Below the pieces are notes generated by a model. It was not told where the DNA came from, searched no databases, and saw only the letters and a list, made by a program, of their open reading frames with translations. Of a stretch of DNA of 63,911 nt, positions 1 through 63,911 are shown in pieces. This DNA is from a virus (Duplodnaviria; Caudoviricetes). A program made the translations under genes and the position numbers. Each line of letters starts with the position of its first letter. The stretch's first letter is position 1. Location of the stretch: the IMG/VR virus record IMGVR_UViG_3300021437_000017, positions 1 through 63,911 of that record, one strand, 5' to 3'.

Positions 1-134
1 CTGTGCATGTTCATTGACCGCAAGGAAATCAGAACAGGACCGCTCACCAATCTCACTGATGAACAACTTATTGAACTCACTGCCGCCCTCGATGCGGGAC
101 TCCCCCCCGGCGCGATTGGCGTTTTTGGCCAAAC
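1..134. repeat. Terminal overlap, left copy (circular assembly overlap)
   Basis: Identical to 63778-63911 except position 122 (T here, C in the right copy). Confidence 0.95.
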
Positions 135-192
135 AGGAAATCGCACGCAGGATCAAGGAAAACCGGCTGAGGTATTACCGGCCATACACTAA
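1..192 (+). CDS. terS: Terminase small subunit, C-terminal part (continues from 63349 across the circular junction)
   Basis: Same frame as the 63349 ORF through the overlap; ...LELVGKELCMFIDRKEI...LTDEQL; directly precedes TerL. Confidence 0.75.
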   Translation: MCMFIDRKEIRTGPLTNLTDEQLIELTAALDAGLPPGAIGVFGQTGNRTQDQGKPAEVLPAIH

Positions 193-2572
193 GCAGCGCG
201 AGTTTCACGCTGCCGGGAAGACGTTTCGAGAACGCCTCCTGATGGCGGGGAACCAAGGACACCCCCTTTGGTTCAAGGTGATTACTCCATCTGGTCCGCG
301 CCCAATACGTGATTTACGCCCCGGCGATGAAATTTTTGCTGGCGATGGCTCGATTACACAAATAACGAGCATCATACCTCTTGGTGAACGGCAGATATAT
401 AACGTGGCATTTGATGGCGGAAACATCGTCGTCCCATGTACCGATGATCATCTCTGGATGGTCCGTTCTGCGCAACGGAAGCGTTGGTCAATAGAAAATA
501 CGCTGCAGGTTGCGGCAAGAAAGATGAAACCGCGCACCCCGGCATGTGGTGCGTTGCGATTGCCTGAACGAGACTTGCCGCTAGATCCATACTTACTTGG
601 AGTGCTACTGGGAGACGGGTCATTTTGCAATACTTACGTACAGGTTTCTAGCTTGGACGTAGAACTGTTGCGGCATATTCAAACAGTACTGCCAGATGGT
701 TGCGAACTGAAAAAACGAAAAGGAGCGCGTTCGACAGATTGGAATATTAGCACTCTATCCAAAGGTAGGGGCCGTCGCAATCCGGTGATGGAACGGCTTG
801 AGTTATTGGGGTTGCGTGGATTGAAAAGCGCGCAAAAGTATGTTCCTTTTATATATTTGATGTCGAGCGCAACACAACGCCTTGGAATATTGCGCGGATT
901 AATGGATACGGATGGCTACGCTCAAAAGCGTGGCAACAGTGTTCGCAATGTTTTTACAACCACATCAGAACAATTGGCGTCCGATGTGGCATTTCTATGC
1001 AGGTCTCTTGGTGGGCAGTCTCGCATCAACAAAAGGTCTAGACTCACATATAAGAATCCGAAAACCGGGGAACGTGCCCCGTGTTTGGATTCTTATTATG
1101 TAGCCGTGCGTTTGAACACTGAGGTGTTTGAACTCGCCAGAAAACGTAAAAAGTTCGTTAGCAATCGTAAGACAGATACGCTTGATCATATATGGGAAGA
1201 TGTTGAGCTTTGTGGCACCCACGACGCTGCGTGCATTTCTGTTGCTCATCCATCTCGACTTTATATTTGCGATGGATTCATAGTTACGCATAATTGTGGG
1301 AAAACTCTTGCTGGCGGCAACGAGCATTCGATGCACGCCACGGGAGAGTATCCGGATTGGTGGGATGGCCGGGTATTCAGCCGTCCGATCATGAGCTGGG
1401 CCGCGGGCGTCACTTCAGAGTTGACGCGCGATGGCGTGCAGCGTTTTCTCATGGGACGCTTCAATGAACTCGGAACTGGCACGATTCCGAAATGGAGAAT
1501 CCGCGACCACACCATGAAGCGCGGCGTGGCTGGAGCGGTGGATACCCTTTACGTCAGGTGGGGTGGTGGTGGTGATGTTTCGGTTGGGGATTCGACTATC
1601 CAGTTCAAAAGTTATGACCAGGGACGCGAGAAGTTCCAACAGGAATCCCTCGACGTTTTATGGTTCGACGAAGAGCCGGAATACGAGATCTACTCAGAGG
1701 GCCTGACGCGCACTAACGCCACGGGCGGTATGGTGTTCATGACTTTCACCCCGTTGCAGGGCATGACGCAGACTGTCATGCGGTTCACGAACGAGAAACG
1801 CGCAGGAACCCATGTCACACATATGACGATTGACGATGCCGACCACTTCAGCGCCGAACAGAAGCAGGTCATCATCTCAAGTTATCCGGCACACGAACAG
1901 GACGCGCGTATCAAGGGTGTGCCGATGCTTGGAAGCGGCCGCGTCTTTCCGGTCATTGAGGACTCGATTCGCATCGACCCGATTCCGTTACCGCCGCACT
2001 GGCCAAAACTTGCGGCGATGGACTTTGGATACGATCACCCGACAGCAATCGTATGGATCGCATGGGACCGCGACACGGATACGGTCTACGTTTACGACTG
2101 TTATCGCATGAGAGAGGCGCTGGTGCCGATTCACGCTGCTGTGTTGATTGGCAAAGGGCAGTGGATACCGGTGGCGTGGCCGCACGATGGCAACAACGAC
2201 ACGGCGATTGGCCCGCAATTGGCGAAGCAGTATCGCGATGCGGGCGTTAACATGCTCGATCAGCACGCGCAGTATGATGAGACAGGCGGCGGCACCGCAG
2301 AGAATACCAAGACCTCGCGGATTTCCGTAGAGGCCGGAGTTGCCGATATGCTGACAAGGATGCGCGCTTCCCGCTTCAAGGTCTTTTCCCATCTCAACGA
2401 TTGGTTCGAGGAGTTTCGCATGTATCACCGCAAAGACGGCAAGATCGTGAAGCTCGCAGATGATTTACTTTCGGCCACCCGCTATAGTGTAATGTCGCTG
2501 CGGTTCGCCGAGACTGAGGGGTCCGAAATCCATCTTTCGTCAACCCGTGAAGTGAACTGGCGCACGGTATGA
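14..2572 (+). CDS. terL: Terminase large subunit with intein (true start may be about 71-92)
   Basis: YxKQREFH; Walker A AGNQ|CGKT interrupted by an intein; Walker B LWFDEEP; TFTP coupling motif; nuclease motifs DFGYDHPTA and DDLLSATRY. Confidence 0.95.
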   Translation: MTARKSEQDRSPISLMNNLLNSLPPSMRDSPPARLAFLAKQEIARRIKENRLRYYRPYTKQREFHAAGKTFRERLLMAGNQGHPLWFKVITPSGPRPIRDLRPGDEIFAGDGSITQITSIIPLGERQIYNVAFDGGNIVVPCTDDHLWMVRSAQRKRWSIENTLQVAARKMKPRTPACGALRLPERDLPLDPYLLGVLLGDGSFCNTYVQVSSLDVELLRHIQTVLPDGCELKKRKGARSTDWNISTLSKGRGRRNPVMERLELLGLRGLKSAQKYVPFIYLMSSATQRLGILRGLMDTDGYAQKRGNSVRNVFTTTSEQLASDVAFLCRSLGGQSRINKRSRLTYKNPKTGERAPCLDSYYVAVRLNTEVFELARKRKKFVSNRKTDTLDHIWEDVELCGTHDAACISVAHPSRLYICDGFIVTHNCGKTLAGGNEHSMHATGEYPDWWDGRVFSRPIMSWAAGVTSELTRDGVQRFLMGRFNELGTGTIPKWRIRDHTMKRGVAGAVDTLYVRWGGGGDVSVGDSTIQFKSYDQGREKFQQESLDVLWFDEEPEYEIYSEGLTRTNATGGMVFMTFTPLQGMTQTVMRFTNEKRAGTHVTHMTIDDADHFSAEQKQVIISSYPAHEQDARIKGVPMLGSGRVFPVIEDSIRIDPIPLPPHWPKLAAMDFGYDHPTAIVWIAWDRDTDTVYVYDCYRMREALVPIHAAVLIGKGQWIPVAWPHDGNNDTAIGPQLAKQYRDAGVNMLDQHAQYDETGGGTAENTKTSRISVEAGVADMLTRMRASRFKVFSHLNDWFEEFRMYHRKDGKIVKLADDLLSATRYSVMSLRFAETEGSEIHLSSTREVNWRTV
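257..1294 (+). mobile_element. Intein (346 aa) with LAGLIDADG homing endonuclease, class-3 WCT signature
   Basis: Block A GHPLWFKVITPSG; block B CTDDHLW; LLGVLLGDGS and LRGLMDTDGY; block F AACISV; block G IVTHN|C; more AT-rich than the exteins. Confidence 0.92.
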
Positions 2573-4722
2573 GCATCGCGCAGTATTCTGACGACCGGAT
2601 TCCGCAAGAACAACAGCAACTACAAAATCCACTTACGAATGGCGCGGTAAATTCGTCTACAAATGGATCTCCCAATGCTGGTCTTGCTATAGATAAGTTG
2701 GATAAATTTCTATACGAAATAAGGCTTCAGCCAATGTGGCGGCGTGAAGCTGATATAGACGCGGAATATTACGATTCGAATCAATTAAGCCACGATGTTC
2801 TCGACGACATGCAACGCCTCGGCATGGCGCCGCTCATCCGCAACCTGATTCGCCCGACAATTGATGTCGCGCTTGGGATGGAAGCCAAGACGCGAACCGA
2901 TTGGAAGGTGCAGGGCAATCGGGATGAAGATCAGGACATGGCCGATGCGATGTCGGGAAAGCTGAAGGAAGCGGAAACCGAATCGCGCGCTGACCGTGCC
3001 TGTTCGGATGCCTATGCGGGCCAGATGAAAACGGGGATTGCTTGGGTTGAAGTATCGCGAGAACTCGATCCATTCAAGTATCCCTACCATGTCGGATATG
3101 TTTCACGCCGCGAAATATTTTGGGACTGGAGAGCCAAACAGCCGGACCTGTCGGACGCTCGTTATTTGGTGCGCCGCCGTTGGCAGGACGTTGACGTTCT
3201 GGAACTGATGTTTCCTGATGACATTGATTTGATTCAGGGGCTCGGTTGGTCGAAGGCGAACTGGGATACTCCGCTCACAGACTTTCCGGCCGTCATGGGC
3301 CGGACGTGGCTCTATGAGCGCGACGTGACGATCCCCGAATCCGACTGGCGGGACTCTACCCGCAAGCGGCTTTGTCTATACGAAGTCTGGTATCGCGTGT
3401 GGCAGCGCGGTTTCGTGATTCGCACGCCAGATGGTCGCACGGTTGAGGTTGATCTTGAGAATCCTCGACATGCGCAAGCGGTTGCCTCCGGCGTGGTGGA
3501 ACCGGTGCCCGCGTTGTTTCCGAAGATGCGCCTGTCGTGGTGGATAGGCCCGCACCGCATTGCTGATATGCCGACGCCTTACAAGCATTCCGATTTCCCC
3601 TACATTCCGTTCTGGGGCTATCGGGAAGACCTGACGCAGATCCCCTACGGCCTGATTCGCTCGATGCGCTCGCCGCAGGATGAGATCAACGCGCGGCTCT
3701 CGAAGATGATGTGGTTGATGTCGGCCAAGCGCACGATCATGGACGCAACCCAGGTCACCGACATTGACGAGTACCGCCGCGAGATAGCGCGGCCAGATGC
3801 GACCATCATCCTGAACAAGAATCGCCGGTCTGAAAGTGCTGGTGGAATCTTCAAGGTTGATGACCAGATGGAGTTGTCGCAGCAACAGTTCATGGTCATG
3901 AAAGATGCAACCGAGGCTATCCAGAAAACGGCCGGAGTCTACCAGTCCATGTTGGGCGACAAGCAACCGGGAGGCGCGAATTCCGGTATCGCGATCAACA
4001 GCTTGGTCGAGCAGGGCACGACAACGCTTGCCGAGATCAACGACAACTATCGATACGCGCGTAGACTGGTCGGGCAGCATTTGATCGAACTCATCGTCGA
4101 GGACATGGGTTCGGAACCGCAGGTCGTCAATGTCAACGAGAAGTTTGGTGCCAGAAAAAAGGCTGTTGCCATCAATTCTCCGGCGACGAAAAACGGCGTG
4201 CAGATTCTCGACAACGATGTGCAAAGGGCGTTGCTCAAGGTCGCGTTGGAAGACGTGCCCAGCACTCCGACTTATCGCGCACAGCAATTCATGTTCCTGT
4301 CAGAGTTGACGAAATCCTTACCGCCGCAGATTCAGGCGTTCGTTGTTCCATTCATTCTGGAAGCGAGCGAAATGCCGCATCGTCGCGAAGTGGCCGATCA
4401 GGTCAGGAAGTCTCTCGGTATCGACAGTGGCGCGCAGGATCAGACGTTTACCAAGGATCAGGTCGCGCAGATCGTGCAGCAGAAGATCGAGGAATTCAAG
4501 CAGCAATCCGTCATCGGGCTGAAGTCGAAAGAGGTCGATATCAAGGCGGCCGGATTGAAGATTGCCGAGAAGGACGCCGAGACGCGGCGCTTAATCGCGG
4601 ACGCAACGGTCAAGGAAAAGGTGGCGAACACTGATCTCGCCGTGCTTGATACGCTACTCACGCATGACGCTGCGTTGGATCAGAATCGCGGCAAGCAAAT
4701 TGCCAATGAATTAGCGGCATGA
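2569..4722 (+). CDS. Portal protein (P22/Bcep22-like)
   Basis: Follows TerL; 717 aa; YYDSNQL, NLIRPTIDVALGME, PYIPFWGYR, QDEINARLSK, SGIAI motifs. Confidence 0.9.
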   Translation: MSIAQYSDDRIPQEQQQLQNPLTNGAVNSSTNGSPNAGLAIDKLDKFLYEIRLQPMWRREADIDAEYYDSNQLSHDVLDDMQRLGMAPLIRNLIRPTIDVALGMEAKTRTDWKVQGNRDEDQDMADAMSGKLKEAETESRADRACSDAYAGQMKTGIAWVEVSRELDPFKYPYHVGYVSRREIFWDWRAKQPDLSDARYLVRRRWQDVDVLELMFPDDIDLIQGLGWSKANWDTPLTDFPAVMGRTWLYERDVTIPESDWRDSTRKRLCLYEVWYRVWQRGFVIRTPDGRTVEVDLENPRHAQAVASGVVEPVPALFPKMRLSWWIGPHRIADMPTPYKHSDFPYIPFWGYREDLTQIPYGLIRSMRSPQDEINARLSKMMWLMSAKRTIMDATQVTDIDEYRREIARPDATIILNKNRRSESAGGIFKVDDQMELSQQQFMVMKDATEAIQKTAGVYQSMLGDKQPGGANSGIAINSLVEQGTTTLAEINDNYRYARRLVGQHLIELIVEDMGSEPQVVNVNEKFGARKKAVAINSPATKNGVQILDNDVQRALLKVALEDVPSTPTYRAQQFMFLSELTKSLPPQIQAFVVPFILEASEMPHRREVADQVRKSLGIDSGAQDQTFTKDQVAQIVQQKIEEFKQQSVIGLKSKEVDIKAAGLKIAEKDAETRRLIADATVKEKVANTDLAVLDTLLTHDAALDQNRGKQIANELAA

Positions 4723-5408
4723 ATGCCGTTGTTCACCGTGAAGACGGGGTGATACTGGTCGCGGCACAGGGTTACTACGATCTCAGTTTCAGCGGCAGGA
4801 TGTATTGCGGCTATTACGTCGATGAAGATTTCAAAAAATTGTTGCCGGTAGACATGACGATAACCAGTCTGAGCGCCGAGCGTTTTTGGATGCTTTACCT
4901 GTGGGCAAAACAATGCTTGGCTCTTGACGGATGTTTCATCGAGTGCGGCGTTGCAAAAGGAGGCAGCGCGAAGTTTCTGGCTGGCGCTATGCAGGGCTCC
5001 GGGAAACTGCTGCACCTGTTCGATACGTTTTGCGGAATGCCGAAAACCGACCCGGATTGGGACGTTCACCGGGCCGGAGAGTTTTCCGATACGAGCGTCA
5101 ACGAGGTCCGCGAATATGTCGGTCATTCCGACTACGTGCGGATTCACGAGGGTTTTATCCCGGACACGCTCACCGACATAGAAACTCCAATTGCATTTGC
5201 GCATGTTGACGTTGATATCAAGCAGTCAATGAAAGACTGTTGCGAGTTCATCTACCCAAGATTAACGCAAGGCGGGGTGATGGTCATAGACGATTATGGA
5301 CAGGCGACATGCCCCGGCGCTAGAAAAGCCGTTGACGATTATTTTGTTGGAAAGCGATCTGTCCCGATTTCACTTTTAACCAATCAAGCCATTGTTGTGA
5401 AGATATGA
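4719..5408 (+). CDS. TylF/NovP/MycF-family sugar O-methyltransferase
   Basis: FIECGVAKGGS, LFDTFCGMP, AHVDVD, GGVMVIDDYG, GARKAVDDYF. Confidence 0.85.
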   Translation: MNAVVHREDGVILVAAQGYYDLSFSGRMYCGYYVDEDFKKLLPVDMTITSLSAERFWMLYLWAKQCLALDGCFIECGVAKGGSAKFLAGAMQGSGKLLHLFDTFCGMPKTDPDWDVHRAGEFSDTSVNEVREYVGHSDYVRIHEGFIPDTLTDIETPIAFAHVDVDIKQSMKDCCEFIYPRLTQGGVMVIDDYGQATCPGARKAVDDYFVGKRSVPISLLTNQAIVVKI

Positions 5409-6889
5409 CCGATTTTGCGCGCGCAGTGAAATGGGATTGCCTTCCCTACATGGTTGGCGAGGGGCTGGACATCGGGTGCGGCGACTCAAGATTCTTCGAT
5501 TGGGCGGTCGGCGTAGATATCAAGCCAGGCTCCAGCACCAAAGGCCCGAATCAACTTCGGGACGCGCGAAAACTCGAAGGCTATTTTGCCAGCGAGTCGC
5601 AGGGCTTCATTTTTTCAAGCTACCTGCTGAACGAGCTTGATGACTGGTCAGGCGTTTTGTCGTCGTGGTGGAAATTGCTCAGGCCGGACGGCTACTTGAT
5701 TTTGTTTCTTCCGGTGGTCGAAGCAAAGGAAGGCCAGAAAGAATGCGGCCCGAAACTCGTCGTCGATGCGATGCAAGGCTGCAAGCCATGGCAGTTCGTC
5801 GAGGCGCGCATCAATGGGGACGCTTTCTTTCACGTCTATCGCAAATGCGATAAACCGACTGATCTGACCGTCGTCGATCCAGACAAGATTTGCGCGGTAG
5901 TGAAGCTCGGGGCGCATGGCGACGCTTTGTGGGCGTCCAGTATTTTCCCGCACCTGAAGGAACAGGGTTATTACACGCTGCTCTATTGTCAGGAGACGAC
6001 GGAAGAAGTGTTGAGGCATGACCCGCACATCGACAGAATTATCCGGTTCGAGTCGCGCCTGCCGATGGGGGAACTCGGAGAAATGTTTGCGTGGATGGAG
6101 CGCAAGTACAAGAATTCCCGTATTCTGATCGAGTGCGTTGAAGGAACACTGCTGCCATCCCCGGCGAAGATTCAGTATCACTTCCCGAAAGAGATGCGGC
6201 ACAAGTTGATGAACTTCAACTACGTCGAGATGCACCACATGCAGGCCCAGGTCCCCATGGAGCCGCGTGTCAAATTCTACCCCAACGACGAGGAAATGGC
6301 GTGGGCGAACGAGATGAGGAATAGGTTGCAGCCATACGTGGTTGTCATCGTTCCCAATGGGTCAAGCGTGAGCAAGATGTGGCCGTATGCAGGCGACTTC
6401 GCGCGGCGTCTATTGGCGAAGCGCGAGGACGTGTCTGTCGTGATGTTGGGCGATGAGCGTGGCTGCAATTTCGACGAGCATGAACGATTCCTGAAAATCG
6501 GTCTTGCTTGGGATGTCAGAAAGGCCATGACGTTTTGCCAGTTAGCGAATGTCGTGATCGGGCAGGAAACGGGACTCCTTAACTGCGTGTCTCACGAGCC
6601 CGAAGTCCGCAAGGTCGCGTTGATGAGCCATTCTTCCCAAGAAAACTTGACTAGAGATTGGCCTAATACAGTGACACTACGAGAGTTTCCGGAGTGTGCC
6701 GGGGCGTCCGGCTGTCATCGACTTCACTACGATTGGCAGTACTGCTTCAAGGATTCTGTGACTGGCGCCGCGAAGTGTCAGGCGATGATCAGCGTGACGA
6801 AAGTCATGCGGGCAATTGAACCGGTATTTGGAGAAGTGGCGAATCTAATTCTGGACAAGGAAGACGTGCAGAAACTGCACGTCGCGTAA
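5405..6889 (+). CDS. Class I SAM methyltransferase-like domain fused to GT9 (ADP-heptose heptosyltransferase-like) domain
   Basis: N-term GLDIGCG...LRPDGYLILFLP; then KLGAHGDALWAS, EVLRHDPHIDRII, SKMWP, VIGQETGLLN, Cys-rich C-terminus. Confidence 0.75.
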   Translation: MTDFARAVKWDCLPYMVGEGLDIGCGDSRFFDWAVGVDIKPGSSTKGPNQLRDARKLEGYFASESQGFIFSSYLLNELDDWSGVLSSWWKLLRPDGYLILFLPVVEAKEGQKECGPKLVVDAMQGCKPWQFVEARINGDAFFHVYRKCDKPTDLTVVDPDKICAVVKLGAHGDALWASSIFPHLKEQGYYTLLYCQETTEEVLRHDPHIDRIIRFESRLPMGELGEMFAWMERKYKNSRILIECVEGTLLPSPAKIQYHFPKEMRHKLMNFNYVEMHHMQAQVPMEPRVKFYPNDEEMAWANEMRNRLQPYVVVIVPNGSSVSKMWPYAGDFARRLLAKREDVSVVMLGDERGCNFDEHERFLKIGLAWDVRKAMTFCQLANVVIGQETGLLNCVSHEPEVRKVALMSHSSQENLTRDWPNTVTLREFPECAGASGCHRLHYDWQYCFKDSVTGAAKCQAMISVTKVMRAIEPVFGEVANLILDKEDVQKLHVA

Positions 6890-6894
6890 TTTAG

Positions 6895-6969
6895 CGCGGA
6901 GTGGCGCAGCAGCAGCGCGGGTGGCTCATAACCATCAGGTCACGAGTGCAATTCTCGTCTCCGCAACCA
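6895..6969 (+). tRNA. tRNA-Met (CAT), initiator-like
   Basis: Cloverleaf CGCGGAG/CTCCGCA with C1:A72 mismatch, D stem GCGC/GCGC, anticodon loop CTCATAA, T stem ACGAG/CTCGT, encoded ACCA end. Confidence 0.88.
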
Positions 6970-7005
6970 GTTTTTCGCAAGCCGCGCGATACAGGCTAAC
7001 AGGTG

Positions 7006-7029
7006 GCCGCTCATTGGGCGGCTTTTTTT
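7006..7029 (+). terminator. Intrinsic terminator downstream of tRNA
   Basis: GCCGCTC-ATT-GGGCGGC hairpin followed by T7. Confidence 0.65.
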
Positions 7030-7053
7030 ATGGGCTAACTTAGGAGAATAATT

Positions 7054-7416
7054 ATGAGCTTTGGCCCAGACAAAGTTGTATTCCCGTTCGACTTGTATAG
7101 CGGGACCGGCACCTCGATTACTTCGACGGGAGCCGGAGCCGCGGTCATGCTTCCTCCGGGAAAGAAAGTCATACAGGTGGCGATGCCCGGCACTTCCACG
7201 ATGACCGTCAAGATTCAGAACAGCCTTGACGGCACAACGTGGTTCGATGTCACCTCGTCAACTGTAGCGACTCAAAACGTCGCGCAAGGCGCGGTATTGG
7301 CCGAGATCGACTCCTACATCCCGAAGTGGCGCGTGAATGTCACATCATTCACGGCGCTTGGGGTCGGCACCAACTGCGCACAAATTGCGGCGTTGTTGCA
7401 AACTCCACAAGCGTAA
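7054..7416 (+). CDS. Small Thr/Ser-rich putative virion protein
   Basis: AGGAG RBS; beta-strand-rich; resembles 40797-41135. Confidence 0.6.
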   Translation: MSFGPDKVVFPFDLYSGTGTSITSTGAGAAVMLPPGKKVIQVAMPGTSTMTVKIQNSLDGTTWFDVTSSTVATQNVAQGAVLAEIDSYIPKWRVNVTSFTALGVGTNCAQIAALLQTPQA

Positions 7417-7427
7417 AGGGGCCTATC

Positions 7428-7799
7428 ATGGGACTCCTGAGAGCTTGCGTCATTACGGAGCAAACGGCAGGACAACTGAATGCCGTGCAGGTCGATACGG
7501 CTGTCTACGGGACGTCAGCAGGCGCCCTAACAATCCGTTCCGGAAGAGAAGCCAAGACGTACATCATCGCCGGCACTCAAACATCTTCGTTGACAACGGT
7601 CGTGCTTGACCTGTTCAACGCGGCTGCTGGCGATACGATGACTGTCAAGAAGTACACCACTGCCGTCATAGGCACTGGCGCCGCGCAACTCAATGTAGTC
7701 AGCGGCTCCGCCGCTGGGGCGATTGTCGGCGCGATCCAAGTAGGGACTGCTGCACCGAATCAGGTTGATGCCTTTTTCGATGGAGTGCAGTGGCGGTAA
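7428..7799 (+). CDS. Small Thr/Ala/Gly-rich putative virion protein
   Basis: ATG at 7428 after AAGGGG; located in head module. Confidence 0.55.
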   Translation: MGLLRACVITEQTAGQLNAVQVDTAVYGTSAGALTIRSGREAKTYIIAGTQTSSLTTVVLDLFNAAAGDTMTVKKYTTAVIGTGAAQLNVVSGSAAGAIVGAIQVGTAAPNQVDAFFDGVQWR

Positions 7800-7871
7800 T
7801 TCGATTCGCCCGCGATAAGGGCTGAGAGTTTTTAAACCTTCGCATCCAATGCGACAAATGGAGAAACCAGC

Positions 7872-8924
7872 ATGAGCGCAGCAGCAAAAGACCTGAAATA
7901 CTACCTCGAACACACCGACGAAATGCCAACCGATCCCAAAGAAATCGAGCGGCTTGCAAATGCACACATGGAGGCCAGTCTCGAATCAGGGACTGAGACC
8001 ATGAACGTGGATGCGATCGTTGGCAAGCAGGAGGGCGATACGAAAGGCGAGCCGCCCGTCGCCGCCGAGGCAGCGAAGGAAGCAGAAGCAAAGGCTGACC
8101 CGAAGACTGAAACGCCTCCTGTGGCACAAACGCCGCCAGAGTCGCCTAAATCTGAAGAAAAGCCGGAAGGCATACTCGCAAAAGACGGAAAAAATGTCAT
8201 TCCGTATTCTCAACTTGAATCCGCTAGATCCAGAGCATCGGCGGCGGAGGCTCTCGCAAGGGAGCAGGCCGCAGAAATCGAGCGGCTCAAGGCTGAGAAA
8301 GCGGCACCGCAAGAGGATGTCGCGATACTGACGAATGAGGAACTGGACGCACTCGAAGCCGATTCGCCGACGTTAGCGAAGACGTTGCGTGCGCAACAGC
8401 AATCCATTCAACGGTTGAACGAAAGACTCGAAGCGGTAGCGCAGACGCAATTAGGCCAGATCGCCACCGAAGAGACGGCGGTAAGGTCGGAAGTTCAAAC
8501 CGCAATCGATGAGAATCCTACGCTTGCCGCATGGCAAACGGCGGAAGATCAGAGCTTGTGGAATGAGGCGTCACGGTTCGACAAACTTCTGCGGGAGAGT
8601 CCAGCTTACGCCAATGTTTCATTCGCGGACAGATTCGCAAAGGTCGTGGAGTTGACGCAATCAGCCTTGGGGCTGGAGGCGGAAACGCCGCCTGCTGTGG
8701 TTGAAGAAAAGCCTACGCTCACGCCGGAGCAGGTCAAGAGTGCGGCGCAAGCCAAGTTGACGGCGAAGGCCAAACTGCCTGTGTCGTCCTCGCAATTTCC
8801 GGGGGGCGTGCCGCCTGCTGTTGACGAGAAAGACCGCGTTGAACAGATGTCTTCGGTCGAACTCGGCAACAAGTTTCTCGGGATGAGCCGAGAGCAGTTG
8901 GACACGTACCTGTCCACGTTGTAA
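7872..8924 (+). CDS. Capsid scaffolding protein
   Basis: Acidic, helical, directly upstream of capsid; ILAKDGKNVIPYSQLE motif; GGAG RBS. Confidence 0.8.
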   Translation: MSAAAKDLKYYLEHTDEMPTDPKEIERLANAHMEASLESGTETMNVDAIVGKQEGDTKGEPPVAAEAAKEAEAKADPKTETPPVAQTPPESPKSEEKPEGILAKDGKNVIPYSQLESARSRASAAEALAREQAAEIERLKAEKAAPQEDVAILTNEELDALEADSPTLAKTLRAQQQSIQRLNERLEAVAQTQLGQIATEETAVRSEVQTAIDENPTLAAWQTAEDQSLWNEASRFDKLLRESPAYANVSFADRFAKVVELTQSALGLEAETPPAVVEEKPTLTPEQVKSAAQAKLTAKAKLPVSSSQFPGGVPPAVDEKDRVEQMSSVELGNKFLGMSREQLDTYLSTL

Positions 8925-8942
8925 TCAACAAAAGGAGCCACT

Positions 8943-10220
8943 ATGGCTACCAATGTCCCATATGGGTCAGCACTGGCCCGCAAAATATATGGTGCGGCCT
9001 TGTTTGCCGCGGTGCAGATTGAGCCTGGTTTCATGAACCTGCTCACCGGTCCCGCGCCCAAGCAGGCAGAAGCGGAGTCGAAGCTGAAAGGCCAGACTTC
9101 CGCCGAGTACCCGATCGTGCGCGTTACAGACCTTTCCAAAGGTGCTGGCGCAAGCGTATCGGTGGACTTGTTCAATAACCTTACGGGCAAACCGGTGATG
9201 GGCGACAAGCGCATCGTCGGACGCCTCATGTCCCTGACCTATTCGTCAATGGACGTGCAGATCAACCAGTATCGCGGTGGTGCTGACGCGGGTGGCAAGA
9301 TGACCCAACAGCGCACGGTCTGGAATTTGCGCGGCATAGCGATGGCCGGGCTTACCAACTGGTCAGGACGCCTTGAGGATCAATTGTGCCTCGTGCATCT
9401 GGCCGGAGCGCGTGGTACGCAAAGCACGTCGGACTGGGTTATCCCGTTGGCGTCGGACCCGGACTTCACTACCATCATGGTGAACACGGTCAACGCGCCG
9501 ACGAAAAATCGCCAGTTCTACGCGAACGATGCAACGCTGCCGTCAAACCTCGATACCTCCGACATCCTGACGCTGACCGACTTCGACCGGGTTGCCTCTG
9601 TCCTCAAAGACAGCCAGATCCCGCTGCAGTCAATCAAGATCAAGGGCGACGTGTATGCGTGGAATGACCCGTTGTGGTGCGCGTTTGTCACCAACCGGCA
9701 ATGGCTCTACCTGCAAACCCGCACTGGCGAGAAGTCGTGGCGCTCGTTCCTGCAAAACGCCTATGAGCGGCGTAGCGCTGGCATGAGACACCCGCTTTTC
9801 TACGGTGACGTGGGGATGTGGGCAGGCATTTTGATCCGTCCGATGAACCGTCTTGCGATTCGTTTCGCTGCTGGCGATACGGTGCATTACGACACGGGTG
9901 GCTCGAACGGCAAAACCTTCACCGATTCTACGGCGAGCGCTGCGGTTGCAATGGACCGCTGCATCATCGTGGGCGCGCAGGCGTTGCTCAAGTGCTACGG
10001 CCAGCATCAAGCCTCGGAGTATTACTATTCGTGGCATGAGGAATTGGTCGATCACCAGAACGCGGTGGAGACGAGCGTTGCCATGATGGGTGGAGTTGCC
10101 AAGACGCGCTTCCAAGTCTACGACGGCGTTGCAAACGTCGATGTTGACTATGGTGTTGCTGTTTTGGACTCCTATGCACCGGACCCGACGACTGCGGCTG
10201 GCAAAGCGCTGCTCGTCTAA
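8943..10220 (+). CDS. Major capsid protein (N4 gp56 / DUF4043-like)
   Basis: DLSKGAGASVSVDL, GGKMTQQRT, VHLAGARG, HPLFYGDVGMWAGILI, GAQAL; AGGAG RBS. Confidence 0.9.
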   Translation: MATNVPYGSALARKIYGAALFAAVQIEPGFMNLLTGPAPKQAEAESKLKGQTSAEYPIVRVTDLSKGAGASVSVDLFNNLTGKPVMGDKRIVGRLMSLTYSSMDVQINQYRGGADAGGKMTQQRTVWNLRGIAMAGLTNWSGRLEDQLCLVHLAGARGTQSTSDWVIPLASDPDFTTIMVNTVNAPTKNRQFYANDATLPSNLDTSDILTLTDFDRVASVLKDSQIPLQSIKIKGDVYAWNDPLWCAFVTNRQWLYLQTRTGEKSWRSFLQNAYERRSAGMRHPLFYGDVGMWAGILIRPMNRLAIRFAAGDTVHYDTGGSNGKTFTDSTASAAVAMDRCIIVGAQALLKCYGQHQASEYYYSWHEELVDHQNAVETSVAMMGGVAKTRFQVYDGVANVDVDYGVAVLDSYAPDPTTAAGKALLV

Positions 10221-10235
10221 CCAAGGAGAATCCAA

Positions 10236-10703
10236 ATGGCCAACTACTCAAGCGACAACTTCAGTCAGCCCGTTTTCAACGGGGCTTACGGCAACAAGAG
10301 CTTCGCTCACGCATCGTTCGCGGACATCGGTCTTATCAATGCCTCCGCTGGCTTTGCACTTGCCGACACTTTCGATATCGTCAAAATTCCTGCCGGGGCG
10401 AGAGTCCTGTCGGGGTTTGTCTATACCGGAACGGTAACACTAGCCACCAGCACGATTTCGGTCGGCGTGAAATACGCTGACGGTACTTCGACCGGTGGGA
10501 CAACCGGGACAGCCGCATTAAGCGGTGGGACTGCAATTCCGGTCACGACTGCCAAAACGCAGGTGGTGCTGAACTTTACCCCGTTCACGAACGATGTGGA
10601 CACCATCATCTACGGGGTCTGGTCCTCGCCCGGCGCGCTGGCTGGGACCAACGGAGCCCAACTCGATTTCGTGATCGACTACTCGGCATCCGGCAGTAAG
10701 TAA
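10236..10703 (+). CDS. Putative capsid decoration/cement protein
   Basis: Directly after MCP and before a terminator; DIVKIPAGARVL motif. Confidence 0.65.
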   Translation: MANYSSDNFSQPVFNGAYGNKSFAHASFADIGLINASAGFALADTFDIVKIPAGARVLSGFVYTGTVTLATSTISVGVKYADGTSTGGTTGTAALSGGTAIPVTTAKTQVVLNFTPFTNDVDTIIYGVWSSPGALAGTNGAQLDFVIDYSASGSK

Positions 10704-10722
10704 AAAGCAATTCGCTGCACAT

Positions 10723-10753
10723 TGCCGGGGGCTTAACCGCCTCCGGCATTTTT
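10723..10753 (+). terminator. Intrinsic terminator after capsid genes
   Basis: TGCCGGGGGC-TTAACC-GCCTCCGGCA followed by T5. Confidence 0.7.
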
Positions 10754-10769
10754 ACCAAGGAGCATAGCA

Positions 10770-11261
10770 ATGCGCATTGTGTATATTGGGAATAAAGACG
10801 CTAAATCAGACAATATCGCCGCGACGGGGCTGGTATGGAAGCGCGGCCAGATTCACGAAGTCGAAGATGAAGCGAAATACTCCAAGCTTCTCGAACATCC
10901 TCTCATTTGGAAAAACGCGGATGAGCAATACGAACTCATCCCAGAACTCAAGGCAGTCGCCGCGATGCCCGTCGCCAAGTTCGTCGCTACTGACGACCCC
11001 TTCATCGACTCCTTCATCCAGCAGGTCCCCGACGAAATCCTCAAGGCATTGCACGCCCGGACGCTTGTGCCAGTGTTCATGTCGGCGGAAGACGTTGCGG
11101 AATATGGCGAATGGAAGCTCGAAAAAGATACGCGCCCAGACCCTGCCCCGCGAGAAACGGGACCGGCCCCGCAAGAGAAGGAGACGCGACCCGGCCTTGA
11201 AGGCATCGATCGCCGCACCCGTGAATACAAGCAACTGGTGGCTGCAGGCAAGGCGGCATAA
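10770..11261 (+). CDS. Hypothetical phage protein (head completion region)
   Basis: AAGGAG RBS; YIGNKDAKSDNIAATGLVW...LLEHPLIW. Confidence 0.6.
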   Translation: MRIVYIGNKDAKSDNIAATGLVWKRGQIHEVEDEAKYSKLLEHPLIWKNADEQYELIPELKAVAAMPVAKFVATDDPFIDSFIQQVPDEILKALHARTLVPVFMSAEDVAEYGEWKLEKDTRPDPAPRETGPAPQEKETRPGLEGIDRRTREYKQLVAAGKAA

Positions 11262-11264
11262 GCC

Positions 11265-11597
11265 ATGAGCGTGACAATCCAAAGCGTGCTGGACCTCGCG
11301 CGCTTTGATCTGAACGACATTGACAAGTCGCGCAACTCTGACTCCGACATGCTGAAGTTCGCCAATGACGGGATCGCCAAGGCTTACGTCATGAGGCCAG
11401 ATTTACGGTTCGGTAATTATGCGACCGCTTATTCTGATTTGGCTGCGACCGATGTATTCCCGCTTGCCCTCGAATACCGACCCGGCATCGCCAACTATAT
11501 CGTTCTTCGATGCGAGACAGCGGACGATGCCTTTGCCAATGAGCAACGAGCCATTCAGGGCCTCAAATTGTTCATGGCCGACTTTGGAATGGGGTAG
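11265..11597 (+). CDS. Putative head-tail adaptor-like protein
   Basis: VLDLARFDLND...LKFANDG...RPDL pattern; position. Confidence 0.6.
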   Translation: MSVTIQSVLDLARFDLNDIDKSRNSDSDMLKFANDGIAKAYVMRPDLRFGNYATAYSDLAATDVFPLALEYRPGIANYIVLRCETADDAFANEQRAIQGLKLFMADFGMG

Positions 11598-11603
11598 ACG
11601 ATT

Positions 11604-12389
11604 ATGATGAAATGGCAAGATGTGGTTATTGACTCGCTATCCCGGCCCGTCTCCAATGTAACCATCTTGGTGAGGCCGACCGGTATAACGACGGCGACCT
11701 CCGTGCTTTATGCGGCCTCCACCGGCACGACGACGGCCTCTAATCCGATCACGGCGGACGCGAATGGGCGCTTCTCGTTCTACGCCGCCAATGGACGTTA
11801 CGATCTAGTCATTACTGGCGCTGGCATCAATACGACGACGCAGTCTGACGTGATGCTCGAAGACGTGCCGCTTTCCAATCTGTCAGAACTTTCCACTGCG
11901 GGCGATGCTCGCACCAATTTAGGACTCGGAAGCGCGGCCGTAGTATCAACTTCAACATTCCTTCAGACGGCAAATAATCTTTCTGAGTTGACCGCGTCTG
12001 CCGCCACTGTGCGCTCTAACATCGCCGTTGTGGGATCAACGGGGAGCCAGTCTATTCACGGCGGCAAGAGATTCGATGTCGTTCCGCTTGCCAGCACCGG
12101 CCAGATAGTCCCCGACTTCTCATTGTCAAACAACTGGTCATTAGCGATGACCGTCAATACGACGTTGGCAGCTGGAACGAACGCTGTGGTCGGTCAACAG
12201 GGGCAGGTTGTTATCTGGCAGAATTCGACCGCCAAGACCCTCTCCTATGACAGCGGATTCTACAAGTTCGCCGCGGGGGCCACGGCAACGCTCTCAACGG
12301 CCACTGTGACCGGCACGCGGGATGTGCTGCGTTACTACATCATGGATTCCACTTCCGCAGAGTGCGAGATGAGGAACCTCGTGTCATGA
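11604..12389 (+). CDS. Tail/head fibre-like protein
   Basis: NPITADANGRFSFYAANGRYDL head-binding-like N-terminus; NLSEL...ARTNLGLG fibre repeats. Confidence 0.65.
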   Translation: MMKWQDVVIDSLSRPVSNVTILVRPTGITTATSVLYAASTGTTTASNPITADANGRFSFYAANGRYDLVITGAGINTTTQSDVMLEDVPLSNLSELSTAGDARTNLGLGSAAVVSTSTFLQTANNLSELTASAATVRSNIAVVGSTGSQSIHGGKRFDVVPLASTGQIVPDFSLSNNWSLAMTVNTTLAAGTNAVVGQQGQVVIWQNSTAKTLSYDSGFYKFAAGATATLSTATVTGTRDVLRYYIMDSTSAECEMRNLVS

Positions 12390-13300
12390 CCATCATCGTC
12401 CAGGTTTCCTCAACCGCGACATTTGCCAATTTCAGCCCGGACATTCTGAATTGGGTATGCCCGGACGTGCCGATGGCCCCGCTGCCGTTGGTCAACAACG
12501 CGATACGGGATTCTGTAATCGATCTCTGCGAACGCGCCCTTATCTGGCGGCAGGAGTTGCAGCAGATATTGGTTCTCGGTCCGACCTCCACAACGACCAG
12601 CACATCCGCTTCGCAGTTTGCATCCTCTATTTCCGTTGCCGATACCACGAACTTCAATAATGGCGATACGCTCAAGGTCCTGCTGACCGATGGGACGTGG
12701 TGGCGCGGGCATGTCAACGGGACGCCGACCGGAGGCGTGATTACTCTCGATGGGCAACTCAATCAGGCTGTTGACTTGGGCGCTACCGTCACCAAGTTTG
12801 TTGATCTCTACCCGATTACGGTGCCGAACGGGACCGCAATCGCGAAAGGGCTGAACGCTTGGTTGAATGACAATCCGATCGATCCGATCAGTCAAGATGA
12901 CCTCGATAACGAGTTCAACAACACGTCATTCGGCTGGGTCGGCGTGAATTGGCGTACCGACGTAAATCTGCCCTCTCGCTGGTACATGCCGGATGACAAC
13001 ACGGTGGGGCTTGTCCTCGCGCCGTCGGCTGGTGGAGCATTGCGAATTCAGGCGGCATTGAAACCAACGCGCGCCTCGACGACATTCCCTGAGTGGATTT
13101 ACGAGCGCTACATCGAAACGATCGCACATGGTGCAAAAGCGCGTATTCAGATGATCCCGAAAAAACCATACTCCGATCTGAAAACCGGAGCGTGGCATCT
13201 CGATCAATTCAATGGCTTCATCGGTGAAGCGATGATAAGAACAGCCCGCGCGAATACTCGTGCGCCACTACGCAGTCACACGGTCTACGGCCTGCGATAA
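12386..13300 (+). CDS. Tail adaptor / tubular protein A-like, with internal Thr-rich insertion
   Basis: NAIRDSVIDLCERALIWRQ; ALKPTRAS...ETIAHGAKARIQMIP.KPYSD. Confidence 0.65.
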   Translation: MTIIVQVSSTATFANFSPDILNWVCPDVPMAPLPLVNNAIRDSVIDLCERALIWRQELQQILVLGPTSTTTSTSASQFASSISVADTTNFNNGDTLKVLLTDGTWWRGHVNGTPTGGVITLDGQLNQAVDLGATVTKFVDLYPITVPNGTAIAKGLNAWLNDNPIDPISQDDLDNEFNNTSFGWVGVNWRTDVNLPSRWYMPDDNTVGLVLAPSAGGALRIQAALKPTRASTTFPEWIYERYIETIAHGAKARIQMIPKKPYSDLKTGAWHLDQFNGFIGEAMIRTARANTRAPLRSHTVYGLR

Positions 13301-13312
13301 CGAAAGACATCT

Positions 13313-15112
13313 ATGGCAAACCCACTTCCAATTGTTTTCGTCGATAACTGTTACGGCACTATCGCCTCTGGCATTTCCGCATCGGCCACGAGCATCGCTC
13401 TGACTACCGGGCACGGCGTCAGGTTTCCAGCGATTGCAAGCGGCCAGGTTCTCTACGCGACGCTTCTCAATTCCAGCAATGTGCTTGAGCAGATTCATAT
13501 CACGGCACACACGGCGAGTTCCGACACCTTAACCGTAGTGCGTGGCGTCAACGGGACAACCGCAAAGGCGTGGTCGGCAGGCGACAGGATCGAATGCCGG
13601 CTGACGAGCGAGCATATGACAACGGTTTCCATCTCCGACCTTCGCTGGTTCGGGGTGACGATGAATACGTCTGACAATGCCACGCAGACCGCCAATACCA
13701 CGGCAATAAATGTCGCGCTGACAACCACCGGAAGACTGATCCGCATCCCCACTGGTACGGTCTATTACAACGGGAATCTTGGCGGTGTATCGAATATTCC
13801 AACCTGTTCCGGCCTTGTGGGAGAAGGCGAGTTGGTAAGTATTCTTCAGCCGAGCACGGCCGTTACAAGAGCGCTCGACTTTTACAATGGGACCTTCAGC
13901 CTGCGTGATTTCAAAATTCAAGGGAATGGAACAACCACGGAGGGTCTTTACCTAGGTTCTGCGGTAGGCTCTCCTTTTACGACCGTCGATATGTCGTGCG
14001 TACAGATCAGCGATTTCACTCTCAACACAACCCCAGGCACAACTGGCATAGGACTTCGCATTGACCAAGTGCTGAAGAGCACATTCAGAAAACTCACCGT
14101 CAACGATTGTGGAACATGCCTGAAAATTGACCACAGGTCTGACGGCACAAACTTCCCTACGACTTGCGTCTTTATAGGCGGTTCATTTATCAACGCCCTT
14201 TACATCAACGCGCTGATCAAGTCCGGCTATGGAGTCCAGTTTTACGGGACGGTGTTTGAGTCTGCGAAAAGCGAGGGTGTTGCAATGGTTCCTGATTCCG
14301 CCGGTACCGGTACACCAGCGGCAGCAGGCGATCAAGAGTGTCTTAACTACACCTTCTACCGGTGCGACTTCGAGGATAACTACACGCCGGGCAACGCCAG
14401 TAATTTCCAATTCGTCGCTAATGGCGGGGCGTCTACGGCGCTTATTCGAGATGTGGTGCTGGATGCGTGCATCTTTAATCCAAATAACAGTTCCGGGATT
14501 ATCACGAAGGCAATAGAATTCACCGGAACTGGAGGGACCAACTGCGATAGCTGGCTCGTCAACAATCCATACGTCAATAATGTGGCGAACATCATTGCGG
14601 TTACGGCCGGGACCGGTAAGGGGTCAATCACCAATCTCTACCCGACCTATCTGACCGGGGGTGTGCCTACTGAGTTGGTGCAGAATCTGTCCTCCTTCCT
14701 GATCACCGGATATGACGATCGGTGGCGCTCTTATGCGGTTACTGCGGACCCCAACGGAATCGTGGATGATACGCATAACCAAGCGGCGACCTTCGCCGTT
14801 GGGCCAACTGTCTCGGTTTATCGGTATCAAATAAATGGCAAGCGGGTCGTGGTCGAGTTGCAATGGTCCGGGACACTGCAAGCTATTACGCCGCCCTACA
14901 TCAAGGTTCGGTTGCCTAATTTAGTCACGCAGGGAAATTTGGCTTACACACCGGCTTTGGTGACTGACAACAATGTCTTGGGAGCCGGGATGGCCTATGG
15001 AGATGGGGTGGCTGGCGCGTCTTATATCGTGTTCAAGAAAGTCCCGAACGCAAACTTTACTTCTGGCTCTGTCGTTGGCGGAGCAGTAACTATCACCCTT
15101 GAGTTGGCGTAA
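13313..15112 (+). CDS. Tailspike / beta-helix receptor-binding protein
   Basis: N-terminal anchor (LTVVRGVNGTTAKAWSAGDRIECRLT), then SISDLRWFG...NTTAINVAL...IRIPTGTVY pectate-lyase-like start. Confidence 0.75.
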   Translation: MANPLPIVFVDNCYGTIASGISASATSIALTTGHGVRFPAIASGQVLYATLLNSSNVLEQIHITAHTASSDTLTVVRGVNGTTAKAWSAGDRIECRLTSEHMTTVSISDLRWFGVTMNTSDNATQTANTTAINVALTTTGRLIRIPTGTVYYNGNLGGVSNIPTCSGLVGEGELVSILQPSTAVTRALDFYNGTFSLRDFKIQGNGTTTEGLYLGSAVGSPFTTVDMSCVQISDFTLNTTPGTTGIGLRIDQVLKSTFRKLTVNDCGTCLKIDHRSDGTNFPTTCVFIGGSFINALYINALIKSGYGVQFYGTVFESAKSEGVAMVPDSAGTGTPAAAGDQECLNYTFYRCDFEDNYTPGNASNFQFVANGGASTALIRDVVLDACIFNPNNSSGIITKAIEFTGTGGTNCDSWLVNNPYVNNVANIIAVTAGTGKGSITNLYPTYLTGGVPTELVQNLSSFLITGYDDRWRSYAVTADPNGIVDDTHNQAATFAVGPTVSVYRYQINGKRVVVELQWSGTLQAITPPYIKVRLPNLVTQGNLAYTPALVTDNNVLGAGMAYGDGVAGASYIVFKKVPNANFTSGSVVGGAVTITLELA

Positions 15113-15288
15113 TGCTCTACGACAAAATAAAAAAAGAAGGCCAGAGATTTTACGACCAAGAGGTGTACCTGAAACCCATTCCGAATCCTATGAGTGCGGC
15201 AGTCAAACGAGCTTTTGGCCACCCGGTTCCACGACCAGTAATGATCGGATACCGCCGCGTCAAACTTGATTGGGTGAAACCGGCATGA
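15112..15288 (+). CDS. Hypothetical 58-aa protein (not in ORF track)
   Basis: TAATG coupling to upstream gene and ATGA coupling to downstream gene; MLYDKIKKEGQRFY... Confidence 0.5.
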   Translation: MLYDKIKKEGQRFYDQEVYLKPIPNPMSAAVKRAFGHPVPRPVMIGYRRVKLDWVKPA

Positions 15289-17438
15289 CGGGATTCAAAA
15301 TCGATCGGTTCGGTGGCGTAATTCCGCGGCTTGGCGGCCGCATCTTGCCCCCCAACGGAGCGCAGATAGCGCAGAACGTCAAATTGTTCTCGGGCGAATT
15401 GACCGCGTGGAAGCAGACTACGACGGTCAATGCGCCGTCAAAGGGCGGCAATCTTCAATCAATGTATCGGATGTACAGCACGGCGAGCGATACGTGGCTC
15501 GCGTGGCCGGGCGACGTGGATGTCGTCAAAGGGCCAATCGCCGGGGACACCAGTTTCAAGGTCTATTTCACGGGGGATACGACTACTGCGACTAATAGCG
15601 CAGCGGGACCTCGTAAAACAAATCTGGCGCTCGCCAAGACAGGTGGAACCGATTACCCGCATGACTGGCTTGAGATGGGGGTGCCGGCTCCGGGCAGCGC
15701 TCCTACCGTCATTGGGACGGGTGGCACTTCTACGAATAGCGTCACACGCACGTATCTCTACACCTATGTCACTGGGACGGATGCGCAAGGCGGCTTCTGG
15801 GGCGAAGAAGGACCGCCTAGTGCGCTCGGGACCGGCACCGGGAAAGAAGACGCGGGATGGGTGATTGCGCAACTATCAACCGGCACCACTGGCAAGTATG
15901 CTTGGGTCGGGGCGACAAAGCGAATCTACCGCGCCTTGACGGATAACGCCGGGAATACTAACTTCCAATTGGCGTTGACTGACGTGCCGATTGCGACCAC
16001 GAGCACGAGCGATACGACCGCCTCCGCTGCGCTGGGTGCGGTATGCCCGACCTTCATTAATGGCATAGTCAATTCAGAATGGGTGGGTCCGCCGTCCGAC
16101 CTGACAGGTCTGATTGCATTGCCCAATGGAATAATGGCCGGGTTCTCCGGCAACCAGATTTGCTTTTGCGAACCATTCTTTCCTCACGCATGGCCGATAC
16201 GTTATCGGCTCTCAACCAATTTCGGCATCGTGAGCTTGGGGCATTACGGACAAACTCTAATTGTCACTACCAAGGGCTTCCCCTACGCGGTAGTCGGTGC
16301 GCGACCGGACTCGATGTCAATGTCGATGATCGAGGAAAATCATCCGTGCGTATCGAAACGCGGCACGGTGAGTTTCCCGTGGGGCGTCATGTGGCCAACG
16401 CCGGACGGTCTGGCGCTCGCCGGAGTCGGTGGCGCGGTAAACGTGATCGAACCGTTTATGAAGCGGGACGAATGGCAAGCTCTTTGTTTTCCGTCAACGA
16501 TCATCGCGCGTCAATATCTGGACGTTTACTTTGCCTTTTTCAACGACGGCACATCGAATCTCAACTTCATTTTCGACAGGACAAATGAACAAGGGCCACT
16601 CGTCTTCGGAAATTTCGCGGCGACGGGCGCGTGGAATGATCCAGAGACGCTGAAACTCTATCTGCTCATCGGCGGCTCCATCCAGTTGTGGGATTCTGAC
16701 ACAATTAATCTTGCCGAGTTTGATTGGAAGAGCAAGGTGATTGTGACGCCAAAGCCGGTGAACTTCGGAGCGATTCAGGTCGAGGCGGATTACGGCGCCA
16801 TTCTTGACCCTGCACAATTTGCTACCCAAAGCGCGGCGGATACCGCAGCCAACGCCCTGATTCTTGGAACTGGAAACAGCGATACCGTAAATCTAACCGC
16901 TTGGGCGGCGACGAGTTCGTATGGAGTCGGGGCGTCTGTCAAGAGCGTGAACGGCGTCAGGATGGCAACCTGTATCGTTGGGGGCACTTCAGCGGCGGCG
17001 GAGCCTACTTGGCCGGATGTATTGGGTGGCACCGCAACGGACGCCACAGTCCAGTGGAAACAGGTATGGGAAATACAAGGGGTAACACGCGGTTGTCTTG
17101 ATGAGTTTGTGCTTGGCTATTACAACCAGATCAACACGGGAGATCCGTTTCAGATTGGCAGCAACCAAAACGGATGGGGCTTTCCGTTGGATGGCAGCCT
17201 GTTGATTGGCGGAGTTTACCCGACATTCAACAATCGCCATCTGTTTCTCCAGGTTTATGCAACGACGACTGGGACGGATACACAACTCGTCTATTCAAAA
17301 GGATTGACCAATCGCGCCGCCGTAAGACCTCCGCGTGGATTCAAAAGCGATACGTGGGAATTTCGTTTGGTCGGCGACATTCGCGTGAGATACTTCAAGG
17401 TGGCTGAGACGGGAACTGAACTCGGCCTGATTCAATGA
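15285..17438 (+). CDS. Tail nozzle / tubular protein B-like
   Basis: FGGVIPRL, GLIALPNGIMAGFSGNQICFCEPFFPHAWP, CVSKRG, PTPDGL, FDWKSK. Confidence 0.75.
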   Translation: MTGFKIDRFGGVIPRLGGRILPPNGAQIAQNVKLFSGELTAWKQTTTVNAPSKGGNLQSMYRMYSTASDTWLAWPGDVDVVKGPIAGDTSFKVYFTGDTTTATNSAAGPRKTNLALAKTGGTDYPHDWLEMGVPAPGSAPTVIGTGGTSTNSVTRTYLYTYVTGTDAQGGFWGEEGPPSALGTGTGKEDAGWVIAQLSTGTTGKYAWVGATKRIYRALTDNAGNTNFQLALTDVPIATTSTSDTTASAALGAVCPTFINGIVNSEWVGPPSDLTGLIALPNGIMAGFSGNQICFCEPFFPHAWPIRYRLSTNFGIVSLGHYGQTLIVTTKGFPYAVVGARPDSMSMSMIEENHPCVSKRGTVSFPWGVMWPTPDGLALAGVGGAVNVIEPFMKRDEWQALCFPSTIIARQYLDVYFAFFNDGTSNLNFIFDRTNEQGPLVFGNFAATGAWNDPETLKLYLLIGGSIQLWDSDTINLAEFDWKSKVIVTPKPVNFGAIQVEADYGAILDPAQFATQSAADTAANALILGTGNSDTVNLTAWAATSSYGVGASVKSVNGVRMATCIVGGTSAAAEPTWPDVLGGTATDATVQWKQVWEIQGVTRGCLDEFVLGYYNQINTGDPFQIGSNQNGWGFPLDGSLLIGGVYPTFNNRHLFLQVYATTTGTDTQLVYSKGLTNRAAVRPPRGFKSDTWEFRLVGDIRVRYFKVAETGTELGLIQ

Positions 17439-18361
17439 GCATCCAGCCGCAGATACCTGACCCCGCGGGCGTAAAGGACGAGCGGGCAGTCAGCATTTTG
17501 AGAACGATCAAATCGGTGATTGATGCGATCACAGGGCGCGCACCGAACAAGCCGCAGATAAAATCTCTTGCCGCCGACGCGAATACCTACGGCATCATCA
17601 ACAAGATCAACGAGATCATCAGTCAGTTGCAATTTGGTGACACGGTCCAGCCCTTGACTCCGGCATCAACCGCTGCATGGGCCGCCGCTTCCGCCGCCTC
17701 TCCTGTGGTGCATGGCCCAGTATCAGCAGTAGATGGGGATTACGCAGTCTTCGATGGCGGTCCGGCAAAGATTAGAGATGGCGGTCCGGTCAGGACGCAG
17801 GTCGTCGTTCAAATGGAGGACCGCGATGACGAACCGCAGATGGTAGGATTCCCGAAGGAGTCAAATCCTACGTTTGACACAATAACCGCCATAACATCTG
17901 TTACAACGCCGACCATTCAATTGCAGTCCGCTGGTTCCGCTCCCACCCAAAATGCACGAGCGGCACGCGGAACACTGGCAGCACCTTCGGCGCTCCAGAC
18001 CGGAGACCTTATTTGCACCGACAATTATTCAGGTTACGGATCTGCCGCTTACTCAACGCCCAGAGCACACGTGGATGTCAAGGCTGCGGAGAACTGGACG
18101 GACGCGGCGCAAGGGACAACTTGGTCTGTTAGCGTAACTCAGGTAGGAGGAACCGCAGCCAAATCAGAGGCGCTTAAAGTAAATGATAATGGAACCGTCA
18201 ACGCCCAATTCGGCGCGACAGCCGCTACGGTAAGGCCAACATCTCCGAATGGTTATTTTTCTTATGACACAAGTTCCGGGATAAACGCCAGCATTACATC
18301 TACCGGACTTGTTGGAAAGACCATCGTCGTCAAGGACGGAATTATTACGGCATTTTCGTAG
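17435..18361 (+). CDS. Tail-associated fibre-like protein
   Basis: ARGTLAAPSALQTGD...AAENWTDAAQGT fibre motif; C-terminal IVVKDGIIT. Confidence 0.6.
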   Translation: MSIQPQIPDPAGVKDERAVSILRTIKSVIDAITGRAPNKPQIKSLAADANTYGIINKINEIISQLQFGDTVQPLTPASTAAWAAASAASPVVHGPVSAVDGDYAVFDGGPAKIRDGGPVRTQVVVQMEDRDDEPQMVGFPKESNPTFDTITAITSVTTPTIQLQSAGSAPTQNARAARGTLAAPSALQTGDLICTDNYSGYGSAAYSTPRAHVDVKAAENWTDAAQGTTWSVSVTQVGGTAAKSEALKVNDNGTVNAQFGATAATVRPTSPNGYFSYDTSSGINASITSTGLVGKTIVVKDGIITAFS

Positions 18362-18369
18362 GATAAATC

Positions 18370-18741
18370 ATGCAAAACAGACCATTCAATCTCGGGCCGG
18401 TAGCGCTTACCACAACGCTCACTACCAATATCATGAATTGCAATGTGACCTCGCTGGCGGGGCCGGTCGGCTTTACACTGACGCAACCCTACATCATCCT
18501 GCGCCATATCCGCATCGTGAACAAGACCGCGAGCGCAGCCACGTTCTCTCTTTGGAAAGGGGCGACGGGGGGCAATGCTGCCGGGACCGAGATTGTCGGT
18601 ATAGGAAAAAGCGTGAATGCGAACGATTGCTACGATTGGTACGGACTCATGCGATTCGATGCGGCTGACTTTATGGTCGGCGGATCAGGAACCGCGACCG
18701 CGCTCAGTTTGCAGGCCGAGGGCGAGATAGGAATTTCCTAA
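18370..18741 (+). CDS. Putative virion protein
   Basis: Beta-rich 123 aa in tail module (ILRHIRIVNKTASAATFSL). Confidence 0.55.
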   Translation: MQNRPFNLGPVALTTTLTTNIMNCNVTSLAGPVGFTLTQPYIILRHIRIVNKTASAATFSLWKGATGGNAAGTEIVGIGKSVNANDCYDWYGLMRFDAADFMVGGSGTATALSLQAEGEIGIS

Positions 18742-18751
18742 AGGAATCAAA

Positions 18752-21187
18752 ATGGCTATCCCCAATCAGACAGACCAATTCGGCAATCCGGTAGACCAGT
18801 ATGGAAATCCAATCGGGGACACATATGATGAATTCGGTCAAGCATTAGACAAAAATGGTAATCCTATTGGCACTATTGCATCGCAAAGCGCCCTTGCTGG
18901 GGATACGTGGTTTACCGATCCCTCTTTGTGGGGAAACTACGGAAAGAATTGGAGAGCACTTTCTCCTGACGTGCAGCAGATGATTCTCGGATCAGGCACG
19001 GCCTCGACCGGCAACGGGCCGATCACGGTAGGCGAGTTCGCGCCGGGTGGGTGGGGCGACAAATACCTTCAGGAAGGCATTCAGCAAGGGCTACAAGGGG
19101 CGCAACTCGCGCAATATATCCAAGGCAAGCTCGGCGGCGTGCAGGGGCTTATAGCGGCTTCCAACGCGGCCAATGACAACGTAAATATGCTCAATGGCGC
19201 TCCCGCCGCCTGGCTCGCTACGGCTGGGCTTATGGGCGGCTTGGCGAGCGGCCTAATTCCTACGCCCGGAGTGACTGGTGGTGCAACGACCGGAGGACTT
19301 GGTAGCACTGTTGATTTTACGGAGGGGCAATTGGCGCAACAAGCGCTTTATAACTCTCCTGTAACGGTAGGCACCACAACCTACGCAAATACCATAGAAG
19401 CGCTAAAAGCTGGCGTTGATCCAACTGCTCTTGGGCTTTCAACGAATGCGAGCGGAGCCGGTGCGATGGTCGGCGGAACCCCGGTATCAAACTTGGCCAC
19501 GACCGCTGGAACGAACGCAGTTGGAACTGCGGCAGGTAATGCTGCTACTGGCGCGAGTGGGGCAACCGGCGCAACGGGGGGCGCTAGTGGGGCGCTCGGG
19601 ACTGGTGCCGCCGCAGCAGGAACAGCAGCGGCAGGCGGCGCTGCGGCCGGTATCGGAGGAACAGGGCTTACAGCGGGAGACATAATCAAGGCAGGAACTG
19701 GGCTGGCGGGTATCGCGCTCGCGGCTGGCGGGGGTGGCACGACGAGCGGAGCAAATACAGCGGCAGACAACGCGGCTAATGCCGCCGCCGCCGCGCAGAC
19801 CACGCTTGCGAACATCTCGCAGGACCAGTGGAACTACTACAAGCAGAATTACCAGCCTCTTGAGTCGAATCTCATCAATCAGGCGATGACTGCCGGCAGT
19901 CCTGACGAGTTCGCCAGAGCGCGAGGCGCGGCGAGTGCCGACGTGACAGGCGCATTTGATACGGCGCGGAAGAGCACGTTGAACCGGATGCAGAGTTACG
20001 GCATCAATCCGGGTTCTCCTGCCTATCAGTCTATGGGCGCAAGCACGGACCTCGCCGAAGGTGCAACCAGGGCCGGAGCGCTGACCGCCGCCGACAATGC
20101 GACGCGCAATCTGGCCTACTCTAAGGCGCTGGATGTGGCGGGGATTGGTCGCAACATTCCAGCTCAGTCAGCAGCGAGTTCGGCCAATGCCGCCAATGCC
20201 GCCACGAACGCCGCGCAGGTGGCGAATACCCGTGGCCAGACAGCGTTTCTACAGAATCAGACGAACAACGCGAACATCGGGTATGGCTTAAACAGCATTG
20301 GGAACGCCGCTGCCAAGTGGTTCGGCACACCAACACCCGTTTACAATTCTTCCTCGTCGCTGACGCCCGGTTCTGTCAATACCGCAGGTGGCAACACTGA
20401 CTGGTTCGCTGGCGCCGAGGGTGGAAAGGTAACTCCGCGCGGTTTCCAACGAGCGGGGCTCGAAGTTGCGCCGTGGGGCATTGATCTACGCACCGGTAGG
20501 CCAGCAACAACCGCGCCGGAAGGATCGAATGTCGTCGAGACGCGGCCAGCAGTCGGGCCGTCACATCCTACGCACGGCAATGGCGGCAGTATTGGAACAC
20601 GCAACGAGGGCGTCTATCCCGAGAAGCGGTTTGCGGATGGTGGAACGGTCATCGACGCGCAGCAAACTGCGCCGGGGGAATACGACGCGACGGCACTTCA
20701 TTCTGTTCTGATGAAACGTGGGCTTAATCCTCGCATGGCGCACGCGGCAACTCGACATATAACGCCTCACATGCGCCACTTCGCTGGTGGTGGTGGCGTA
20801 GGCCGGCAAGGGATTGGGCTGGACGAAAGCGACATGGGAATGCCGAACTCGGTATCGACGACAGCGCAACCTGTGAATGGGGTTGGAACGGAAGAGCCGC
20901 AAGCGTCTAATGGTCGCGTTGAAGGACCGGGAAGCGGAACGTCAGACAGTGTGCCGGCCGTTATTGATGGACAGCAAGCTGCCAGATTGAGTGATGGCGA
21001 GTTCATTATGTCAGAGCCGGTTTCTCGGATGACTGGTGAGGAAATTTTGATGGCACTGAATGAGGCTGGATTAAAAAAGCGCGGGATCGAGCCCAAAACG
21101 TCAAATGAAGTTCCGGTTGATGCCGGAATGAGAGCCTATCGCAATGGCGGCAGAATTAGCCGTTTCGCTTGCGGGGGGTTATTCTGA
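18752..21187 (+). CDS. Internal virion/ejection protein 1
   Basis: Gly/Ala-rich; MQSYGINPGS; GPGSGTSDSVPA...LSDGEFI; repeated [FY]xxGG motifs. Confidence 0.7.
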   Translation: MAIPNQTDQFGNPVDQYGNPIGDTYDEFGQALDKNGNPIGTIASQSALAGDTWFTDPSLWGNYGKNWRALSPDVQQMILGSGTASTGNGPITVGEFAPGGWGDKYLQEGIQQGLQGAQLAQYIQGKLGGVQGLIAASNAANDNVNMLNGAPAAWLATAGLMGGLASGLIPTPGVTGGATTGGLGSTVDFTEGQLAQQALYNSPVTVGTTTYANTIEALKAGVDPTALGLSTNASGAGAMVGGTPVSNLATTAGTNAVGTAAGNAATGASGATGATGGASGALGTGAAAAGTAAAGGAAAGIGGTGLTAGDIIKAGTGLAGIALAAGGGGTTSGANTAADNAANAAAAAQTTLANISQDQWNYYKQNYQPLESNLINQAMTAGSPDEFARARGAASADVTGAFDTARKSTLNRMQSYGINPGSPAYQSMGASTDLAEGATRAGALTAADNATRNLAYSKALDVAGIGRNIPAQSAASSANAANAATNAAQVANTRGQTAFLQNQTNNANIGYGLNSIGNAAAKWFGTPTPVYNSSSSLTPGSVNTAGGNTDWFAGAEGGKVTPRGFQRAGLEVAPWGIDLRTGRPATTAPEGSNVVETRPAVGPSHPTHGNGGSIGTRNEGVYPEKRFADGGTVIDAQQTAPGEYDATALHSVLMKRGLNPRMAHAATRHITPHMRHFAGGGGVGRQGIGLDESDMGMPNSVSTTAQPVNGVGTEEPQASNGRVEGPGSGTSDSVPAVIDGQQAARLSDGEFIMSEPVSRMTGEEILMALNEAGLKKRGIEPKTSNEVPVDAGMRAYRNGGRISRFACGGLF

Positions 21188-21352
21188 AATGCGGTTCAAT
21201 ATCTTGAACAACTTAACCGAACCCTCCGGGATTTTTTGCACACCGGACTCCCATCGAGCGAACGTACGGGATGACACCTCGACCTGTCGTGCCGCTTGCG
21301 ACAACGATAGGCCGAGGGACTTACGGAGTTTTTTTAATTCAAAACCGACCAT
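21179..21352 (-). CDS. XRE/HTH_3 transcriptional regulator, 57 aa (not in ORF track)
   Basis: Manual translation MVGFELKKLRKSLGLSLSQAARQVEVSSRTFARWESGVQKIPEGSVKLFKILNRISE*. Confidence 0.85.
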   Translation of the reverse strand: MVGFELKKLRKSLGLSLSQAARQVEVSSRTFARWESGVQKIPEGSVKLFKILNRISE

Positions 21353-21505
21353 GCCTTACCTTTGCACGCCACGGCAAGCCTCTGCCCACACTATCCTGCC
21401 AGACCGCGCCGCTGCGGACCTGATCTGGCCCCACCTCGCCATACATTACCCCGCCGAATCTTGCCACGCCCCTGCGCGCCCAACCCAGCCGTTCCGAGCC
21501 TTGCC
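21346..21505 (-). ncRNA. GGY-NN pentamer tract B (32 units), putative guide RNA
   Basis: 32 consecutive in-register 5-mers, 21 with exact GGY; variable NN. Confidence 0.8.
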
Positions 21506-21526
21506 GAAATTGGCTTTCCCCATCAC

Positions 21527-21548
21527 AACGCCCTCCTGCGAGGGCGCT
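21527..21548 (-). other. Hairpin separating the two pentamer tracts
   Basis: AGCGCCCTC-GCAG-GAGGGCGTT on - strand. Confidence 0.75.
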
Positions 21549-21558
21549 GGAATTGCGA

Positions 21559-21690
21559 TTGCCTTGCCAAACAACTCCATTCCTCACCGAACCTCACCAT
21601 TGCCAGCCCCACAACACCGCTCCATACCCGGCCGCTGCAAACCTATGCCTTGGCAAACCGCGCCGAACCAACGCCCATTCAAACCACTCC
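21559..21690 (-). ncRNA. GGY-NN pentamer tract A (26 units), putative guide RNA
   Basis: Begins 5 nt after the stop of the Cas7-like gene; 16 of 26 units exact GGY; two 6-nt units. Confidence 0.78.
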
Positions 21691-21695
21691 ACATT

Positions 21696-22319
21696 TTATT
21701 GCGGAATAATCTCAAATTTAGTGATATTGAATCTGCCGTAAGTTGGTCTGAAATCACCGATACCAACCAAGCGTCCGGCCATGCTGATAACCTCGTTAAG
21801 AAACGAGGCGTCGATGTATTCCGGCGTCAAAACTTGCAACACGAATTCTGCGTTCCAGCCTGCCTTCATAGCGGGCCGAGTGCGGTTGATTCCATTGCGC
21901 TGGATCATGACGCGGCGGGTGTCGAGAAAATCCCACGTCGGTTTTCCGAGCGATCCGAGTTGCGTAATCGACACGACGCCGGCTTTGAACAGATCCATCG
22001 CGCTCTTGCGTGGGCTGCGCGGGTCTTGGCGAAATTTTGCCGCATGGATTATCGACTGCCGCAAATACTCTCCGGGGACGCAAAGCTCGCCGACATCATT
22101 GCGCCATACATAACTTTCGATGTCGTCGATTTTCTTCGCCTTGGAGTTCTTCGCAGCGGCGGATTTTGTCGCAACGCTTTCGCAGTTCCATCGGTGGAAA
22201 AGCATGTCGGAGGAACCTTCGAGGCATACTTCTACAGCATATGGAATGGACGCATCAATCGCGTTCTTACCCCCATTAGTTTTGTTGTCGTCAACAACCT
22301 TGAGTGCAGCTTTAGTCAT
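21696..22319 (-). CDS. Stand-alone Cas7/RAMP-like protein, 207 aa (VIPR-like effector)
   Basis: AAGGAG RBS and ATG at 22319; RAMP-like segments VEVCLEGSSDMLFH, LCVPGEYLRQSIIHAAK and C-terminal Gly loop AGRLVGIGDFRPTYGRF. Confidence 0.75.
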   Translation of the reverse strand: MTKAALKVVDDNKTNGGKNAIDASIPYAVEVCLEGSSDMLFHRWNCESVATKSAAAKNSKAKKIDDIESYVWRNDVGELCVPGEYLRQSIIHAAKFRQDPRSPRKSAMDLFKAGVVSITQLGSLGKPTWDFLDTRRVMIQRNGINRTRPAMKAGWNAEFVLQVLTPEYIDASFLNEVISMAGRLVGIGDFRPTYGRFNITKFEIIPQ

Positions 22320-22368
22320 TTGAAGCTCCTTGCCAAAATGCCACGGCGAATGCCACGGCTCATTACTA

Positions 22369-22397
22369 AGGCTATGCCAATTTGGCATACCTGTCAA
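22369..22397 (-). promoter_or_regulatory. Sigma70-type promoter with embedded palindromic operator for the Cas7-like cassette
   Basis: TTGACA-17 nt-TAGCCT; palindrome TATGCCAA-N-TTGGCATA at 22373-22389. Confidence 0.75.
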
Positions 22398-22410
22398 TAG
22401 GGAAATAATC

Positions 22411-24039
22411 ATGGCCGGAAGCATATTCAGCAATTTCGGATTGATCTCACAGGGCTCTGACGCTGCCGACATGGAACGCGAACGTATCCGCAATGCCAAG
22501 CAATATAACGATCTCGATCCGCAACGCCGCGCGATTGTTGACCAGCAAATACAGTCTGGCGAGATGACGCTCGGTGAGGCGCGCAGGCAAAGAGACACAG
22601 CGGCAGCCGAACGCGCAGCGGTCTCGAAAGCTGGCAATCTTTCGGGGGCTTATGACGCGGCAATCAAAGCGAGACTTGCAGCAGGTAACTTGGAAGCGGC
22701 GACAAGCTCCTATGCCGCTGCTGACGAACTGAAGAGACGCACGGCATTACAGTTTGCCGCCGATGTTCATAACGGCATTGATCCAAACAAAGCGGCTGAA
22801 CGCCTACAAGGCGTAGGATTAGGAGCCGATCTGCCAGTAGGACAGTTGCAAGTCATCGCCGCCCCTGCCGAAGCTGATCCAAAATTCGCGGTGTTTAAGA
22901 GCAATCATCCGGAAGCAATGCCTGGGGATCGCTATGTTTCTTCCCCGGTGCCAGGGGGTAGGCAGTTATGGAATGTCTCGCGCGCAGTTAGAATGGCTGC
23001 TCCTAAAGCGGAAATTCATCCGGCCGGTGAATGGGGGACCTTTATTGATAAGGGTGGAGAAACCAAATTTGTCCCACCTCAGGCCCAGAAGACATTCGCC
23101 CCTCACACGTTGAGCAGCAAAGTAGAGAAAGTAACAGTAAAGGATGCCGAAGGAGGAGAACGCACCTATCTATGGAATCTTGAAACCCATGACTGGGAGG
23201 GCGACAAGCCTCCTGCTGGGACAGCAATTCCAACCGACCGCAATGCCGGAAAGGTGCTGCCAGAACTAAAAGAAGTTACGAACGAGCTTATGAAAATTCC
23301 GGGGATGGCTACTCGAAGCAATCCAGCGGACCCTCTCGACACGCAGTTGGTATACACGGAGAAAGGGGCAAAGATAGCTCCTGTCGTATCCGGGCTTATC
23401 ATGGCTGACAGGAAACTCACCGCGCATGAGGCTATTCTTGTCGCGATGAATGGCGTTCGCGGCGTTGACGCCGATGGCAATCTTGCAATCAAATATGGCG
23501 ACAAGATTTACAAGATGTCTGACTCCGCCGGAAAGAAAGTTGTAACCAAGGCAAGCGTTCCAACGGCAGAAGATAAGTCGTCAATTTTGAATAAAGAGTT
23601 GAAGGAAAACCAAGATAACTTAGTAAAAGCGCAGAAAGAAGGTGACTCGAACCGTGTAGAGCGGTTGATAACAAATATCGACCAATTGAATTCTGAATTG
23701 GCGAAAATAGCCAAGCCGATTAGACCGGCGCCAACGGCCACTACCGTAAAACCGGTAGCACCACTACCAGTAATTCCACCAGTTGCCCAGTCGTCAGCTC
23801 CTGCCGCGCCCGCTCAATCCGCACCTGTTCGCAGTCAAGCCGAAATTGATGTGATGATCAAAAACGCCAAAGTTGGTTATCAACCAGCGGTCAAATATCT
23901 GAAAGAATTGCTGGCATCAGGTGAACTTCAGGTAGGGCAAAGGATGAGAGTCCAACAGGCTCTCAAGGAGTCCGGCGCGAAAGGTTATTCCAAAGGCGGC
24001 AAGGTGTCTCGTTACCAAAGGCGTGGCTTGGGGGCGTAG
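22411..24039 (+). CDS. Internal virion/ejection protein 2
   Basis: Lies between ejection genes; ATG at 22411; C-terminal YSKGGKV motif. Confidence 0.6.
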   Translation: MAGSIFSNFGLISQGSDAADMERERIRNAKQYNDLDPQRRAIVDQQIQSGEMTLGEARRQRDTAAAERAAVSKAGNLSGAYDAAIKARLAAGNLEAATSSYAAADELKRRTALQFAADVHNGIDPNKAAERLQGVGLGADLPVGQLQVIAAPAEADPKFAVFKSNHPEAMPGDRYVSSPVPGGRQLWNVSRAVRMAAPKAEIHPAGEWGTFIDKGGETKFVPPQAQKTFAPHTLSSKVEKVTVKDAEGGERTYLWNLETHDWEGDKPPAGTAIPTDRNAGKVLPELKEVTNELMKIPGMATRSNPADPLDTQLVYTEKGAKIAPVVSGLIMADRKLTAHEAILVAMNGVRGVDADGNLAIKYGDKIYKMSDSAGKKVVTKASVPTAEDKSSILNKELKENQDNLVKAQKEGDSNRVERLITNIDQLNSELAKIAKPIRPAPTATTVKPVAPLPVIPPVAQSSAPAAPAQSAPVRSQAEIDVMIKNAKVGYQPAVKYLKELLASGELQVGQRMRVQQALKESGAKGYSKGGKVSRYQRRGLGA

Positions 24040-27000
24040 ATGGCTGACTTTACTCCAGTGAACTGGGAGGACGTATCTCCCGGCATAGGAATTACTTCAG
24101 AACAAAAAGGCGCGATGGCGGATAAGATCCTTGCCGAACAAAATCGCGGGTCACAAATTGCCGGAGAATTGAAATCAGCAAGACCCGAGTTTACCCCGAT
24201 GGATTGGGGAAGCAGAATGCCTGGGCTTGGCCAGAAGATTGAACCATTGGTTGCTCCGAAGGAAAATAGAATCAAGGACACCGTTTCAGAACTCGGTCGC
24301 TCCATCTGGGAAGGATTGACCGTTCATACTCCCGCATCGGTTGCGGCAGCGTATCAGGGAATGGATGTTTCAGACGAAGGCATATCTGGGTTCCTGATCG
24401 ACCGTTCAAAGGCACTACAGCAGCAACGCGCTGCCGAGCCGGGTGGCGATCGTCCTTCGGCTATTCCAGGTATCAAAATGCAGGATGTGCGGGATCTCGG
24501 GCAAAACCTTGGGTTCTCGCTTACCGCGATGGGGGCCGGTCTTGCCGCCGGTATCCCGGCAAGCGTGGTTGGTTCTCTCGCTACGCCTGCGGCAGGAGCA
24601 GTTGCTGGCTACGGTGCTGGCATGGCAGCGGCCGGCAAGGTCGGTTACAACATGGATGTGAACCAAGTCACCCGCCAGTTGAAGGATGCCGCGGACGAGG
24701 AAAGCCAACGGGTAAACGGCAGGCCGCAGACCCCGGAAGAATGGCAGTCAAAACTCTCTGAAATGAAGGGGGAGATTCAGAAGCACGGTCTTTATGAGGC
24801 CATTCCTGAAGCTCTTGGGAGCGGCGCAGGGTTTGCAATCCTGACTACCGCGGCCAAGGTATTCGGAAAAGGCGTGGTTGCTCGGTTTGCTTCCAAACTT
24901 GGCGCTCTCTATGGCGAGGAAATGCTGACAGAGACCGTCACCCAAATGGGCCAGCAGAACGCCGAAACGCGCATGGGACTACACCGCGGCGAGAAAGAGC
25001 GATCATTTACCAGTCCAGAAGACTGGCTGAAATCAGCCAAAGAAGTGGCACCGCAGATATTTCTGCTGACGACATTGACGGCTGGCGCTGGCAAGGCTAT
25101 TCAAATGGCACACCAAGCTGGCCAGCCAAGCGCTCCAAACGCTCCAGAAACGCCACCACTGCCAACAGGACAACCTACTCCACCGGCAGCCGCTGCGCCT
25201 GCCGTAGCCCCACCTATGCAGCCTACTCCGGTCATATCACCTGATATGCCCGGACAGTTGGGTTCCGTTGGGCCGATACCAGAAGGCCAAGCCATTGCCG
25301 AAGGCTACTCAATTCCGAACCCGCCTGGCTACCAAATCCCGAGCATAGACTTCGCCCTGACTGGCATCGACTTAGCAAGATCTGACGCTCAAAAGCTGAA
25401 GGCCGGTCAAGACCTTCCTGCCGGCGATCCAATCCGTCTGCGTAACGCCACGCTGGTATCCGTCTATGGTGAAAATGCTGCGGTGCGGCACGTAATCGAG
25501 CAGCCAGATCGGTTCGCCGCGATTGGCGATGCGATGTTCATGGTTGCGCCGACCGTCGAGCGCGTACGCGGTGCCATTGGTGCCAAGGCCGAGGGCTTGG
25601 ACATCACGCCGGACATTCTCGGCGCGATCGACGAATTTGCCAAGATGAAGGAAAACGGTCATACCTTGGGTCAGGCGATGGCGCATTCAGTTGCCCATGA
25701 CATCAGCTACGAGGGTCAGCAACTGATGGCCTTCCTTGACGAGCACCAGAACGACCCGCAGAAAATAGCCCAGTTCATCGAAAATTATCTGCACGAGGTC
25801 GAGATGGCGTCAGGGGTGCCATCTCAAGTCCGTGGCCGCGCCTTCGACATCATCCAAGAGCGCAATGCCGCCAAGCAGAAAGAACTTGAGAAGCTCCGTG
25901 CCGAGGCCGAGGCGAAAGCTGCCCGCCAGAAAGAAAGCGAAGTCGGCCGCATGGGCAATCAAGCAGCGACCGAGGTCAAGGTCAAGCAATCAAACGAGCG
26001 CGAAAAGGCAACCTTGCAAGGTGCCGAAACCGCGCTCGCGGCAGCCTTCAAGAACGCGAAATCTCTAAAACGGAAAGGGAAGCCCAATGCAAAGCCGAGT
26101 CCCGAAGGTAATGGCGGATTACCGCCAGCAACGCCAAGCAATCCTCAAGGAGGGGCTGGACAAGGTGAACCAGTTGCGGGGCGACGCTCGGGGCCAGTAC
26201 CCCAGCCTAATCAGGCTGCTGCTCAAGTCAACGCACAACCAGTTCGTGAGACACGCAATCGGCAAGGCGCTGGCGAAAAGCCGGTAAATCGCGCAGCGGC
26301 AATTCTTGCGGAACTCAAACCATTAGACCAAGCAGCCCACGAGGCCGCGACGAGTCCTCTCAACAATGTTGCGGCTCCTACGCCAAGTCAGATTGAGGCT
26401 GGCAACTATAAGAAAGGTGCGGTTCGCGTCGGCGGTCTCGAAATCTCGATCGAGAATCCTGCCGGCTCGAAAAGACGCCCAGAGTGGCCGGCACTCAAAT
26501 CGCATTATGGTTACGTCAAAGGAGTCTTGGCCCGATCCCCAGACAAGGAACATACCGACGTTTTCGTGAAGCCCGGAACCTCGGAAGATTATAACGGTCC
26601 GGTATTCGTCGTTGATCAGAACCGCGCCAACGGGCGTTTCGACGAATCGAAGACAATGATTGGCTGGTCAACTGCCGCCGAGGCCCGCGCAGCGTATCTT
26701 GAAAACTATACCAAAGGATTCGAGTCCCGTATCCGCAGCATTACCGAATTGTCGATGGATGAATACAAAGCAAAATTGCGGGACGCGAGCGCATTTCTGA
26801 AACCACAAGCGGCCCCAAAGCGTCCCAACCGTGGTAGAGCAATGGCAGAGGAGCGCAAGAAAGCCGCGCAGGCCAAGCCAGAAAGCCACTTGTTTGCCGC
26901 CATCAAGGAGATGGGCGGAATCGCATCAAGTCTCATGCGCGATCTGACCGGAGAATCGAACGCGGTCGGCAAGAAGGGCGTTCGCAGCGATATCTTCAGG

Positions 27001-30000
27001 AGGCGCGGGGCGTTGACTAAATACGCGACTGAGGATTTGAGCGATATCGCAAGGTTGCTGAAAGACCGTGGCTACACGATAGATACGGATACCGTGGATG
27101 GCGGCGCGCAGCAAGTTCGCGACATGATTGCCGACGAGATGGCCAATCCCGGAACTCACCGTTCCGCCTTTGATGAACAGGCGGTATTCGACCAATTGAG
27201 CCGTGAACGCAAGGCCGCTGAGAAGGCAGAGGCGGAGGCTGCGACGGCCTTGGCTGGACCAGCCCCTTCTGGTTGGAATACAATGACTGAGGAGCAACAA
27301 AATGCGGAACTCGATTCCCTCTTTGGCGAACCTGCCAAAGCACCTGAAACCGCTCGCGCGCCAGTTGATCAAGGCGAAGTGGGACAAGGAAAGCCAGCCC
27401 TCGAACTCACCGGCCAGACCGCCGACGAAGCCCGCGCCGAAGCAGAGCGCGTAGCCGCAATAGACAAACGGGAAGCGGCTGACAAAGCCGCTCTTGCCGC
27501 AGAAGAAACGCGGAAGGCCAATCAGGCCGAAACTGATCGGCGCAAAGCCGAAGTCCTTGCCGAGCGCGAAGCCGCGAAGAAAGCGGAAATCGAGAAAGCT
27601 CGCGTTGAATTTGCGCTAGGTCAGGAAGCTCCGAAGCCGGTAGTTAAGAAAGTGACGACGGACGAGGCGGCCGGGCAGGGAGATTTGCTAGCGTCAGTCA
27701 AGATTGCCAGCGGAACAAACCTAGCTCCCGATCTGTCCGCTTCAGTCGAATCCGCGCTAACCGACGCCGATAAGGCCGAAGCCGCCCGCGAACTTGGTGA
27801 AAAAGAATGGTCACCGTCCGCGTCCAAGAAGTTCCTGCAAGGCTATGCCGAATGGTTGCAACAAGGCGCAAAGAATGTCGCCACCACTCTCGGCAAGCTG
27901 TTCCAGAAGGTCTACGAGGCTACGCGCAACGGGTTGCTGTCGATTGCTGTCGCCATGAATTTCAACGTGGCGCAGCCGATCATGCCGGTGATGGTCAAGC
28001 CGACTCAGCAAACGCTCACTGAAATCAGAGAGAAGCCGCGCGCTGATTTCAAGGGCGTTTCAGCTTCCGCTGACGCGCACATTACCGCTGACTGGATGGT
28101 GCGGAATGGCTTGACCAAGGGCGGTCCGTTCTTGCTGGCCGACAAGCTTAATGGTGTAATGTATGCCTTTGACGGCGACGGGGCGCTGATCGCAAAATCC
28201 CCGGCGCTGTTCGGTGCCTCGAAGGGCGATATCCTAACCGCAGAACAGGCCGCGAAGCCAATCGAACAGACGACCCAAGCCGACAAGATTACGCCGGCCG
28301 GAATATACCCGGCACAAATCAAATCCGGCGAGTACGGAAACAGCCTTTATTTCGCTGACTATGGTGCAACACAGCTTGCCGTGCATCGCGTCTACCTCGG
28401 GACCCCATCTGAGCAGCGGATGCAACGCCTGCAATCGGAAAACCCGAACGACAACCGTATATCCTACGGCTGTATCAATGCGCTGCCGGAATTTATCGAC
28501 AACGTAATCATTCCTAACTTTGCCGGCAAATCGCAGGTCGTCATCCTGCCGGATTCGACCAGCGCGGAATCATACTTCGGCATTAACGACAACGCATTCG
28601 AGACAACTACCACCACGATCACGAGCGACACGCACAGCGCAACGGCGGTATCGTGGGGTGGCGACAAGTATGCTATCCGTGACGAACGTCAAGCCGAACC
28701 TAGCAGAGCCACTACGCGCAGGCGCAAAGGCGAAATCGACAAGGGCGTGGCTAGGGAGGCAGCGGTTGGCCAAGGTGATTTGCTGGCACAACCGAAACAA
28801 GCATACAATCCAGACCAACTGGAACTCATCTATGACCACACGCCCACCAGACCCGGCACGACAGATGTTCAGCGACGGCTCGGCATTGCTGCATTACGCG
28901 GACTCTTCGGTGGTGATCGTCGAGCGGGCGCCACGTTACTTGGTTCCGCTTTATGGCGCGATTTCCAAGAACGTGCCGGCGCCGAACTCATCGGGCAACA
29001 AGCCGGAAGCGCCTCAGAGCTTGCCTTAGCTGCGCAGATCCTGCGCGACCCGCGCTTCGAGACGATGCGGGTATTCTTTGTCAAGGCGGGGCAAATCGTT
29101 GGGCATACCGGATGGACTTCGCGCCTGCCGGGTTCCGTAGCGTTTTCCATTGAAACCTCCGCGGTATCGAAACGCGTCAAGGCTGGCGAGACCGGCGTGG
29201 GAGCCAACCTTCGCAGGGCGCTCCTGAAGCACGAAATGGCACAATTAGAAGCAGACGGTTATTACGTCCTGCACAATCATCCGTCCGGACGCGCTATTCC
29301 GAGCCGTGCCGATGAGGAAATGACGATCAGACTGGCGAAAGAAATGCCGGGATTCTTGGGGCATGTGGTCATCGACCACAACGAAGCCGCGGTAATTGAC
29401 AAAAATGGAAAGAGCAACGTCGGGCGCTTCTCAGATTTAGGGTTCCCGCCTCAGACTAAAAGGATGCCAGAGGTTGCGCACGACGTTCTTGGTATGCCAA
29501 TAGTAGGCCCGTCGGGGATCGTGGCCGTTGGCAATATGCTGGAGACCAAGAAGGGCTACGCAACGCTCATAGCCACGAATGCTCAAGGTCAAGTTCAGGC
29601 ATTGGCCGAAGTCCCTGAAACCATGCTGCTCGAAGGCAAAGACCCGATGCAGCGCGGTCGCGCGCTAGTCCGCATTCGAAAGTTCATGAACGGGACCGGC
29701 AGCGCAGGCGGCGCTTTCATAGTTGCTGAGAATCCTGCGCGTTTCGATTGGCTCATCAAGAAAGGTGCCTTGACTGATGCCGTTGACACGAAGCCAGACA
29801 ATGACGGGCATCATGCTACACGCAGCCAATGGGGGGTTCTGCAGCCGCGTCATGTGACTGAATATGGACACGGATCGCGGATGGTGCTGGCAGCGAGGCA
29901 GATGGTATGGAATGAACCCGAAAGAGCCGAGCAACCCAAGCCGGGATACAATATCAACGAAGCGCGTTCCGCCGTAGCCGGAAACTCTCCAATGAATTCA

Positions 30001-32751
30001 GCGCGGCTTTTATTCGATGATCTGACGCGCTCTGACCGCGTGTTGAACAGGGTCATCAGCAAGGTCAACACGCCATTTCATATCGCAGAAACTCATCCAT
30101 CATTTGCTCCGGTCTATCAAGAGGCACAGGACTTCAACCACGACATATCGAGGGTGGCGAATGAAGCCGCTGACCTTGCCCCTGATCTGCTGCCGCGCAT
30201 CGAGAAGTTTTCTGACTTCGCAAAGAAAGCGCCATCGCAAGTGGATATTGATGCGGTTCAATCCGCGCTGAACGAAGGAACTCTGTGGGGTGGCGGCAAT
30301 CCCATGGATGGCAAGGTGTGGACGGATGATGAGTTGCGCACGGGGTCGGCGGTTACGACTTCGACGAACGGTCAATCGGTCAGGATGGCCAACGTCTTTA
30401 CGCCGCTGAACGACAGACAGATCAAGGTCTACCGGCAGGCGCTCGCTTCCGCTGCGCACACGATGGATGAGCACGCCAAGTCGCTAATCTCCCGCATAGC
30501 CAGAACGCACAAGATTACGATCGACAACGGCATGGGCCTTGCTGACGTAGCGCAAGTGGCGAGAGATAAGGCTGATGCGAAGATCGCTGGCCTTACACTC
30601 AGAATGCAGTCGATGAACGACATGGGCGAGCGCGATGAATCTCAGAAGAAAATCGACGAACTCAATGCGTTCAAGGCGTCTGTTTCAGACATCGAGAATA
30701 AGACCAATCGTCTTAATGCCCACGGTTATTTCCCTCTGATGCGTTTCGGGAAATATGCGGTCAACGTCCACCAGATGCGTCCTGACGGAACGCGGGAAGA
30801 ACTGTTCTTCGGGCGATACGAAACGCAGGAAGCTGCAAACATCGCAAGGCGAGAACTCGGAAACGAATATCCACAAGGCATCGTTACCAGCGGCATAATG
30901 AATGACGAAGCCTACAAGATTTTTCAAGGGTTAAATGTCGATGCCTTGCAGCACTTTGCCGAACACATGAAGGATGAACAAGGCAATCCGATGTCCGCCG
31001 ATCCTGTCATGCAGGCATATTTCAGGATGGCGGCAACCGAGCGCAGCGTCATGAAACGCCAGATTCATCGCAAGGGCGTGGCTGGATATTCCAAGGATTT
31101 GTCGCGCGTGTTGGCGCAGTTCACTGTTTCTACCGCTAGAAGCACGTCGAGCAATTATCACGGGGCAGAGATGCTTTCCCGCGTGCAGGATGTTAAGGGC
31201 GGTGACTTGCAAGCCTACGCAACGAGATATGTCCGTTACGTTTCCGACCCGCAGGAAGAATCCCAGATGATGCGGGGATTCCTCGCGAATTATTATATTC
31301 TCGGATCGCTTGCTTTCGGTGCAATCAACATGACGCAGCCGGTTCTCGTGACCGCACCATACCTGTCCAAGTTCACGAACTACGGAAACGGCGTCAGGCA
31401 ACTGGCCAAAGCAGCATACGATTATGCGACAGGGCGCAAGAGGCTTACCAAGGCCGAGGCGATTGCCTACGAGAAAGGCGTCAAGGAAGGCATCATCGCG
31501 CCGCAGGAAATCCATCAGATTAGGGCGGAAGGAGCCGCGTCGATGTTGGGCGACAGCCCGACGTGGAACAAACTGACGAGCGTCATGGAAAGCATGGGGA
31601 TCAAGATTCCGAGCCGCCTCGCCTTCCGCAAGGCAATGTTCCTGTGGGGTTCTATCTACAGTCTTACGGAGCAGTTCAACCGCGGGACGACATTCCTTGC
31701 CGCATACCGAATAGCCGTAGAAAAAAAGATGGATCACCCATACGAATTCGCTCGCGAGGCAGTCGAGGCAACTCAGTTCACCTACAATAAGGCAAACCGG
31801 GTTGAATTGAGCCGCGGCAACATCGGAAGTGTAATTATGACGTTTAAGCAGTTCAATATCAGCTACATTGAACTGGCGAAGCGTCTTTACGACACAGACA
31901 AGAAAGCCTTCGCGGTCATGATGCTCACGCTCATGGTTTTTGCTGGAATGCAGGGCCTCCCATTTGCCGAGGACGCGGAGGATATCATCGACACAATCGG
32001 CCAGTGGCTTGGCTACGGCACGAACAGCAAGAAGGCATTGCGGAAACTGGCAACGGAATATCTTGGCAAGGACATGGCGGAAGTGTTGCTGAATGGCACA
32101 AGCGCGATACCAGGGATGCCGCTCGACGTATCGGCCCGGATGGGGATGCACAACCTGATTCCTGGCTCGGCCATGCTCAAGGCATCCGAGCCTGATAAAA
32201 CACGGGACATCATGGAAATACTAGGGCCGGCCGCGACGCTATTCAAGAACGTCGGGACGGCCACGGAAGGACTCGCCACGGGGCGCCCGAGTGAAACCAA
32301 GGCATTGCTGCCAAGCGCGTTACAGAACCTCGCCAAAGGCGTGGATATGGTCGAGACGGGTGTCTACAGGGATTCCAAAGGCAGGAAGGTGATGGATGCC
32401 AGCGCGGCCGATGCCTTTGTGAAAATGGTCGGATTCCAGCCGGCAGAAGTGGCGCGCGAAACTCGCATCGTGGGCCAGAATCAGCAGGACATCGCCATGC
32501 AGCGTGTCATGGAAGACGCCATTGCGTCGCAGATGGCGCGAGGGTTGATGGAGCGTGACAAGGAAGCTATCGAGGAAGCCAAGCGCAAGATGATTCAATG
32601 GAACACTGACAATCCTGGCCTTAGAGTGGCAATTAATGCCGGGCAGATTGCGAGAAGGATCAGGGAAATCGGTATGTCACGCGAGCAGAGGTTTATAAAG
32701 TCCGCGCCGCGTGAGATTCGGCAAAGTGTCGGTCAGGACATCAGGCAGTGA
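24040..32751 (+). CDS. Large polyvalent internal virion protein (inorganic-pyrophosphatase-like, L,D-transpeptidase-like, JAB/RadC, PLxRFG domains)
   Basis: AGNYKKG...ISIENPAGS...HYGY...DVFV...FDESK (about 26330-26790); AVHRVY...ISYGCIN (about 28060-28570); HNHPSG...S..D (about 29030-29420); GYFPLMRFGKY (about 30724). Confidence 0.85.
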   Translation: MADFTPVNWEDVSPGIGITSEQKGAMADKILAEQNRGSQIAGELKSARPEFTPMDWGSRMPGLGQKIEPLVAPKENRIKDTVSELGRSIWEGLTVHTPASVAAAYQGMDVSDEGISGFLIDRSKALQQQRAAEPGGDRPSAIPGIKMQDVRDLGQNLGFSLTAMGAGLAAGIPASVVGSLATPAAGAVAGYGAGMAAAGKVGYNMDVNQVTRQLKDAADEESQRVNGRPQTPEEWQSKLSEMKGEIQKHGLYEAIPEALGSGAGFAILTTAAKVFGKGVVARFASKLGALYGEEMLTETVTQMGQQNAETRMGLHRGEKERSFTSPEDWLKSAKEVAPQIFLLTTLTAGAGKAIQMAHQAGQPSAPNAPETPPLPTGQPTPPAAAAPAVAPPMQPTPVISPDMPGQLGSVGPIPEGQAIAEGYSIPNPPGYQIPSIDFALTGIDLARSDAQKLKAGQDLPAGDPIRLRNATLVSVYGENAAVRHVIEQPDRFAAIGDAMFMVAPTVERVRGAIGAKAEGLDITPDILGAIDEFAKMKENGHTLGQAMAHSVAHDISYEGQQLMAFLDEHQNDPQKIAQFIENYLHEVEMASGVPSQVRGRAFDIIQERNAAKQKELEKLRAEAEAKAARQKESEVGRMGNQAATEVKVKQSNEREKATLQGAETALAAAFKNAKSLKRKGKPNAKPSPEGNGGLPPATPSNPQGGAGQGEPVAGRRSGPVPQPNQAAAQVNAQPVRETRNRQGAGEKPVNRAAAILAELKPLDQAAHEAATSPLNNVAAPTPSQIEAGNYKKGAVRVGGLEISIENPAGSKRRPEWPALKSHYGYVKGVLARSPDKEHTDVFVKPGTSEDYNGPVFVVDQNRANGRFDESKTMIGWSTAAEARAAYLENYTKGFESRIRSITELSMDEYKAKLRDASAFLKPQAAPKRPNRGRAMAEERKKAAQAKPESHLFAAIKEMGGIASSLMRDLTGESNAVGKKGVRSDIFRRRGALTKYATEDLSDIARLLKDRGYTIDTDTVDGGAQQVRDMIADEMANPGTHRSAFDEQAVFDQLSRERKAAEKAEAEAATALAGPAPSGWNTMTEEQQNAELDSLFGEPAKAPETARAPVDQGEVGQGKPALELTGQTADEARAEAERVAAIDKREAADKAALAAEETRKANQAETDRRKAEVLAEREAAKKAEIEKARVEFALGQEAPKPVVKKVTTDEAAGQGDLLASVKIASGTNLAPDLSASVESALTDADKAEAARELGEKEWSPSASKKFLQGYAEWLQQGAKNVATTLGKLFQKVYEATRNGLLSIAVAMNFNVAQPIMPVMVKPTQQTLTEIREKPRADFKGVSASADAHITADWMVRNGLTKGGPFLLADKLNGVMYAFDGDGALIAKSPALFGASKGDILTAEQAAKPIEQTTQADKITPAGIYPAQIKSGEYGNSLYFADYGATQLAVHRVYLGTPSEQRMQRLQSENPNDNRISYGCINALPEFIDNVIIPNFAGKSQVVILPDSTSAESYFGINDNAFETTTTTITSDTHSATAVSWGGDKYAIRDERQAEPSRATTRRRKGEIDKGVAREAAVGQGDLLAQPKQAYNPDQLELIYDHTPTRPGTTDVQRRLGIAALRGLFGGDRRAGATLLGSALWRDFQERAGAELIGQQAGSASELALAAQILRDPRFETMRVFFVKAGQIVGHTGWTSRLPGSVAFSIETSAVSKRVKAGETGVGANLRRALLKHEMAQLEADGYYVLHNHPSGRAIPSRADEEMTIRLAKEMPGFLGHVVIDHNEAAVIDKNGKSNVGRFSDLGFPPQTKRMPEVAHDVLGMPIVGPSGIVAVGNMLETKKGYATLIATNAQGQVQALAEVPETMLLEGKDPMQRGRALVRIRKFMNGTGSAGGAFIVAENPARFDWLIKKGALTDAVDTKPDNDGHHATRSQWGVLQPRHVTEYGHGSRMVLAARQMVWNEPERAEQPKPGYNINEARSAVAGNSPMNSARLLFDDLTRSDRVLNRVISKVNTPFHIAETHPSFAPVYQEAQDFNHDISRVANEAADLAPDLLPRIEKFSDFAKKAPSQVDIDAVQSALNEGTLWGGGNPMDGKVWTDDELRTGSAVTTSTNGQSVRMANVFTPLNDRQIKVYRQALASAAHTMDEHAKSLISRIARTHKITIDNGMGLADVAQVARDKADAKIAGLTLRMQSMNDMGERDESQKKIDELNAFKASVSDIENKTNRLNAHGYFPLMRFGKYAVNVHQMRPDGTREELFFGRYETQEAANIARRELGNEYPQGIVTSGIMNDEAYKIFQGLNVDALQHFAEHMKDEQGNPMSADPVMQAYFRMAATERSVMKRQIHRKGVAGYSKDLSRVLAQFTVSTARSTSSNYHGAEMLSRVQDVKGGDLQAYATRYVRYVSDPQEESQMMRGFLANYYILGSLAFGAINMTQPVLVTAPYLSKFTNYGNGVRQLAKAAYDYATGRKRLTKAEAIAYEKGVKEGIIAPQEIHQIRAEGAASMLGDSPTWNKLTSVMESMGIKIPSRLAFRKAMFLWGSIYSLTEQFNRGTTFLAAYRIAVEKKMDHPYEFAREAVEATQFTYNKANRVELSRGNIGSVIMTFKQFNISYIELAKRLYDTDKKAFAVMMLTLMVFAGMQGLPFAEDAEDIIDTIGQWLGYGTNSKKALRKLATEYLGKDMAEVLLNGTSAIPGMPLDVSARMGMHNLIPGSAMLKASEPDKTRDIMEILGPAATLFKNVGTATEGLATGRPSETKALLPSALQNLAKGVDMVETGVYRDSKGRKVMDASAADAFVKMVGFQPAEVARETRIVGQNQQDIAMQRVMEDAIASQMARGLMERDKEAIEEAKRKMIQWNTDNPGLRVAINAGQIARRIREIGMSREQRFIKSAPREIRQSVGQDIRQ

Positions 32752-32870
32752 TCGTATTCTGGATTCTCGCCTATCTTATATTCTTTGCAGCAGTGTGCTA
32801 CGTCTCAGACAAGTTCTCCCCGCTTGTTGGCCTTGGCGGATTACTGCTGGCGATATGGCTGATGTACTGA
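32748..32870 (+). CDS. Small hydrophobic membrane protein, 40 aa (not in ORF track)
   Basis: GTGA overlap with upstream stop; MIVFWILAYLIFFAAVCYVSDKFSPLVGLGGLLLAIWLMY*. Confidence 0.45.
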   Translation: MIVFWILAYLIFFAAVCYVSDKFSPLVGLGGLLLAIWLMY

Positions 32871-33083
32871 CTAACCATTCATCGGCGTAATCTGCCGCGC
32901 TTCTTCCTGCGTGGTCAGTCGAATGTGTATTCCATCCTCACTCTGAAATGCTATCACGGCAGGACGCTTGTCCCCGTCTTCGATGGCCTGAATTGAATCC
33001 ATGTCCGCTTGCGTTATGAGCATCTCAACAATGCCGAGCTTGCGAAAAACCATCACCAATGCCTTATGCCATTCGTCCATCAA
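32871..33083 (-). CDS. Hypothetical protein
   Basis: Overlaps the stop of the GT2 gene; last gene of the sugar operon. Confidence 0.55.
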   Translation of the reverse strand: MMDEWHKALVMVFRKLGIVEMLITQADMDSIQAIEDGDKRPAVIAFQSEDGIHIRLTTQEEARQITPMNG

Positions 33084-33979
33084 AGTACTCCCGGTGTTAG
33101 TCCGTGTTCATGCAATACTTCCCGCGCTCTCAACCAAGCCCCGGTCTGTCCAAGCACCATCTGGATGACCGCACTCCAATCATCGGCGGGTACCCCATCA
33201 GGATGGAACTCCTGCGCAAGCGTTGCGCAGCGATCATACAGGTTGCAGAGTTGGAAGTGGTTTAACTCGGCAACCCTCAAGGCATCCTCGCCAGTTGCGG
33301 CTCTCAACTTGCCTTGAAATCCCATGTTCGTAAGGCTGGCTACCTCGCAATGAACGTGCTGCGGATTCGACACGACGTAGAATCCCTTGTCTAATGCTGC
33401 CAGCCAGCCCCAGAGAACGTCCGGCGTATGCTTGCCAGCCAGCGCAGCATACTTAGCCAAGAACTCCCTGCTGTATCCGCCAATCGTCGAGCCGTAGGCG
33501 AGCCGCATCAGGCCCTCTCCAGCCTTGATATAGCCACTCTCACGCGGATAACCAGACACGGACTGGCGGTTAGTCTCCCCCGGCTTTTCAAAAAACATCG
33601 TGCAGGCAACCGCAGAGCATGGATTGGCATCAACGGCTTCCATGCAGATCTTAACGCGATCAGGAAGGCTGTAGTCATCCGCTGACGCTTGGAATATCCA
33701 GTCGCACTCTGGCGAAGTCTGCTGCCATAGCCAGTCCATGTGCCTATTGGCCGCTTCCATGCTGAACGGAAGATCGATAGGACATTGTACGATCTTGACG
33801 GTGTGATGCGTCGGACCGAAAGAGTCAACCGTGTCGCGCATAATTTGCAAAGTCTGGTCCGTTGAACATTGATCGCTTAACACGACCTCGCATGGATATG
33901 TTTGCTCAAGAGCGCCACGGACGGAACGGGCGACATAATCCTGCTTCTGGCGGGCGTTGATTACGAAGGCGGCGCGCAT
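33080..33979 (-). CDS. GT2-family glycosyltransferase
   Basis: YVARSVRGALEQTYPCEVVLSDQCSTDQT; ASADDYSLPDRV. Confidence 0.85.
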   Translation of the reverse strand: MRAAFVINARQKQDYVARSVRGALEQTYPCEVVLSDQCSTDQTLQIMRDTVDSFGPTHHTVKIVQCPIDLPFSMEAANRHMDWLWQQTSPECDWIFQASADDYSLPDRVKICMEAVDANPCSAVACTMFFEKPGETNRQSVSGYPRESGYIKAGEGLMRLAYGSTIGGYSREFLAKYAALAGKHTPDVLWGWLAALDKGFYVVSNPQHVHCEVASLTNMGFQGKLRAATGEDALRVAELNHFQLCNLYDRCATLAQEFHPDGVPADDWSAVIQMVLGQTGAWLRAREVLHEHGLTPGVL

Positions 33980-35109
33980 TAGATGAACTCCACTTGCGGT
34001 GGCGTGGGAGTTGTAGGGAATGTTGCGTCACCGTTTTTGAGATCGAAAAGAAATTTGTTTGCCAAGTGTTGCAAACAATTTGGAGGGCATCTTGTTTGTG
34101 GATTGAACTGATCAGACCCGATATACCGCATGACCTCCCAATACCGCTCGCTCTTGAAGATGTCTCTGAATCTCGTGCGCATGATGTTGCCAATGTGGAA
34201 CGCCTTGTACTTCTCGTTGAAAAACGGACCACACGTAGCAATCAGGCCGTTTCCGCTCATCTGCAATATGAATGGTGGTCCATAGCAGCGAGTATATTGA
34301 CGCACAGCAGCTTTCCCGATGCGGTTCCACTTGGCTACTATGCGCGTCCTGTCATCGGTTAGTGCCTCGCACTCCTTGAAGGTATCCTCCAGCGCATCGT
34401 AGTCGGCATAGTTCACCTTGATCATGCCGTCATCGTCGGTCGCGCAGTGCTTGATTACCGCATAGTGAACGCCAAGCTCCTTCGCAAGGTGGGCGAACGG
34501 CAGCAACTGATCAGAGTCCTTCGGCTCTAATACCAAATTCATATTCACGTTGCATTCAAGCCCGCTGGAGTTGACGATATCCATCGCATCACGGATATTC
34601 TGACTCACCTTGTCGTAAATTGCTGGCTTCACTCCCATGATTTCAGAGTAGCGTTTGCGAGTCCCGGCGGAGAAATTGAAGCGCAGGTATGACACGCTAG
34701 GCAGGATGCGCTCAAGCAACGGACGTTCGAGCGCGATGCCGTTTGAGCCAAGCCCGATCTTGATGCCTAGCCTCCCTGCGTACTCGATGGAGTCTGCGTA
34801 GTAGTCAACCAGCGTAGACTCGCCGTCGCTGATAAGGCTGATCCCCTTGACGCCTATTTCGGCGGCGTCATCGAGGAACTCCCATGCCTTCTCGCGCGGA
34901 ATGTCCAGAGCGGGGGATGCCGATGCCTGGGTCTTGGCGGCGCAAAACGAGCAGGCTGCGTTGCAACGGCGCGACCACGCAATATCCATGGTGATTGGAG
35001 CCACCCTCTCGCCCCTCATCCAAGCCTCGACTCGCTCCTTGTGCCAGCCTATTTTAGTACCGTCGATAATCAGCCTTGCCGTCATCTCGTTCGCGACTTC
35101 GCTGCTCAT
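33979..35109 (-). CDS. Radical SAM/SPASM enzyme (sugar-modifying type)
   Basis: CNAACSFC (CxxxCxxC); C-terminal CYGP...C...CPPNC. Confidence 0.85.
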   Translation of the reverse strand: MSSEVANEMTARLIIDGTKIGWHKERVEAWMRGERVAPITMDIAWSRRCNAACSFCAAKTQASASPALDIPREKAWEFLDDAAEIGVKGISLISDGESTLVDYYADSIEYAGRLGIKIGLGSNGIALERPLLERILPSVSYLRFNFSAGTRKRYSEIMGVKPAIYDKVSQNIRDAMDIVNSSGLECNVNMNLVLEPKDSDQLLPFAHLAKELGVHYAVIKHCATDDDGMIKVNYADYDALEDTFKECEALTDDRTRIVAKWNRIGKAAVRQYTRCYGPPFILQMSGNGLIATCGPFFNEKYKAFHIGNIMRTRFRDIFKSERYWEVMRYIGSDQFNPQTRCPPNCLQHLANKFLFDLKNGDATFPTTPTPPQVEFI

Positions 35110-35276
35110 AGCGATTCCTCTTTTATCATCTTCTTCGCCGCATCCAAGTATATTCCGGCCGGAAACTGCTCTTCCAATGGTCTGTCCAAGTCCACGATGA
35201 CTGGCTCTAGCGGAACCGGAAGATCAAGCAATGCAAAGTTACCGCTGCCATTCGGATTCACGACCCCGAGTTTCAT
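35106..35276 (-). CDS. Hypothetical 56-aa protein (not in ORF track)
   Basis: ATGA couplings on both sides; MKLGVVNPNGSGNF... Confidence 0.5.
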   Translation of the reverse strand: MKLGVVNPNGSGNFALLDLPVPLEPVIVDLDRPLEEQFPAGIYLDAAKKMIKEESL

Positions 35277-35461
35277 TTTGCGCGCCTTGCATCCATGATA
35301 ACCCGAAGTTGCGAATCGTCTTTCATCCTATGCTTATACACGCGGCAATCAAGCCCCGATATCTTCCTCAAATTTACCTCGAAGTCGAATAACGCTTTGG
35401 CTTGGCAGTCATCAGGCACTCCGTCGCCGAAACTGACAATTACTTTGATAGGATCGCTCAT
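35273..35461 (-). CDS. Hypothetical protein
   Basis: ATGA-coupled within operon. Confidence 0.55.
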   Translation of the reverse strand: MSDPIKVIVSFGDGVPDDCQAKALFDFEVNLRKISGLDCRVYKHRMKDDSQLRVIMDARRAK

Positions 35462-36123
35462 TTAGACACGCTCATATTCTCCTCATACTCGGCGCGATCC
35501 AAAAACGGATACATGTCACTGATGTCGCCAGAGCTTACAGAACCGTCAGAATTCTTGCGCGACTGCACGCGGGGGATTAGTGGCTGGTCTGGCGGCATGG
35601 CAATCTCGCAAATTGCGGGGCCAGTATAGTCTAGGATGCGGTCTAAAAACAGGCGGACATCTTGGGCATCGTCCAGACATGAATAATGAATGTCGTACGC
35701 ATTTGACAAAGGAATTAAGTCAGGAAACGATATACCACTTCCATCGTCACTGCCAACCCTGCGTCCGAAATGGTTATCCTGCATGTGTTTGATCGTAAGA
35801 TACCCGCCGTTATTCAAGACGAAGATGATGATAGGAAGCTTGTGATGGGCTATTGTGGCAAGTTCCTGGATGTTGAATTGGAAGTCTCCGTCGCCAACAA
35901 TACACACGACCTTCTTGCCCGTAGCAAATACGGCCCCTATCGACGCGGGTAATGCGTAACCCATCGCCGAGTAGCCCGGAGCCGAAAGCCAGCGCTGGCC
36001 GATCTTCATTTTGGCCGCTTGATATGTGCAAGTGAACGATGTTCCGGTTCCGACAACCACTGTGGCGTCCGCTGGGAGCGCATCAGAAAGTAGTTTGATA
36101 AAATAATAACTGTTGATACTCAT
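35458..36123 (-). CDS. TPP-dependent enzyme (acetolactate-synthase/YerE-like), C-terminal TPP-binding half
   Basis: AMGYALPASIGA; VGDGDFQFNIQEL...LNNGGY. Confidence 0.88.
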   Translation of the reverse strand: MSINSYYFIKLLSDALPADATVVVGTGTSFTCTYQAAKMKIGQRWLSAPGYSAMGYALPASIGAVFATGKKVVCIVGDGDFQFNIQELATIAHHKLPIIIFVLNNGGYLTIKHMQDNHFGRRVGSDDGSGISFPDLIPLSNAYDIHYSCLDDAQDVRLFLDRILDYTGPAICEIAMPPDQPLIPRVQSRKNSDGSVSSGDISDMYPFLDRAEYEENMSVSK

Positions 36124-36830
36124 AGAAGAAACCCGCGCTGCTGCATGAAGGTAATTGGGTCTTTATCGCGTTTTGACGAATTGCATGACAAACAGACAAG
36201 TTGAATATTGGTAATCCAATCAGAGCCTCCGCGAGACAGCGGTTTAATATGGTCTTTGCAATATGGTTTAGGAAGATCATGACTACAAATAGCGCATTTT
36301 CCTTTTTGGAGATCAAATAATGTTCTAACTTCAGATGCGTTGTGGTGTCCATCAGCGCCGTGATTAAGTGCGCGCCTTTTTGCTGCGTGAGCCATTCCAT
36401 TGTCTGGGTTGCGGCGCTTCCATTCGGCGCCAGCTTTATTAACGCGTAATTTGTTTGCAATTCTCCACGCACGATCAACGGCCAGATAGTGATCTGGTTT
36501 AGCGGCTCGGCATCGCATCTTAATAGCGCGGTATTTTTCAGGGTTGGCTGCTCTGCGCTTCTGTTCTGCTGCACGCCGTTTCCCTGGATTTGCCTCGCGC
36601 CATGCTTTATTAATTTCCGTTAGCCTTTCCTTTTGTTCCTGATAACGAGCGGAATGATAATGTTTTTCACAAAGTTCCTTAGCTTTAGATGGCAATCCGC
36701 ATACAGAACAAGGAGGTTTTGGTTTCCTCTTACTGATATACGACGTAACATGCCTCTTGGCGTCATAATGACGTTGGCAAAGACCTTTTGCCATTTGAGG
36801 GTTTTCGCACGATGGGGCAGAGCAAATCAT
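36120..36830 (-). mobile_element. Free-standing HNH homing endonuclease splitting the TPP enzyme gene
   Basis: CAIC...KDHIKPLSRGGSDWITNIQLVCLSCNSSK; two N-terminal zinc-binding repeats; ATGA overlaps at both ends. Confidence 0.88.
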
Positions 36831-37927
36831 TTCTGCTCGGCATACTCTGGCAGCACGACGGGATATTTGTCGCGCCATATCTCGCATTGCCAACGCCATT
36901 CTTCTCTGTCACCCAATCCATCCGCTTGCGTTTCTAAGAGGGTTCTGGCGAATTTCTTCGCGTCGCACTCAATCTTCAGATCAACACGCAGCGATGGCTT
37001 ATTCATCTCCGCGCTGTCAATATCGACCATGATGATTTTTGCAGTAGGCGCAAACTTAGGGAAGCTGTAGCCGATCATCGGGACTGACATGCGGCACCCC
37101 ATGATGAGCAGCAAGTCGGCGTTCTGGGCAGCGTAGTTTGATGCGCGGTCTCCGAATAGTCCCATGTGGCCGATGTGGCAAGGACCATCGGCAATCATGT
37201 CCGCTGCCGACCATGATGAGATTACCGGGATTCCGAGCGCACCGATCAGTTCGCGTATTTCATGTTGCGCGCCCGCTAACCTCACGCCGTTGCCAATGAT
37301 CAGTACCGGGCGTTTGGACTGTCGCAACATGGATAGGCAATGCAGTGCGGTCGTCCGCCAGTCTTTTTCAACACGATCTGGCTGGATATAGCCGCGTAGC
37401 AGATCAGGGTCAATCTGCTTGCTCTGGATGTCGAGCGGTATGTCGATCCAGACCGGTCCCGGCCTTCCGGAGTTGGCGATGTAAGCCGCCTTCTCCAACT
37501 CGTAGCGAATATCCTTCTCGTCCTTGATCGTCACCGCATGCTTGGTGATTGACTTGACGAGCGTAACGATGTCAGTTTCCTGCACACCGAATTGACGCAG
37601 CCCGGTATCTGCAATCAGTTGGTCGCGCGTTACCTGTCCAGAAATAGCAATAAGAGGGGTAGAGTCAACCCAAGCGCAAGCAATTCCCGTGATTGCATTC
37701 GTACCGCCAGGCCCACTGGTAACAAGAACACAGCCAATACCGCATATCCTAGCATAAGACTCAGCAGCCATCGCGGCAGCCTGTTCATGATTACACGCAA
37801 CATATTTAAACCTCTCATGATGTCCGAATGAATCATTCAAGTACATTGCGCCGCCGCCGACGACACCAAAAACGTGCGTGATGCCGAGATCAGCAATGAA
37901 GTCTGCGACGTAATCTGAAAGCCTCAT
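36827..37927 (-). CDS. TPP-dependent enzyme, N-terminal (PYR + middle domain) half
   Basis: FGVVGGGAMYL, HEQAAAMAAESYAR, VTSGPGGTN, GRPGPVWIDIPLDIQ. Confidence 0.9.
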   Translation of the reverse strand: MRLSDYVADFIADLGITHVFGVVGGGAMYLNDSFGHHERFKYVACNHEQAAAMAAESYARICGIGCVLVTSGPGGTNAITGIACAWVDSTPLIAISGQVTRDQLIADTGLRQFGVQETDIVTLVKSITKHAVTIKDEKDIRYELEKAAYIANSGRPGPVWIDIPLDIQSKQIDPDLLRGYIQPDRVEKDWRTTALHCLSMLRQSKRPVLIIGNGVRLAGAQHEIRELIGALGIPVISSWSAADMIADGPCHIGHMGLFGDRASNYAAQNADLLLIMGCRMSVPMIGYSFPKFAPTAKIIMVDIDSAEMNKPSLRVDLKIECDAKKFARTLLETQADGLGDREEWRWQCEIWRDKYPVVLPEYAEQK

Positions 37928-37931
37928 GGTA

Positions 37932-38588
37932 TTAATATTGCGTTCTACCTGCGCTCAAGTCAAACGTCGCCCCAGTAGTCCCCGAACATTCCTCACTCGC
38001 CAGCCAACAAACAAGCGATGCGACTTCCTCAACGGTAACGAATCTTTCCATCGGGCATTTGTGCAGCATGATCTGAAGTTGCTCCTCGGGCACGCCGTCG
38101 AATAAAGACGTTCTGACCGCTGATGGCGTAACGCAATTCACCGTGACGCCTGTTTTGGCAGTCTCTTTCCCCAAGCATTTCGTGAGCGCAATCACGCCAG
38201 CCTTCGATACGGAGTATGCCGGCGCCATCGGGTTCACGTCCTTGCCGACCGCGGAACTCATGTTGACAACGCGACCATAGCCCCGACGCACCATGCCGGG
38301 GATGACGTGCTTCGCCACAAGGAACTGGCCGGTGAGATTGACTGCCATCACGTTATCCCACTCGTAGCGTATGTAGCCAAGAGCGGAACCGATTGGGCCG
38401 AATACCCCGGCATTGTTCACAAGAACATCAATGGTCCCGATCTTATCCACTGCGTCGATGACTTGCGCTTCGTCGCGAACATCGGTGCCGTGTGTCCATG
38501 CGTGGACGACGTGGCCAGATGCTCGCAGTCTGTTTGCCACAGCCAAGCCGATGCCACGATTGCCGCCCGTTACCAAAGCCACTCTCAT
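37932..38588 (-). CDS. SDR-family oxidoreductase
   Basis: TGGNRGIG, NNAG, YSVSK. Confidence 0.9.
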   Translation of the reverse strand: MRVALVTGGNRGIGLAVANRLRASGHVVHAWTHGTDVRDEAQVIDAVDKIGTIDVLVNNAGVFGPIGSALGYIRYEWDNVMAVNLTGQFLVAKHVIPGMVRRGYGRVVNMSSAVGKDVNPMAPAYSVSKAGVIALTKCLGKETAKTGVTVNCVTPSAVRTSLFDGVPEEQLQIMLHKCPMERFVTVEEVASLVCWLASEECSGTTGATFDLSAGRTQY

Positions 38589-39040
38589 TGACGCTCCTTT
38601 TTCAGTTGCAGCATCGCTGCGTGCCCGGCAACGATCTGATATGCTTCTGCATCCTGCATCGTGTCTCCTTCCATCTCGCCGCCGTCTGCGTAGGTAAAGG
38701 CATGAGGATCTGCGAAGGAACCCGTAATTGCGAAGGTCGCCATCCCGATTCTATTGGCGGTGATAATCGCCTTCAAGATGTTGATGGAATTGCCGCTGCC
38801 CGACAGCGCAATAAGCAGATCGCTAGGCTCTCCGAATACCAGCAATTGCATGGAGAATACTTCTTCGTATCCGTGGTCGTTCGCGATGGCGGTGAGCGTT
38901 GAAACGTCAGCGGTGAGCGCGTAAGCACGGATGCCGACAGAGATAAGATCGTTCGCGATGTGGATTGCGTTGGCGGCACTCCCGCCATTGCCGCAAAGAT
39001 AAACGCGCTTGGCCTGTTTTATGGCATCAACAAGTTTCAT
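38585..39040 (-). CDS. gmhA: Phosphoheptose isomerase (SIS domain)
   Basis: CGNGGSAANAIHIANDL, LTAIANDHGYEEVF, LSGSGNSINI. Confidence 0.85.
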   Translation of the reverse strand: MKLVDAIKQAKRVYLCGNGGSAANAIHIANDLISVGIRAYALTADVSTLTAIANDHGYEEVFSMQLLVFGEPSDLLIALSGSGNSINILKAIITANRIGMATFAITGSFADPHAFTYADGGEMEGDTMQDAEAYQIVAGHAAMLQLKKERQ

Positions 39041-39852
39041 CCGAACACTTCCTCCGCTGTCGCAACTGCTGTTCCGAATCTGCCCACTACGATACCGGCC
39101 GCTTTATTTGCGTAACGCGCTGCCTCAACGAGCGTGTGGCCGCGCGTAAGAGCGACCGCTAGCGCCGCAATCGCTGTATCGCCAGCGCCCGACACATCGA
39201 ATACATCCTTCGCAACGCATGGTATTTGAATGACCTCCGCTTCAGTAAAGAGAGTCATGCCGGCGCTTGCTCTGGTAAGCAGAATTGCCCCAATTGCCGA
39301 TTCTCGTCGCAAGCGTTCGGCTTTCTGCGCCATTTGTTCCTCGCTGCCCCAACCGCCAACCATTTCACGCAACTCATTGAGGTTGGGCTTGATGACATCG
39401 GCCCCGCGGTAGCGCTCGTAATCGTGGCCCTTTGGATCAACCAGAACCGCCTTATCGGACTCTTTGGAAATCGCGATAAGGGACGCAACGAATGAAAGAG
39501 ACCCTTTGCCGTAATCCGAGAATACAACCACGTTAGCATCTCCCAACAAGCGTTGAAACTCCTTCAGAATAACGGGTTCTTGTGGCTCGTCGAAGTCTAC
39601 CCTGACAACCTGCTGCTGCTTGGCGATAACTCTAATCTTCGTGACCGCCTTGGCGCTCGGGCTATACAGCGTGTCGCAGGTTGCACCCATCGCAATGCAA
39701 TTAAGGGCGACATTGGCTGCCGCGCCCGCTCGTTCTTCCATTCTGCCCATCTTGACTACAGGCACTGGTGCTTCTGGGGAAATGCGCTCGACGTTACCGA
39801 ACCAGTAAACATCTAGCATCCGATCTCCGACGACCAGAATCCTATTCGACAC
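39037..39852 (-). CDS. hldA: D-glycero-manno-heptose-7-phosphate kinase (HldE/RfaE domain I)
   Basis: GDRMLDVYWFGNVERISPEAPVPVV, SDYGKG, VDPK, DVSGAGDT. Confidence 0.9.
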   Translation of the reverse strand: MSNRILVVGDRMLDVYWFGNVERISPEAPVPVVKMGRMEERAGAAANVALNCIAMGATCDTLYSPSAKAVTKIRVIAKQQQVVRVDFDEPQEPVILKEFQRLLGDANVVVFSDYGKGSLSFVASLIAISKESDKAVLVDPKGHDYERYRGADVIKPNLNELREMVGGWGSEEQMAQKAERLRRESAIGAILLTRASAGMTLFTEAEVIQIPCVAKDVFDVSGAGDTAIAALAVALTRGHTLVEAARYANKAAGIVVGRFGTAVATAEEVFG

Positions 39853-40300
39853 CGCGCCCCCTGCCGGCTTGATCGATTCTCTTTCGCAGCAGTTCTCCGC
39901 TGATAATTTCGGTTGATGAATAAACGATATCGTTTGTCACGATGATCAACCTCCCACCACACGCTTCAACCGCCGCACGCTCCTTCGCCAGATTTCCGGT
40001 TTTGTCGCCGTTGAGATAGTCAGGCCCCTTCGCGAAGAACGCGGGCCGCACGATGTTGATGACCGCAACGGCGTTCTCGTGGTCGGACAGGATTACGTTG
40101 TCCACAAACTTGAGCGCGGCAATCATCTCCATGCGTTGCTCTTCATTGAATATCGGCCTACCATCACCTTTGCACACCCATCGATCAGAAGTCACGCTGA
40201 CAACAAGACGATCGCCGTATTCCTTGGCTTTCTGCAAATGTTTCTTGTGGCCAATGTGCAGAAGGTCGTAAGTGCCGTGAGCTAAGACTGTCTTAGTCAT
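39842..40300 (-). CDS. hldC: Heptose-1-phosphate nucleotidyltransferase-like (HldE/RfaE domain II)
   Basis: HGTYDLLHIGH, KGDGRPI, KGPDY, YSST. Confidence 0.8.
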   Translation of the reverse strand: MTKTVLAHGTYDLLHIGHKKHLQKAKEYGDRLVVSVTSDRWVCKGDGRPIFNEEQRMEMIAALKFVDNVILSDHENAVAVINIVRPAFFAKGPDYLNGDKTGNLAKERAAVEACGGRLIIVTNDIVYSSTEIISGELLRKRIDQAGRGRGVE

Positions 40301-40470
40301 CAGTCACCGTAAAAGCACATAATTGCAGAGAATAGTCCTATTGCCATTATTACCCCAATTGGAAATGCTGACGCAATTCCGGCACCATCTATTAGCGGGC
40401 CAAGTGCACCCGATATTGGCGCTATCACCAATAGAATAACAGCGCAAACTCCAAACACGATACGCTTCAT
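40300..40470 (-). CDS. Small membrane protein, 56 aa (not in ORF track)
   Basis: MKRIVFGVCAVILLVIAPISG...; TGATG coupling to next gene. Confidence 0.5.
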   Translation of the reverse strand: MKRIVFGVCAVILLVIAPISGALGPLIDGAGIASAFPIGVIMAIGLFSAIMCFYGD

Positions 40471-40471
40471 A

Positions 40472-40711
40472 TCATCCGCGCATCACCACCACTATCCCCC
40501 GCGCAATCTTAGGCATGATTTTGATGTAGCCCTTCCTGGCGATGAGATTCATGTGCTTCTGGGCGGCGCTCGCGTTCGCCCATTCAAAGTACTTCGATAT
40601 TTCACCACGTGTCGGCGGATATCCATTCTCATCGTGGAATCTGCAGATGAATTCCAGAACCCTTAATTGAAGCGGTGTGAGCGGCTTCCAAGTTGGTATA
40701 AGCCCTTGCAT
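40472..40711 (-). CDS. LexA-like DNA-binding domain protein (no peptidase domain)
   Basis: LTPLQLRVLEFI...NGYPPTRGEI...SAAQKHMNLIARKGYI...ARGI. Confidence 0.85.
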   Translation of the reverse strand: MQGLIPTWKPLTPLQLRVLEFICRFHDENGYPPTRGEISKYFEWANASAAQKHMNLIARKGYIKIMPKIARGIVVVMRG

Positions 40712-40796
40712 ACGTGACTATATATCCTAATGACTAAATTATGTCAACAGGCGTATAACTCTGCTAACGCGCCCAGAAGGGCGACTGGAGACACAA

Positions 40797-41135
40797 ATGG
40801 CTGACCTTGGCGTCGTCAAGACGATTGAACTCTTCACGTCACAGAGCGTTGCAGCGACCAGCAATCCCTATCCAATGCCGCGGGGGCCGACATCGTTTCA
40901 GGCTACCGTCGTAACCACATCAACCGGGGCGAGCGCTGTAATAACCGGCGCGGTTACCGTCCAAGTTTCAAATGACAACGTGGCCTGGCTTGCCTACGGC
41001 ACCTGTTCGGCGGTGGGTACTGGGACCGGAGCGGACGGCTTTGCCGCGGTGGCGCCCTGGGCTTATTGCCGCATGGTCATATCTAGCCTGACGACCGGCG
41101 TATCGGCCTTATTGACGGGGCGTATCGGCTCGTGA
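40797..41135 (+). CDS. Small Thr/Ser-rich putative virion protein
   Basis: GGAG RBS; resembles 7054-7416. Confidence 0.55.
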   Translation: MADLGVVKTIELFTSQSVAATSNPYPMPRGPTSFQATVVTTSTGASAVITGAVTVQVSNDNVAWLAYGTCSAVGTGTGADGFAAVAPWAYCRMVISSLTTGVSALLTGRIGS

Positions 41136-42178
41136 GTTCTGGTAATTCAACATTAGGTGGACGCGCCATTACCGGCATGTCCAAAGTTACCGGAAACATC
41201 GGAAGCGGATCTGGCTCAAGGACTGGAATTAATATTCTCGGCGCAACTGTCCCCGGCGCCCCAACGATCGGCACTGCTGTTGCAGGCAATGCCACTGCAC
41301 AGGTTCCCTACACCGCGCCTGCGAGTAACGGCGGCTCGGCCATCACGAGCTACACGGCGACCTCGACGCCGGGGAACATCACGGGCACGCTCAGTCAGGC
41401 AGGCTCTGGCACGATCACTGTCAATGGTCTGGCTAACGACACGTCCTATACGTTCACTGTCCATGCGACGAACGCGGCGGGCAACTCGGCAGAGAGCGCT
41501 GCAAGCAATTCTATAAGCGCTGGATTTAACCTTGTTGTGCTTCTAATGCACATGGATGGTTCGAATGGTTCGACAACCTTTACAGACCAGATTGGGCACA
41601 CCTTTACAGTTGGCGGTGGAGCGCAGATAAGCACCGCGCAATACAAATTTGGAGGAGCTTCAGGGTTATATAACGGAACTAACGCTTATATTACAACGCC
41701 ACGAACCGCCGAGTGGGCTTGGCCGTCGCAGGATTATACGGTTGAAATGTGGTGTAGGACGAACACAGATAAAACAAATGGGGCTTACGGCCCTGTCCAG
41801 ATTGGGGAGATGGCCCCTACGACATTGAGTCAAGACTGGTCTTTCGGAACCAATGCTACCGGGAAAATCCAGTGGTATTACTGGAACGGATCGGCCGCAA
41901 CTTTTGTTACCGGAACGACAACCGTAACCACTGGCACGTGGCATCATTTGGCAATGACATTAAGTGGCACAACGATCAGATTATTTATTGATGGAGTGCA
42001 GGATGCGACCGGAACAATATCGGGAACGCCGGATGTTTCAACCTCAGCCTATTTAGTTATCGGAGCCTGCAACAGCGTTTTTTACGACGGCTATATAGAT
42101 GACGTGAGAATTACAAAGGGCCTTGCCCGATATACGAGTAATTTCACGCCTCCGACAGCAGCATTCCCGAACTCATAA
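41132..42178 (+). CDS. Fibronectin-III plus LamG/concanavalin-like domain protein
   Basis: PGAPTIGTAVAGN...YTFTVHATNAAGNSAESAASN; WHHLAMT...IDG; GYIDDVRITKGLARYTSNFTPPT. Confidence 0.85.
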   Translation: MSSGNSTLGGRAITGMSKVTGNIGSGSGSRTGINILGATVPGAPTIGTAVAGNATAQVPYTAPASNGGSAITSYTATSTPGNITGTLSQAGSGTITVNGLANDTSYTFTVHATNAAGNSAESAASNSISAGFNLVVLLMHMDGSNGSTTFTDQIGHTFTVGGGAQISTAQYKFGGASGLYNGTNAYITTPRTAEWAWPSQDYTVEMWCRTNTDKTNGAYGPVQIGEMAPTTLSQDWSFGTNATGKIQWYYWNGSAATFVTGTTTVTTGTWHHLAMTLSGTTIRLFIDGVQDATGTISGTPDVSTSAYLVIGACNSVFYDGYIDDVRITKGLARYTSNFTPPTAAFPNS

Positions 42179-42270
42179 TGCCACGCGCCAACTCCCTGCG
42201 CGTTTCGACGCCCCCCGGCAGCGGGCGGAAAGCCGGGATGAATTGAGGTAACCAACAAGGAAGAAAAATC

Positions 42271-42567
42271 ATGGGTGATCCAGCCTTGAGCCGAGACGAG
42301 TTTTACCAGTGGCTATCGAATAGCTTTCGGCAGCATGTGGAAGCCAATACGCAGACACGAGAGCGGGTGGAGAAACTGAGCCTCGCTGTGTTCGGTGACG
42401 GCAATGGGGTGCCTGGCATACAGGCCGACGTGAAGCACCTGGTCTGCGTGAGCCGCCGCATAAATGCGTGGTTGGACGGAGTATCAAGACTGGGCAGGTT
42501 CGGCGGGGCGCTGCTGATCGTGGCGGCGGCGGGCGCGACATTCGGCAAGACGATGGGTTGGCTATGA
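42271..42567 (+). CDS. Putative holin/antiholin-like membrane protein
   Basis: C-terminal hydrophobic segment; coupled to endolysin. Confidence 0.45.
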   Translation: MGDPALSRDEFYQWLSNSFRQHVEANTQTRERVEKLSLAVFGDGNGVPGIQADVKHLVCVSRRINAWLDGVSRLGRFGGALLIVAAAGATFGKTMGWL

Positions 42568-42974
42568 TCTCCATCCTTGACCTGTTCGGCAACTTCTTCG
42601 ATTGCGACGATGCGACCGACGAAGTGAAGGCCAACGCGCAAGACTTCCTCGACAATGTTCTCAATCCGTTGCTCATAGAGGCCGAGGCGCATGGCATCGA
42701 CCTGAAAATCAACCCGCGCACCAAGACATACGTATCCGGCGAGCAATATGGCGGCTTCCGCCCTCAATCATGTCCGATCGGCGCACCGCACAGCGCACAC
42801 AAGCTCGGGCTGGCCTGCGACGTTTACGATCCTGACGGGGCGCTGGACGCCTACCTGACGGACGCCATCCTTGCGGCGCACGGGGCATATCGCGAAGCAC
42901 CAAGCGCGACGCCGGGCTGGGCGCATATCACCTCGCGCGCGCCGGCCTCGGGGCATCGCACGTTTATGCCATGA
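42564..42974 (+). CDS. Endolysin, peptidase M15-like
   Basis: GGFRP...GAPHSAHKLGLACD...TPGWAH zinc peptidase motif. Confidence 0.8.
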   Translation: MISILDLFGNFFDCDDATDEVKANAQDFLDNVLNPLLIEAEAHGIDLKINPRTKTYVSGEQYGGFRPQSCPIGAPHSAHKLGLACDVYDPDGALDAYLTDAILAAHGAYREAPSATPGWAHITSRAPASGHRTFMP

Positions 42975-43297
42975 GCCTGTTTCACACCGAAGAACGCCGC
43001 GCCAAGCCGTTTGACTTCGACGGCGCGAAGTTTTCCACGCAGAAGGCTGTCACCTACATCCTTGTCGGCCTATTCTGTTACGTGTCCGTGTTGATCCTGA
43101 GCGTGCCGGGCACGGATCAGTCAGAACGGAGTATGATCCTGCAAACCGTTATCAATTTGGCGCTGCTGGCTACCGGCTATTGGCTCGGATCGAGCAAGCA
43201 AGCGGCAGATCGGCCGGTAGCGTCAACCGAACCACCCGTAGGCGAACTCGAGTACTTCAAATCACAACCAAAAGGAGAATCAGATGGCAAATCTTAG
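42971..43297 (+). CDS. Putative holin
   Basis: Two hydrophobic segments and GYWLGSS. Confidence 0.6.
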   Translation: MSLFHTEERRAKPFDFDGAKFSTQKAVTYILVGLFCYVSVLILSVPGTDQSERSMILQTVINLALLATGYWLGSSKQAADRPVASTEPPVGELEYFKSQPKGESDGKS

Positions 43298-43571
43298 AGC
43301 ACAGCAAGATGCACCAAGACCGCAAACACTTCTCGAATCCAAAATCGGAGAAATCGAATCACGCCTGAAGTCTTTAGTTGAAGCAGAAAGAAGAATCGGC
43401 GCGGCAATTAACAGGCTTATTAATCCGCGCCCTGCTGACGTAGCAACGGGAGCCGAGAGTATGCCACCCCCCGCCACAATTGAGGGGCAGTTACAAAATA
43501 TCGTTCGTCAACTCGATATCTTGGTCGGGGAATTAAGCGGGCATGCTGAAACTCTTGATTCAGCGATTTAA
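43284..43571 (+). CDS. Hypothetical protein
   Basis: AAGGAG RBS; coiled-coil-like. Confidence 0.5.
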   Translation: MANLRAQQDAPRPQTLLESKIGEIESRLKSLVEAERRIGAAINRLINPRPADVATGAESMPPPATIEGQLQNIVRQLDILVGELSGHAETLDSAI

Positions 43572-43588
43572 CCACCAAAGGAGAAATA

Positions 43589-44176
43589 ATGGACCCAAAT
43601 AGCAAGTCGATCTTTACCTCAGTCACGTTCTGGGGCATCGCGCTCGGGCTTTTGTCCCAAGTGGCATCCCGTCTCGGCTGGTACTTCCCTGGGGACATTA
43701 CCGGGCTTGCAAATGACATTTCCGGCGTTGCAGGGGCGCTGATCGGCATCTGGGGCAGGATTTCGGCAACTCAGGCCGTTCACCTAATCAGTCCGGGAAA
43801 CCAGTCAGGACGGGCCGATATTCGCTTCCTGGTGGCCGTGGCAGCGATCAGCATTGCCGCGTGCGCCGTTACCCCTCAAACGCCAGCGCAGGACGTGTAC
43901 GCCATTCAGGGCGATTATGCAGCGGCGCTATCTGTAGCGGTGGCCTACAAGCAGCTCCCGGCCTGTGGGCAGCCTACCTCGCCGGTGCTTTGCTCGGATA
44001 AAGCGGTAGTTGCCAAGTTACAGGCGGCCGATGATGCCGCCTACGCAGCCCTGACCGCAGCGCAGAACATCGTCAGGACGCCCGGCGCGGGCCTGAACGC
44101 GCAGACTGCTATCACCGCGGCTAACCAAGCGGTGCAGGCGCTTATTACCATTACGTCAACCTTGGGAGTGAAATAA
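43589..44176 (+). CDS. Membrane protein with internal lipobox-like segment (lysis module)
   Basis: Holin-like N-terminus (KSIFTSVTFWG...GRISAT), then VAVAAISIAAC. Confidence 0.5.
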   Translation: MDPNSKSIFTSVTFWGIALGLLSQVASRLGWYFPGDITGLANDISGVAGALIGIWGRISATQAVHLISPGNQSGRADIRFLVAVAAISIAACAVTPQTPAQDVYAIQGDYAAALSVAVAYKQLPACGQPTSPVLCSDKAVVAKLQAADDAAYAALTAAQNIVRTPGAGLNAQTAITAANQAVQALITITSTLGVK

Positions 44177-44394
44177 TGGACCCACTAACGCTTGCCGCAT
44201 TCGCAATCAAGGCGCTCGAAATCGTTCCGCAGCTTATTACGGCTGGATTGGACGTTCAGGCGCATATTCGTCAATCAACCACCGCATTGCAGGGAATGCA
44301 GACCGAGAAGCGCGATCCAAACGACGCCGAGTGGGCGGCGCTTAACGCCACGATTGCGGAAATGAGGAAGGAACTGCACGCGCCCGGAACTTAG
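44176..44394 (+). CDS. Hypothetical protein
   Basis: TAATG coupling. Confidence 0.55.
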   Translation: MDPLTLAAFAIKALEIVPQLITAGLDVQAHIRQSTTALQGMQTEKRDPNDAEWAALNATIAEMRKELHAPGT

Positions 44395-44661
44395 CCGGCA
44401 CCCTCCTCGCCGGTCCTGCCCGTCGCCTGCCAACAAACGCTCCCCGAAACAAAGCGCCCGACCTTTTGAGCCGGGCGCTGACCTACCGAAAATTTTAATC
44501 AAATTTGAATAACACTCAAGATAAGTGACGGTATTTCAACCGTTGCTGCATTGAGTCTTGCGGCGAGACAGTTAGCGCATGATGGACTCCGCTAGAAATT
44601 AAAGATTGATGGAATGCGCCAAAAATTATGCGCTTGGTAAATGCTTTAGTCAATAGGCAAC

Positions 44662-44697
44662 AACCCGTCAGGCTTCGCTCAACCTGACGGGTTTTTT
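44662..44697 (+). terminator. Terminator between convergent late and early units
   Basis: AACCCGTCAGG-10 nt-CCTGACGGGTT plus T run. Confidence 0.7.
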
Positions 44698-46714
44698 ATC
44701 CATTCTGGCGACAATTTCGCGTGAATTCTGCATAGCTTTTTACCGGATTCAGTCACGAATGAAGCGCGGAACGGGCATGTACCGCCATTAGGTCTATACC
44801 ATTTTGGCGTAGTTGCGGCCTCGCAAATCGGATAGGATATCCGCTTTCTGATCAGTTTATTCACGTCAGCAACCTCCTTGTTGGTTTTTTACTTCTTGAA
44901 CCAATAGGTGCGCAACCCGCGCGCCCACGAATAGGCGTAGACGAAACACAAAGCCAAGATGCCCCATTGTTCGGCTTTCCATGTGGCCCAGAACCAAAAT
45001 GGTTGCCGCGCAAGCCCAAAAATACATGCCCATTTCCGCCAAGACTCACGCGAATCTTGGCTTAGAAATACTGCGGTTACTCCACAAATAGCAATCCCGA
45101 GTTGGTCGATCATGCCAGCAACCAATGCAGCGCGTAGCCAAGCACCTCAGTAGTAATTCCATTCCTTAGGAGCATCTCCGTAAAGCATTTCAGATATGAA
45201 CCAATTTGGAGGATTGATGTTTAATTTTGAGATATTCCCAATTACTATGTGCGCGCCAGAATAGTGATTCAATAACCCAATCTTCAACTCGCCGTGGCTT
45301 CGAGAATCTGCGATGCTGGCGTATGTGTGATTGTTGCAGTGTACTGCGATAGGAAGATCGGGGAAAGACAAAAGCAATCTTGCAAGATCGTGAGAATTCA
45401 TATCGTAATCCAATGGAGTAAGTAGCCTAGCGCCCCGCAGATTATCATCACTGCAACGCACAGCCATGCGTATGCAGCGCAGCGCTCATCTTCGGATTGA
45501 TGCTCGGGGCTGCGGCCCTGAAGGTTGGTGGTCATCTTATGTTCCACGCCACAAATAGAAAGATGGCTATCAGAACTGCATAGCCGATGATGTCGGCTGT
45601 CATGGCTACTCCTTCCCCGCATCAGCGGGCTTGTTGGCGAGGGCATCAATTGTGGCATCGGCAACTGCGCCAATTAATTGCGCTACCACGTCGGAAGGGC
45701 TGCGCGTGGCTATGAAGGGGCCGTTTAAGTTGTCTGCCATCCGAATCTTCTGATTATTGGTATTTTTGGTAATTCCAGCTCTACCTGCTCGTATCTCACG
45801 CACGTAGCGTTCATGGCGAGGTTCTGCTCTCTAAGGATGGCATTCTCCGCTTGGCAGGCTGCCAGCTCACGTTCGAGCTTTCGACACATTGAAAGCAATC
45901 GTTCCGCAGTTGCGCCAATCACGATTTCATCAGTCCTCGGCGTGTCACTCATTTTTCATCCTCCAGTGCGCGGATTCGTTTAGCAGAAGTTTGATCCCAC
46001 CCATCACAGATTTTCGCGCACCGCTCCCGTTCCTCCCTGCGAGCGGTTGCGAGTTCGGCCTCAAGCCTGTTCATCTCAGCCATTGTGTCTTTCATGTATT
46101 CATAAAAATCGCGCTCAAGCTCAATCGCGTGCAGGGCTTGGTTACAAAGAGAATGCAAATATCCGCGCGTTAATCTGATTCTCCAATCCTCAATCTGTTC
46201 CGCACTCAGCGGCAGCTTGCTCGGGGCCGCAGCAGGCACAGGCTCGGCTTGATTTCGCGTCGTGCTGCCGATAGACGACGACACCTGCGGCGCTGCGGTT
46301 TTCTTTTCGCTCATTTCGTATCCTCCAAGCATTGATTGATCCTACGCGCGAGCATCTTGGCGAATTGGCGGGTGAGTGCGAATGTAAAACCTAATTTGCC
46401 CTTTCCCGGCCATATACCAATCCTCACGCTTTTGGTGTCATGCGTTGCGATTGACGCGTACGGATAGACGCCCACCTTGTGCGTGCAATAGACTACGGTT
46501 GGCTTATGCTTGGCCATCACCCACCACCTTGGCTCGCCAGAAACTTGTTCAGTCGCTTGATGCGCGTCTGATTGTAGCTGATGATGCTCGCGGCAAACTC
46601 CTGCCCAGTGTGCGCTTCGAGCAACTTGCGCTCGGCTTCGTCCAGTTCGCGCGCCGCGAGTTCTTTCGGCGTCGGCGCGGGCCAGATGTTGTAGAGCCAA
46701 GTGCGGAGGTTCAT
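44679..46714 (-). other. Cluster of small tightly coupled hypothetical early genes (e.g. 44889-45113, 45147-45401, 45725-45952, 45949-46314, 46311-46517, 46517-46714)
   Basis: Overlapping start/stop codons; no function recognised. Confidence 0.55.
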
Positions 46715-47733
46715 GCTGCCGCCTTGCGCTTCGTTAAAACGGTGTCGATCCACGTATGACAGCGCGGCAGATCGGCTTCAAGGATTAGCGATAAGCGTTC
46801 TACCTTCGCGGCTTTCTTGAGCGCGTCGATGTTTATTCCGTTGTCGGTGCAACGGGCTTCGAGTGCGAGCGCTTCTTCTGGCGCGATGTAGGGGGCCGCA
46901 GACGATCCCGGTTGGCTAGCACTACCTTTCGGCCCTAAGTCAGATACGTTCTCTGAAGTGGCCGGGATCGTCGCGGCTTTCGGTGATCCGCCAGCAGCCC
47001 ATGCAGCGAGGCGCTTCCCGGATTCCTCGGTGATTGGCTTGTCCAACGGGAAAAGTGATCTGTGTTGCTCTTGCAGTTTGATCGGATGCGGAATACCAGG
47101 ATGCGATGCCATGAGCAGGAAACTTGCGGTTAACTCGTAAGGCATGTTCTTCTCGCATACCGGCATCCATCCATCAAGCCCGATTGCGGACTTCTTCGGA
47201 ACGATCTCCATTTTACCTTGCGCGTTCTTGACCATCTCGATCTTTTCTTCTGCCCGGAAGCACAGAATCAAGTGTGCGCGCACTTGTAGCAATTTCTGGA
47301 TCATCGCCTTATGTGCCATCTTGGGCTTGATCCAGCTTGCCATCTTCACGCGCTCGCGCTTGCCGTAATCGTCGCCAGCCATGCGGGTAAGTTCGTCGTC
47401 AGCCCAATCGAGGATTCCGCCGTCTCCGGCCCATTCGTGAGAACAGGAATCCACCACGATCACCGGATATCCGGCCTTGTCAGCAGCCATGATCGCCTCA
47501 GCGTAAGCATCAGGTCGGAAAGGCGGCTTGAGGTCGCCATGGTCAAAGTTGAACTGGTCGGCGTAGTGCTTCGCGCGTCCTGCCTCGGTGTCGATAACCG
47601 CAAATGGCTTATCACCGCAGATTCCGCTGGCGAGCCGCATCGCCGTATAGGTCTTGCCGCTGCCGCTGGCTCCTATCAGCCCAATAATCAGCCCGACGTT
47701 CTCTCTGGTCGCCTTGCGGAAAGTGAAGCTCAT
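46711..47733 (-). CDS. AAA-family ATPase (Sak4/AAA_24-like recombination protein)
   Basis: GASGSGKT, VIDTE, VVDSCSHEWAGDGG. Confidence 0.8.
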   Translation of the reverse strand: MSFTFRKATRENVGLIIGLIGASGSGKTYTAMRLASGICGDKPFAVIDTEAGRAKHYADQFNFDHGDLKPPFRPDAYAEAIMAADKAGYPVIVVDSCSHEWAGDGGILDWADDELTRMAGDDYGKRERVKMASWIKPKMAHKAMIQKLLQVRAHLILCFRAEEKIEMVKNAQGKMEIVPKKSAIGLDGWMPVCEKNMPYELTASFLLMASHPGIPHPIKLQEQHRSLFPLDKPITEESGKRLAAWAAGGSPKAATIPATSENVSDLGPKGSASQPGSSAAPYIAPEEALALEARCTDNGINIDALKKAAKVERLSLILEADLPRCHTWIDTVLTKRKAAA

Positions 47734-48623
47734 AGCGGCACGCCTCCTTTTAATTCTTCCTCGCTGAACTTGCTATTCGCTTCCTGTTCCGCGAATCGCT
47801 GTTCTTCCCACGGCATCGGCTCGGCGTGGCAGATTCGATCCGGGTAGGCTGGCCAATAGCCGTTTGCAAGGCACTCTTTCCATATCCCGACCGCGCGCCA
47901 CATCTTGCGAGTTGCCAGATCGTCCCATGCTGGCGAGAGACAGATCAACGAACAGGCGTAAGGATAGCTCTGTTCCTGCACCAGATGCACGCAGCGGGGC
48001 GGCATGTCATCAGGTGACAGGGTAGCTACCCCTTTTTCGTAGAACACTGTGGCGGCGTCATAGGACGGCAATTGAGTGCGAATCCAGGACTCCGGGTTAG
48101 CGGTTCCGGCGGTCGTTTTATAACTCAGAATCAGCCCGTAATCGGCGGTCAGCCAGTCAGGACGAATCTTGCAACGCACTCCGTCAAGATCAAAAATCAC
48201 CGTCTCCTCTGGTAGGCCAGTATCGAATACGTTAGAGATTTCGCTGTTGGCGATGTATTCCTTGGCGGTTTTGACCATCGCTTCGACTTCTGGCAATTTG
48301 TGCGCGAGGATTGGCAGCTTGCCAGCCGCCCGCGCTTCGTCGCGCTGTTCCTTCGCGGCTTTGGCGCGCCAGTCGTCGGCTTCGATCATGACTAGTCCGA
48401 CGTGGCCGCCTTCGAGCAGGAGCGCATGGGCATAAGTCCCGAGGTCCATCTTGCTCGAATCCTCGCGCTCGCGGTTTGGGTTAAGCCAACTGTCAGTCCA
48501 CGCGTGCAGCGGACTGGCCGACAGGATCGTATGGCACATGCCAGAAGAAAAGGCGGAAATGGCCAGATATTGAGCCATGCTCATGTCGGCGTAGAGTCCT
48601 GGCACAACTTCGTTCGCGCTCAT
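47730..48623 (-). CDS. RecE/DUF3799-like PD-(D/E)xK exonuclease
   Basis: MDLGTYAHALLLE, PEETV...CKIRPDWL...SYKT, YWPAY. Confidence 0.8.
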   Translation of the reverse strand: MSANEVVPGLYADMSMAQYLAISAFSSGMCHTILSASPLHAWTDSWLNPNREREDSSKMDLGTYAHALLLEGGHVGLVMIEADDWRAKAAKEQRDEARAAGKLPILAHKLPEVEAMVKTAKEYIANSEISNVFDTGLPEETVIFDLDGVRCKIRPDWLTADYGLILSYKTTAGTANPESWIRTQLPSYDAATVFYEKGVATLSPDDMPPRCVHLVQEQSYPYACSLICLSPAWDDLATRKMWRAVGIWKECLANGYWPAYPDRICHAEPMPWEEQRFAEQEANSKFSEEELKGGVPL

Positions 48624-50062
48624 ACTCTGCTCCGCTCGCCGCGCTCCATGTTGCACATGCTGACGTAATCGCTGAAATCTGGGCCGTTATGCCGGAGGGC
48701 CACGCAGGTTTCAACTGAAACATTCCAGCACTCGCGCCCGTTTAGCCAGTCATCCCCGCGCTTCCTGACCGCTTCGGCAGGATGGTATTGCACGACAGCG
48801 GCAGGATGCTTCTTGACGATCTTTTTGTAATCGTGTGCGCTCATGCCGCCCCCTCCTTGGCCTTGCGCTTCGTGTAGACACGAGGTTTCTGGTTAATCGC
48901 CGCGATGATCTTCGGCAGGTCAAGTAGCTCGATAGTCTGCTCATAACATTTCACGACCAACCCTTGATCTCCAGCATCTTTTGAATCGAAAATTTCTTCA
49001 ACTGTAACTCTGAATGCCATTTCATCTCCTTGTAAAAAGTCGGCGCGGGTTCGGGAACCCTCCCTCTCGGCCACGTGAGCCGGCAGTCCCGCGCCAGGTC
49101 ATTTCGGTGGTTTTGGCAATGGCATCCAATGCGTAGGACTGATAATGTGATATCGTCCTTGCCATCTGCCTTTTCCGGTTTGCGTGTAACCGTAATAGGC
49201 AATCTGCACAAAATCAGAAAATACTAGATAGTGCGGCCCATTCTCATACCATTTTTTTGGATCAAAGATCGGAATAGGACAAGTCTCAATTGATTGCCAT
49301 TCACTCATCGCGCTCAATCCTCACTCTCATCTCGCCCTCGCGGTCACGATAAATATGTTCTTCCTCATCCGCCTGCCGCTTTGCCGCGCGGTAGCACTGC
49401 GAGCAAAGGTCGAGATACTGCGCTGGCCCGACTCCGCATTCACGGCATAGGGGTGCCGCAGCGTTCGTAGGCTGGCCAGCCGTTCCGGTAGTCTCCGCAA
49501 TGGGATTCCCCGGTGACGGGTTCTGTTCCTGCGACGCTGCGGCATTCGACGCAGCTGCGAGCATGGCTTTGAACACCCTGCCGCATACATATTGATAGCT
49601 TCTACCGTGTGATAGCATTTGCAACGCTTCACGCAGTTCGTCGGCGCCACGATTTAGCATCTCGCCATCCGGCACGACCGCAACCGGCTCGGCGTGTTGT
49701 TTACCTATCGGTCGCCAATACTCGCAATCAATCTTTCCTTTTCCCTCGGCCAAAAGTTTGTGCGCATAGACACAAATCTCTGGCATGTTGTCGTCTATCA
49801 CGCAACCGTCAGGCTCGAATCCGTCAGGCATGTTCTCAATGTCGCAATGACAGCCATACTTTACCGCAACCGTCTCGGTGGGGAGGGTGGCGAGCGCATC
49901 GCGTGCAATCTTACGCATATAGTCGCGCTCGCCATTGCTGCCATACTCGACACCATAGGTTGACGGCAGTCCCTCGCGAGATTTGACTGGTGGAAATTCT
50001 CCAAACCATCGCTCAATTCTTTGAAGCGCCTCGACCAGCCGCGCGTTGATGTCGTTGCTCAT
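48620..50062 (-). other. Small hypothetical early genes (48620-48844, 48841-49020, DUF551-like 49099-49308, 49301-50062)
   Basis: Coupled ORFs; WQSIETCP...PTHWMPLPKPP in the DUF551-like gene. Confidence 0.55.
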
Positions 50063-50314
50063 TCAACCGACTCCCTATCTTTTTGCCAGTTAATACCGCG
50101 CGACCACCTGATGTGATGGTAGATCGCCATGATCAGCAGCCCGGCGCTGAATGCTGAGAACATCAGCGCGGCATAAGTCATGTCGGGCCATGCGATGAGC
50201 GTTAATGCAAGCTGGCTACAGGTCACGATGTTCCTTTCTGCGGCACTTTCGACTGGCCGCTGGTTGCGAGGTGATATGCCTAGACTACTGCCAATCGGCA
50301 ATATGTGTCAAGAA

Positions 50315-50473
50315 CTATTTTTGCAAGGGGATAATGCGGGGCGGGGAAGGGATTGCCCACTGTTTGCCGATTTTGATTGCGCCATGGATGCGGTCTTTGG
50401 CGCAAAGCAACTTGATACGGGCGCGGGATAGATTGAGCCGATGCGCGGCTTCGGTAGCGGAAAGATATTTCAT
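50315..50473 (-). CDS. Excisionase-like/HTH_17 DNA-binding protein, 52 aa (not in ORF track)
   Basis: MKYLSATEAAHRLNLSRARIKLLCAKDRIHGAIKIGKQWAIP... Confidence 0.8.
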   Translation of the reverse strand: MKYLSATEAAHRLNLSRARIKLLCAKDRIHGAIKIGKQWAIPSPPRIIPLQK

Positions 50474-50475
50474 AG

Positions 50476-50510
50476 TTGACATGATAAGCCGATTGGCAAT
50501 AGACTGTCAA
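50476..50510. promoter_or_regulatory. Overlapping divergent promoters with central GCCGATTGGC operator
   Basis: + strand TTGACA-18-TAGACT; - strand TTGACA-18-TATCAT; same operator in a third promoter at about 50282-50311. Confidence 0.7.
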
Positions 50511-50638
50511 TTGGTGGTGCGGCATGGAAGGACATGCACGGTAGCGAGGCATGAGTGAAGTCGAATACATCTCATGCACTGTTCGACATCAGGTATCAAG
50601 CCCTGACGCCACCCCACGAAATTTTAGACGGAGGTAAC

Positions 50639-50980
50639 ATGGCACAATTGGAAAGCGTCACCTTTACCGGAGCCGATGCAGGCAAAGTTACGCCGGACAA
50701 AGTAACCTATGAGAACGTAACGCCTGGTCTAATCACCGCATTGCATCTTGGCATCAAGATCAGCGAAATCAAGAGCGCCTGTCCCGAACTCGAAGCGGCA
50801 TGTAATCGCAAGATCGACGCGGCGGAAAACTTCGCCAACCTGTGCAAGTTGGTCGCGCTGAAATCCGGGATTGATGCGAGCGTGCTATCGACCTATATCA
50901 CGGCAGTCTGCAACGAAACGCTGGCGAAGAAAGAAAAACAGGCCGAACAGTTGTCACTGCTATTCGAGGAAATGGCATAA
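50639..50980 (+). CDS. Putative DNA-binding protein (GapR/DsbA-like, tentative)
   Basis: GGAGG RBS; KSGIDASVLSTYI...EQLSLLFEEM. Confidence 0.45.
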   Translation: MAQLESVTFTGADAGKVTPDKVTYENVTPGLITALHLGIKISEIKSACPELEAACNRKIDAAENFANLCKLVALKSGIDASVLSTYITAVCNETLAKKEKQAEQLSLLFEEMA

Positions 50981-51004
50981 CGCCAAGTCGCCACGGAGCG
51001 GGAA

Positions 51005-52056
51005 ATGAGAGAACCACGATCCGCATTGACTGACCCCCAAATTGGCGACCGCGTGCGCGCTAGGGGACGGACCAGGATTGTCATGAGACGGGATGGCAAT
51101 GATATTTGGTATCGAGTTGAGGAACAAGGCAACGCACATTCCAAAAATTGCTGGATCACGACTTGGCAGGATTGGTGCAGAAAGAACGATGCGGTGGCGC
51201 TATGAAATCGCGCGCCTTCCTCAAAATTCCCTCGCAGATAGTTATCGGAAAATATCGTCTCATCGAATTGGACGATCCGAATAAAATCTGGATTGGCAGC
51301 ATGAAGAAAGGCCGAGAAGGCGAGGGCGGCGCGTTTAACATGCACGATTTAGCCAAAGTCATTGAAGCATTCTATCGAGAAAATTTTTGATGAACGATCT
51401 CGGCCCCGGCCTGCTCTCATTGATTAAACTGACCCAAGGACACCCGCGAGCGATTGCGGCGCTGCGTGAGTTGCGGAAATTCCAGAACGGTATCGACAAT
51501 ATTCTGGCCGCTCTGAAAGCCGCGCCGTCGCTACCTATCGAAACCTGCTCAATCGAAGATCAGGCGAAGTGGACGGACATCCTCACGAGTATCCTGATGG
51601 CGCTCGGGACGTATGAGGCGACAGGCAAGCCGCGCACGATGGCCGAAGAATTGGGATTGGTGAAAGAACCGTGAAGAAAAAGCCGGTTAATCCTCGCAAC
51701 TATCATCGCCAATTTTGGTTGATTACGGACGGTAACGAAGTGAGAATTCTGCACCAGACAGAAGACGCCGCACGGGTAACCGCTAAAGAATACGGCTGGG
51801 ATATTCTCAAATGCGAGCAAGAGGAATTGCGGCGGCTCGTGAAAATGGGGGCAACCGTGCTATGAAATCGAGGGGAAAACCGGTTAAGCGCGGCACGCTC
51901 GCATGGGCGGTGTTAAACAAGTCTGACGATTGCATACTTCGTGGCTTGCCGACAACGCAGAAATCAATTTTCTCCGATCGGTCAGAGGCTAAGAGAGATT
52001 GCCCGTCCTATGGACGCGTCGCTCGCGTCCGCATAACCGAGGTCACGCCAAAATGA
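51005..52056 (+). other. Five small coupled hypothetical genes
   Basis: ATGA/GTGA overlaps (51005-51205, 51202-51390, 51387-51674, 51671-51865, 51862-52056). Confidence 0.5.
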
Positions 52057-52733
52057 CCGGCATGGGAAATTTCAGAGGGCTATCCCTGCGCGACTTCGAG
52101 GTGCGCCAGGCAGAGATTAAAGCCAAGGTGCACAAAGTGCAGGTGATGCCTCCAGATTATGAGGATGAGCATAAAGGCGGCAGGCCGAAGTCGCCAGTTC
52201 CCGCCGAGGTGCGAAAGCGGATTCAATACGACAAGGCAATCGCCAAGCGGGCGGCGGCGAAAATTGGCAGGCCGGTTACGGTTGGCCAGGTCACGCCGAG
52301 CGTTAAACAGGTCGGAAATGGCCTGAATTTGACCCTTCCGTGGCCACCAAGCATCAACCATTATTGGCTGCTCAATAAGAACGGCTCACGGCGGATCAGC
52401 GCGGCCGGAGAGACCTTCCGCACCGTAGTCAAGGCTCTGCCGCTGCTTCAAACGATACGCGGCGAATGCTCGATCCGAATCGTGGCCAATGCGCCAGACA
52501 AACGGCGGCGCGATCTGGATAACCTGCTCAAGTCGTTGCTTGACGCGCTGCAACATGCAAATATCATCGTTGACGATTGTAACGTGGTCGATTTGCACAT
52601 CCTGCGAGGCGTCTATCGCATGGGCGGAAGCGTGGAGATCGAAGTCAGACCGGCAAATTCCGTTGTGCATGCCCCGATTTCAAGCCAAGATCGCCAAGGC
52701 GACGCGCGTCTGACGGACAGGATATACGGGTAG
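52053..52733 (+). CDS. rusA: RusA-family Holliday junction resolvase with N-terminal extension
   Basis: LPWPPSINHYW; PDKRRRDLDNLLKSLLDAL...DD. Confidence 0.85.
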   Translation: MTGMGNFRGLSLRDFEVRQAEIKAKVHKVQVMPPDYEDEHKGGRPKSPVPAEVRKRIQYDKAIAKRAAAKIGRPVTVGQVTPSVKQVGNGLNLTLPWPPSINHYWLLNKNGSRRISAAGETFRTVVKALPLLQTIRGECSIRIVANAPDKRRRDLDNLLKSLLDALQHANIIVDDCNVVDLHILRGVYRMGGSVEIEVRPANSVVHAPISSQDRQGDARLTDRIYG

Positions 52734-52775
52734 CCCAAGGGCGATTTTGAGCGTTCTAGCTCGAGTAGGCCAGTT

Positions 52776-52985
52776 TCAGGAATGTAGCCGGTTGAACAGC
52801 CGACGTAGCGCGTAGCTCCTGACCAGCGAAACCGCCGTAAACGCGCAGGTTATCGCCACGTTTTGATCCAGTCTGACCGCAATACCAAGCGCGGGGAATA
52901 CCACTAGTTGAGCGGCAAATGCGACGCCCATGCCGATAGCGATATTGGCGAAGGATTCAATCAGCGATTGCGTCTTGGTCTGCAT
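52776..52985 (-). CDS. Small membrane protein often found next to phage methyltransferases
   Basis: QTKTQSLIESFANIAIG...FTAVSLVRSYALRRLFN. Confidence 0.65.
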   Translation of the reverse strand: MQTKTQSLIESFANIAIGMGVAFAAQLVVFPALGIAVRLDQNVAITCAFTAVSLVRSYALRRLFNRLHS

Positions 52986-53952
52986 CTTCGCCAAAATCCA
53001 GCAGATCATTTTCTTCGTCGCGCTTGCCTTCTGCCGCCAGTTGCACATTCTTGACGGCCTGCCGATAGTAGCTTGGCTTTAGTTCGATCCCTATCCCGCG
53101 TCGGCCAGCACAGACAGCCCCGTAGACTTCGCTACCTACGCCCATGAACGGCGTCAGGACCGTTTCGCCGGGATTCGACCAGAGCGCAAGTCCTCGGTCA
53201 ATCACATCGAGTTGCAACGGGTGGACATGTTTGTCATCCTCAAATTCCTTTGCTTCACGGTGTGGAAGCACGCGATCAATGCGAATGTCATCCCAAAACG
53301 CGGAAGCGTATTGCCTCCAAATCCAATGCGAAAATTTGTTTTCGAGCTGTGATCCTTTCCAATTCCTGTAGTCGCGTGCATCGGCAGGCATCGGGCGCGA
53401 CCCTGCGTATTCCGTCAATCCTTCGGGATGAGTAACCGGAATTGTATTTGCCCCGCTACGGCGGAATATGACAAGCTGGTCGGCGTTTGCAATGCTGTGC
53501 CGCGTAGAATCAAGCGTGATGCTCTTGTGCGACAAGCTTTTCGTCATCGTGCGGTTGCGCACCAGGAGCGGCTCTTTCCATACGTGGTAACGCGCGATGA
53601 AATGGAATCCGCATTTTTCGTGCAGCCGGATAATCTCGCCTGGCAAGTCGGTCAGATGGTCAAGCCCAGAGTTTCCGGTAGGAATATCGGTGCAATGCAC
53701 GGCACTGATGCGGCCCGGTTTCGTCAAGCGGTGTATCTCGCGCACGATGAATTCGTAGTGCGTAAAAAATTCATCGCGGTCTATGCAGTTCGATAGATCG
53801 CGCTCGCTGCTGGAATACTGATATAGGCCAGCAAACGGAGGCGAGTAAATCGACATGTCAACGCATCCTTCCGGAAATGTCGGTAAGACCTCCATGCAAT
53901 CGCCGAGATACAAGGCGTAGCGGTCATTGATTAATTGCTCTGCGATAGCCAT
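52957..53952 (-). CDS. DNA amino-methyltransferase (N4/N6)
   Basis: IYSPPF; HVHPLQLDVI; VLTPFMGVGSE...GIELK. Confidence 0.88.
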   Translation of the reverse strand: MAIAEQLINDRYALYLGDCMEVLPTFPEGCVDMSIYSPPFAGLYQYSSSERDLSNCIDRDEFFTHYEFIVREIHRLTKPGRISAVHCTDIPTGNSGLDHLTDLPGEIIRLHEKCGFHFIARYHVWKEPLLVRNRTMTKSLSHKSITLDSTRHSIANADQLVIFRRSGANTIPVTHPEGLTEYAGSRPMPADARDYRNWKGSQLENKFSHWIWRQYASAFWDDIRIDRVLPHREAKEFEDDKHVHPLQLDVIDRGLALWSNPGETVLTPFMGVGSEVYGAVCAGRRGIGIELKPSYYRQAVKNVQLAAEGKRDEENDLLDFGEDADQDAIAD

Positions 53953-55361
53953 TGCGGAATCTCCGGTTGTTTGCTGTAGGTGGCCCGCGCGATATGCACG
54001 GCATCGTTCATGTTGGCGACCAAATGCTCAAACATCTGGTCAGCCGCTTGGCTTTTTCGGATCATGCTTTCACGGACATGGACTTCGCCCTCGGTCGAAA
54101 TGATATCCACCGTCACGGGTTGCTTTTGCCCAAAGCGCCAGCAACGCCGGATTGACTGATAGTATTGCTCATAGCTGTGCGAGGCAAAGGTGACGACGTG
54201 TGCGCAATGCTGCCAGTTCATGCCCCAAGCGCCGATCTTCGGCTTGATTATGAGAACGCGAATCTTGCCGGCACTGAAAGCGGTATATGCTTCCTCTTTT
54301 TCCTCATCAGTGTTTGATCCCGCAACCTGCACAGAATCCTTGATTGTCTTTTCGAGCATATCACCCTCAACATTCAGGTGACACCACACAATAGCGGGCT
54401 TCCCGTGGTTCACTAGATTGGCCACAAGCTCCGCGCGCTCGTCCAGCGTGCGCCTGCGTTCGTCGCGTTCCTCTTTCAATCCAAATGCCGGCACGGTGAA
54501 CAGCATCCCATCTGCCGGCCGCTTTGGCGTGATGATGTGATCTCGCGTATTGAGCGGCGGCAGGATAAACGCGCCGTCATCAAAGCCAAGGTCCGAGGGT
54601 TTGCGACACGCCATTGCCCAAGAGCACACCCATTGCCAGAACGGCAACTCTGCATGACCTTTCAGACGCCATTGCCCGATCTGTTGCGAAACCCGGTAGG
54701 CGAGTTTTTGAAAGTGGTTGCCAGTGTGCGCGCCTCGCGCCAGTTTAACTTCGTTCATGCGGCTTTTCTTTTTGTCATCCTGCATGAAAAAACGCGCGAG
54801 CATATCGCTGTAGCCCAATGCCCCCAACGCTTCGCTAGACGTTCCAAGTTCATAGTAATCGTTCGGCGCGGCCGTCGCAGTGCAAAGCAGGCGATACGGC
54901 ACTTTTGCCATGAATCGCGTTACGCCCTTTTGAGTTACGCCGGTAAAGTGCTTGAGGATAGAGCTTTCATCGCATACCACGCCTCCGAAGTCATCAGGAT
55001 TGAAATAATGCAAACGTTCGTAATTCGTGATGTTGATGCCGGCATGCACTTCGCCTTCGCGTGAGCGGTGCGCTTCGATGTCGAACTTCGCAGCCTCTCC
55101 AAGGCTCTGAGGCGACACGGCAAGCGGCGTTAAGATCAATACCGGCTTATTGGTTTTCCTCACCACGTTTTCAGCCCAAACAAGCTGCATCGGAGTTTTA
55201 CCGAGCCCGCAATCAGCGAATACAGCGCCCTTACCTTTCCGCAGCGACCATTCGACAAGCGCCCGTTGAAAATCGAAAAGGAAGTCCGGCATCCATAGCG
55301 GCTCGAATCCGTCCATTGCGCCGGACTGAGACTTCCGCTCTATAAACTCGGCGTAGTTCAT
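53931..55361 (-). CDS. SNF2-like SF2 helicase
   Basis: DCGLGKT, CDESS, TATAAPND, GMNWQH, QSIRRCWRFGQ. Confidence 0.88.
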   Translation of the reverse strand: MNYAEFIERKSQSGAMDGFEPLWMPDFLFDFQRALVEWSLRKGKGAVFADCGLGKTPMQLVWAENVVRKTNKPVLILTPLAVSPQSLGEAAKFDIEAHRSREGEVHAGINITNYERLHYFNPDDFGGVVCDESSILKHFTGVTQKGVTRFMAKVPYRLLCTATAAPNDYYELGTSSEALGALGYSDMLARFFMQDDKKKSRMNEVKLARGAHTGNHFQKLAYRVSQQIGQWRLKGHAELPFWQWVCSWAMACRKPSDLGFDDGAFILPPLNTRDHIITPKRPADGMLFTVPAFGLKEERDERRRTLDERAELVANLVNHGKPAIVWCHLNVEGDMLEKTIKDSVQVAGSNTDEEKEEAYTAFSAGKIRVLIIKPKIGAWGMNWQHCAHVVTFASHSYEQYYQSIRRCWRFGQKQPVTVDIISTEGEVHVRESMIRKSQAADQMFEHLVANMNDAVHIARATYSKQPEIPQWLSQSN

Positions 55362-56213
55362 GCCGCCGCCGCGATCCCGAGAAGCACCAGCGCGACGATT
55401 GCCAGCCCGTTGCACAGCTCGCGCCATGGGAACGGCTCGCGGTAACAGCGTTTGTCGTGGTAGTCGCGGATCATACTATCCTCCTCAGTTCCCGCGCGTG
55501 ATGCTTGGACCATGTGCCATCTGGCCATTTCACCGCGACTTGATTACCAGGACGCTGCGATTGCACGATGCCCTTGGGGTAATGCTGGCCAAGGTGCGCG
55601 ACGATTGCGCCGATGTCGTGCTTGATGATGGTGCGCTTGGAAGTGGTCAAGATTGCGCCTTGGCGTCTTTGGCTATAGAAAATGACCACTGGCCTATCGG
55701 ATCAAGTCCGCGCGTTCTGATTGCTCGCTCAATCGCTGGAAAGGTAACTACCGGATGATACACGCCCCAATCAGGTCGCACTTCCATGCACTCTCCTTCT
55801 GGTAATGCGATGACTGCACGATTGCCATTGATGTAAATGTTGATATCCATGATTTCCCTTTCGTGGTTAATGCCGCCGCGTCAGCCGCTCACACCGGCTG
55901 AGGCTGCGGGATTAGTCTTGCGAGATTCCGCACAGATGTTCAATATCACCACCGCGCGGAATTCTGCGGTTGATTTCGATGATCGATAACTCGGCATCAA
56001 GATCGAGGCCGGATATATTCGTCATGGCGGCGACCACCTGCGCTAAATCTGCACGATGCTTCCCATACCACGCAACATGCTCCGCCTGAATTTTCAGCGC
56101 TTCGCGCGGCGTCATTTTGATGTTCATGGTTGCTTTCCTTTCTTTCCGGGTTTAATCTATCTGCTCGGGGTAATCGGGGGCACCCACGCCTAGCGCGAAA
56201 GTCCCCCATTCCC

Positions 56214-57092
56214 TCATGCAGCTTGCGCTTCATCAGCAACCGCCTCCGCTTTCCAGCCAGTCACAAAATCAGCAGCTTTCTGCGCGTGACTCGCAGCGGT
56301 CAAGACTGCGCGCTTGTCATTTTTCAGGACTTGCAGCCAGCTTGCAATATATTCCGCATGTTGCAACTTGCCCGCAATGCCGCAATGCCCGCACAGATAA
56401 GCAGCGCCCATTTCGGCAACCAGTTCCTCCCTTGCGTATTGCTCATCGCCGTAGCGCTTGCCGTATTCGCGTGCTAACCTGGATTGATGACCAGTCCAAT
56501 GAGTTAGTTCATGCAAGCCGGTAGCGTAATAACTTCCAGCATCGGTGAAACTTTCTGGCGTTGGCAGTTGAATGAAATCATGCGATGGCGTAAAGAATGC
56601 GCGGTCACCACCATGCTTGACCACGGCTTTTGAAAGCAGCGCCTCCGCTTGTGTTTGACGCTCAATCTGCGTGCGCTCGTCAAGTTTCGGCAGATACTTT
56701 TCTGGCAAACCTTCTACTTGCGCCACATTGAAAACGGTGAAGCTGCGCAGAATGGGAATGGTTTTCTCAACGGCGTCTTTGTCGCCGGCCGCAATCGCTT
56801 TCACGTCGCGGATTTTCCACGGCTTGAAAAATACGATCATTGATCCATGCTCGCCAGCTTTGACATGCGCGCCAACTTCTTGCGCTTGCTTGTAGGTAAG
56901 CCAGCCGGTGAACGTATACTCATTGCAATAGAGCAGCGGGATATTGATCCCGCGATAACTCTTGCCTGATATCACGTTGTAAGGCATTCCGCCATTAGGA
57001 GCAGCGCAATTCCATGGCTTGATCCACGGCGTTACACCTGCCTCAAGTTTCGCAATGATCTTGTCAGTTACTTCTTGATACAGATCGCGCAT
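56214..57092 (-). CDS. ardC: ArdC antirestriction protein (ssDNA-binding plus zincin domain)
   Basis: LYQEVTDKII..LEAGVTPWIKPW, YRGIN, WLTYKQA, HELTHWTGH..RL.R, YAREELVAE. Confidence 0.9.
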   Translation of the reverse strand: MRDLYQEVTDKIIAKLEAGVTPWIKPWNCAAPNGGMPYNVISGKSYRGINIPLLYCNEYTFTGWLTYKQAQEVGAHVKAGEHGSMIVFFKPWKIRDVKAIAAGDKDAVEKTIPILRSFTVFNVAQVEGLPEKYLPKLDERTQIERQTQAEALLSKAVVKHGGDRAFFTPSHDFIQLPTPESFTDAGSYYATGLHELTHWTGHQSRLAREYGKRYGDEQYAREELVAEMGAAYLCGHCGIAGKLQHAEYIASWLQVLKNDKRAVLTAASHAQKAADFVTGWKAEAVADEAQAA

Positions 57093-57289
57093 GATACCCT
57101 CCTATTTGTTGCCGGACCCGCCGGCGCGGTAACTAATTGGCCGCGTGCACCAAAGCGCGCAGCAGACATGGCCTGAGATGCTTGGCGTCAATCTCGCGTA
57201 GCGTAGCCCGCGCACAATCGCGGGCGCAGAGCTGGAGATTGGCCCGGCGGCATTCAGCTATCACGCGCAGGTTTGCGATTGCGTTTTTA

Positions 57290-58518
57290 TTATTCATCGC
57301 GCGCCTCGTCTTGCGCGGCGATCATGGCCAAAATGGTAAATTCGGATGCGTCGTTTTCTTCGTCCGAAATTTTATCCATGATGCGGTCGTAAGTTTCCTC
57401 GGGATATTCGGCGCGTAAAGTTGCAAATCGCTCGTAACGTTGTTCGGTGCGGTCCATTTTTAATCTCCTATCAGTTGACCAACTAACGATTGAATGGCTA
57501 AGATTTGACGCGCCTGCAATGTGCGATTTGCGTATTGTCACCGTAGGTTACTGCGTGCCAAGTTTCATTCTCGAACATAAACCACGCGTCATAACGCTTG
57601 CCAGCCATGTTATGACGGCCTATGCGAACGCGCCCAACTGGGAAGCGTAACGAGTTTGGCCAATTGGTAATTGCATACGCTTGCGCGTTGATTTCGGGAG
57701 CCTTGACCAGATACAGGCACGCTCTGCCAGTCTCACGCATATTGCGCTTGTCACGCTCTGCACAGCACGCGTAACAATGCTTTTTCCCGTCTTTGTCGAT
57801 ACCGTAGCCGTGAGTAATGCTGCTGTGCGCGCTTTCGCTATGGCCACAATCTAAAAGCTTATCCATGATGTTTACCTTTTTGCTATCACTGCTAAAATCC
57901 GCTAGCAGGTTGCGGTTTAACCCAACCATCGCAGCGCGCTCCGACGCGCTGGGTTTGTTAGGCTAAAACCTTTTCGCTTTCGCCAGTCTGTCGCGCCCTT
58001 CCATACTGATTGGCGTGATAAACGCGCCGCATTTACACCCCAATCCGCAGTCGTCCGCTTCGACCTTGGCAACGAAAGTTTTACCTTTTGGCGTCAAGCT
58101 GAAAATTCCTTCGCCATGACGGTAAAGACGATAGCGTTCACGAGCTACACCGCGCAACACGTTCGGCGTAAACAAAGACGGCTTCGATAATTCGTTCATT
58201 TCGCTCTCCTGTTGTTGATACGATGGAATGATTATGCGCTTGGCCGCTAAGCATTGCAAGAGATATTTCAACTATTTGCAAAAACAGTGATTCAGGTCAA
58301 GTTTTAGCTAGGACAGCTAAATCAGCAATTGCTCAAACTTTGGGCAGCTTGGGCTTGCTAGGACGTGCAGCAATATGATCCTTCCACCTCGCTGCAATCG
58401 CTTTCCGACTGATCGCCATACGCTCATCAGGATCAAGCGCCGCAGCTCGCGCACGGCCGCCCTTAGCACCAATCAGCGCCAGGTAATCACGCAGCGACTT
58501 GTTGCTCATATCATCCAT
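57290..58518 (-). other. Small early hypothetical genes (57498-57866, 57963-58199) and a GGxARAxxL...ARW-motif protein (58333-58518)
   Basis: RBS-preceded ORFs; promoter TTGCAA-17-CATAAT at 58231-58259. Confidence 0.5.
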
Positions 58519-59713
58519 GGTCGGCAAGGATACGCGCAACGCTCGCCAATTGTCAATACGGCGTTAGCGATGGGCTGACCACCAGCGCCCATGCACCCAA
58601 GACGCCGATTTCACATTGTGAAATTTCTCGATACGAAATGACGATTTCTCGACAGTTGTTCAAATTGGTGAAAGGTGAGATTTGACCACTGGTTAGAAAG
58701 TGAGCAGTTACGCGAGCGATAATCGCTCTCATATTGCACTATAAGCATTGTTTATGCCAGGAGTTGGCACTGTTCATGCTTTAGAGGTATGCTGCTTTGT
58801 CATTTGGGGGTAGATTTTGGGGTATTTTGCCAATACCTAAAACGTAGACTGGCGTATCCATTGGCTTGCAGGGTATCTTTTGGTTCCTGCTATGGGCACC
58901 TAATCGCAAAATCAATGGATATGATCGCATTGCAACACCATCTCACAGCCGCACCTAGACCCGCTGGATTGATCCAAGCTGCCGTCAATGCCTGATGCCC
59001 AAAACGCGCCAGGATTCGATTACAGCCACGCAAAACGCTCCTGGGTTGGTAGGTAGCCTGAAGCCGCGCTGCACGTCGCTACGGCGTTCCTGATGGCCTT
59101 CCTGACGATTCTGTATGGTGTTTGACATGCCGATCCGGCAGGTTAGGTGCAGATAAGTCCGCGCTTTGTCGTGGATTGATGCCAATCGGTGCCGGTTCCG
59201 GCCGCCTGCCATTGGGCCGCTGTCGGATTGGCTACCCTCGAATCGCTGGCCAAGAAGTCCGGGGGGGGTGGGGCGGGGGGTGACCCTCAGATTGATGAGG
59301 CCAGAGGACGTTCTATAGCCCCTCCCTATTCGCGCCTGTTCGAGATTTTCCTTCAGAACTCGCCAAAAATTTTACGGCGGTCTGGTTGGGGATTTTTCTC
59401 AGTCTACCTTGGCCGACTTGCGGGCTTTTGCTGCGCCTTTGGTTCTGGCTTTGGATGCGCCTGAGAAAGGATCGGAGGGTGGTCTGCCTCTGCCTGGTTT
59501 GCGGGGGCCGGCTGTTTTGGCGCGGTCGAGTTCATGCTGAGCGAGGATGTCGCGGACGAGTTGTTGGCGGTAGGTGAGGGGGGTGAGCATGGCGGTGTCC
59601 TTGGGTTGGTTTTGAGGCGCGGATGTAGTTCGCGGTGCGCGCGGGCAAGCGTCAGCGCCGCCCGTCGTCGTCATCCGCGAAACGGGGGATAACACGTATG
59701 CTGTGTGTCCCAT

Positions 59714-59840
59714 TCCACATCTGTTTTATACTATAGTGGAAAATTGAGATGTGGAACGTAGGATTTGGGGGATTTGGACATAGAGGGATTTGGGGGATTT
59801 GGAATAGATGTGGCGAAGATGTGGGAGGGATGTGGAATAC
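59714..59840. repeat. Iteron-like repeats next to an AT-rich tract; putative replication origin
   Basis: GGATTTGGGGGATTTGGA at 59761 and 59786; several GATGTGG copies plus one inverted copy. Confidence 0.5.
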
Positions 59841-59992
59841 AATTTGGATATATCTGATTTACAAAGGAATTATTGATTAAAAGACTGTGATTTTTCGCGT
59901 TTTTACGTCTTTTCCAAAATTCTTCATAGTGCAGACAATTTGGATGTGTATGAATTTAACCGTTTTTTACAAAACGCATATTTTCAGTGATT

Positions 59993-61333
59993 TTAAGTGT
60001 TTTTGAGGCCATGAATCCTGCGTCCCTTGCCATCTTTTCCGACATCGCCCATTTCGATGTTTTTGCTCATCACAAGTTCTCGCATTGCGTCCGCCAATTC
60101 GGTCTTTGTGCAGCCTTCTCCGAGTTTGTTTTCAAGGATCAGGTGAGGCAGGTAATATCGGCCTGAAGTGTTGTTGCCGTAGAGCTTGACTTCTGCCAGT
60201 CTTGAAATGGCAGAAAGGATGGTGGCGCGGGCCTTGCGTTTCCTGAGGGTGGCCATTAGACCCGGTTCTCCTTGTTCCTGAAGTTCCGGGACCAACACTC
60301 CTTCGTTAAACCTGAATTGGACGTAATCCATGCGGGTGTAATTGGTTTTGCGTTTGGCCAACACTCGATAGTCTGGGTCCGGGGTGGCTTCCGGGTCGGC
60401 ATGGGCGTCCGGCAATTTGTCGTCGAGATACCAGCGCATCCTGACTGCGTTCTCCCAAGCGGTCGACCCGCTGTATTCGCTGTTGGGTGCCTTGGACGGG
60501 TGGCCGAGCAATATCGGGCAGAACGGGCGGTCTGTGACCAAGCCAGCGATTCCGTTCAGGAACAGGGTAACATCGTGGCGCACGTTTTCATTGGCGCCGA
60601 AGGTATGCCCCAAATTATCCAAGATCAGGATATCGGCGCGCCAGTCTCCGACCTGCTCGCGCAGCAATTCAAGCTGAGGGGTCCACATTGGCCTACCGAA
60701 CTCGGTGGTCAGAAGCGTGTTTTCCATGCCATATCTGGCGTCGACGTGAAAATCCTTGAGCGCAGATAGCCCAATTCCAATTTGTTTGCAGATTGCCGCT
60801 TCCCGCCGCCAAAGCTGGTCATGGTCGTCCTCGCACGCGAAATAAAGCACCGATACCGGGTCGACGGCCGCGCACCAAGTCGGCAACCCACATGCCAGCG
60901 CGGTTCCGAGTTGCTGCACCAACAGGCTTTTGCCGATGCCGCCGCGCCCCGCCAAGAGCGTCGGGTGCCAAGAAAGCCAGTGATCGAGCAGCCAGTTGAA
61001 CGGCGGCGGTTCCAATCCATCGAGTGCCGCCCATTGGAGGTAGTTGTGTCGCGGTTTGTGGTCATCGACCCGATCGTCAGGCGGCACGACGTGCGGTTCT
61101 GTCACGCCGGGGATGCTTTCTGCAGCCTCAATTACCGGATCAGGCGGAGCCTCGCCGTTGCCCCGATTCTTGAGTCTGCCGGCAGCGCCGTCAACCCAAT
61201 TGGTCAAATCACGGTAACGTTCAACGTAATGCGACCGATCAGCACGAGGCAGAGCGGCTTTATCTGCATCCGGCATTGCCTGCCACGCATTACGGAACTC
61301 GAAATCATCAAGTTCCGATAGGTTGCCGGTCAT
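59993..61333 (-). CDS. AAA_25 / RepA-like replicative helicase
   Basis: AGRGGIGKS, ACEDD, LILDN, LLGHPSK, YSGSTAWENAVR. Confidence 0.85.
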   Translation of the reverse strand: MTGNLSELDDFEFRNAWQAMPDADKAALPRADRSHYVERYRDLTNWVDGAAGRLKNRGNGEAPPDPVIEAAESIPGVTEPHVVPPDDRVDDHKPRHNYLQWAALDGLEPPPFNWLLDHWLSWHPTLLAGRGGIGKSLLVQQLGTALACGLPTWCAAVDPVSVLYFACEDDHDQLWRREAAICKQIGIGLSALKDFHVDARYGMENTLLTTEFGRPMWTPQLELLREQVGDWRADILILDNLGHTFGANENVRHDVTLFLNGIAGLVTDRPFCPILLGHPSKAPNSEYSGSTAWENAVRMRWYLDDKLPDAHADPEATPDPDYRVLAKRKTNYTRMDYVQFRFNEGVLVPELQEQGEPGLMATLRKRKARATILSAISRLAEVKLYGNNTSGRYYLPHLILENKLGEGCTKTELADAMRELVMSKNIEMGDVGKDGKGRRIHGLKNT

Positions 61334-61524
61334 ATTCCGCACTGTTTAGCAATGACATTGGACGCGGCGAGGTCTTCTTCGAGCGTTGCATCCTGGTGCG
61401 CCACAACCCAAGCGTACTTCAGATCATCGAAACGATGGTATGCCTCATACATCGGGCGTTCAATAAATGGAAAATAGGCCCTAGTTGGGTATCTTGAGTT
61501 CTTCAAAACCCGGCGCTGGGTCAT
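61330..61524 (-). CDS. Small hypothetical protein (paralog of 61521-61694)
   Basis: LKYAWVVAHQDATLEE...IAKQCGI. Confidence 0.6.
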   Translation of the reverse strand: MTQRRVLKNSRYPTRAYFPFIERPMYEAYHRFDDLKYAWVVAHQDATLEEDLAASNVIAKQCGI

Positions 61525-61694
61525 ATTCCACACCTCGCCGCTATAACCTGCATCGCTTCCCGGTATTCCTCGGCGGTCGCGCGAGGGTGATTCTGCGCCC
61601 ACACCGTTTTCTCAAACTCGTAGCGTTTGAAATCCGGGAAATATGTGCTGTTCTTCGGCTTGGGGATGTAACGGCGCTTGTAGCCTCTCTTCAT
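61521..61694 (-). CDS. Small hypothetical protein, 57 aa (not in ORF track)
   Basis: EKTVWAQNHPRATAEE...IAARCGI. Confidence 0.6.
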   Translation of the reverse strand: MKRGYKRRYIPKPKNSTYFPDFKRYEFEKTVWAQNHPRATAEEYREAMQVIAARCGI

Positions 61695-61904
61695 ATTTGA
61701 ACCCTTTCAGGGCCGCCCCGAAGAACGCAAGGTGAGAATTGCCAGGAGCAGAGCGCGCGGGAACGCGCCGTGGACGGCTCTTGCGGTGGGGCGGCTTTGG
61801 AAAGACTCAATCAATCGCTCCTTCGGCTTCTCACAGCCGGAACCGCTAATCTGCGCCTGCTTTATGCCGTTGTCAAGCGCTGTCGCAGGGATTATCATTG
61901 CACT

Positions 61905-62246
61905 ATGGACGACGGCTTCGAGTGGGTCGAGCGCTGGCTCGATATCTGGGCAAACGATATGAGGGACCCCGACCTGCGGCTTGGTGCCCCGAGCAAATCC
62001 GCGGGTTTCGCCGGGGGTGGCTGGGGAGAGAACCGCAATCTCGCGGAAGACTGGGAAGCCGAAGGCAACGCCCGCGCGATTGGCGTTGTGGACGCCGCGC
62101 TACGCGACGCCGCTCCCGCCGAGACGGCGGCAGTGTTCCACGTGAAACTGAAATCCGTCTTCGCCTTTCGTGTTCCCGTCGAGATTGCGTACCGAAATGC
62201 GCGAATGAAATGCGGCGTCCGGCTGCGCGCGAATGCCTTCTGTTGA
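61905..62246 (+). CDS. Putative Q-like antiterminator
   Basis: VERWLDIWA...VDAALRD...; directly followed by promoter and terminator. Confidence 0.55.
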   Translation: MDDGFEWVERWLDIWANDMRDPDLRLGAPSKSAGFAGGGWGENRNLAEDWEAEGNARAIGVVDAALRDAAPAETAAVFHVKLKSVFAFRVPVEIAYRNARMKCGVRLRANAFC

Positions 62247-62326
62247 CATTACCGTAAACCAAGCGTATTTTTACCCGCGCGGGCGAAGTTTTGCCCAAAA
62301 AGCCGAGAGAGTCGGCTAATTTTTTG
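62243..62326 (+). promoter_or_regulatory. Putative late promoter plus proximal terminator (pR'/tR'-like)
   Basis: TTGACA-17-TATTTT at 62243-62271; AGCCGA-GAGAG-TCGGCT plus T run at about 62301-62326. Confidence 0.55.
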
Positions 62327-62442
62327 CGCTGGCGGTGCCGTAATACTCCTTCCCGCCACGCAATCCGGGCGCACCGAACTTCCTGTCTTTGCCGGCATAG
62401 CAACGGTGCCGCCCGCCCCATCAACCACCGGAGAATCCTCTC

Positions 62443-62862
62443 ATGGCAGACCGCCCATTCACCCAGTATGATCAGTTCATCGAACCCACGCAGCAAGGCC
62501 CCGCTGGCGATGATAATCGCCCGTCCTTCGACAATATCACCATCGGCAACAACAAGGCGAACAACAGCGGAACGGATATGCCGATGTCGCCCACGGAAGA
62601 TCCGCGCGACACCGGAGACCAGAGAGAAATACAGGACAACGGCACTCAAAACGCGCATTTTTCCTGCGGCGGACTGCCTTATACGCCAACCTATTCCGGC
62701 GAGAATCCGGCTCCAGATCGCGATAGCAACCAAGCCGAAGTCGCGGATTACGGCCTGAACGAAGGCGTCGAAGTCGGCTGCGATTGCTCGATTGCGAATT
62801 ACGGCTTGGTTGGCGAGAGCCCCGCGGCCGGTGGGGGTATCGCCAGAAATAAGATGGACTGA
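62443..62862 (+). CDS. Acidic hypothetical protein
   Basis: GGAG RBS; first gene of putative late unit. Confidence 0.55.
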   Translation: MADRPFTQYDQFIEPTQQGPAGDDNRPSFDNITIGNNKANNSGTDMPMSPTEDPRDTGDQREIQDNGTQNAHFSCGGLPYTPTYSGENPAPDRDSNQAEVADYGLNEGVEVGCDCSIANYGLVGESPAAGGGIARNKMD

Positions 62863-62864
62863 TC

Positions 62865-63347
62865 ATGCCCTGGACAGCCAAGGACGCCGCCAAGCATGAC
62901 AAGAAGGCGAACTCTGCTATTGCCCAGCGTCAGTGGAGTCATGTGGCCAATAGCGTCCTCGCCAAAACTGGTGACGACGGCAGGGCGATCCGGGAGGCGA
63001 ATGCAGTGATCGCGCGCCGCTCGCACGGCCTCGACAGCGTGAAGAAATTCGCTGATGGCGGGAAGGTTCACGCATTAGGCGGAGACAACGACGAATTGCG
63101 GACTTACATCCAGCCGCCGATACCGAAGCGTATTAAGCGAGCAATAATCACTGGCGGCGTGGGGCAAGATAAAGCGGATGTCCCGTCTCAGCAGGCGATT
63201 GATGAATATCGCGATTCCAGGACCCGCAAGAAAGAAGAGGCAGCAGGCGCGCCCACCGGGTATGCGCACGGCGGCCCCGTCAACATTCATGGGGTTGCAA
63301 TGCCTAAGCGCATGTCAATGCACCAACAGAAAATGATGAGGGGTTAA
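62865..63347 (+). CDS. Hypothetical protein with FADGGKV / YAHGGPV motifs
   Basis: MPWTAKDAAKH...RQWSHVANSVL...GRAIREAN. Confidence 0.6.
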   Translation: MPWTAKDAAKHDKKANSAIAQRQWSHVANSVLAKTGDDGRAIREANAVIARRSHGLDSVKKFADGGKVHALGGDNDELRTYIQPPIPKRIKRAIITGGVGQDKADVPSQQAIDEYRDSRTRKKEEAAGAPTGYAHGGPVNIHGVAMPKRMSMHQQKMMRG

Positions 63348-63348
63348 G

Positions 63349-63911
63349 ATGGAATATTTCGGGCCGAATGGCACCCCGATGGGGAAGATACGGGAACATT
63401 TCCGTGGCGCGAGCGGCGGCAAGCGTACCGACCGCGGCCTGACCCCGCGTCAGGAGCAATACGCCTGCAACCGCGCAAACGGGATGAGCCAGTCAGAAGC
63501 TTTTCTGGCACTCCCAAACGTCCCTCCCGATAAGAAAAAAACTACCGCAAAAGCGGCCGGGCAATCCATGGAATATAAGCCGCATGTCGCCGCCCGCATC
63601 AAGGAAATTATCGAGCAGAAGGCTACCATGATCAATAAGGCGGCGGTCAAAGCCATCGCGCGGGCCGCCGTGGATAAGGAATGGGTGCTGCGCGAACTCG
63701 TGAAGAACGTCAGGCGTGCGAAGGTCGAAAAAGATTTCAACGCCGTGAACCGCTCGTTGGAACTCGTCGGCAAGGAACTGTGCATGTTCATTGACCGCAA
63801 GGAAATCAGAACAGGACCGCTCACCAATCTCACTGATGAACAACTTATTGAACTCACTGCCGCCCTCGATGCGGGACTCCCCCCCGGCGCGATTGGCGCT
63901 TTTGGCCAAAC
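63349..63911 (+). CDS. terS: Terminase small subunit, N-terminal part (wraps to 192; about 206 aa total)
   Basis: GAGGGG RBS; GLTPRQEQYA...GMSQSEAF...PHVAARIKEI; missed by ORF track because it runs off the end. Confidence 0.8.
   Translation, partial: MEYFGPNGTPMGKIREHFRGASGGKRTDRGLTPRQEQYACNRANGMSQSEAFLALPNVPPDKKKTTAKAAGQSMEYKPHVAARIKEIIEQKATMINKAAVKAIARAAVDKEWVLRELVKNVRRAKVEKDFNAVNRSLELVGKELCMFIDRKEIRTGPLTNLTDEQLIELTAALDAGLPPGAIGAFGQ
63778..63911. repeat. Terminal overlap, right copy
   Basis: Matches 1-134 with one mismatch. Confidence 0.95.

What the first reader, a model, noticed from the sequence alone, without database searches (positions are those of the whole stretch)
21346..21505. 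Tract B: 32 perfectly phased pentamers giving a decodable gapped guide
Seen: 160 nt with no register slip. NN read 5'->3' on the - strand: AA TC AC TG TG GC GG GT AA TC GG AA AT GA GG CA CA CC GC GC CT AG AG GG GA TT GT GT AA AA AT CG. The NN series is not itself repetitive, unlike a slippage-derived microsatellite. Inference: if every third target base is skipped (NNx), the target is about 96 bp, and the skipped base could fall on codon wobble positions and resist synonymous escape. No TA dinucleotide occurs in this tract, compatible with an in-frame coding target in either direction (weak evidence).
Basis: partly seen in the sequence, partly recalled or inferred. Interest (0 to 1): 0.82.

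Follow-up and report, generated by a model that had tools for sequence, protein, structure and literature searches.

The report
Phage VIPR guide RNA array
The 160-base tract of phased GGY-NN pentamers is the guide-RNA array of a phage VIPR system, a recently described CRISPR-like silencer, and it holds two separate guides: one matches a regulator gene of integrated mobile elements and the other a virion gene of rival phages.

Summary
Positions 21346-21505 (- strand) are 32 in-phase GGYNN pentamers (21 of 32 exact GGY, P about 5e-23), and the NN list is exactly as written. The tract lies 3' of a 207-aa gene whose profile matches the solved SUSP1 Vipr protein (E 1.4e-10). Its model matches Cas7-type RAMPs. 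All 30 related loci carry same-strand GGY/NN tracts. This is therefore a VIPR locus, a kind described in four 2026 preprints.

The gapped NNx reading is supported, but the single 96-bp target is not.
- Units 1-12 match 12 of 12 in AlpA-like genes of 15 bacterial contigs. Two examined contexts have a P4-type integrase nearby. The match stops exactly at unit 12.
- Units 13-28 match up to 15 of 16 in a virion-protein motif in IMG/VR phages. The phage's own adjacent homologue matches only 10 of 16.
- Units 29-32 match nothing and overlap the start codon of a 57-aa HTH gene.

The skipped base is the third codon position in every case. A 2-nt-skip control gave 1 hit against 25. RNA processing and silencing are inferred, not shown. 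Verdict: a new member of a known kind, with decoded natural targets and two guides fused in one register.

The parts
22320..22410 (-). Divergent intergenic region upstream of vipr. It holds a TTGACA hexamer (22397-22392), a 15-nt perfect palindrome (22388-22374), a direct repeat of about 11 nt (22359-22337) and an AAGGAG ribosome-binding site (22331-22326). Candidate promoter/operator.
   Evidence: Read directly. The tandem repeat is listed (22337-22359). The consensus scan called no - strand promoter here, only a + strand site at 22382-22409.
21696..22319 (-). vipr gene: a 207-aa Cas7-like RAMP and homologue of the SUSP1 Vipr protein.
   Evidence: Translation. phrog_4652 E 6e-13. No Pfam, NCBIfam or PADLOC family. 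AlphaFold2 model pLDDT 82.3, pTM 0.76. Foldseek top PDB hits are type VII Cas7, Csm3, Cmr4 and gRAMP, E down to 4e-7. The profile of 16 homologues hits PDB 36pp_D 'SUSP1 Vipr protein', E 1.4e-10.
21645..21690 (-). Short degenerate GGYNN runs (about 4 + 5 units) right after the vipr stop codon. Each is offset by one base from the next run.
   Evidence: Pentamer layout. No target was sought for them.
21559..21643 (-). Tract A2: 17 GGYNN units, a candidate guide. Its target assignment is tentative: the W-I-D-S-D-I-V-F motif of a 214-252-aa phage protein family.
   Evidence: The best match is 11 of 17 units, below the 80% criterion of the preprint.
21506..21558 (-). Structured element between the tracts: a 10-bp G+C-rich hairpin. 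Candidate 3' tail of the A2 guide RNA.
   Evidence: minimum free energy -29.7 kcal/mol, z -3.4, 1 of 200 shuffles folds as well. No Rfam family at E up to 1 beyond chance-level rows.
21446..21505 (-). Guide B1: units 1-12 of tract B. NNx matches the K-S-T-W-W-A-G-V-K-S-G-K coding stretch of AlpA-like HTH genes.
   Evidence: 15 exact 12-of-12-unit stretches in genome contigs; all 15 lie in ORFs of 62-89 aa, the skip falls on codon position 3, and unit 13 is never fully matched; 25 IMG/VR stretches, 12 of them this family; one target protein reaches PF05930 Phage_AlpA (21.1 bits, cut-off 21); a P4-type integrase sits in both examined contexts, and a DUF927 protein in L328.
21366..21445 (-). Guide B2: units 13-28 of tract B. 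NNx matches the I-D-G-Q-Q-P-A-A-L-S-x-G-E-F-V-V motif of virion proteins of other phages.
   Evidence: 91 IMG/VR stretches with units 14-21. Of these, 23 match at least 80% of the 32 guide bases, all in open frames. Four match 15 of 16 units and 11 match 14 of 16. Unit 23 is mismatched in 12 of the 14 best rows listed, including every 15-of-16 hit.
21346..21365 (-). Units 29-32: in phase, but no target found. They cover the region just upstream of, and the start codon of, the downstream HTH gene (ATG 21352-21350).
   Evidence: units 25-32 gave 38 stretches, none extending as a family. Searches give the overlap with the ORF start.
21179..21352 (-). 57-aa XRE-type HTH gene. Candidate accessory (vap-like) protein or operon regulator.
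   Evidence: translation. HTH_31 33.1 bits (cut-off 27), HTH_3 28 (23), Aca2_YdiL 24.8 (23.8); a related strain's contig differs at every third base across 21224-21266, at the third codon positions of this frame; a homologue at 65% identity in the same position in 1 of 30 related loci (L019).
20963..21010 (+). The phage's own copy of the B2 target motif, in the C-terminal part of the adjacent 811-aa virion protein gene (18752-21187). It has diverged from the guide.
   Evidence: 10 of 16 units and 24 of 32 bases match, which is 75%, below the 80% criterion; target-family proteins align to 20912-21178; phrog_8003 'virion structural protein'.

Best explanation
The tract is the guide-RNA (vrRNA) array of a phage-encoded VIPR system. 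The locus is a compact 1.2-kb module on the - strand, set inside the + strand virion gene block of an uncultivated freshwater phage. It holds a promoter region, the vipr gene, the GGY/NN tracts A and B, and a small HTH gene. By homology with the SUSP1 system, Vipr protomers should polymerise on the RNA, one per pentamer. They would bury each GGY and present each NN. The NN bases then pair with a DNA strand that skips every third base, and the bound complex blocks transcription. This mechanism is inferred, not shown here. What is shown here is that tract B holds two guides fused in one register. Units 1-12 read the conserved HTH core of AlpA-like genes; the two contexts examined carry a P4-type integrase, so these are likely satellites or genomic islands. 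Units 13-28 read a conserved motif of a virion protein in other phages. The phage's own adjacent homologue has diverged at 6 of 16 units. In both targets the skipped base is the third codon position and the guide has the sense of the coding strand. The likely role is silencing of competing mobile elements during infection.
For: Family membership:
- A profile of 16 homologues hits PDB 36pp_D 'SUSP1 Vipr protein' at E 1.4e-10. The G-loop D-F-R and the thumb R-P align with SUSP1 D177-W178-R179 and R138, which the structure preprint names as the GGY contacts.
- D, both R and the P are invariant in 16 of 16 sequences.
- The model has pLDDT 82.3, and its best PDB folds are Cas7-type RAMPs.

Gene-tract linkage:
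- 30 of 30 related loci have phased GGY tracts on the gene's strand.
- None of the 108 tracts called in those loci lies on the opposite strand.
- Across 1225 units the five positions read G 96%, G 88%, Y 95%, then near-uniform NN.

Targets:
- B1 has 15 exact 12-of-12-unit stretches in one-genome-per-species bacterial contigs. My own rough chance estimate is about 0.004. All 15 fall in AlpA-like ORFs of 62-89 aa, and the match ends at unit 12.
- For B2, 23 of 91 IMG/VR stretches match at least 80% of the guide bases, all in open frames, and the best match 15 of 16 units.

Controls:
- Windows that straddle the guide boundaries (units 9-16 and 25-32) gave 18 and 38 stretches. None formed a shared gene family extending beyond the searched window.
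- The 2-nt-skip version of units 1-8 gave 1 stretch against 25.
- There is no self-target above shuffles.

Published mechanism and biology of VIPR: results and discussion; sections; abstracts; passages.
Against: No RNA data exist for this phage, so transcription, processing into separate guides and RNP formation are unshown. Tract B has no recognisable 3' tail such as the published type II vrRNAs carry, and it is 32 units long against 9-16 in print. Eleven of its 32 units have a degenerate GGY. No perfect 16-unit B2 target exists in the metagenome collection (0 stretches). The own-gene copy matches 75% of the guide bases, close to the 80% criterion, so self-avoidance is not clear-cut. No accessory gene is conserved across the clade. 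The host is unknown, and the B1 hits spread over Alpha-, Beta-, Gamma- and Zetaproteobacteria. It is therefore not shown that a targeted element lives in this phage's host.
Confidence: 0.85

Rival explanations
1. The whole 32-unit tract is one guide that reads one target of about 96 bp.
For: There is no register slip over 160 nt. In AlpA-family hits a few distal units (28, 31, 32) also match in the same frame.
Against: In 15 of 15 genome hits the match stops at unit 12. Units 13-28 match an unrelated gene family. Units 9-16, which cross the boundary, gave only non-extending hits. Units 29-32 overlap a gene start.
Confidence: 0.04
2. Guide B2 acts on the phage's own adjacent 811-aa virion gene, as timing or dosage control, rather than on rival phages.
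For: The own gene carries the homologous motif about 350 bp away from the guide. It matches 10 of 16 units and 24 of 32 bases.
Against: Other phages match better (up to 15 of 16). The own match is below the preprint's 80% criterion, and in 10-unit windows it equals the shuffled background. The preprint reports no self-targets at 80% or above in its systems.
Confidence: 0.08
3. The tract is not a guide. It is instead a protein-binding scaffold or decoy RNA (TRAP-like triplet-plus-spacer binding), a coding sequence, or structural DNA such as G-quadruplex-prone GG runs.
For: The GGY triplets with 2-nt spacers resemble TRAP binding sites (recalled). ORFs run across the tract on both strands. Decoy vrRNAs exist in satellites (abstract).
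Against: A 5-nt period is incompatible with codon constraint. NN is hypervariable yet decodes to in-frame conserved motifs of two gene families. The adjacent protein is a Vipr homologue.
Confidence: 0.03

Closest known systems
Type II VIPR systems of Escherichia phage SUSP1 and a Pseudomonas fulva prophage (bioRxiv 10.64898/2026.04.26.720920, results, discussion and methods sections read; 10.64898/2026.04.26.720927, two sections read)
   Same: A small RAMP protein with a conserved G-loop and thumb. GGY/NN pentamer RNA beside the gene on the same strand. Targets read as NNx with the skip on the wobble base. Targets are competing mobile elements. No self-target at 80% or above.
   Different: Protein homology is detectable only by profile, over the C-terminal half (E 1.4e-10). 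Tract B is 32 units in one register holding two guides, with no tail between or after them. Published vrRNAs have 9-16 units plus a pseudoknot tail. No accessory gene is conserved across the clade. The VIPR type (I-VII) could not be assigned because the supplements are closed.
SUSP1 VIPR silencing of a satellite's excision recombinase (bioRxiv 10.64898/2026.10.15.759431; abstract and passages read)
   Same: A guide reads a conserved, codon-aligned stretch of a gene tied to excision of an integrated element.
   Different: Here the target is an AlpA-like small HTH gene rather than a serine recombinase. Two examined contexts have a P4-type integrase nearby. The hits span many proteobacterial lineages. 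No experiment has been done.
Cas7 backbone of class 1 CRISPR effectors (type III Csm3/Cmr4, type VII Cas7)
   Same: Fold (Foldseek E 4e-7 to 1e-5, TM about 0.5). One protomer per repeat of the guide, with a thumb that flips bases out periodically.
   Different: No CRISPR repeats, no other cas genes and no PADLOC match. The period is 5 nt with 3 bases buried, instead of 6 nt with 1 flipped. The target is gapped.
Staggered vrRNA arrays (Fig. S18 legend of the first preprint; legend only, figure not held)
   Same: Several guides abut without long spacers. The short runs of tract A are offset by one base, as that legend describes.
   Different: In tract B the two guides abut with no offset at all.

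Membership tests
VIPR system | Vipr protein is a minimal RAMP (RRM core, G-loop, thumb) | tested here: met
   Model pLDDT 82.3. The top PDB folds are Cas7-type RAMPs, 133 matches at E <= 0.001. The glycine-rich loop is near the C-terminus, where D, R, P, G, R and F are invariant in 16 of 16 sequences.
VIPR system | Sequence homology to an experimentally characterised Vipr | tested here: met
   hmmsearch of profile A1 against PDB sequences gave a single hit, 36pp_D 'SUSP1 Vipr protein', E 1.4e-10, profile positions 123-198.
VIPR system | Residues that hold the GGY bases (SUSP1 H17, R138, D177, W178, R179; K33 for the target backbone) | tested here: inconclusive
   R138, D177 and R179 align with invariant R, D and R. 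W178 aligns with F, which is aromatic in 15 of 16 sequences. H17 and K33 lie in the N-terminal half, which the profile match does not cover.
VIPR system | Tandem GGY/NN pentamers next to vipr on its strand, NN hypervariable | tested here: met
   30 of 30 related loci. None of 108 tracts lies on the opposite strand. Composition over 1225 units is.
VIPR system | Each vrRNA has 9-16 repeats followed by a conserved structured 3' tail | tested here: inconclusive
   Target mapping gives guides of 12 and 16 units, which is within range. There is no tail between or after them. Only tract A2 is followed by a hairpin. RNA ends are unknown.
VIPR system | Targets obey the 1-nt skip rule, mostly wobble-aligned | tested here: met
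   The 2-nt-skip control gave 1 stretch against 25. Skips of 0 and 3 were not scanned in the collections.
VIPR system | No self-target at 80% NN match or above | tested here: met
   The best 10-unit self match is 16 of 20, and shuffled guides reach 16-17. The own homologous motif matches 24 of 32 bases, 75%.
VIPR system | Accessory vap gene | tested here: inconclusive
   A 57-aa HTH gene follows the array here and in L019 only, 2 of 31 loci. No neighbour is conserved across the 31 loci.
VIPR system | vrRNA is expressed, binds Vipr, and silences the target | not testable with these tools
   Needs wet-lab work.
CRISPR-Cas | Repeat-spacer array and a cas gene set | tested here: not met
   No CRISPR repeat family at the Rfam gathering score. 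One CRISPR-DR row appears at E 0.56, below its cut-off. No PADLOC family for the protein.

The most novel reading that the evidence does not exclude
In this clade one uninterrupted Vipr filament carries two or more guides in a single register, giving a bivalent silencing particle with no tail or ribozyme to separate them. Its last four pentamers sit on the translation start of the downstream HTH gene, so that Vipr loading on the RNA would shut off translation of the regulator. That would couple guide loading to operon control. Long in-phase tracts (29-43 units) occur in several relatives, and L019 repeats the tract-abuts-HTH arrangement.
Probability: 0.15. Interest if true: 0.7.

Novelty: new member of a known kind. 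Interest (0 to 1): 0.45.

Why it matters
The finding gives an independent, purely computational confirmation of the 1-nt-skip code in a Vipr lineage far from the tested ones. It comes from an uncultivated freshwater phage. It also names natural targets: the HTH core of AlpA-like genes of integrated elements, and a conserved virion-protein motif of rival phages. It shows that a long register-perfect tract can hold more than one guide. That matters for anyone calling vrRNAs by repeat runs or predicting targets from whole tracts. The near-miss with the phage's own gene (75% of guide bases) offers a natural test case for how many mismatched units VIPR tolerates.

Tried and rejected
- My first working idea was a TRAP-like protein-binding RNA. 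I dropped it once the literature and the PDB match identified VIPR.
- blastn of the intergenic region against the phage collection found no match.
- Pfam, NCBIfam and PADLOC gave nothing for the Vipr protein.
- Rfam gave nothing meaningful.
- Guides of 64 related tracts against this window were no better than shuffles at any skip from 0 to 3.
- 79 related tracts against the 312 fetched target loci gave 0 exact 9-unit hits at skip 1, and one unexplained hit at skip 2.
- The full 16-unit B2 pattern found 0 stretches in metagenome contigs.
- The extended A2 pattern found 2 metagenome stretches. They carry the same peptide and match pattern as the IMG/VR hits L257 and L242, at 11 of 17 units.
- A2 units 1-8 gave 5 stretches without extension.
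- The B2 core pattern with up to 3 mismatches, searched in 5 of the 14 assemblies that carry a B1 target, gave only control-level matches. The other 9 were not searched.
- No RNA holder was listed for the region. Contigs of a second freshwater study carry tract B unchanged, so no guide variation could be read.
- PHROGs and Pfam gave no family for the B2 target proteins.

Full report
**1. The observation**

On the - strand, 21505 down to 21346 reads as 32 pentamers in one register. Of the 32 units, 21 are exact GGY, 30 begin with G, and 28 keep at least two of the three GGY positions. With a background GGY frequency of 3.63%, that gives P about 5e-23.

A scan of both strands of the whole window finds phased GGY at only two places, both on the - strand. 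They are this tract and a second one at 21549-21653. The NN series uses 15 different dinucleotides. Tandem Repeats Finder sees no array here. ORFs that cross the tract on either strand cannot explain a 5-nt period.

**2. Surroundings**

The window is a 63,911-base virus record. It carries tail-fibre and internal-virion protein genes and a 2903-aa ORF on the + strand. The tract sits in a 1.2-kb island on the - strand. In transcription order the island holds:
- a 90-nt divergent intergenic region (22410-22320) with a TTGACA hexamer, a 15-nt palindrome and a direct repeat;
- a 207-aa gene (22319-21696);
- short degenerate pentamer runs, then a 17-unit tract A2 (21643-21559);
- a 53-nt element with a 10-bp hairpin;
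- tract B;
- a 57-aa XRE-type HTH gene (21352-21179), whose ATG lies inside pentamers 31-32.

A contig of a related strain differs from the window at every third base across 21224-21266. Those are the third codon positions of that frame, which supports the small gene as real.

**3. The protein**

Pfam, NCBIfam and PADLOC give nothing, and PHROGs gives only phrog_4652 of unknown function. Sixteen homologues align with 54 invariant columns. The AlphaFold2 model (pLDDT 82.3, pTM 0.76) matches Cas7-type RAMPs best: type VII Cas7, Csm3, Cmr4 and gRAMP, with E down to 4e-7.

The profile of the alignment has a single hit among PDB sequences. It is chain 36pp_D, named 'SUSP1 Vipr protein', at E 1.4e-10. 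In that alignment SUSP1 R138 and D177-W178-R179 pair with invariant R and D-F-R here. The structure preprint names those SUSP1 residues as the contacts to the two guanines and the pyrimidine. The N-terminal half is not covered, so H17 and K33 could not be checked.

**4. Linkage of gene and tracts**

The one GenBank relative is phage DSL-LC04, at 68% identity. With the 29 IMG/VR loci, all 30 related loci carry phased GGY tracts on the gene's strand. The tracts lie upstream of the gene, downstream of it, or both. None of the 108 tracts called in these loci lies on the other strand.

Over 79 distinct tracts and 1225 units the five positions read G 96%, G 88%, Y 95%, then near-uniform N and N. Tract lengths run from 6 to 43 units. 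TA is only mildly depleted among NN (56 observed against 78.6 expected). No neighbouring gene is conserved across the 31 loci. The HTH gene recurs only in L019, in the same position.

**5. What is in print**

A full-text search led to four 2026 bioRxiv preprints.
- 10.64898/2026.04.26.720920 describes VIPR systems. I read its results, discussion and five methods sections. These are phage-encoded Vipr RAMPs with vrRNAs of 9-16 GGY/NN repeats and a 3' tail. The NN bases read double-stranded DNA with a 1-nt skip that falls mostly on wobble positions. Targets are competing phages and satellites. The paper defines seven types with varied array architectures.
- 10.64898/2026.04.26.720927 gives the filament and triplex structures. 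I read two of its sections.
- 10.64898/2026.10.15.759431 shows silencing of a satellite recombinase. I read the abstract and passages.
- 10.64898/2026.10.21.760802 recovers 5-nt-period arrays beside Vipr-like folds. I read passages only.

I could therefore not see which type this clade belongs to, or whether it was in their set.

**6. Decoding tract B**

I scanned IMG/VR with eight-unit NNx patterns and scored the flanking units in every hit.

Units 1-8 gave 25 stretches. Twelve of them encode K-S-T-W-W-A-G-V in small ORFs of one family. Seven of the 25 match 11 of the first 12 units.

The 12-unit pattern gave 15 exact stretches in the one-genome-per-species bacterial collection. My own rough chance estimate is about 0.004. 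All 15 lie in ORFs of 62-89 aa of the same family, the skip is on the third codon base, and unit 13 is never fully matched. One family member reaches Pfam Phage_AlpA (21.1 bits against a cut-off of 21). In the two contexts examined, a P4-type integrase lies nearby. In the Methylobacillus locus there is also a 946-aa DUF927 protein.

Units 14-21 gave 91 stretches. Of these, 23 match at least 80% of the 32 bases of units 13-28, all in open frames. Four match 15 of 16 units and 11 match 14 of 16. They encode I-D-G-Q-Q-P-A-A-L-S-x-G-E-F-V-V in proteins of 105 to 692 aa that have no family name.

The same motif sits in the C-terminal part of this phage's own 811-aa virion protein, the gene next to the locus. 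There it matches only 10 of 16 units and 24 of 32 bases.

Units 9-16 and 25-32 gave 18 and 38 stretches. Neither set extends or forms a shared family, so they serve as internal controls. The 2-nt-skip version of units 1-8 gave 1 stretch with no extension.

Tract B is therefore two guides, of 12 and 16 units, joined in one register. Four more pentamers follow and overlap the HTH gene's start.

**7. Tract A2**

At least 110 of them encode (L/M)-W-I-D-S-D-I-V-F in one 214-252-aa protein family. The best match is only 11 of 17 units. That target is tentative.

**8. Mechanism**

Three things are shown here: homology to Vipr, the gene-tract linkage, and in-frame gapped matches to two conserved gene families with the skip on the wobble base. 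Four things are inferred from the preprints: one protomer per pentamer, GGY buried and NN presented, an R-loop triplex on double-stranded DNA, and transcriptional silencing.

The likely role is to hold integrated AlpA-bearing elements silent and to block a virion gene of co-infecting phages, while the phage's own diverged copy escapes.

Several points remain open. It is not known whether the RNA is cut into two guides or acts as one filament. It is not known what replaces the tail. It is not known whether the HTH protein is an accessory factor or an operon regulator acting at the palindrome. The host is also unknown.

**9. Verdict**

This is a real feature and a correct gapped-guide reading. 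It belongs to a kind already published in 2026. It adds decoded natural targets and an in-register two-guide tract.

Noticed in passing
window 21179-21352 (- strand): A 57-aa XRE-type HTH gene (HTH_31 and HTH_3; also Aca2_YdiL just above its cut-off). Its ATG lies inside pentamers 31-32 of tract B. A related strain's contig differs at every third base across it. The same tract-abuts-HTH layout occurs in L019.
   Followed up: partly
window 22337-22397 (- strand): Upstream of vipr there is a TTGACA hexamer, a perfect 15-nt palindrome (22388-22374) and a direct repeat of about 11 nt sharing a TGGCA core. This is a candidate operator set for the HTH protein. The consensus promoter scan called nothing on this strand.
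   Followed up: no
L006 2368-2919 (also L007, L008): In this relative the GGY/NN tracts (6-42 units) are separated by four similar structured elements of 56-61 nt. That is a repeat-and-guide layout unlike the window's. It was not compared with hammerhead or other ribozyme models.
   Followed up: no
L002 2781-2940; L004 420-440; L022 2972-2990: Several relatives end each tract with GGTTT or GGCTT followed by a short T/C-rich run (TTCC in most). In three of the L002 gaps and in L022 a CAAT or CATT motif follows. This may be a short tail or processing signal. The window's tract B lacks it.
   Followed up: no
window 24040-32751 (+ strand): A 2903-aa ORF follows the virion gene block. It was not analysed.
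   Followed up: no
window 21144-22400 (+ strand): A 418-aa ORF runs antisense through the whole VIPR module. Most likely it is a stop-free artefact of the C-rich complement of the tracts and of the vipr gene.
   Followed up: partly
window 21270-21523 and 21597-22161: Short contigs of a second freshwater metagenome from a different study are identical to the window here, including all of tract B. The same phage with the same guides therefore occurs in more than one sample.
   Followed up: partly
relatives' tracts against loci L031-L342: One exact 9-unit match at a 2-nt skip (0 in 20 shuffles), and none at the 1-nt skip. It was not inspected.
   Followed up: no
window 6895-6969 (+ strand): A tRNA-Met gene (anticodon CAT) in the phage genome.
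   Followed up: no
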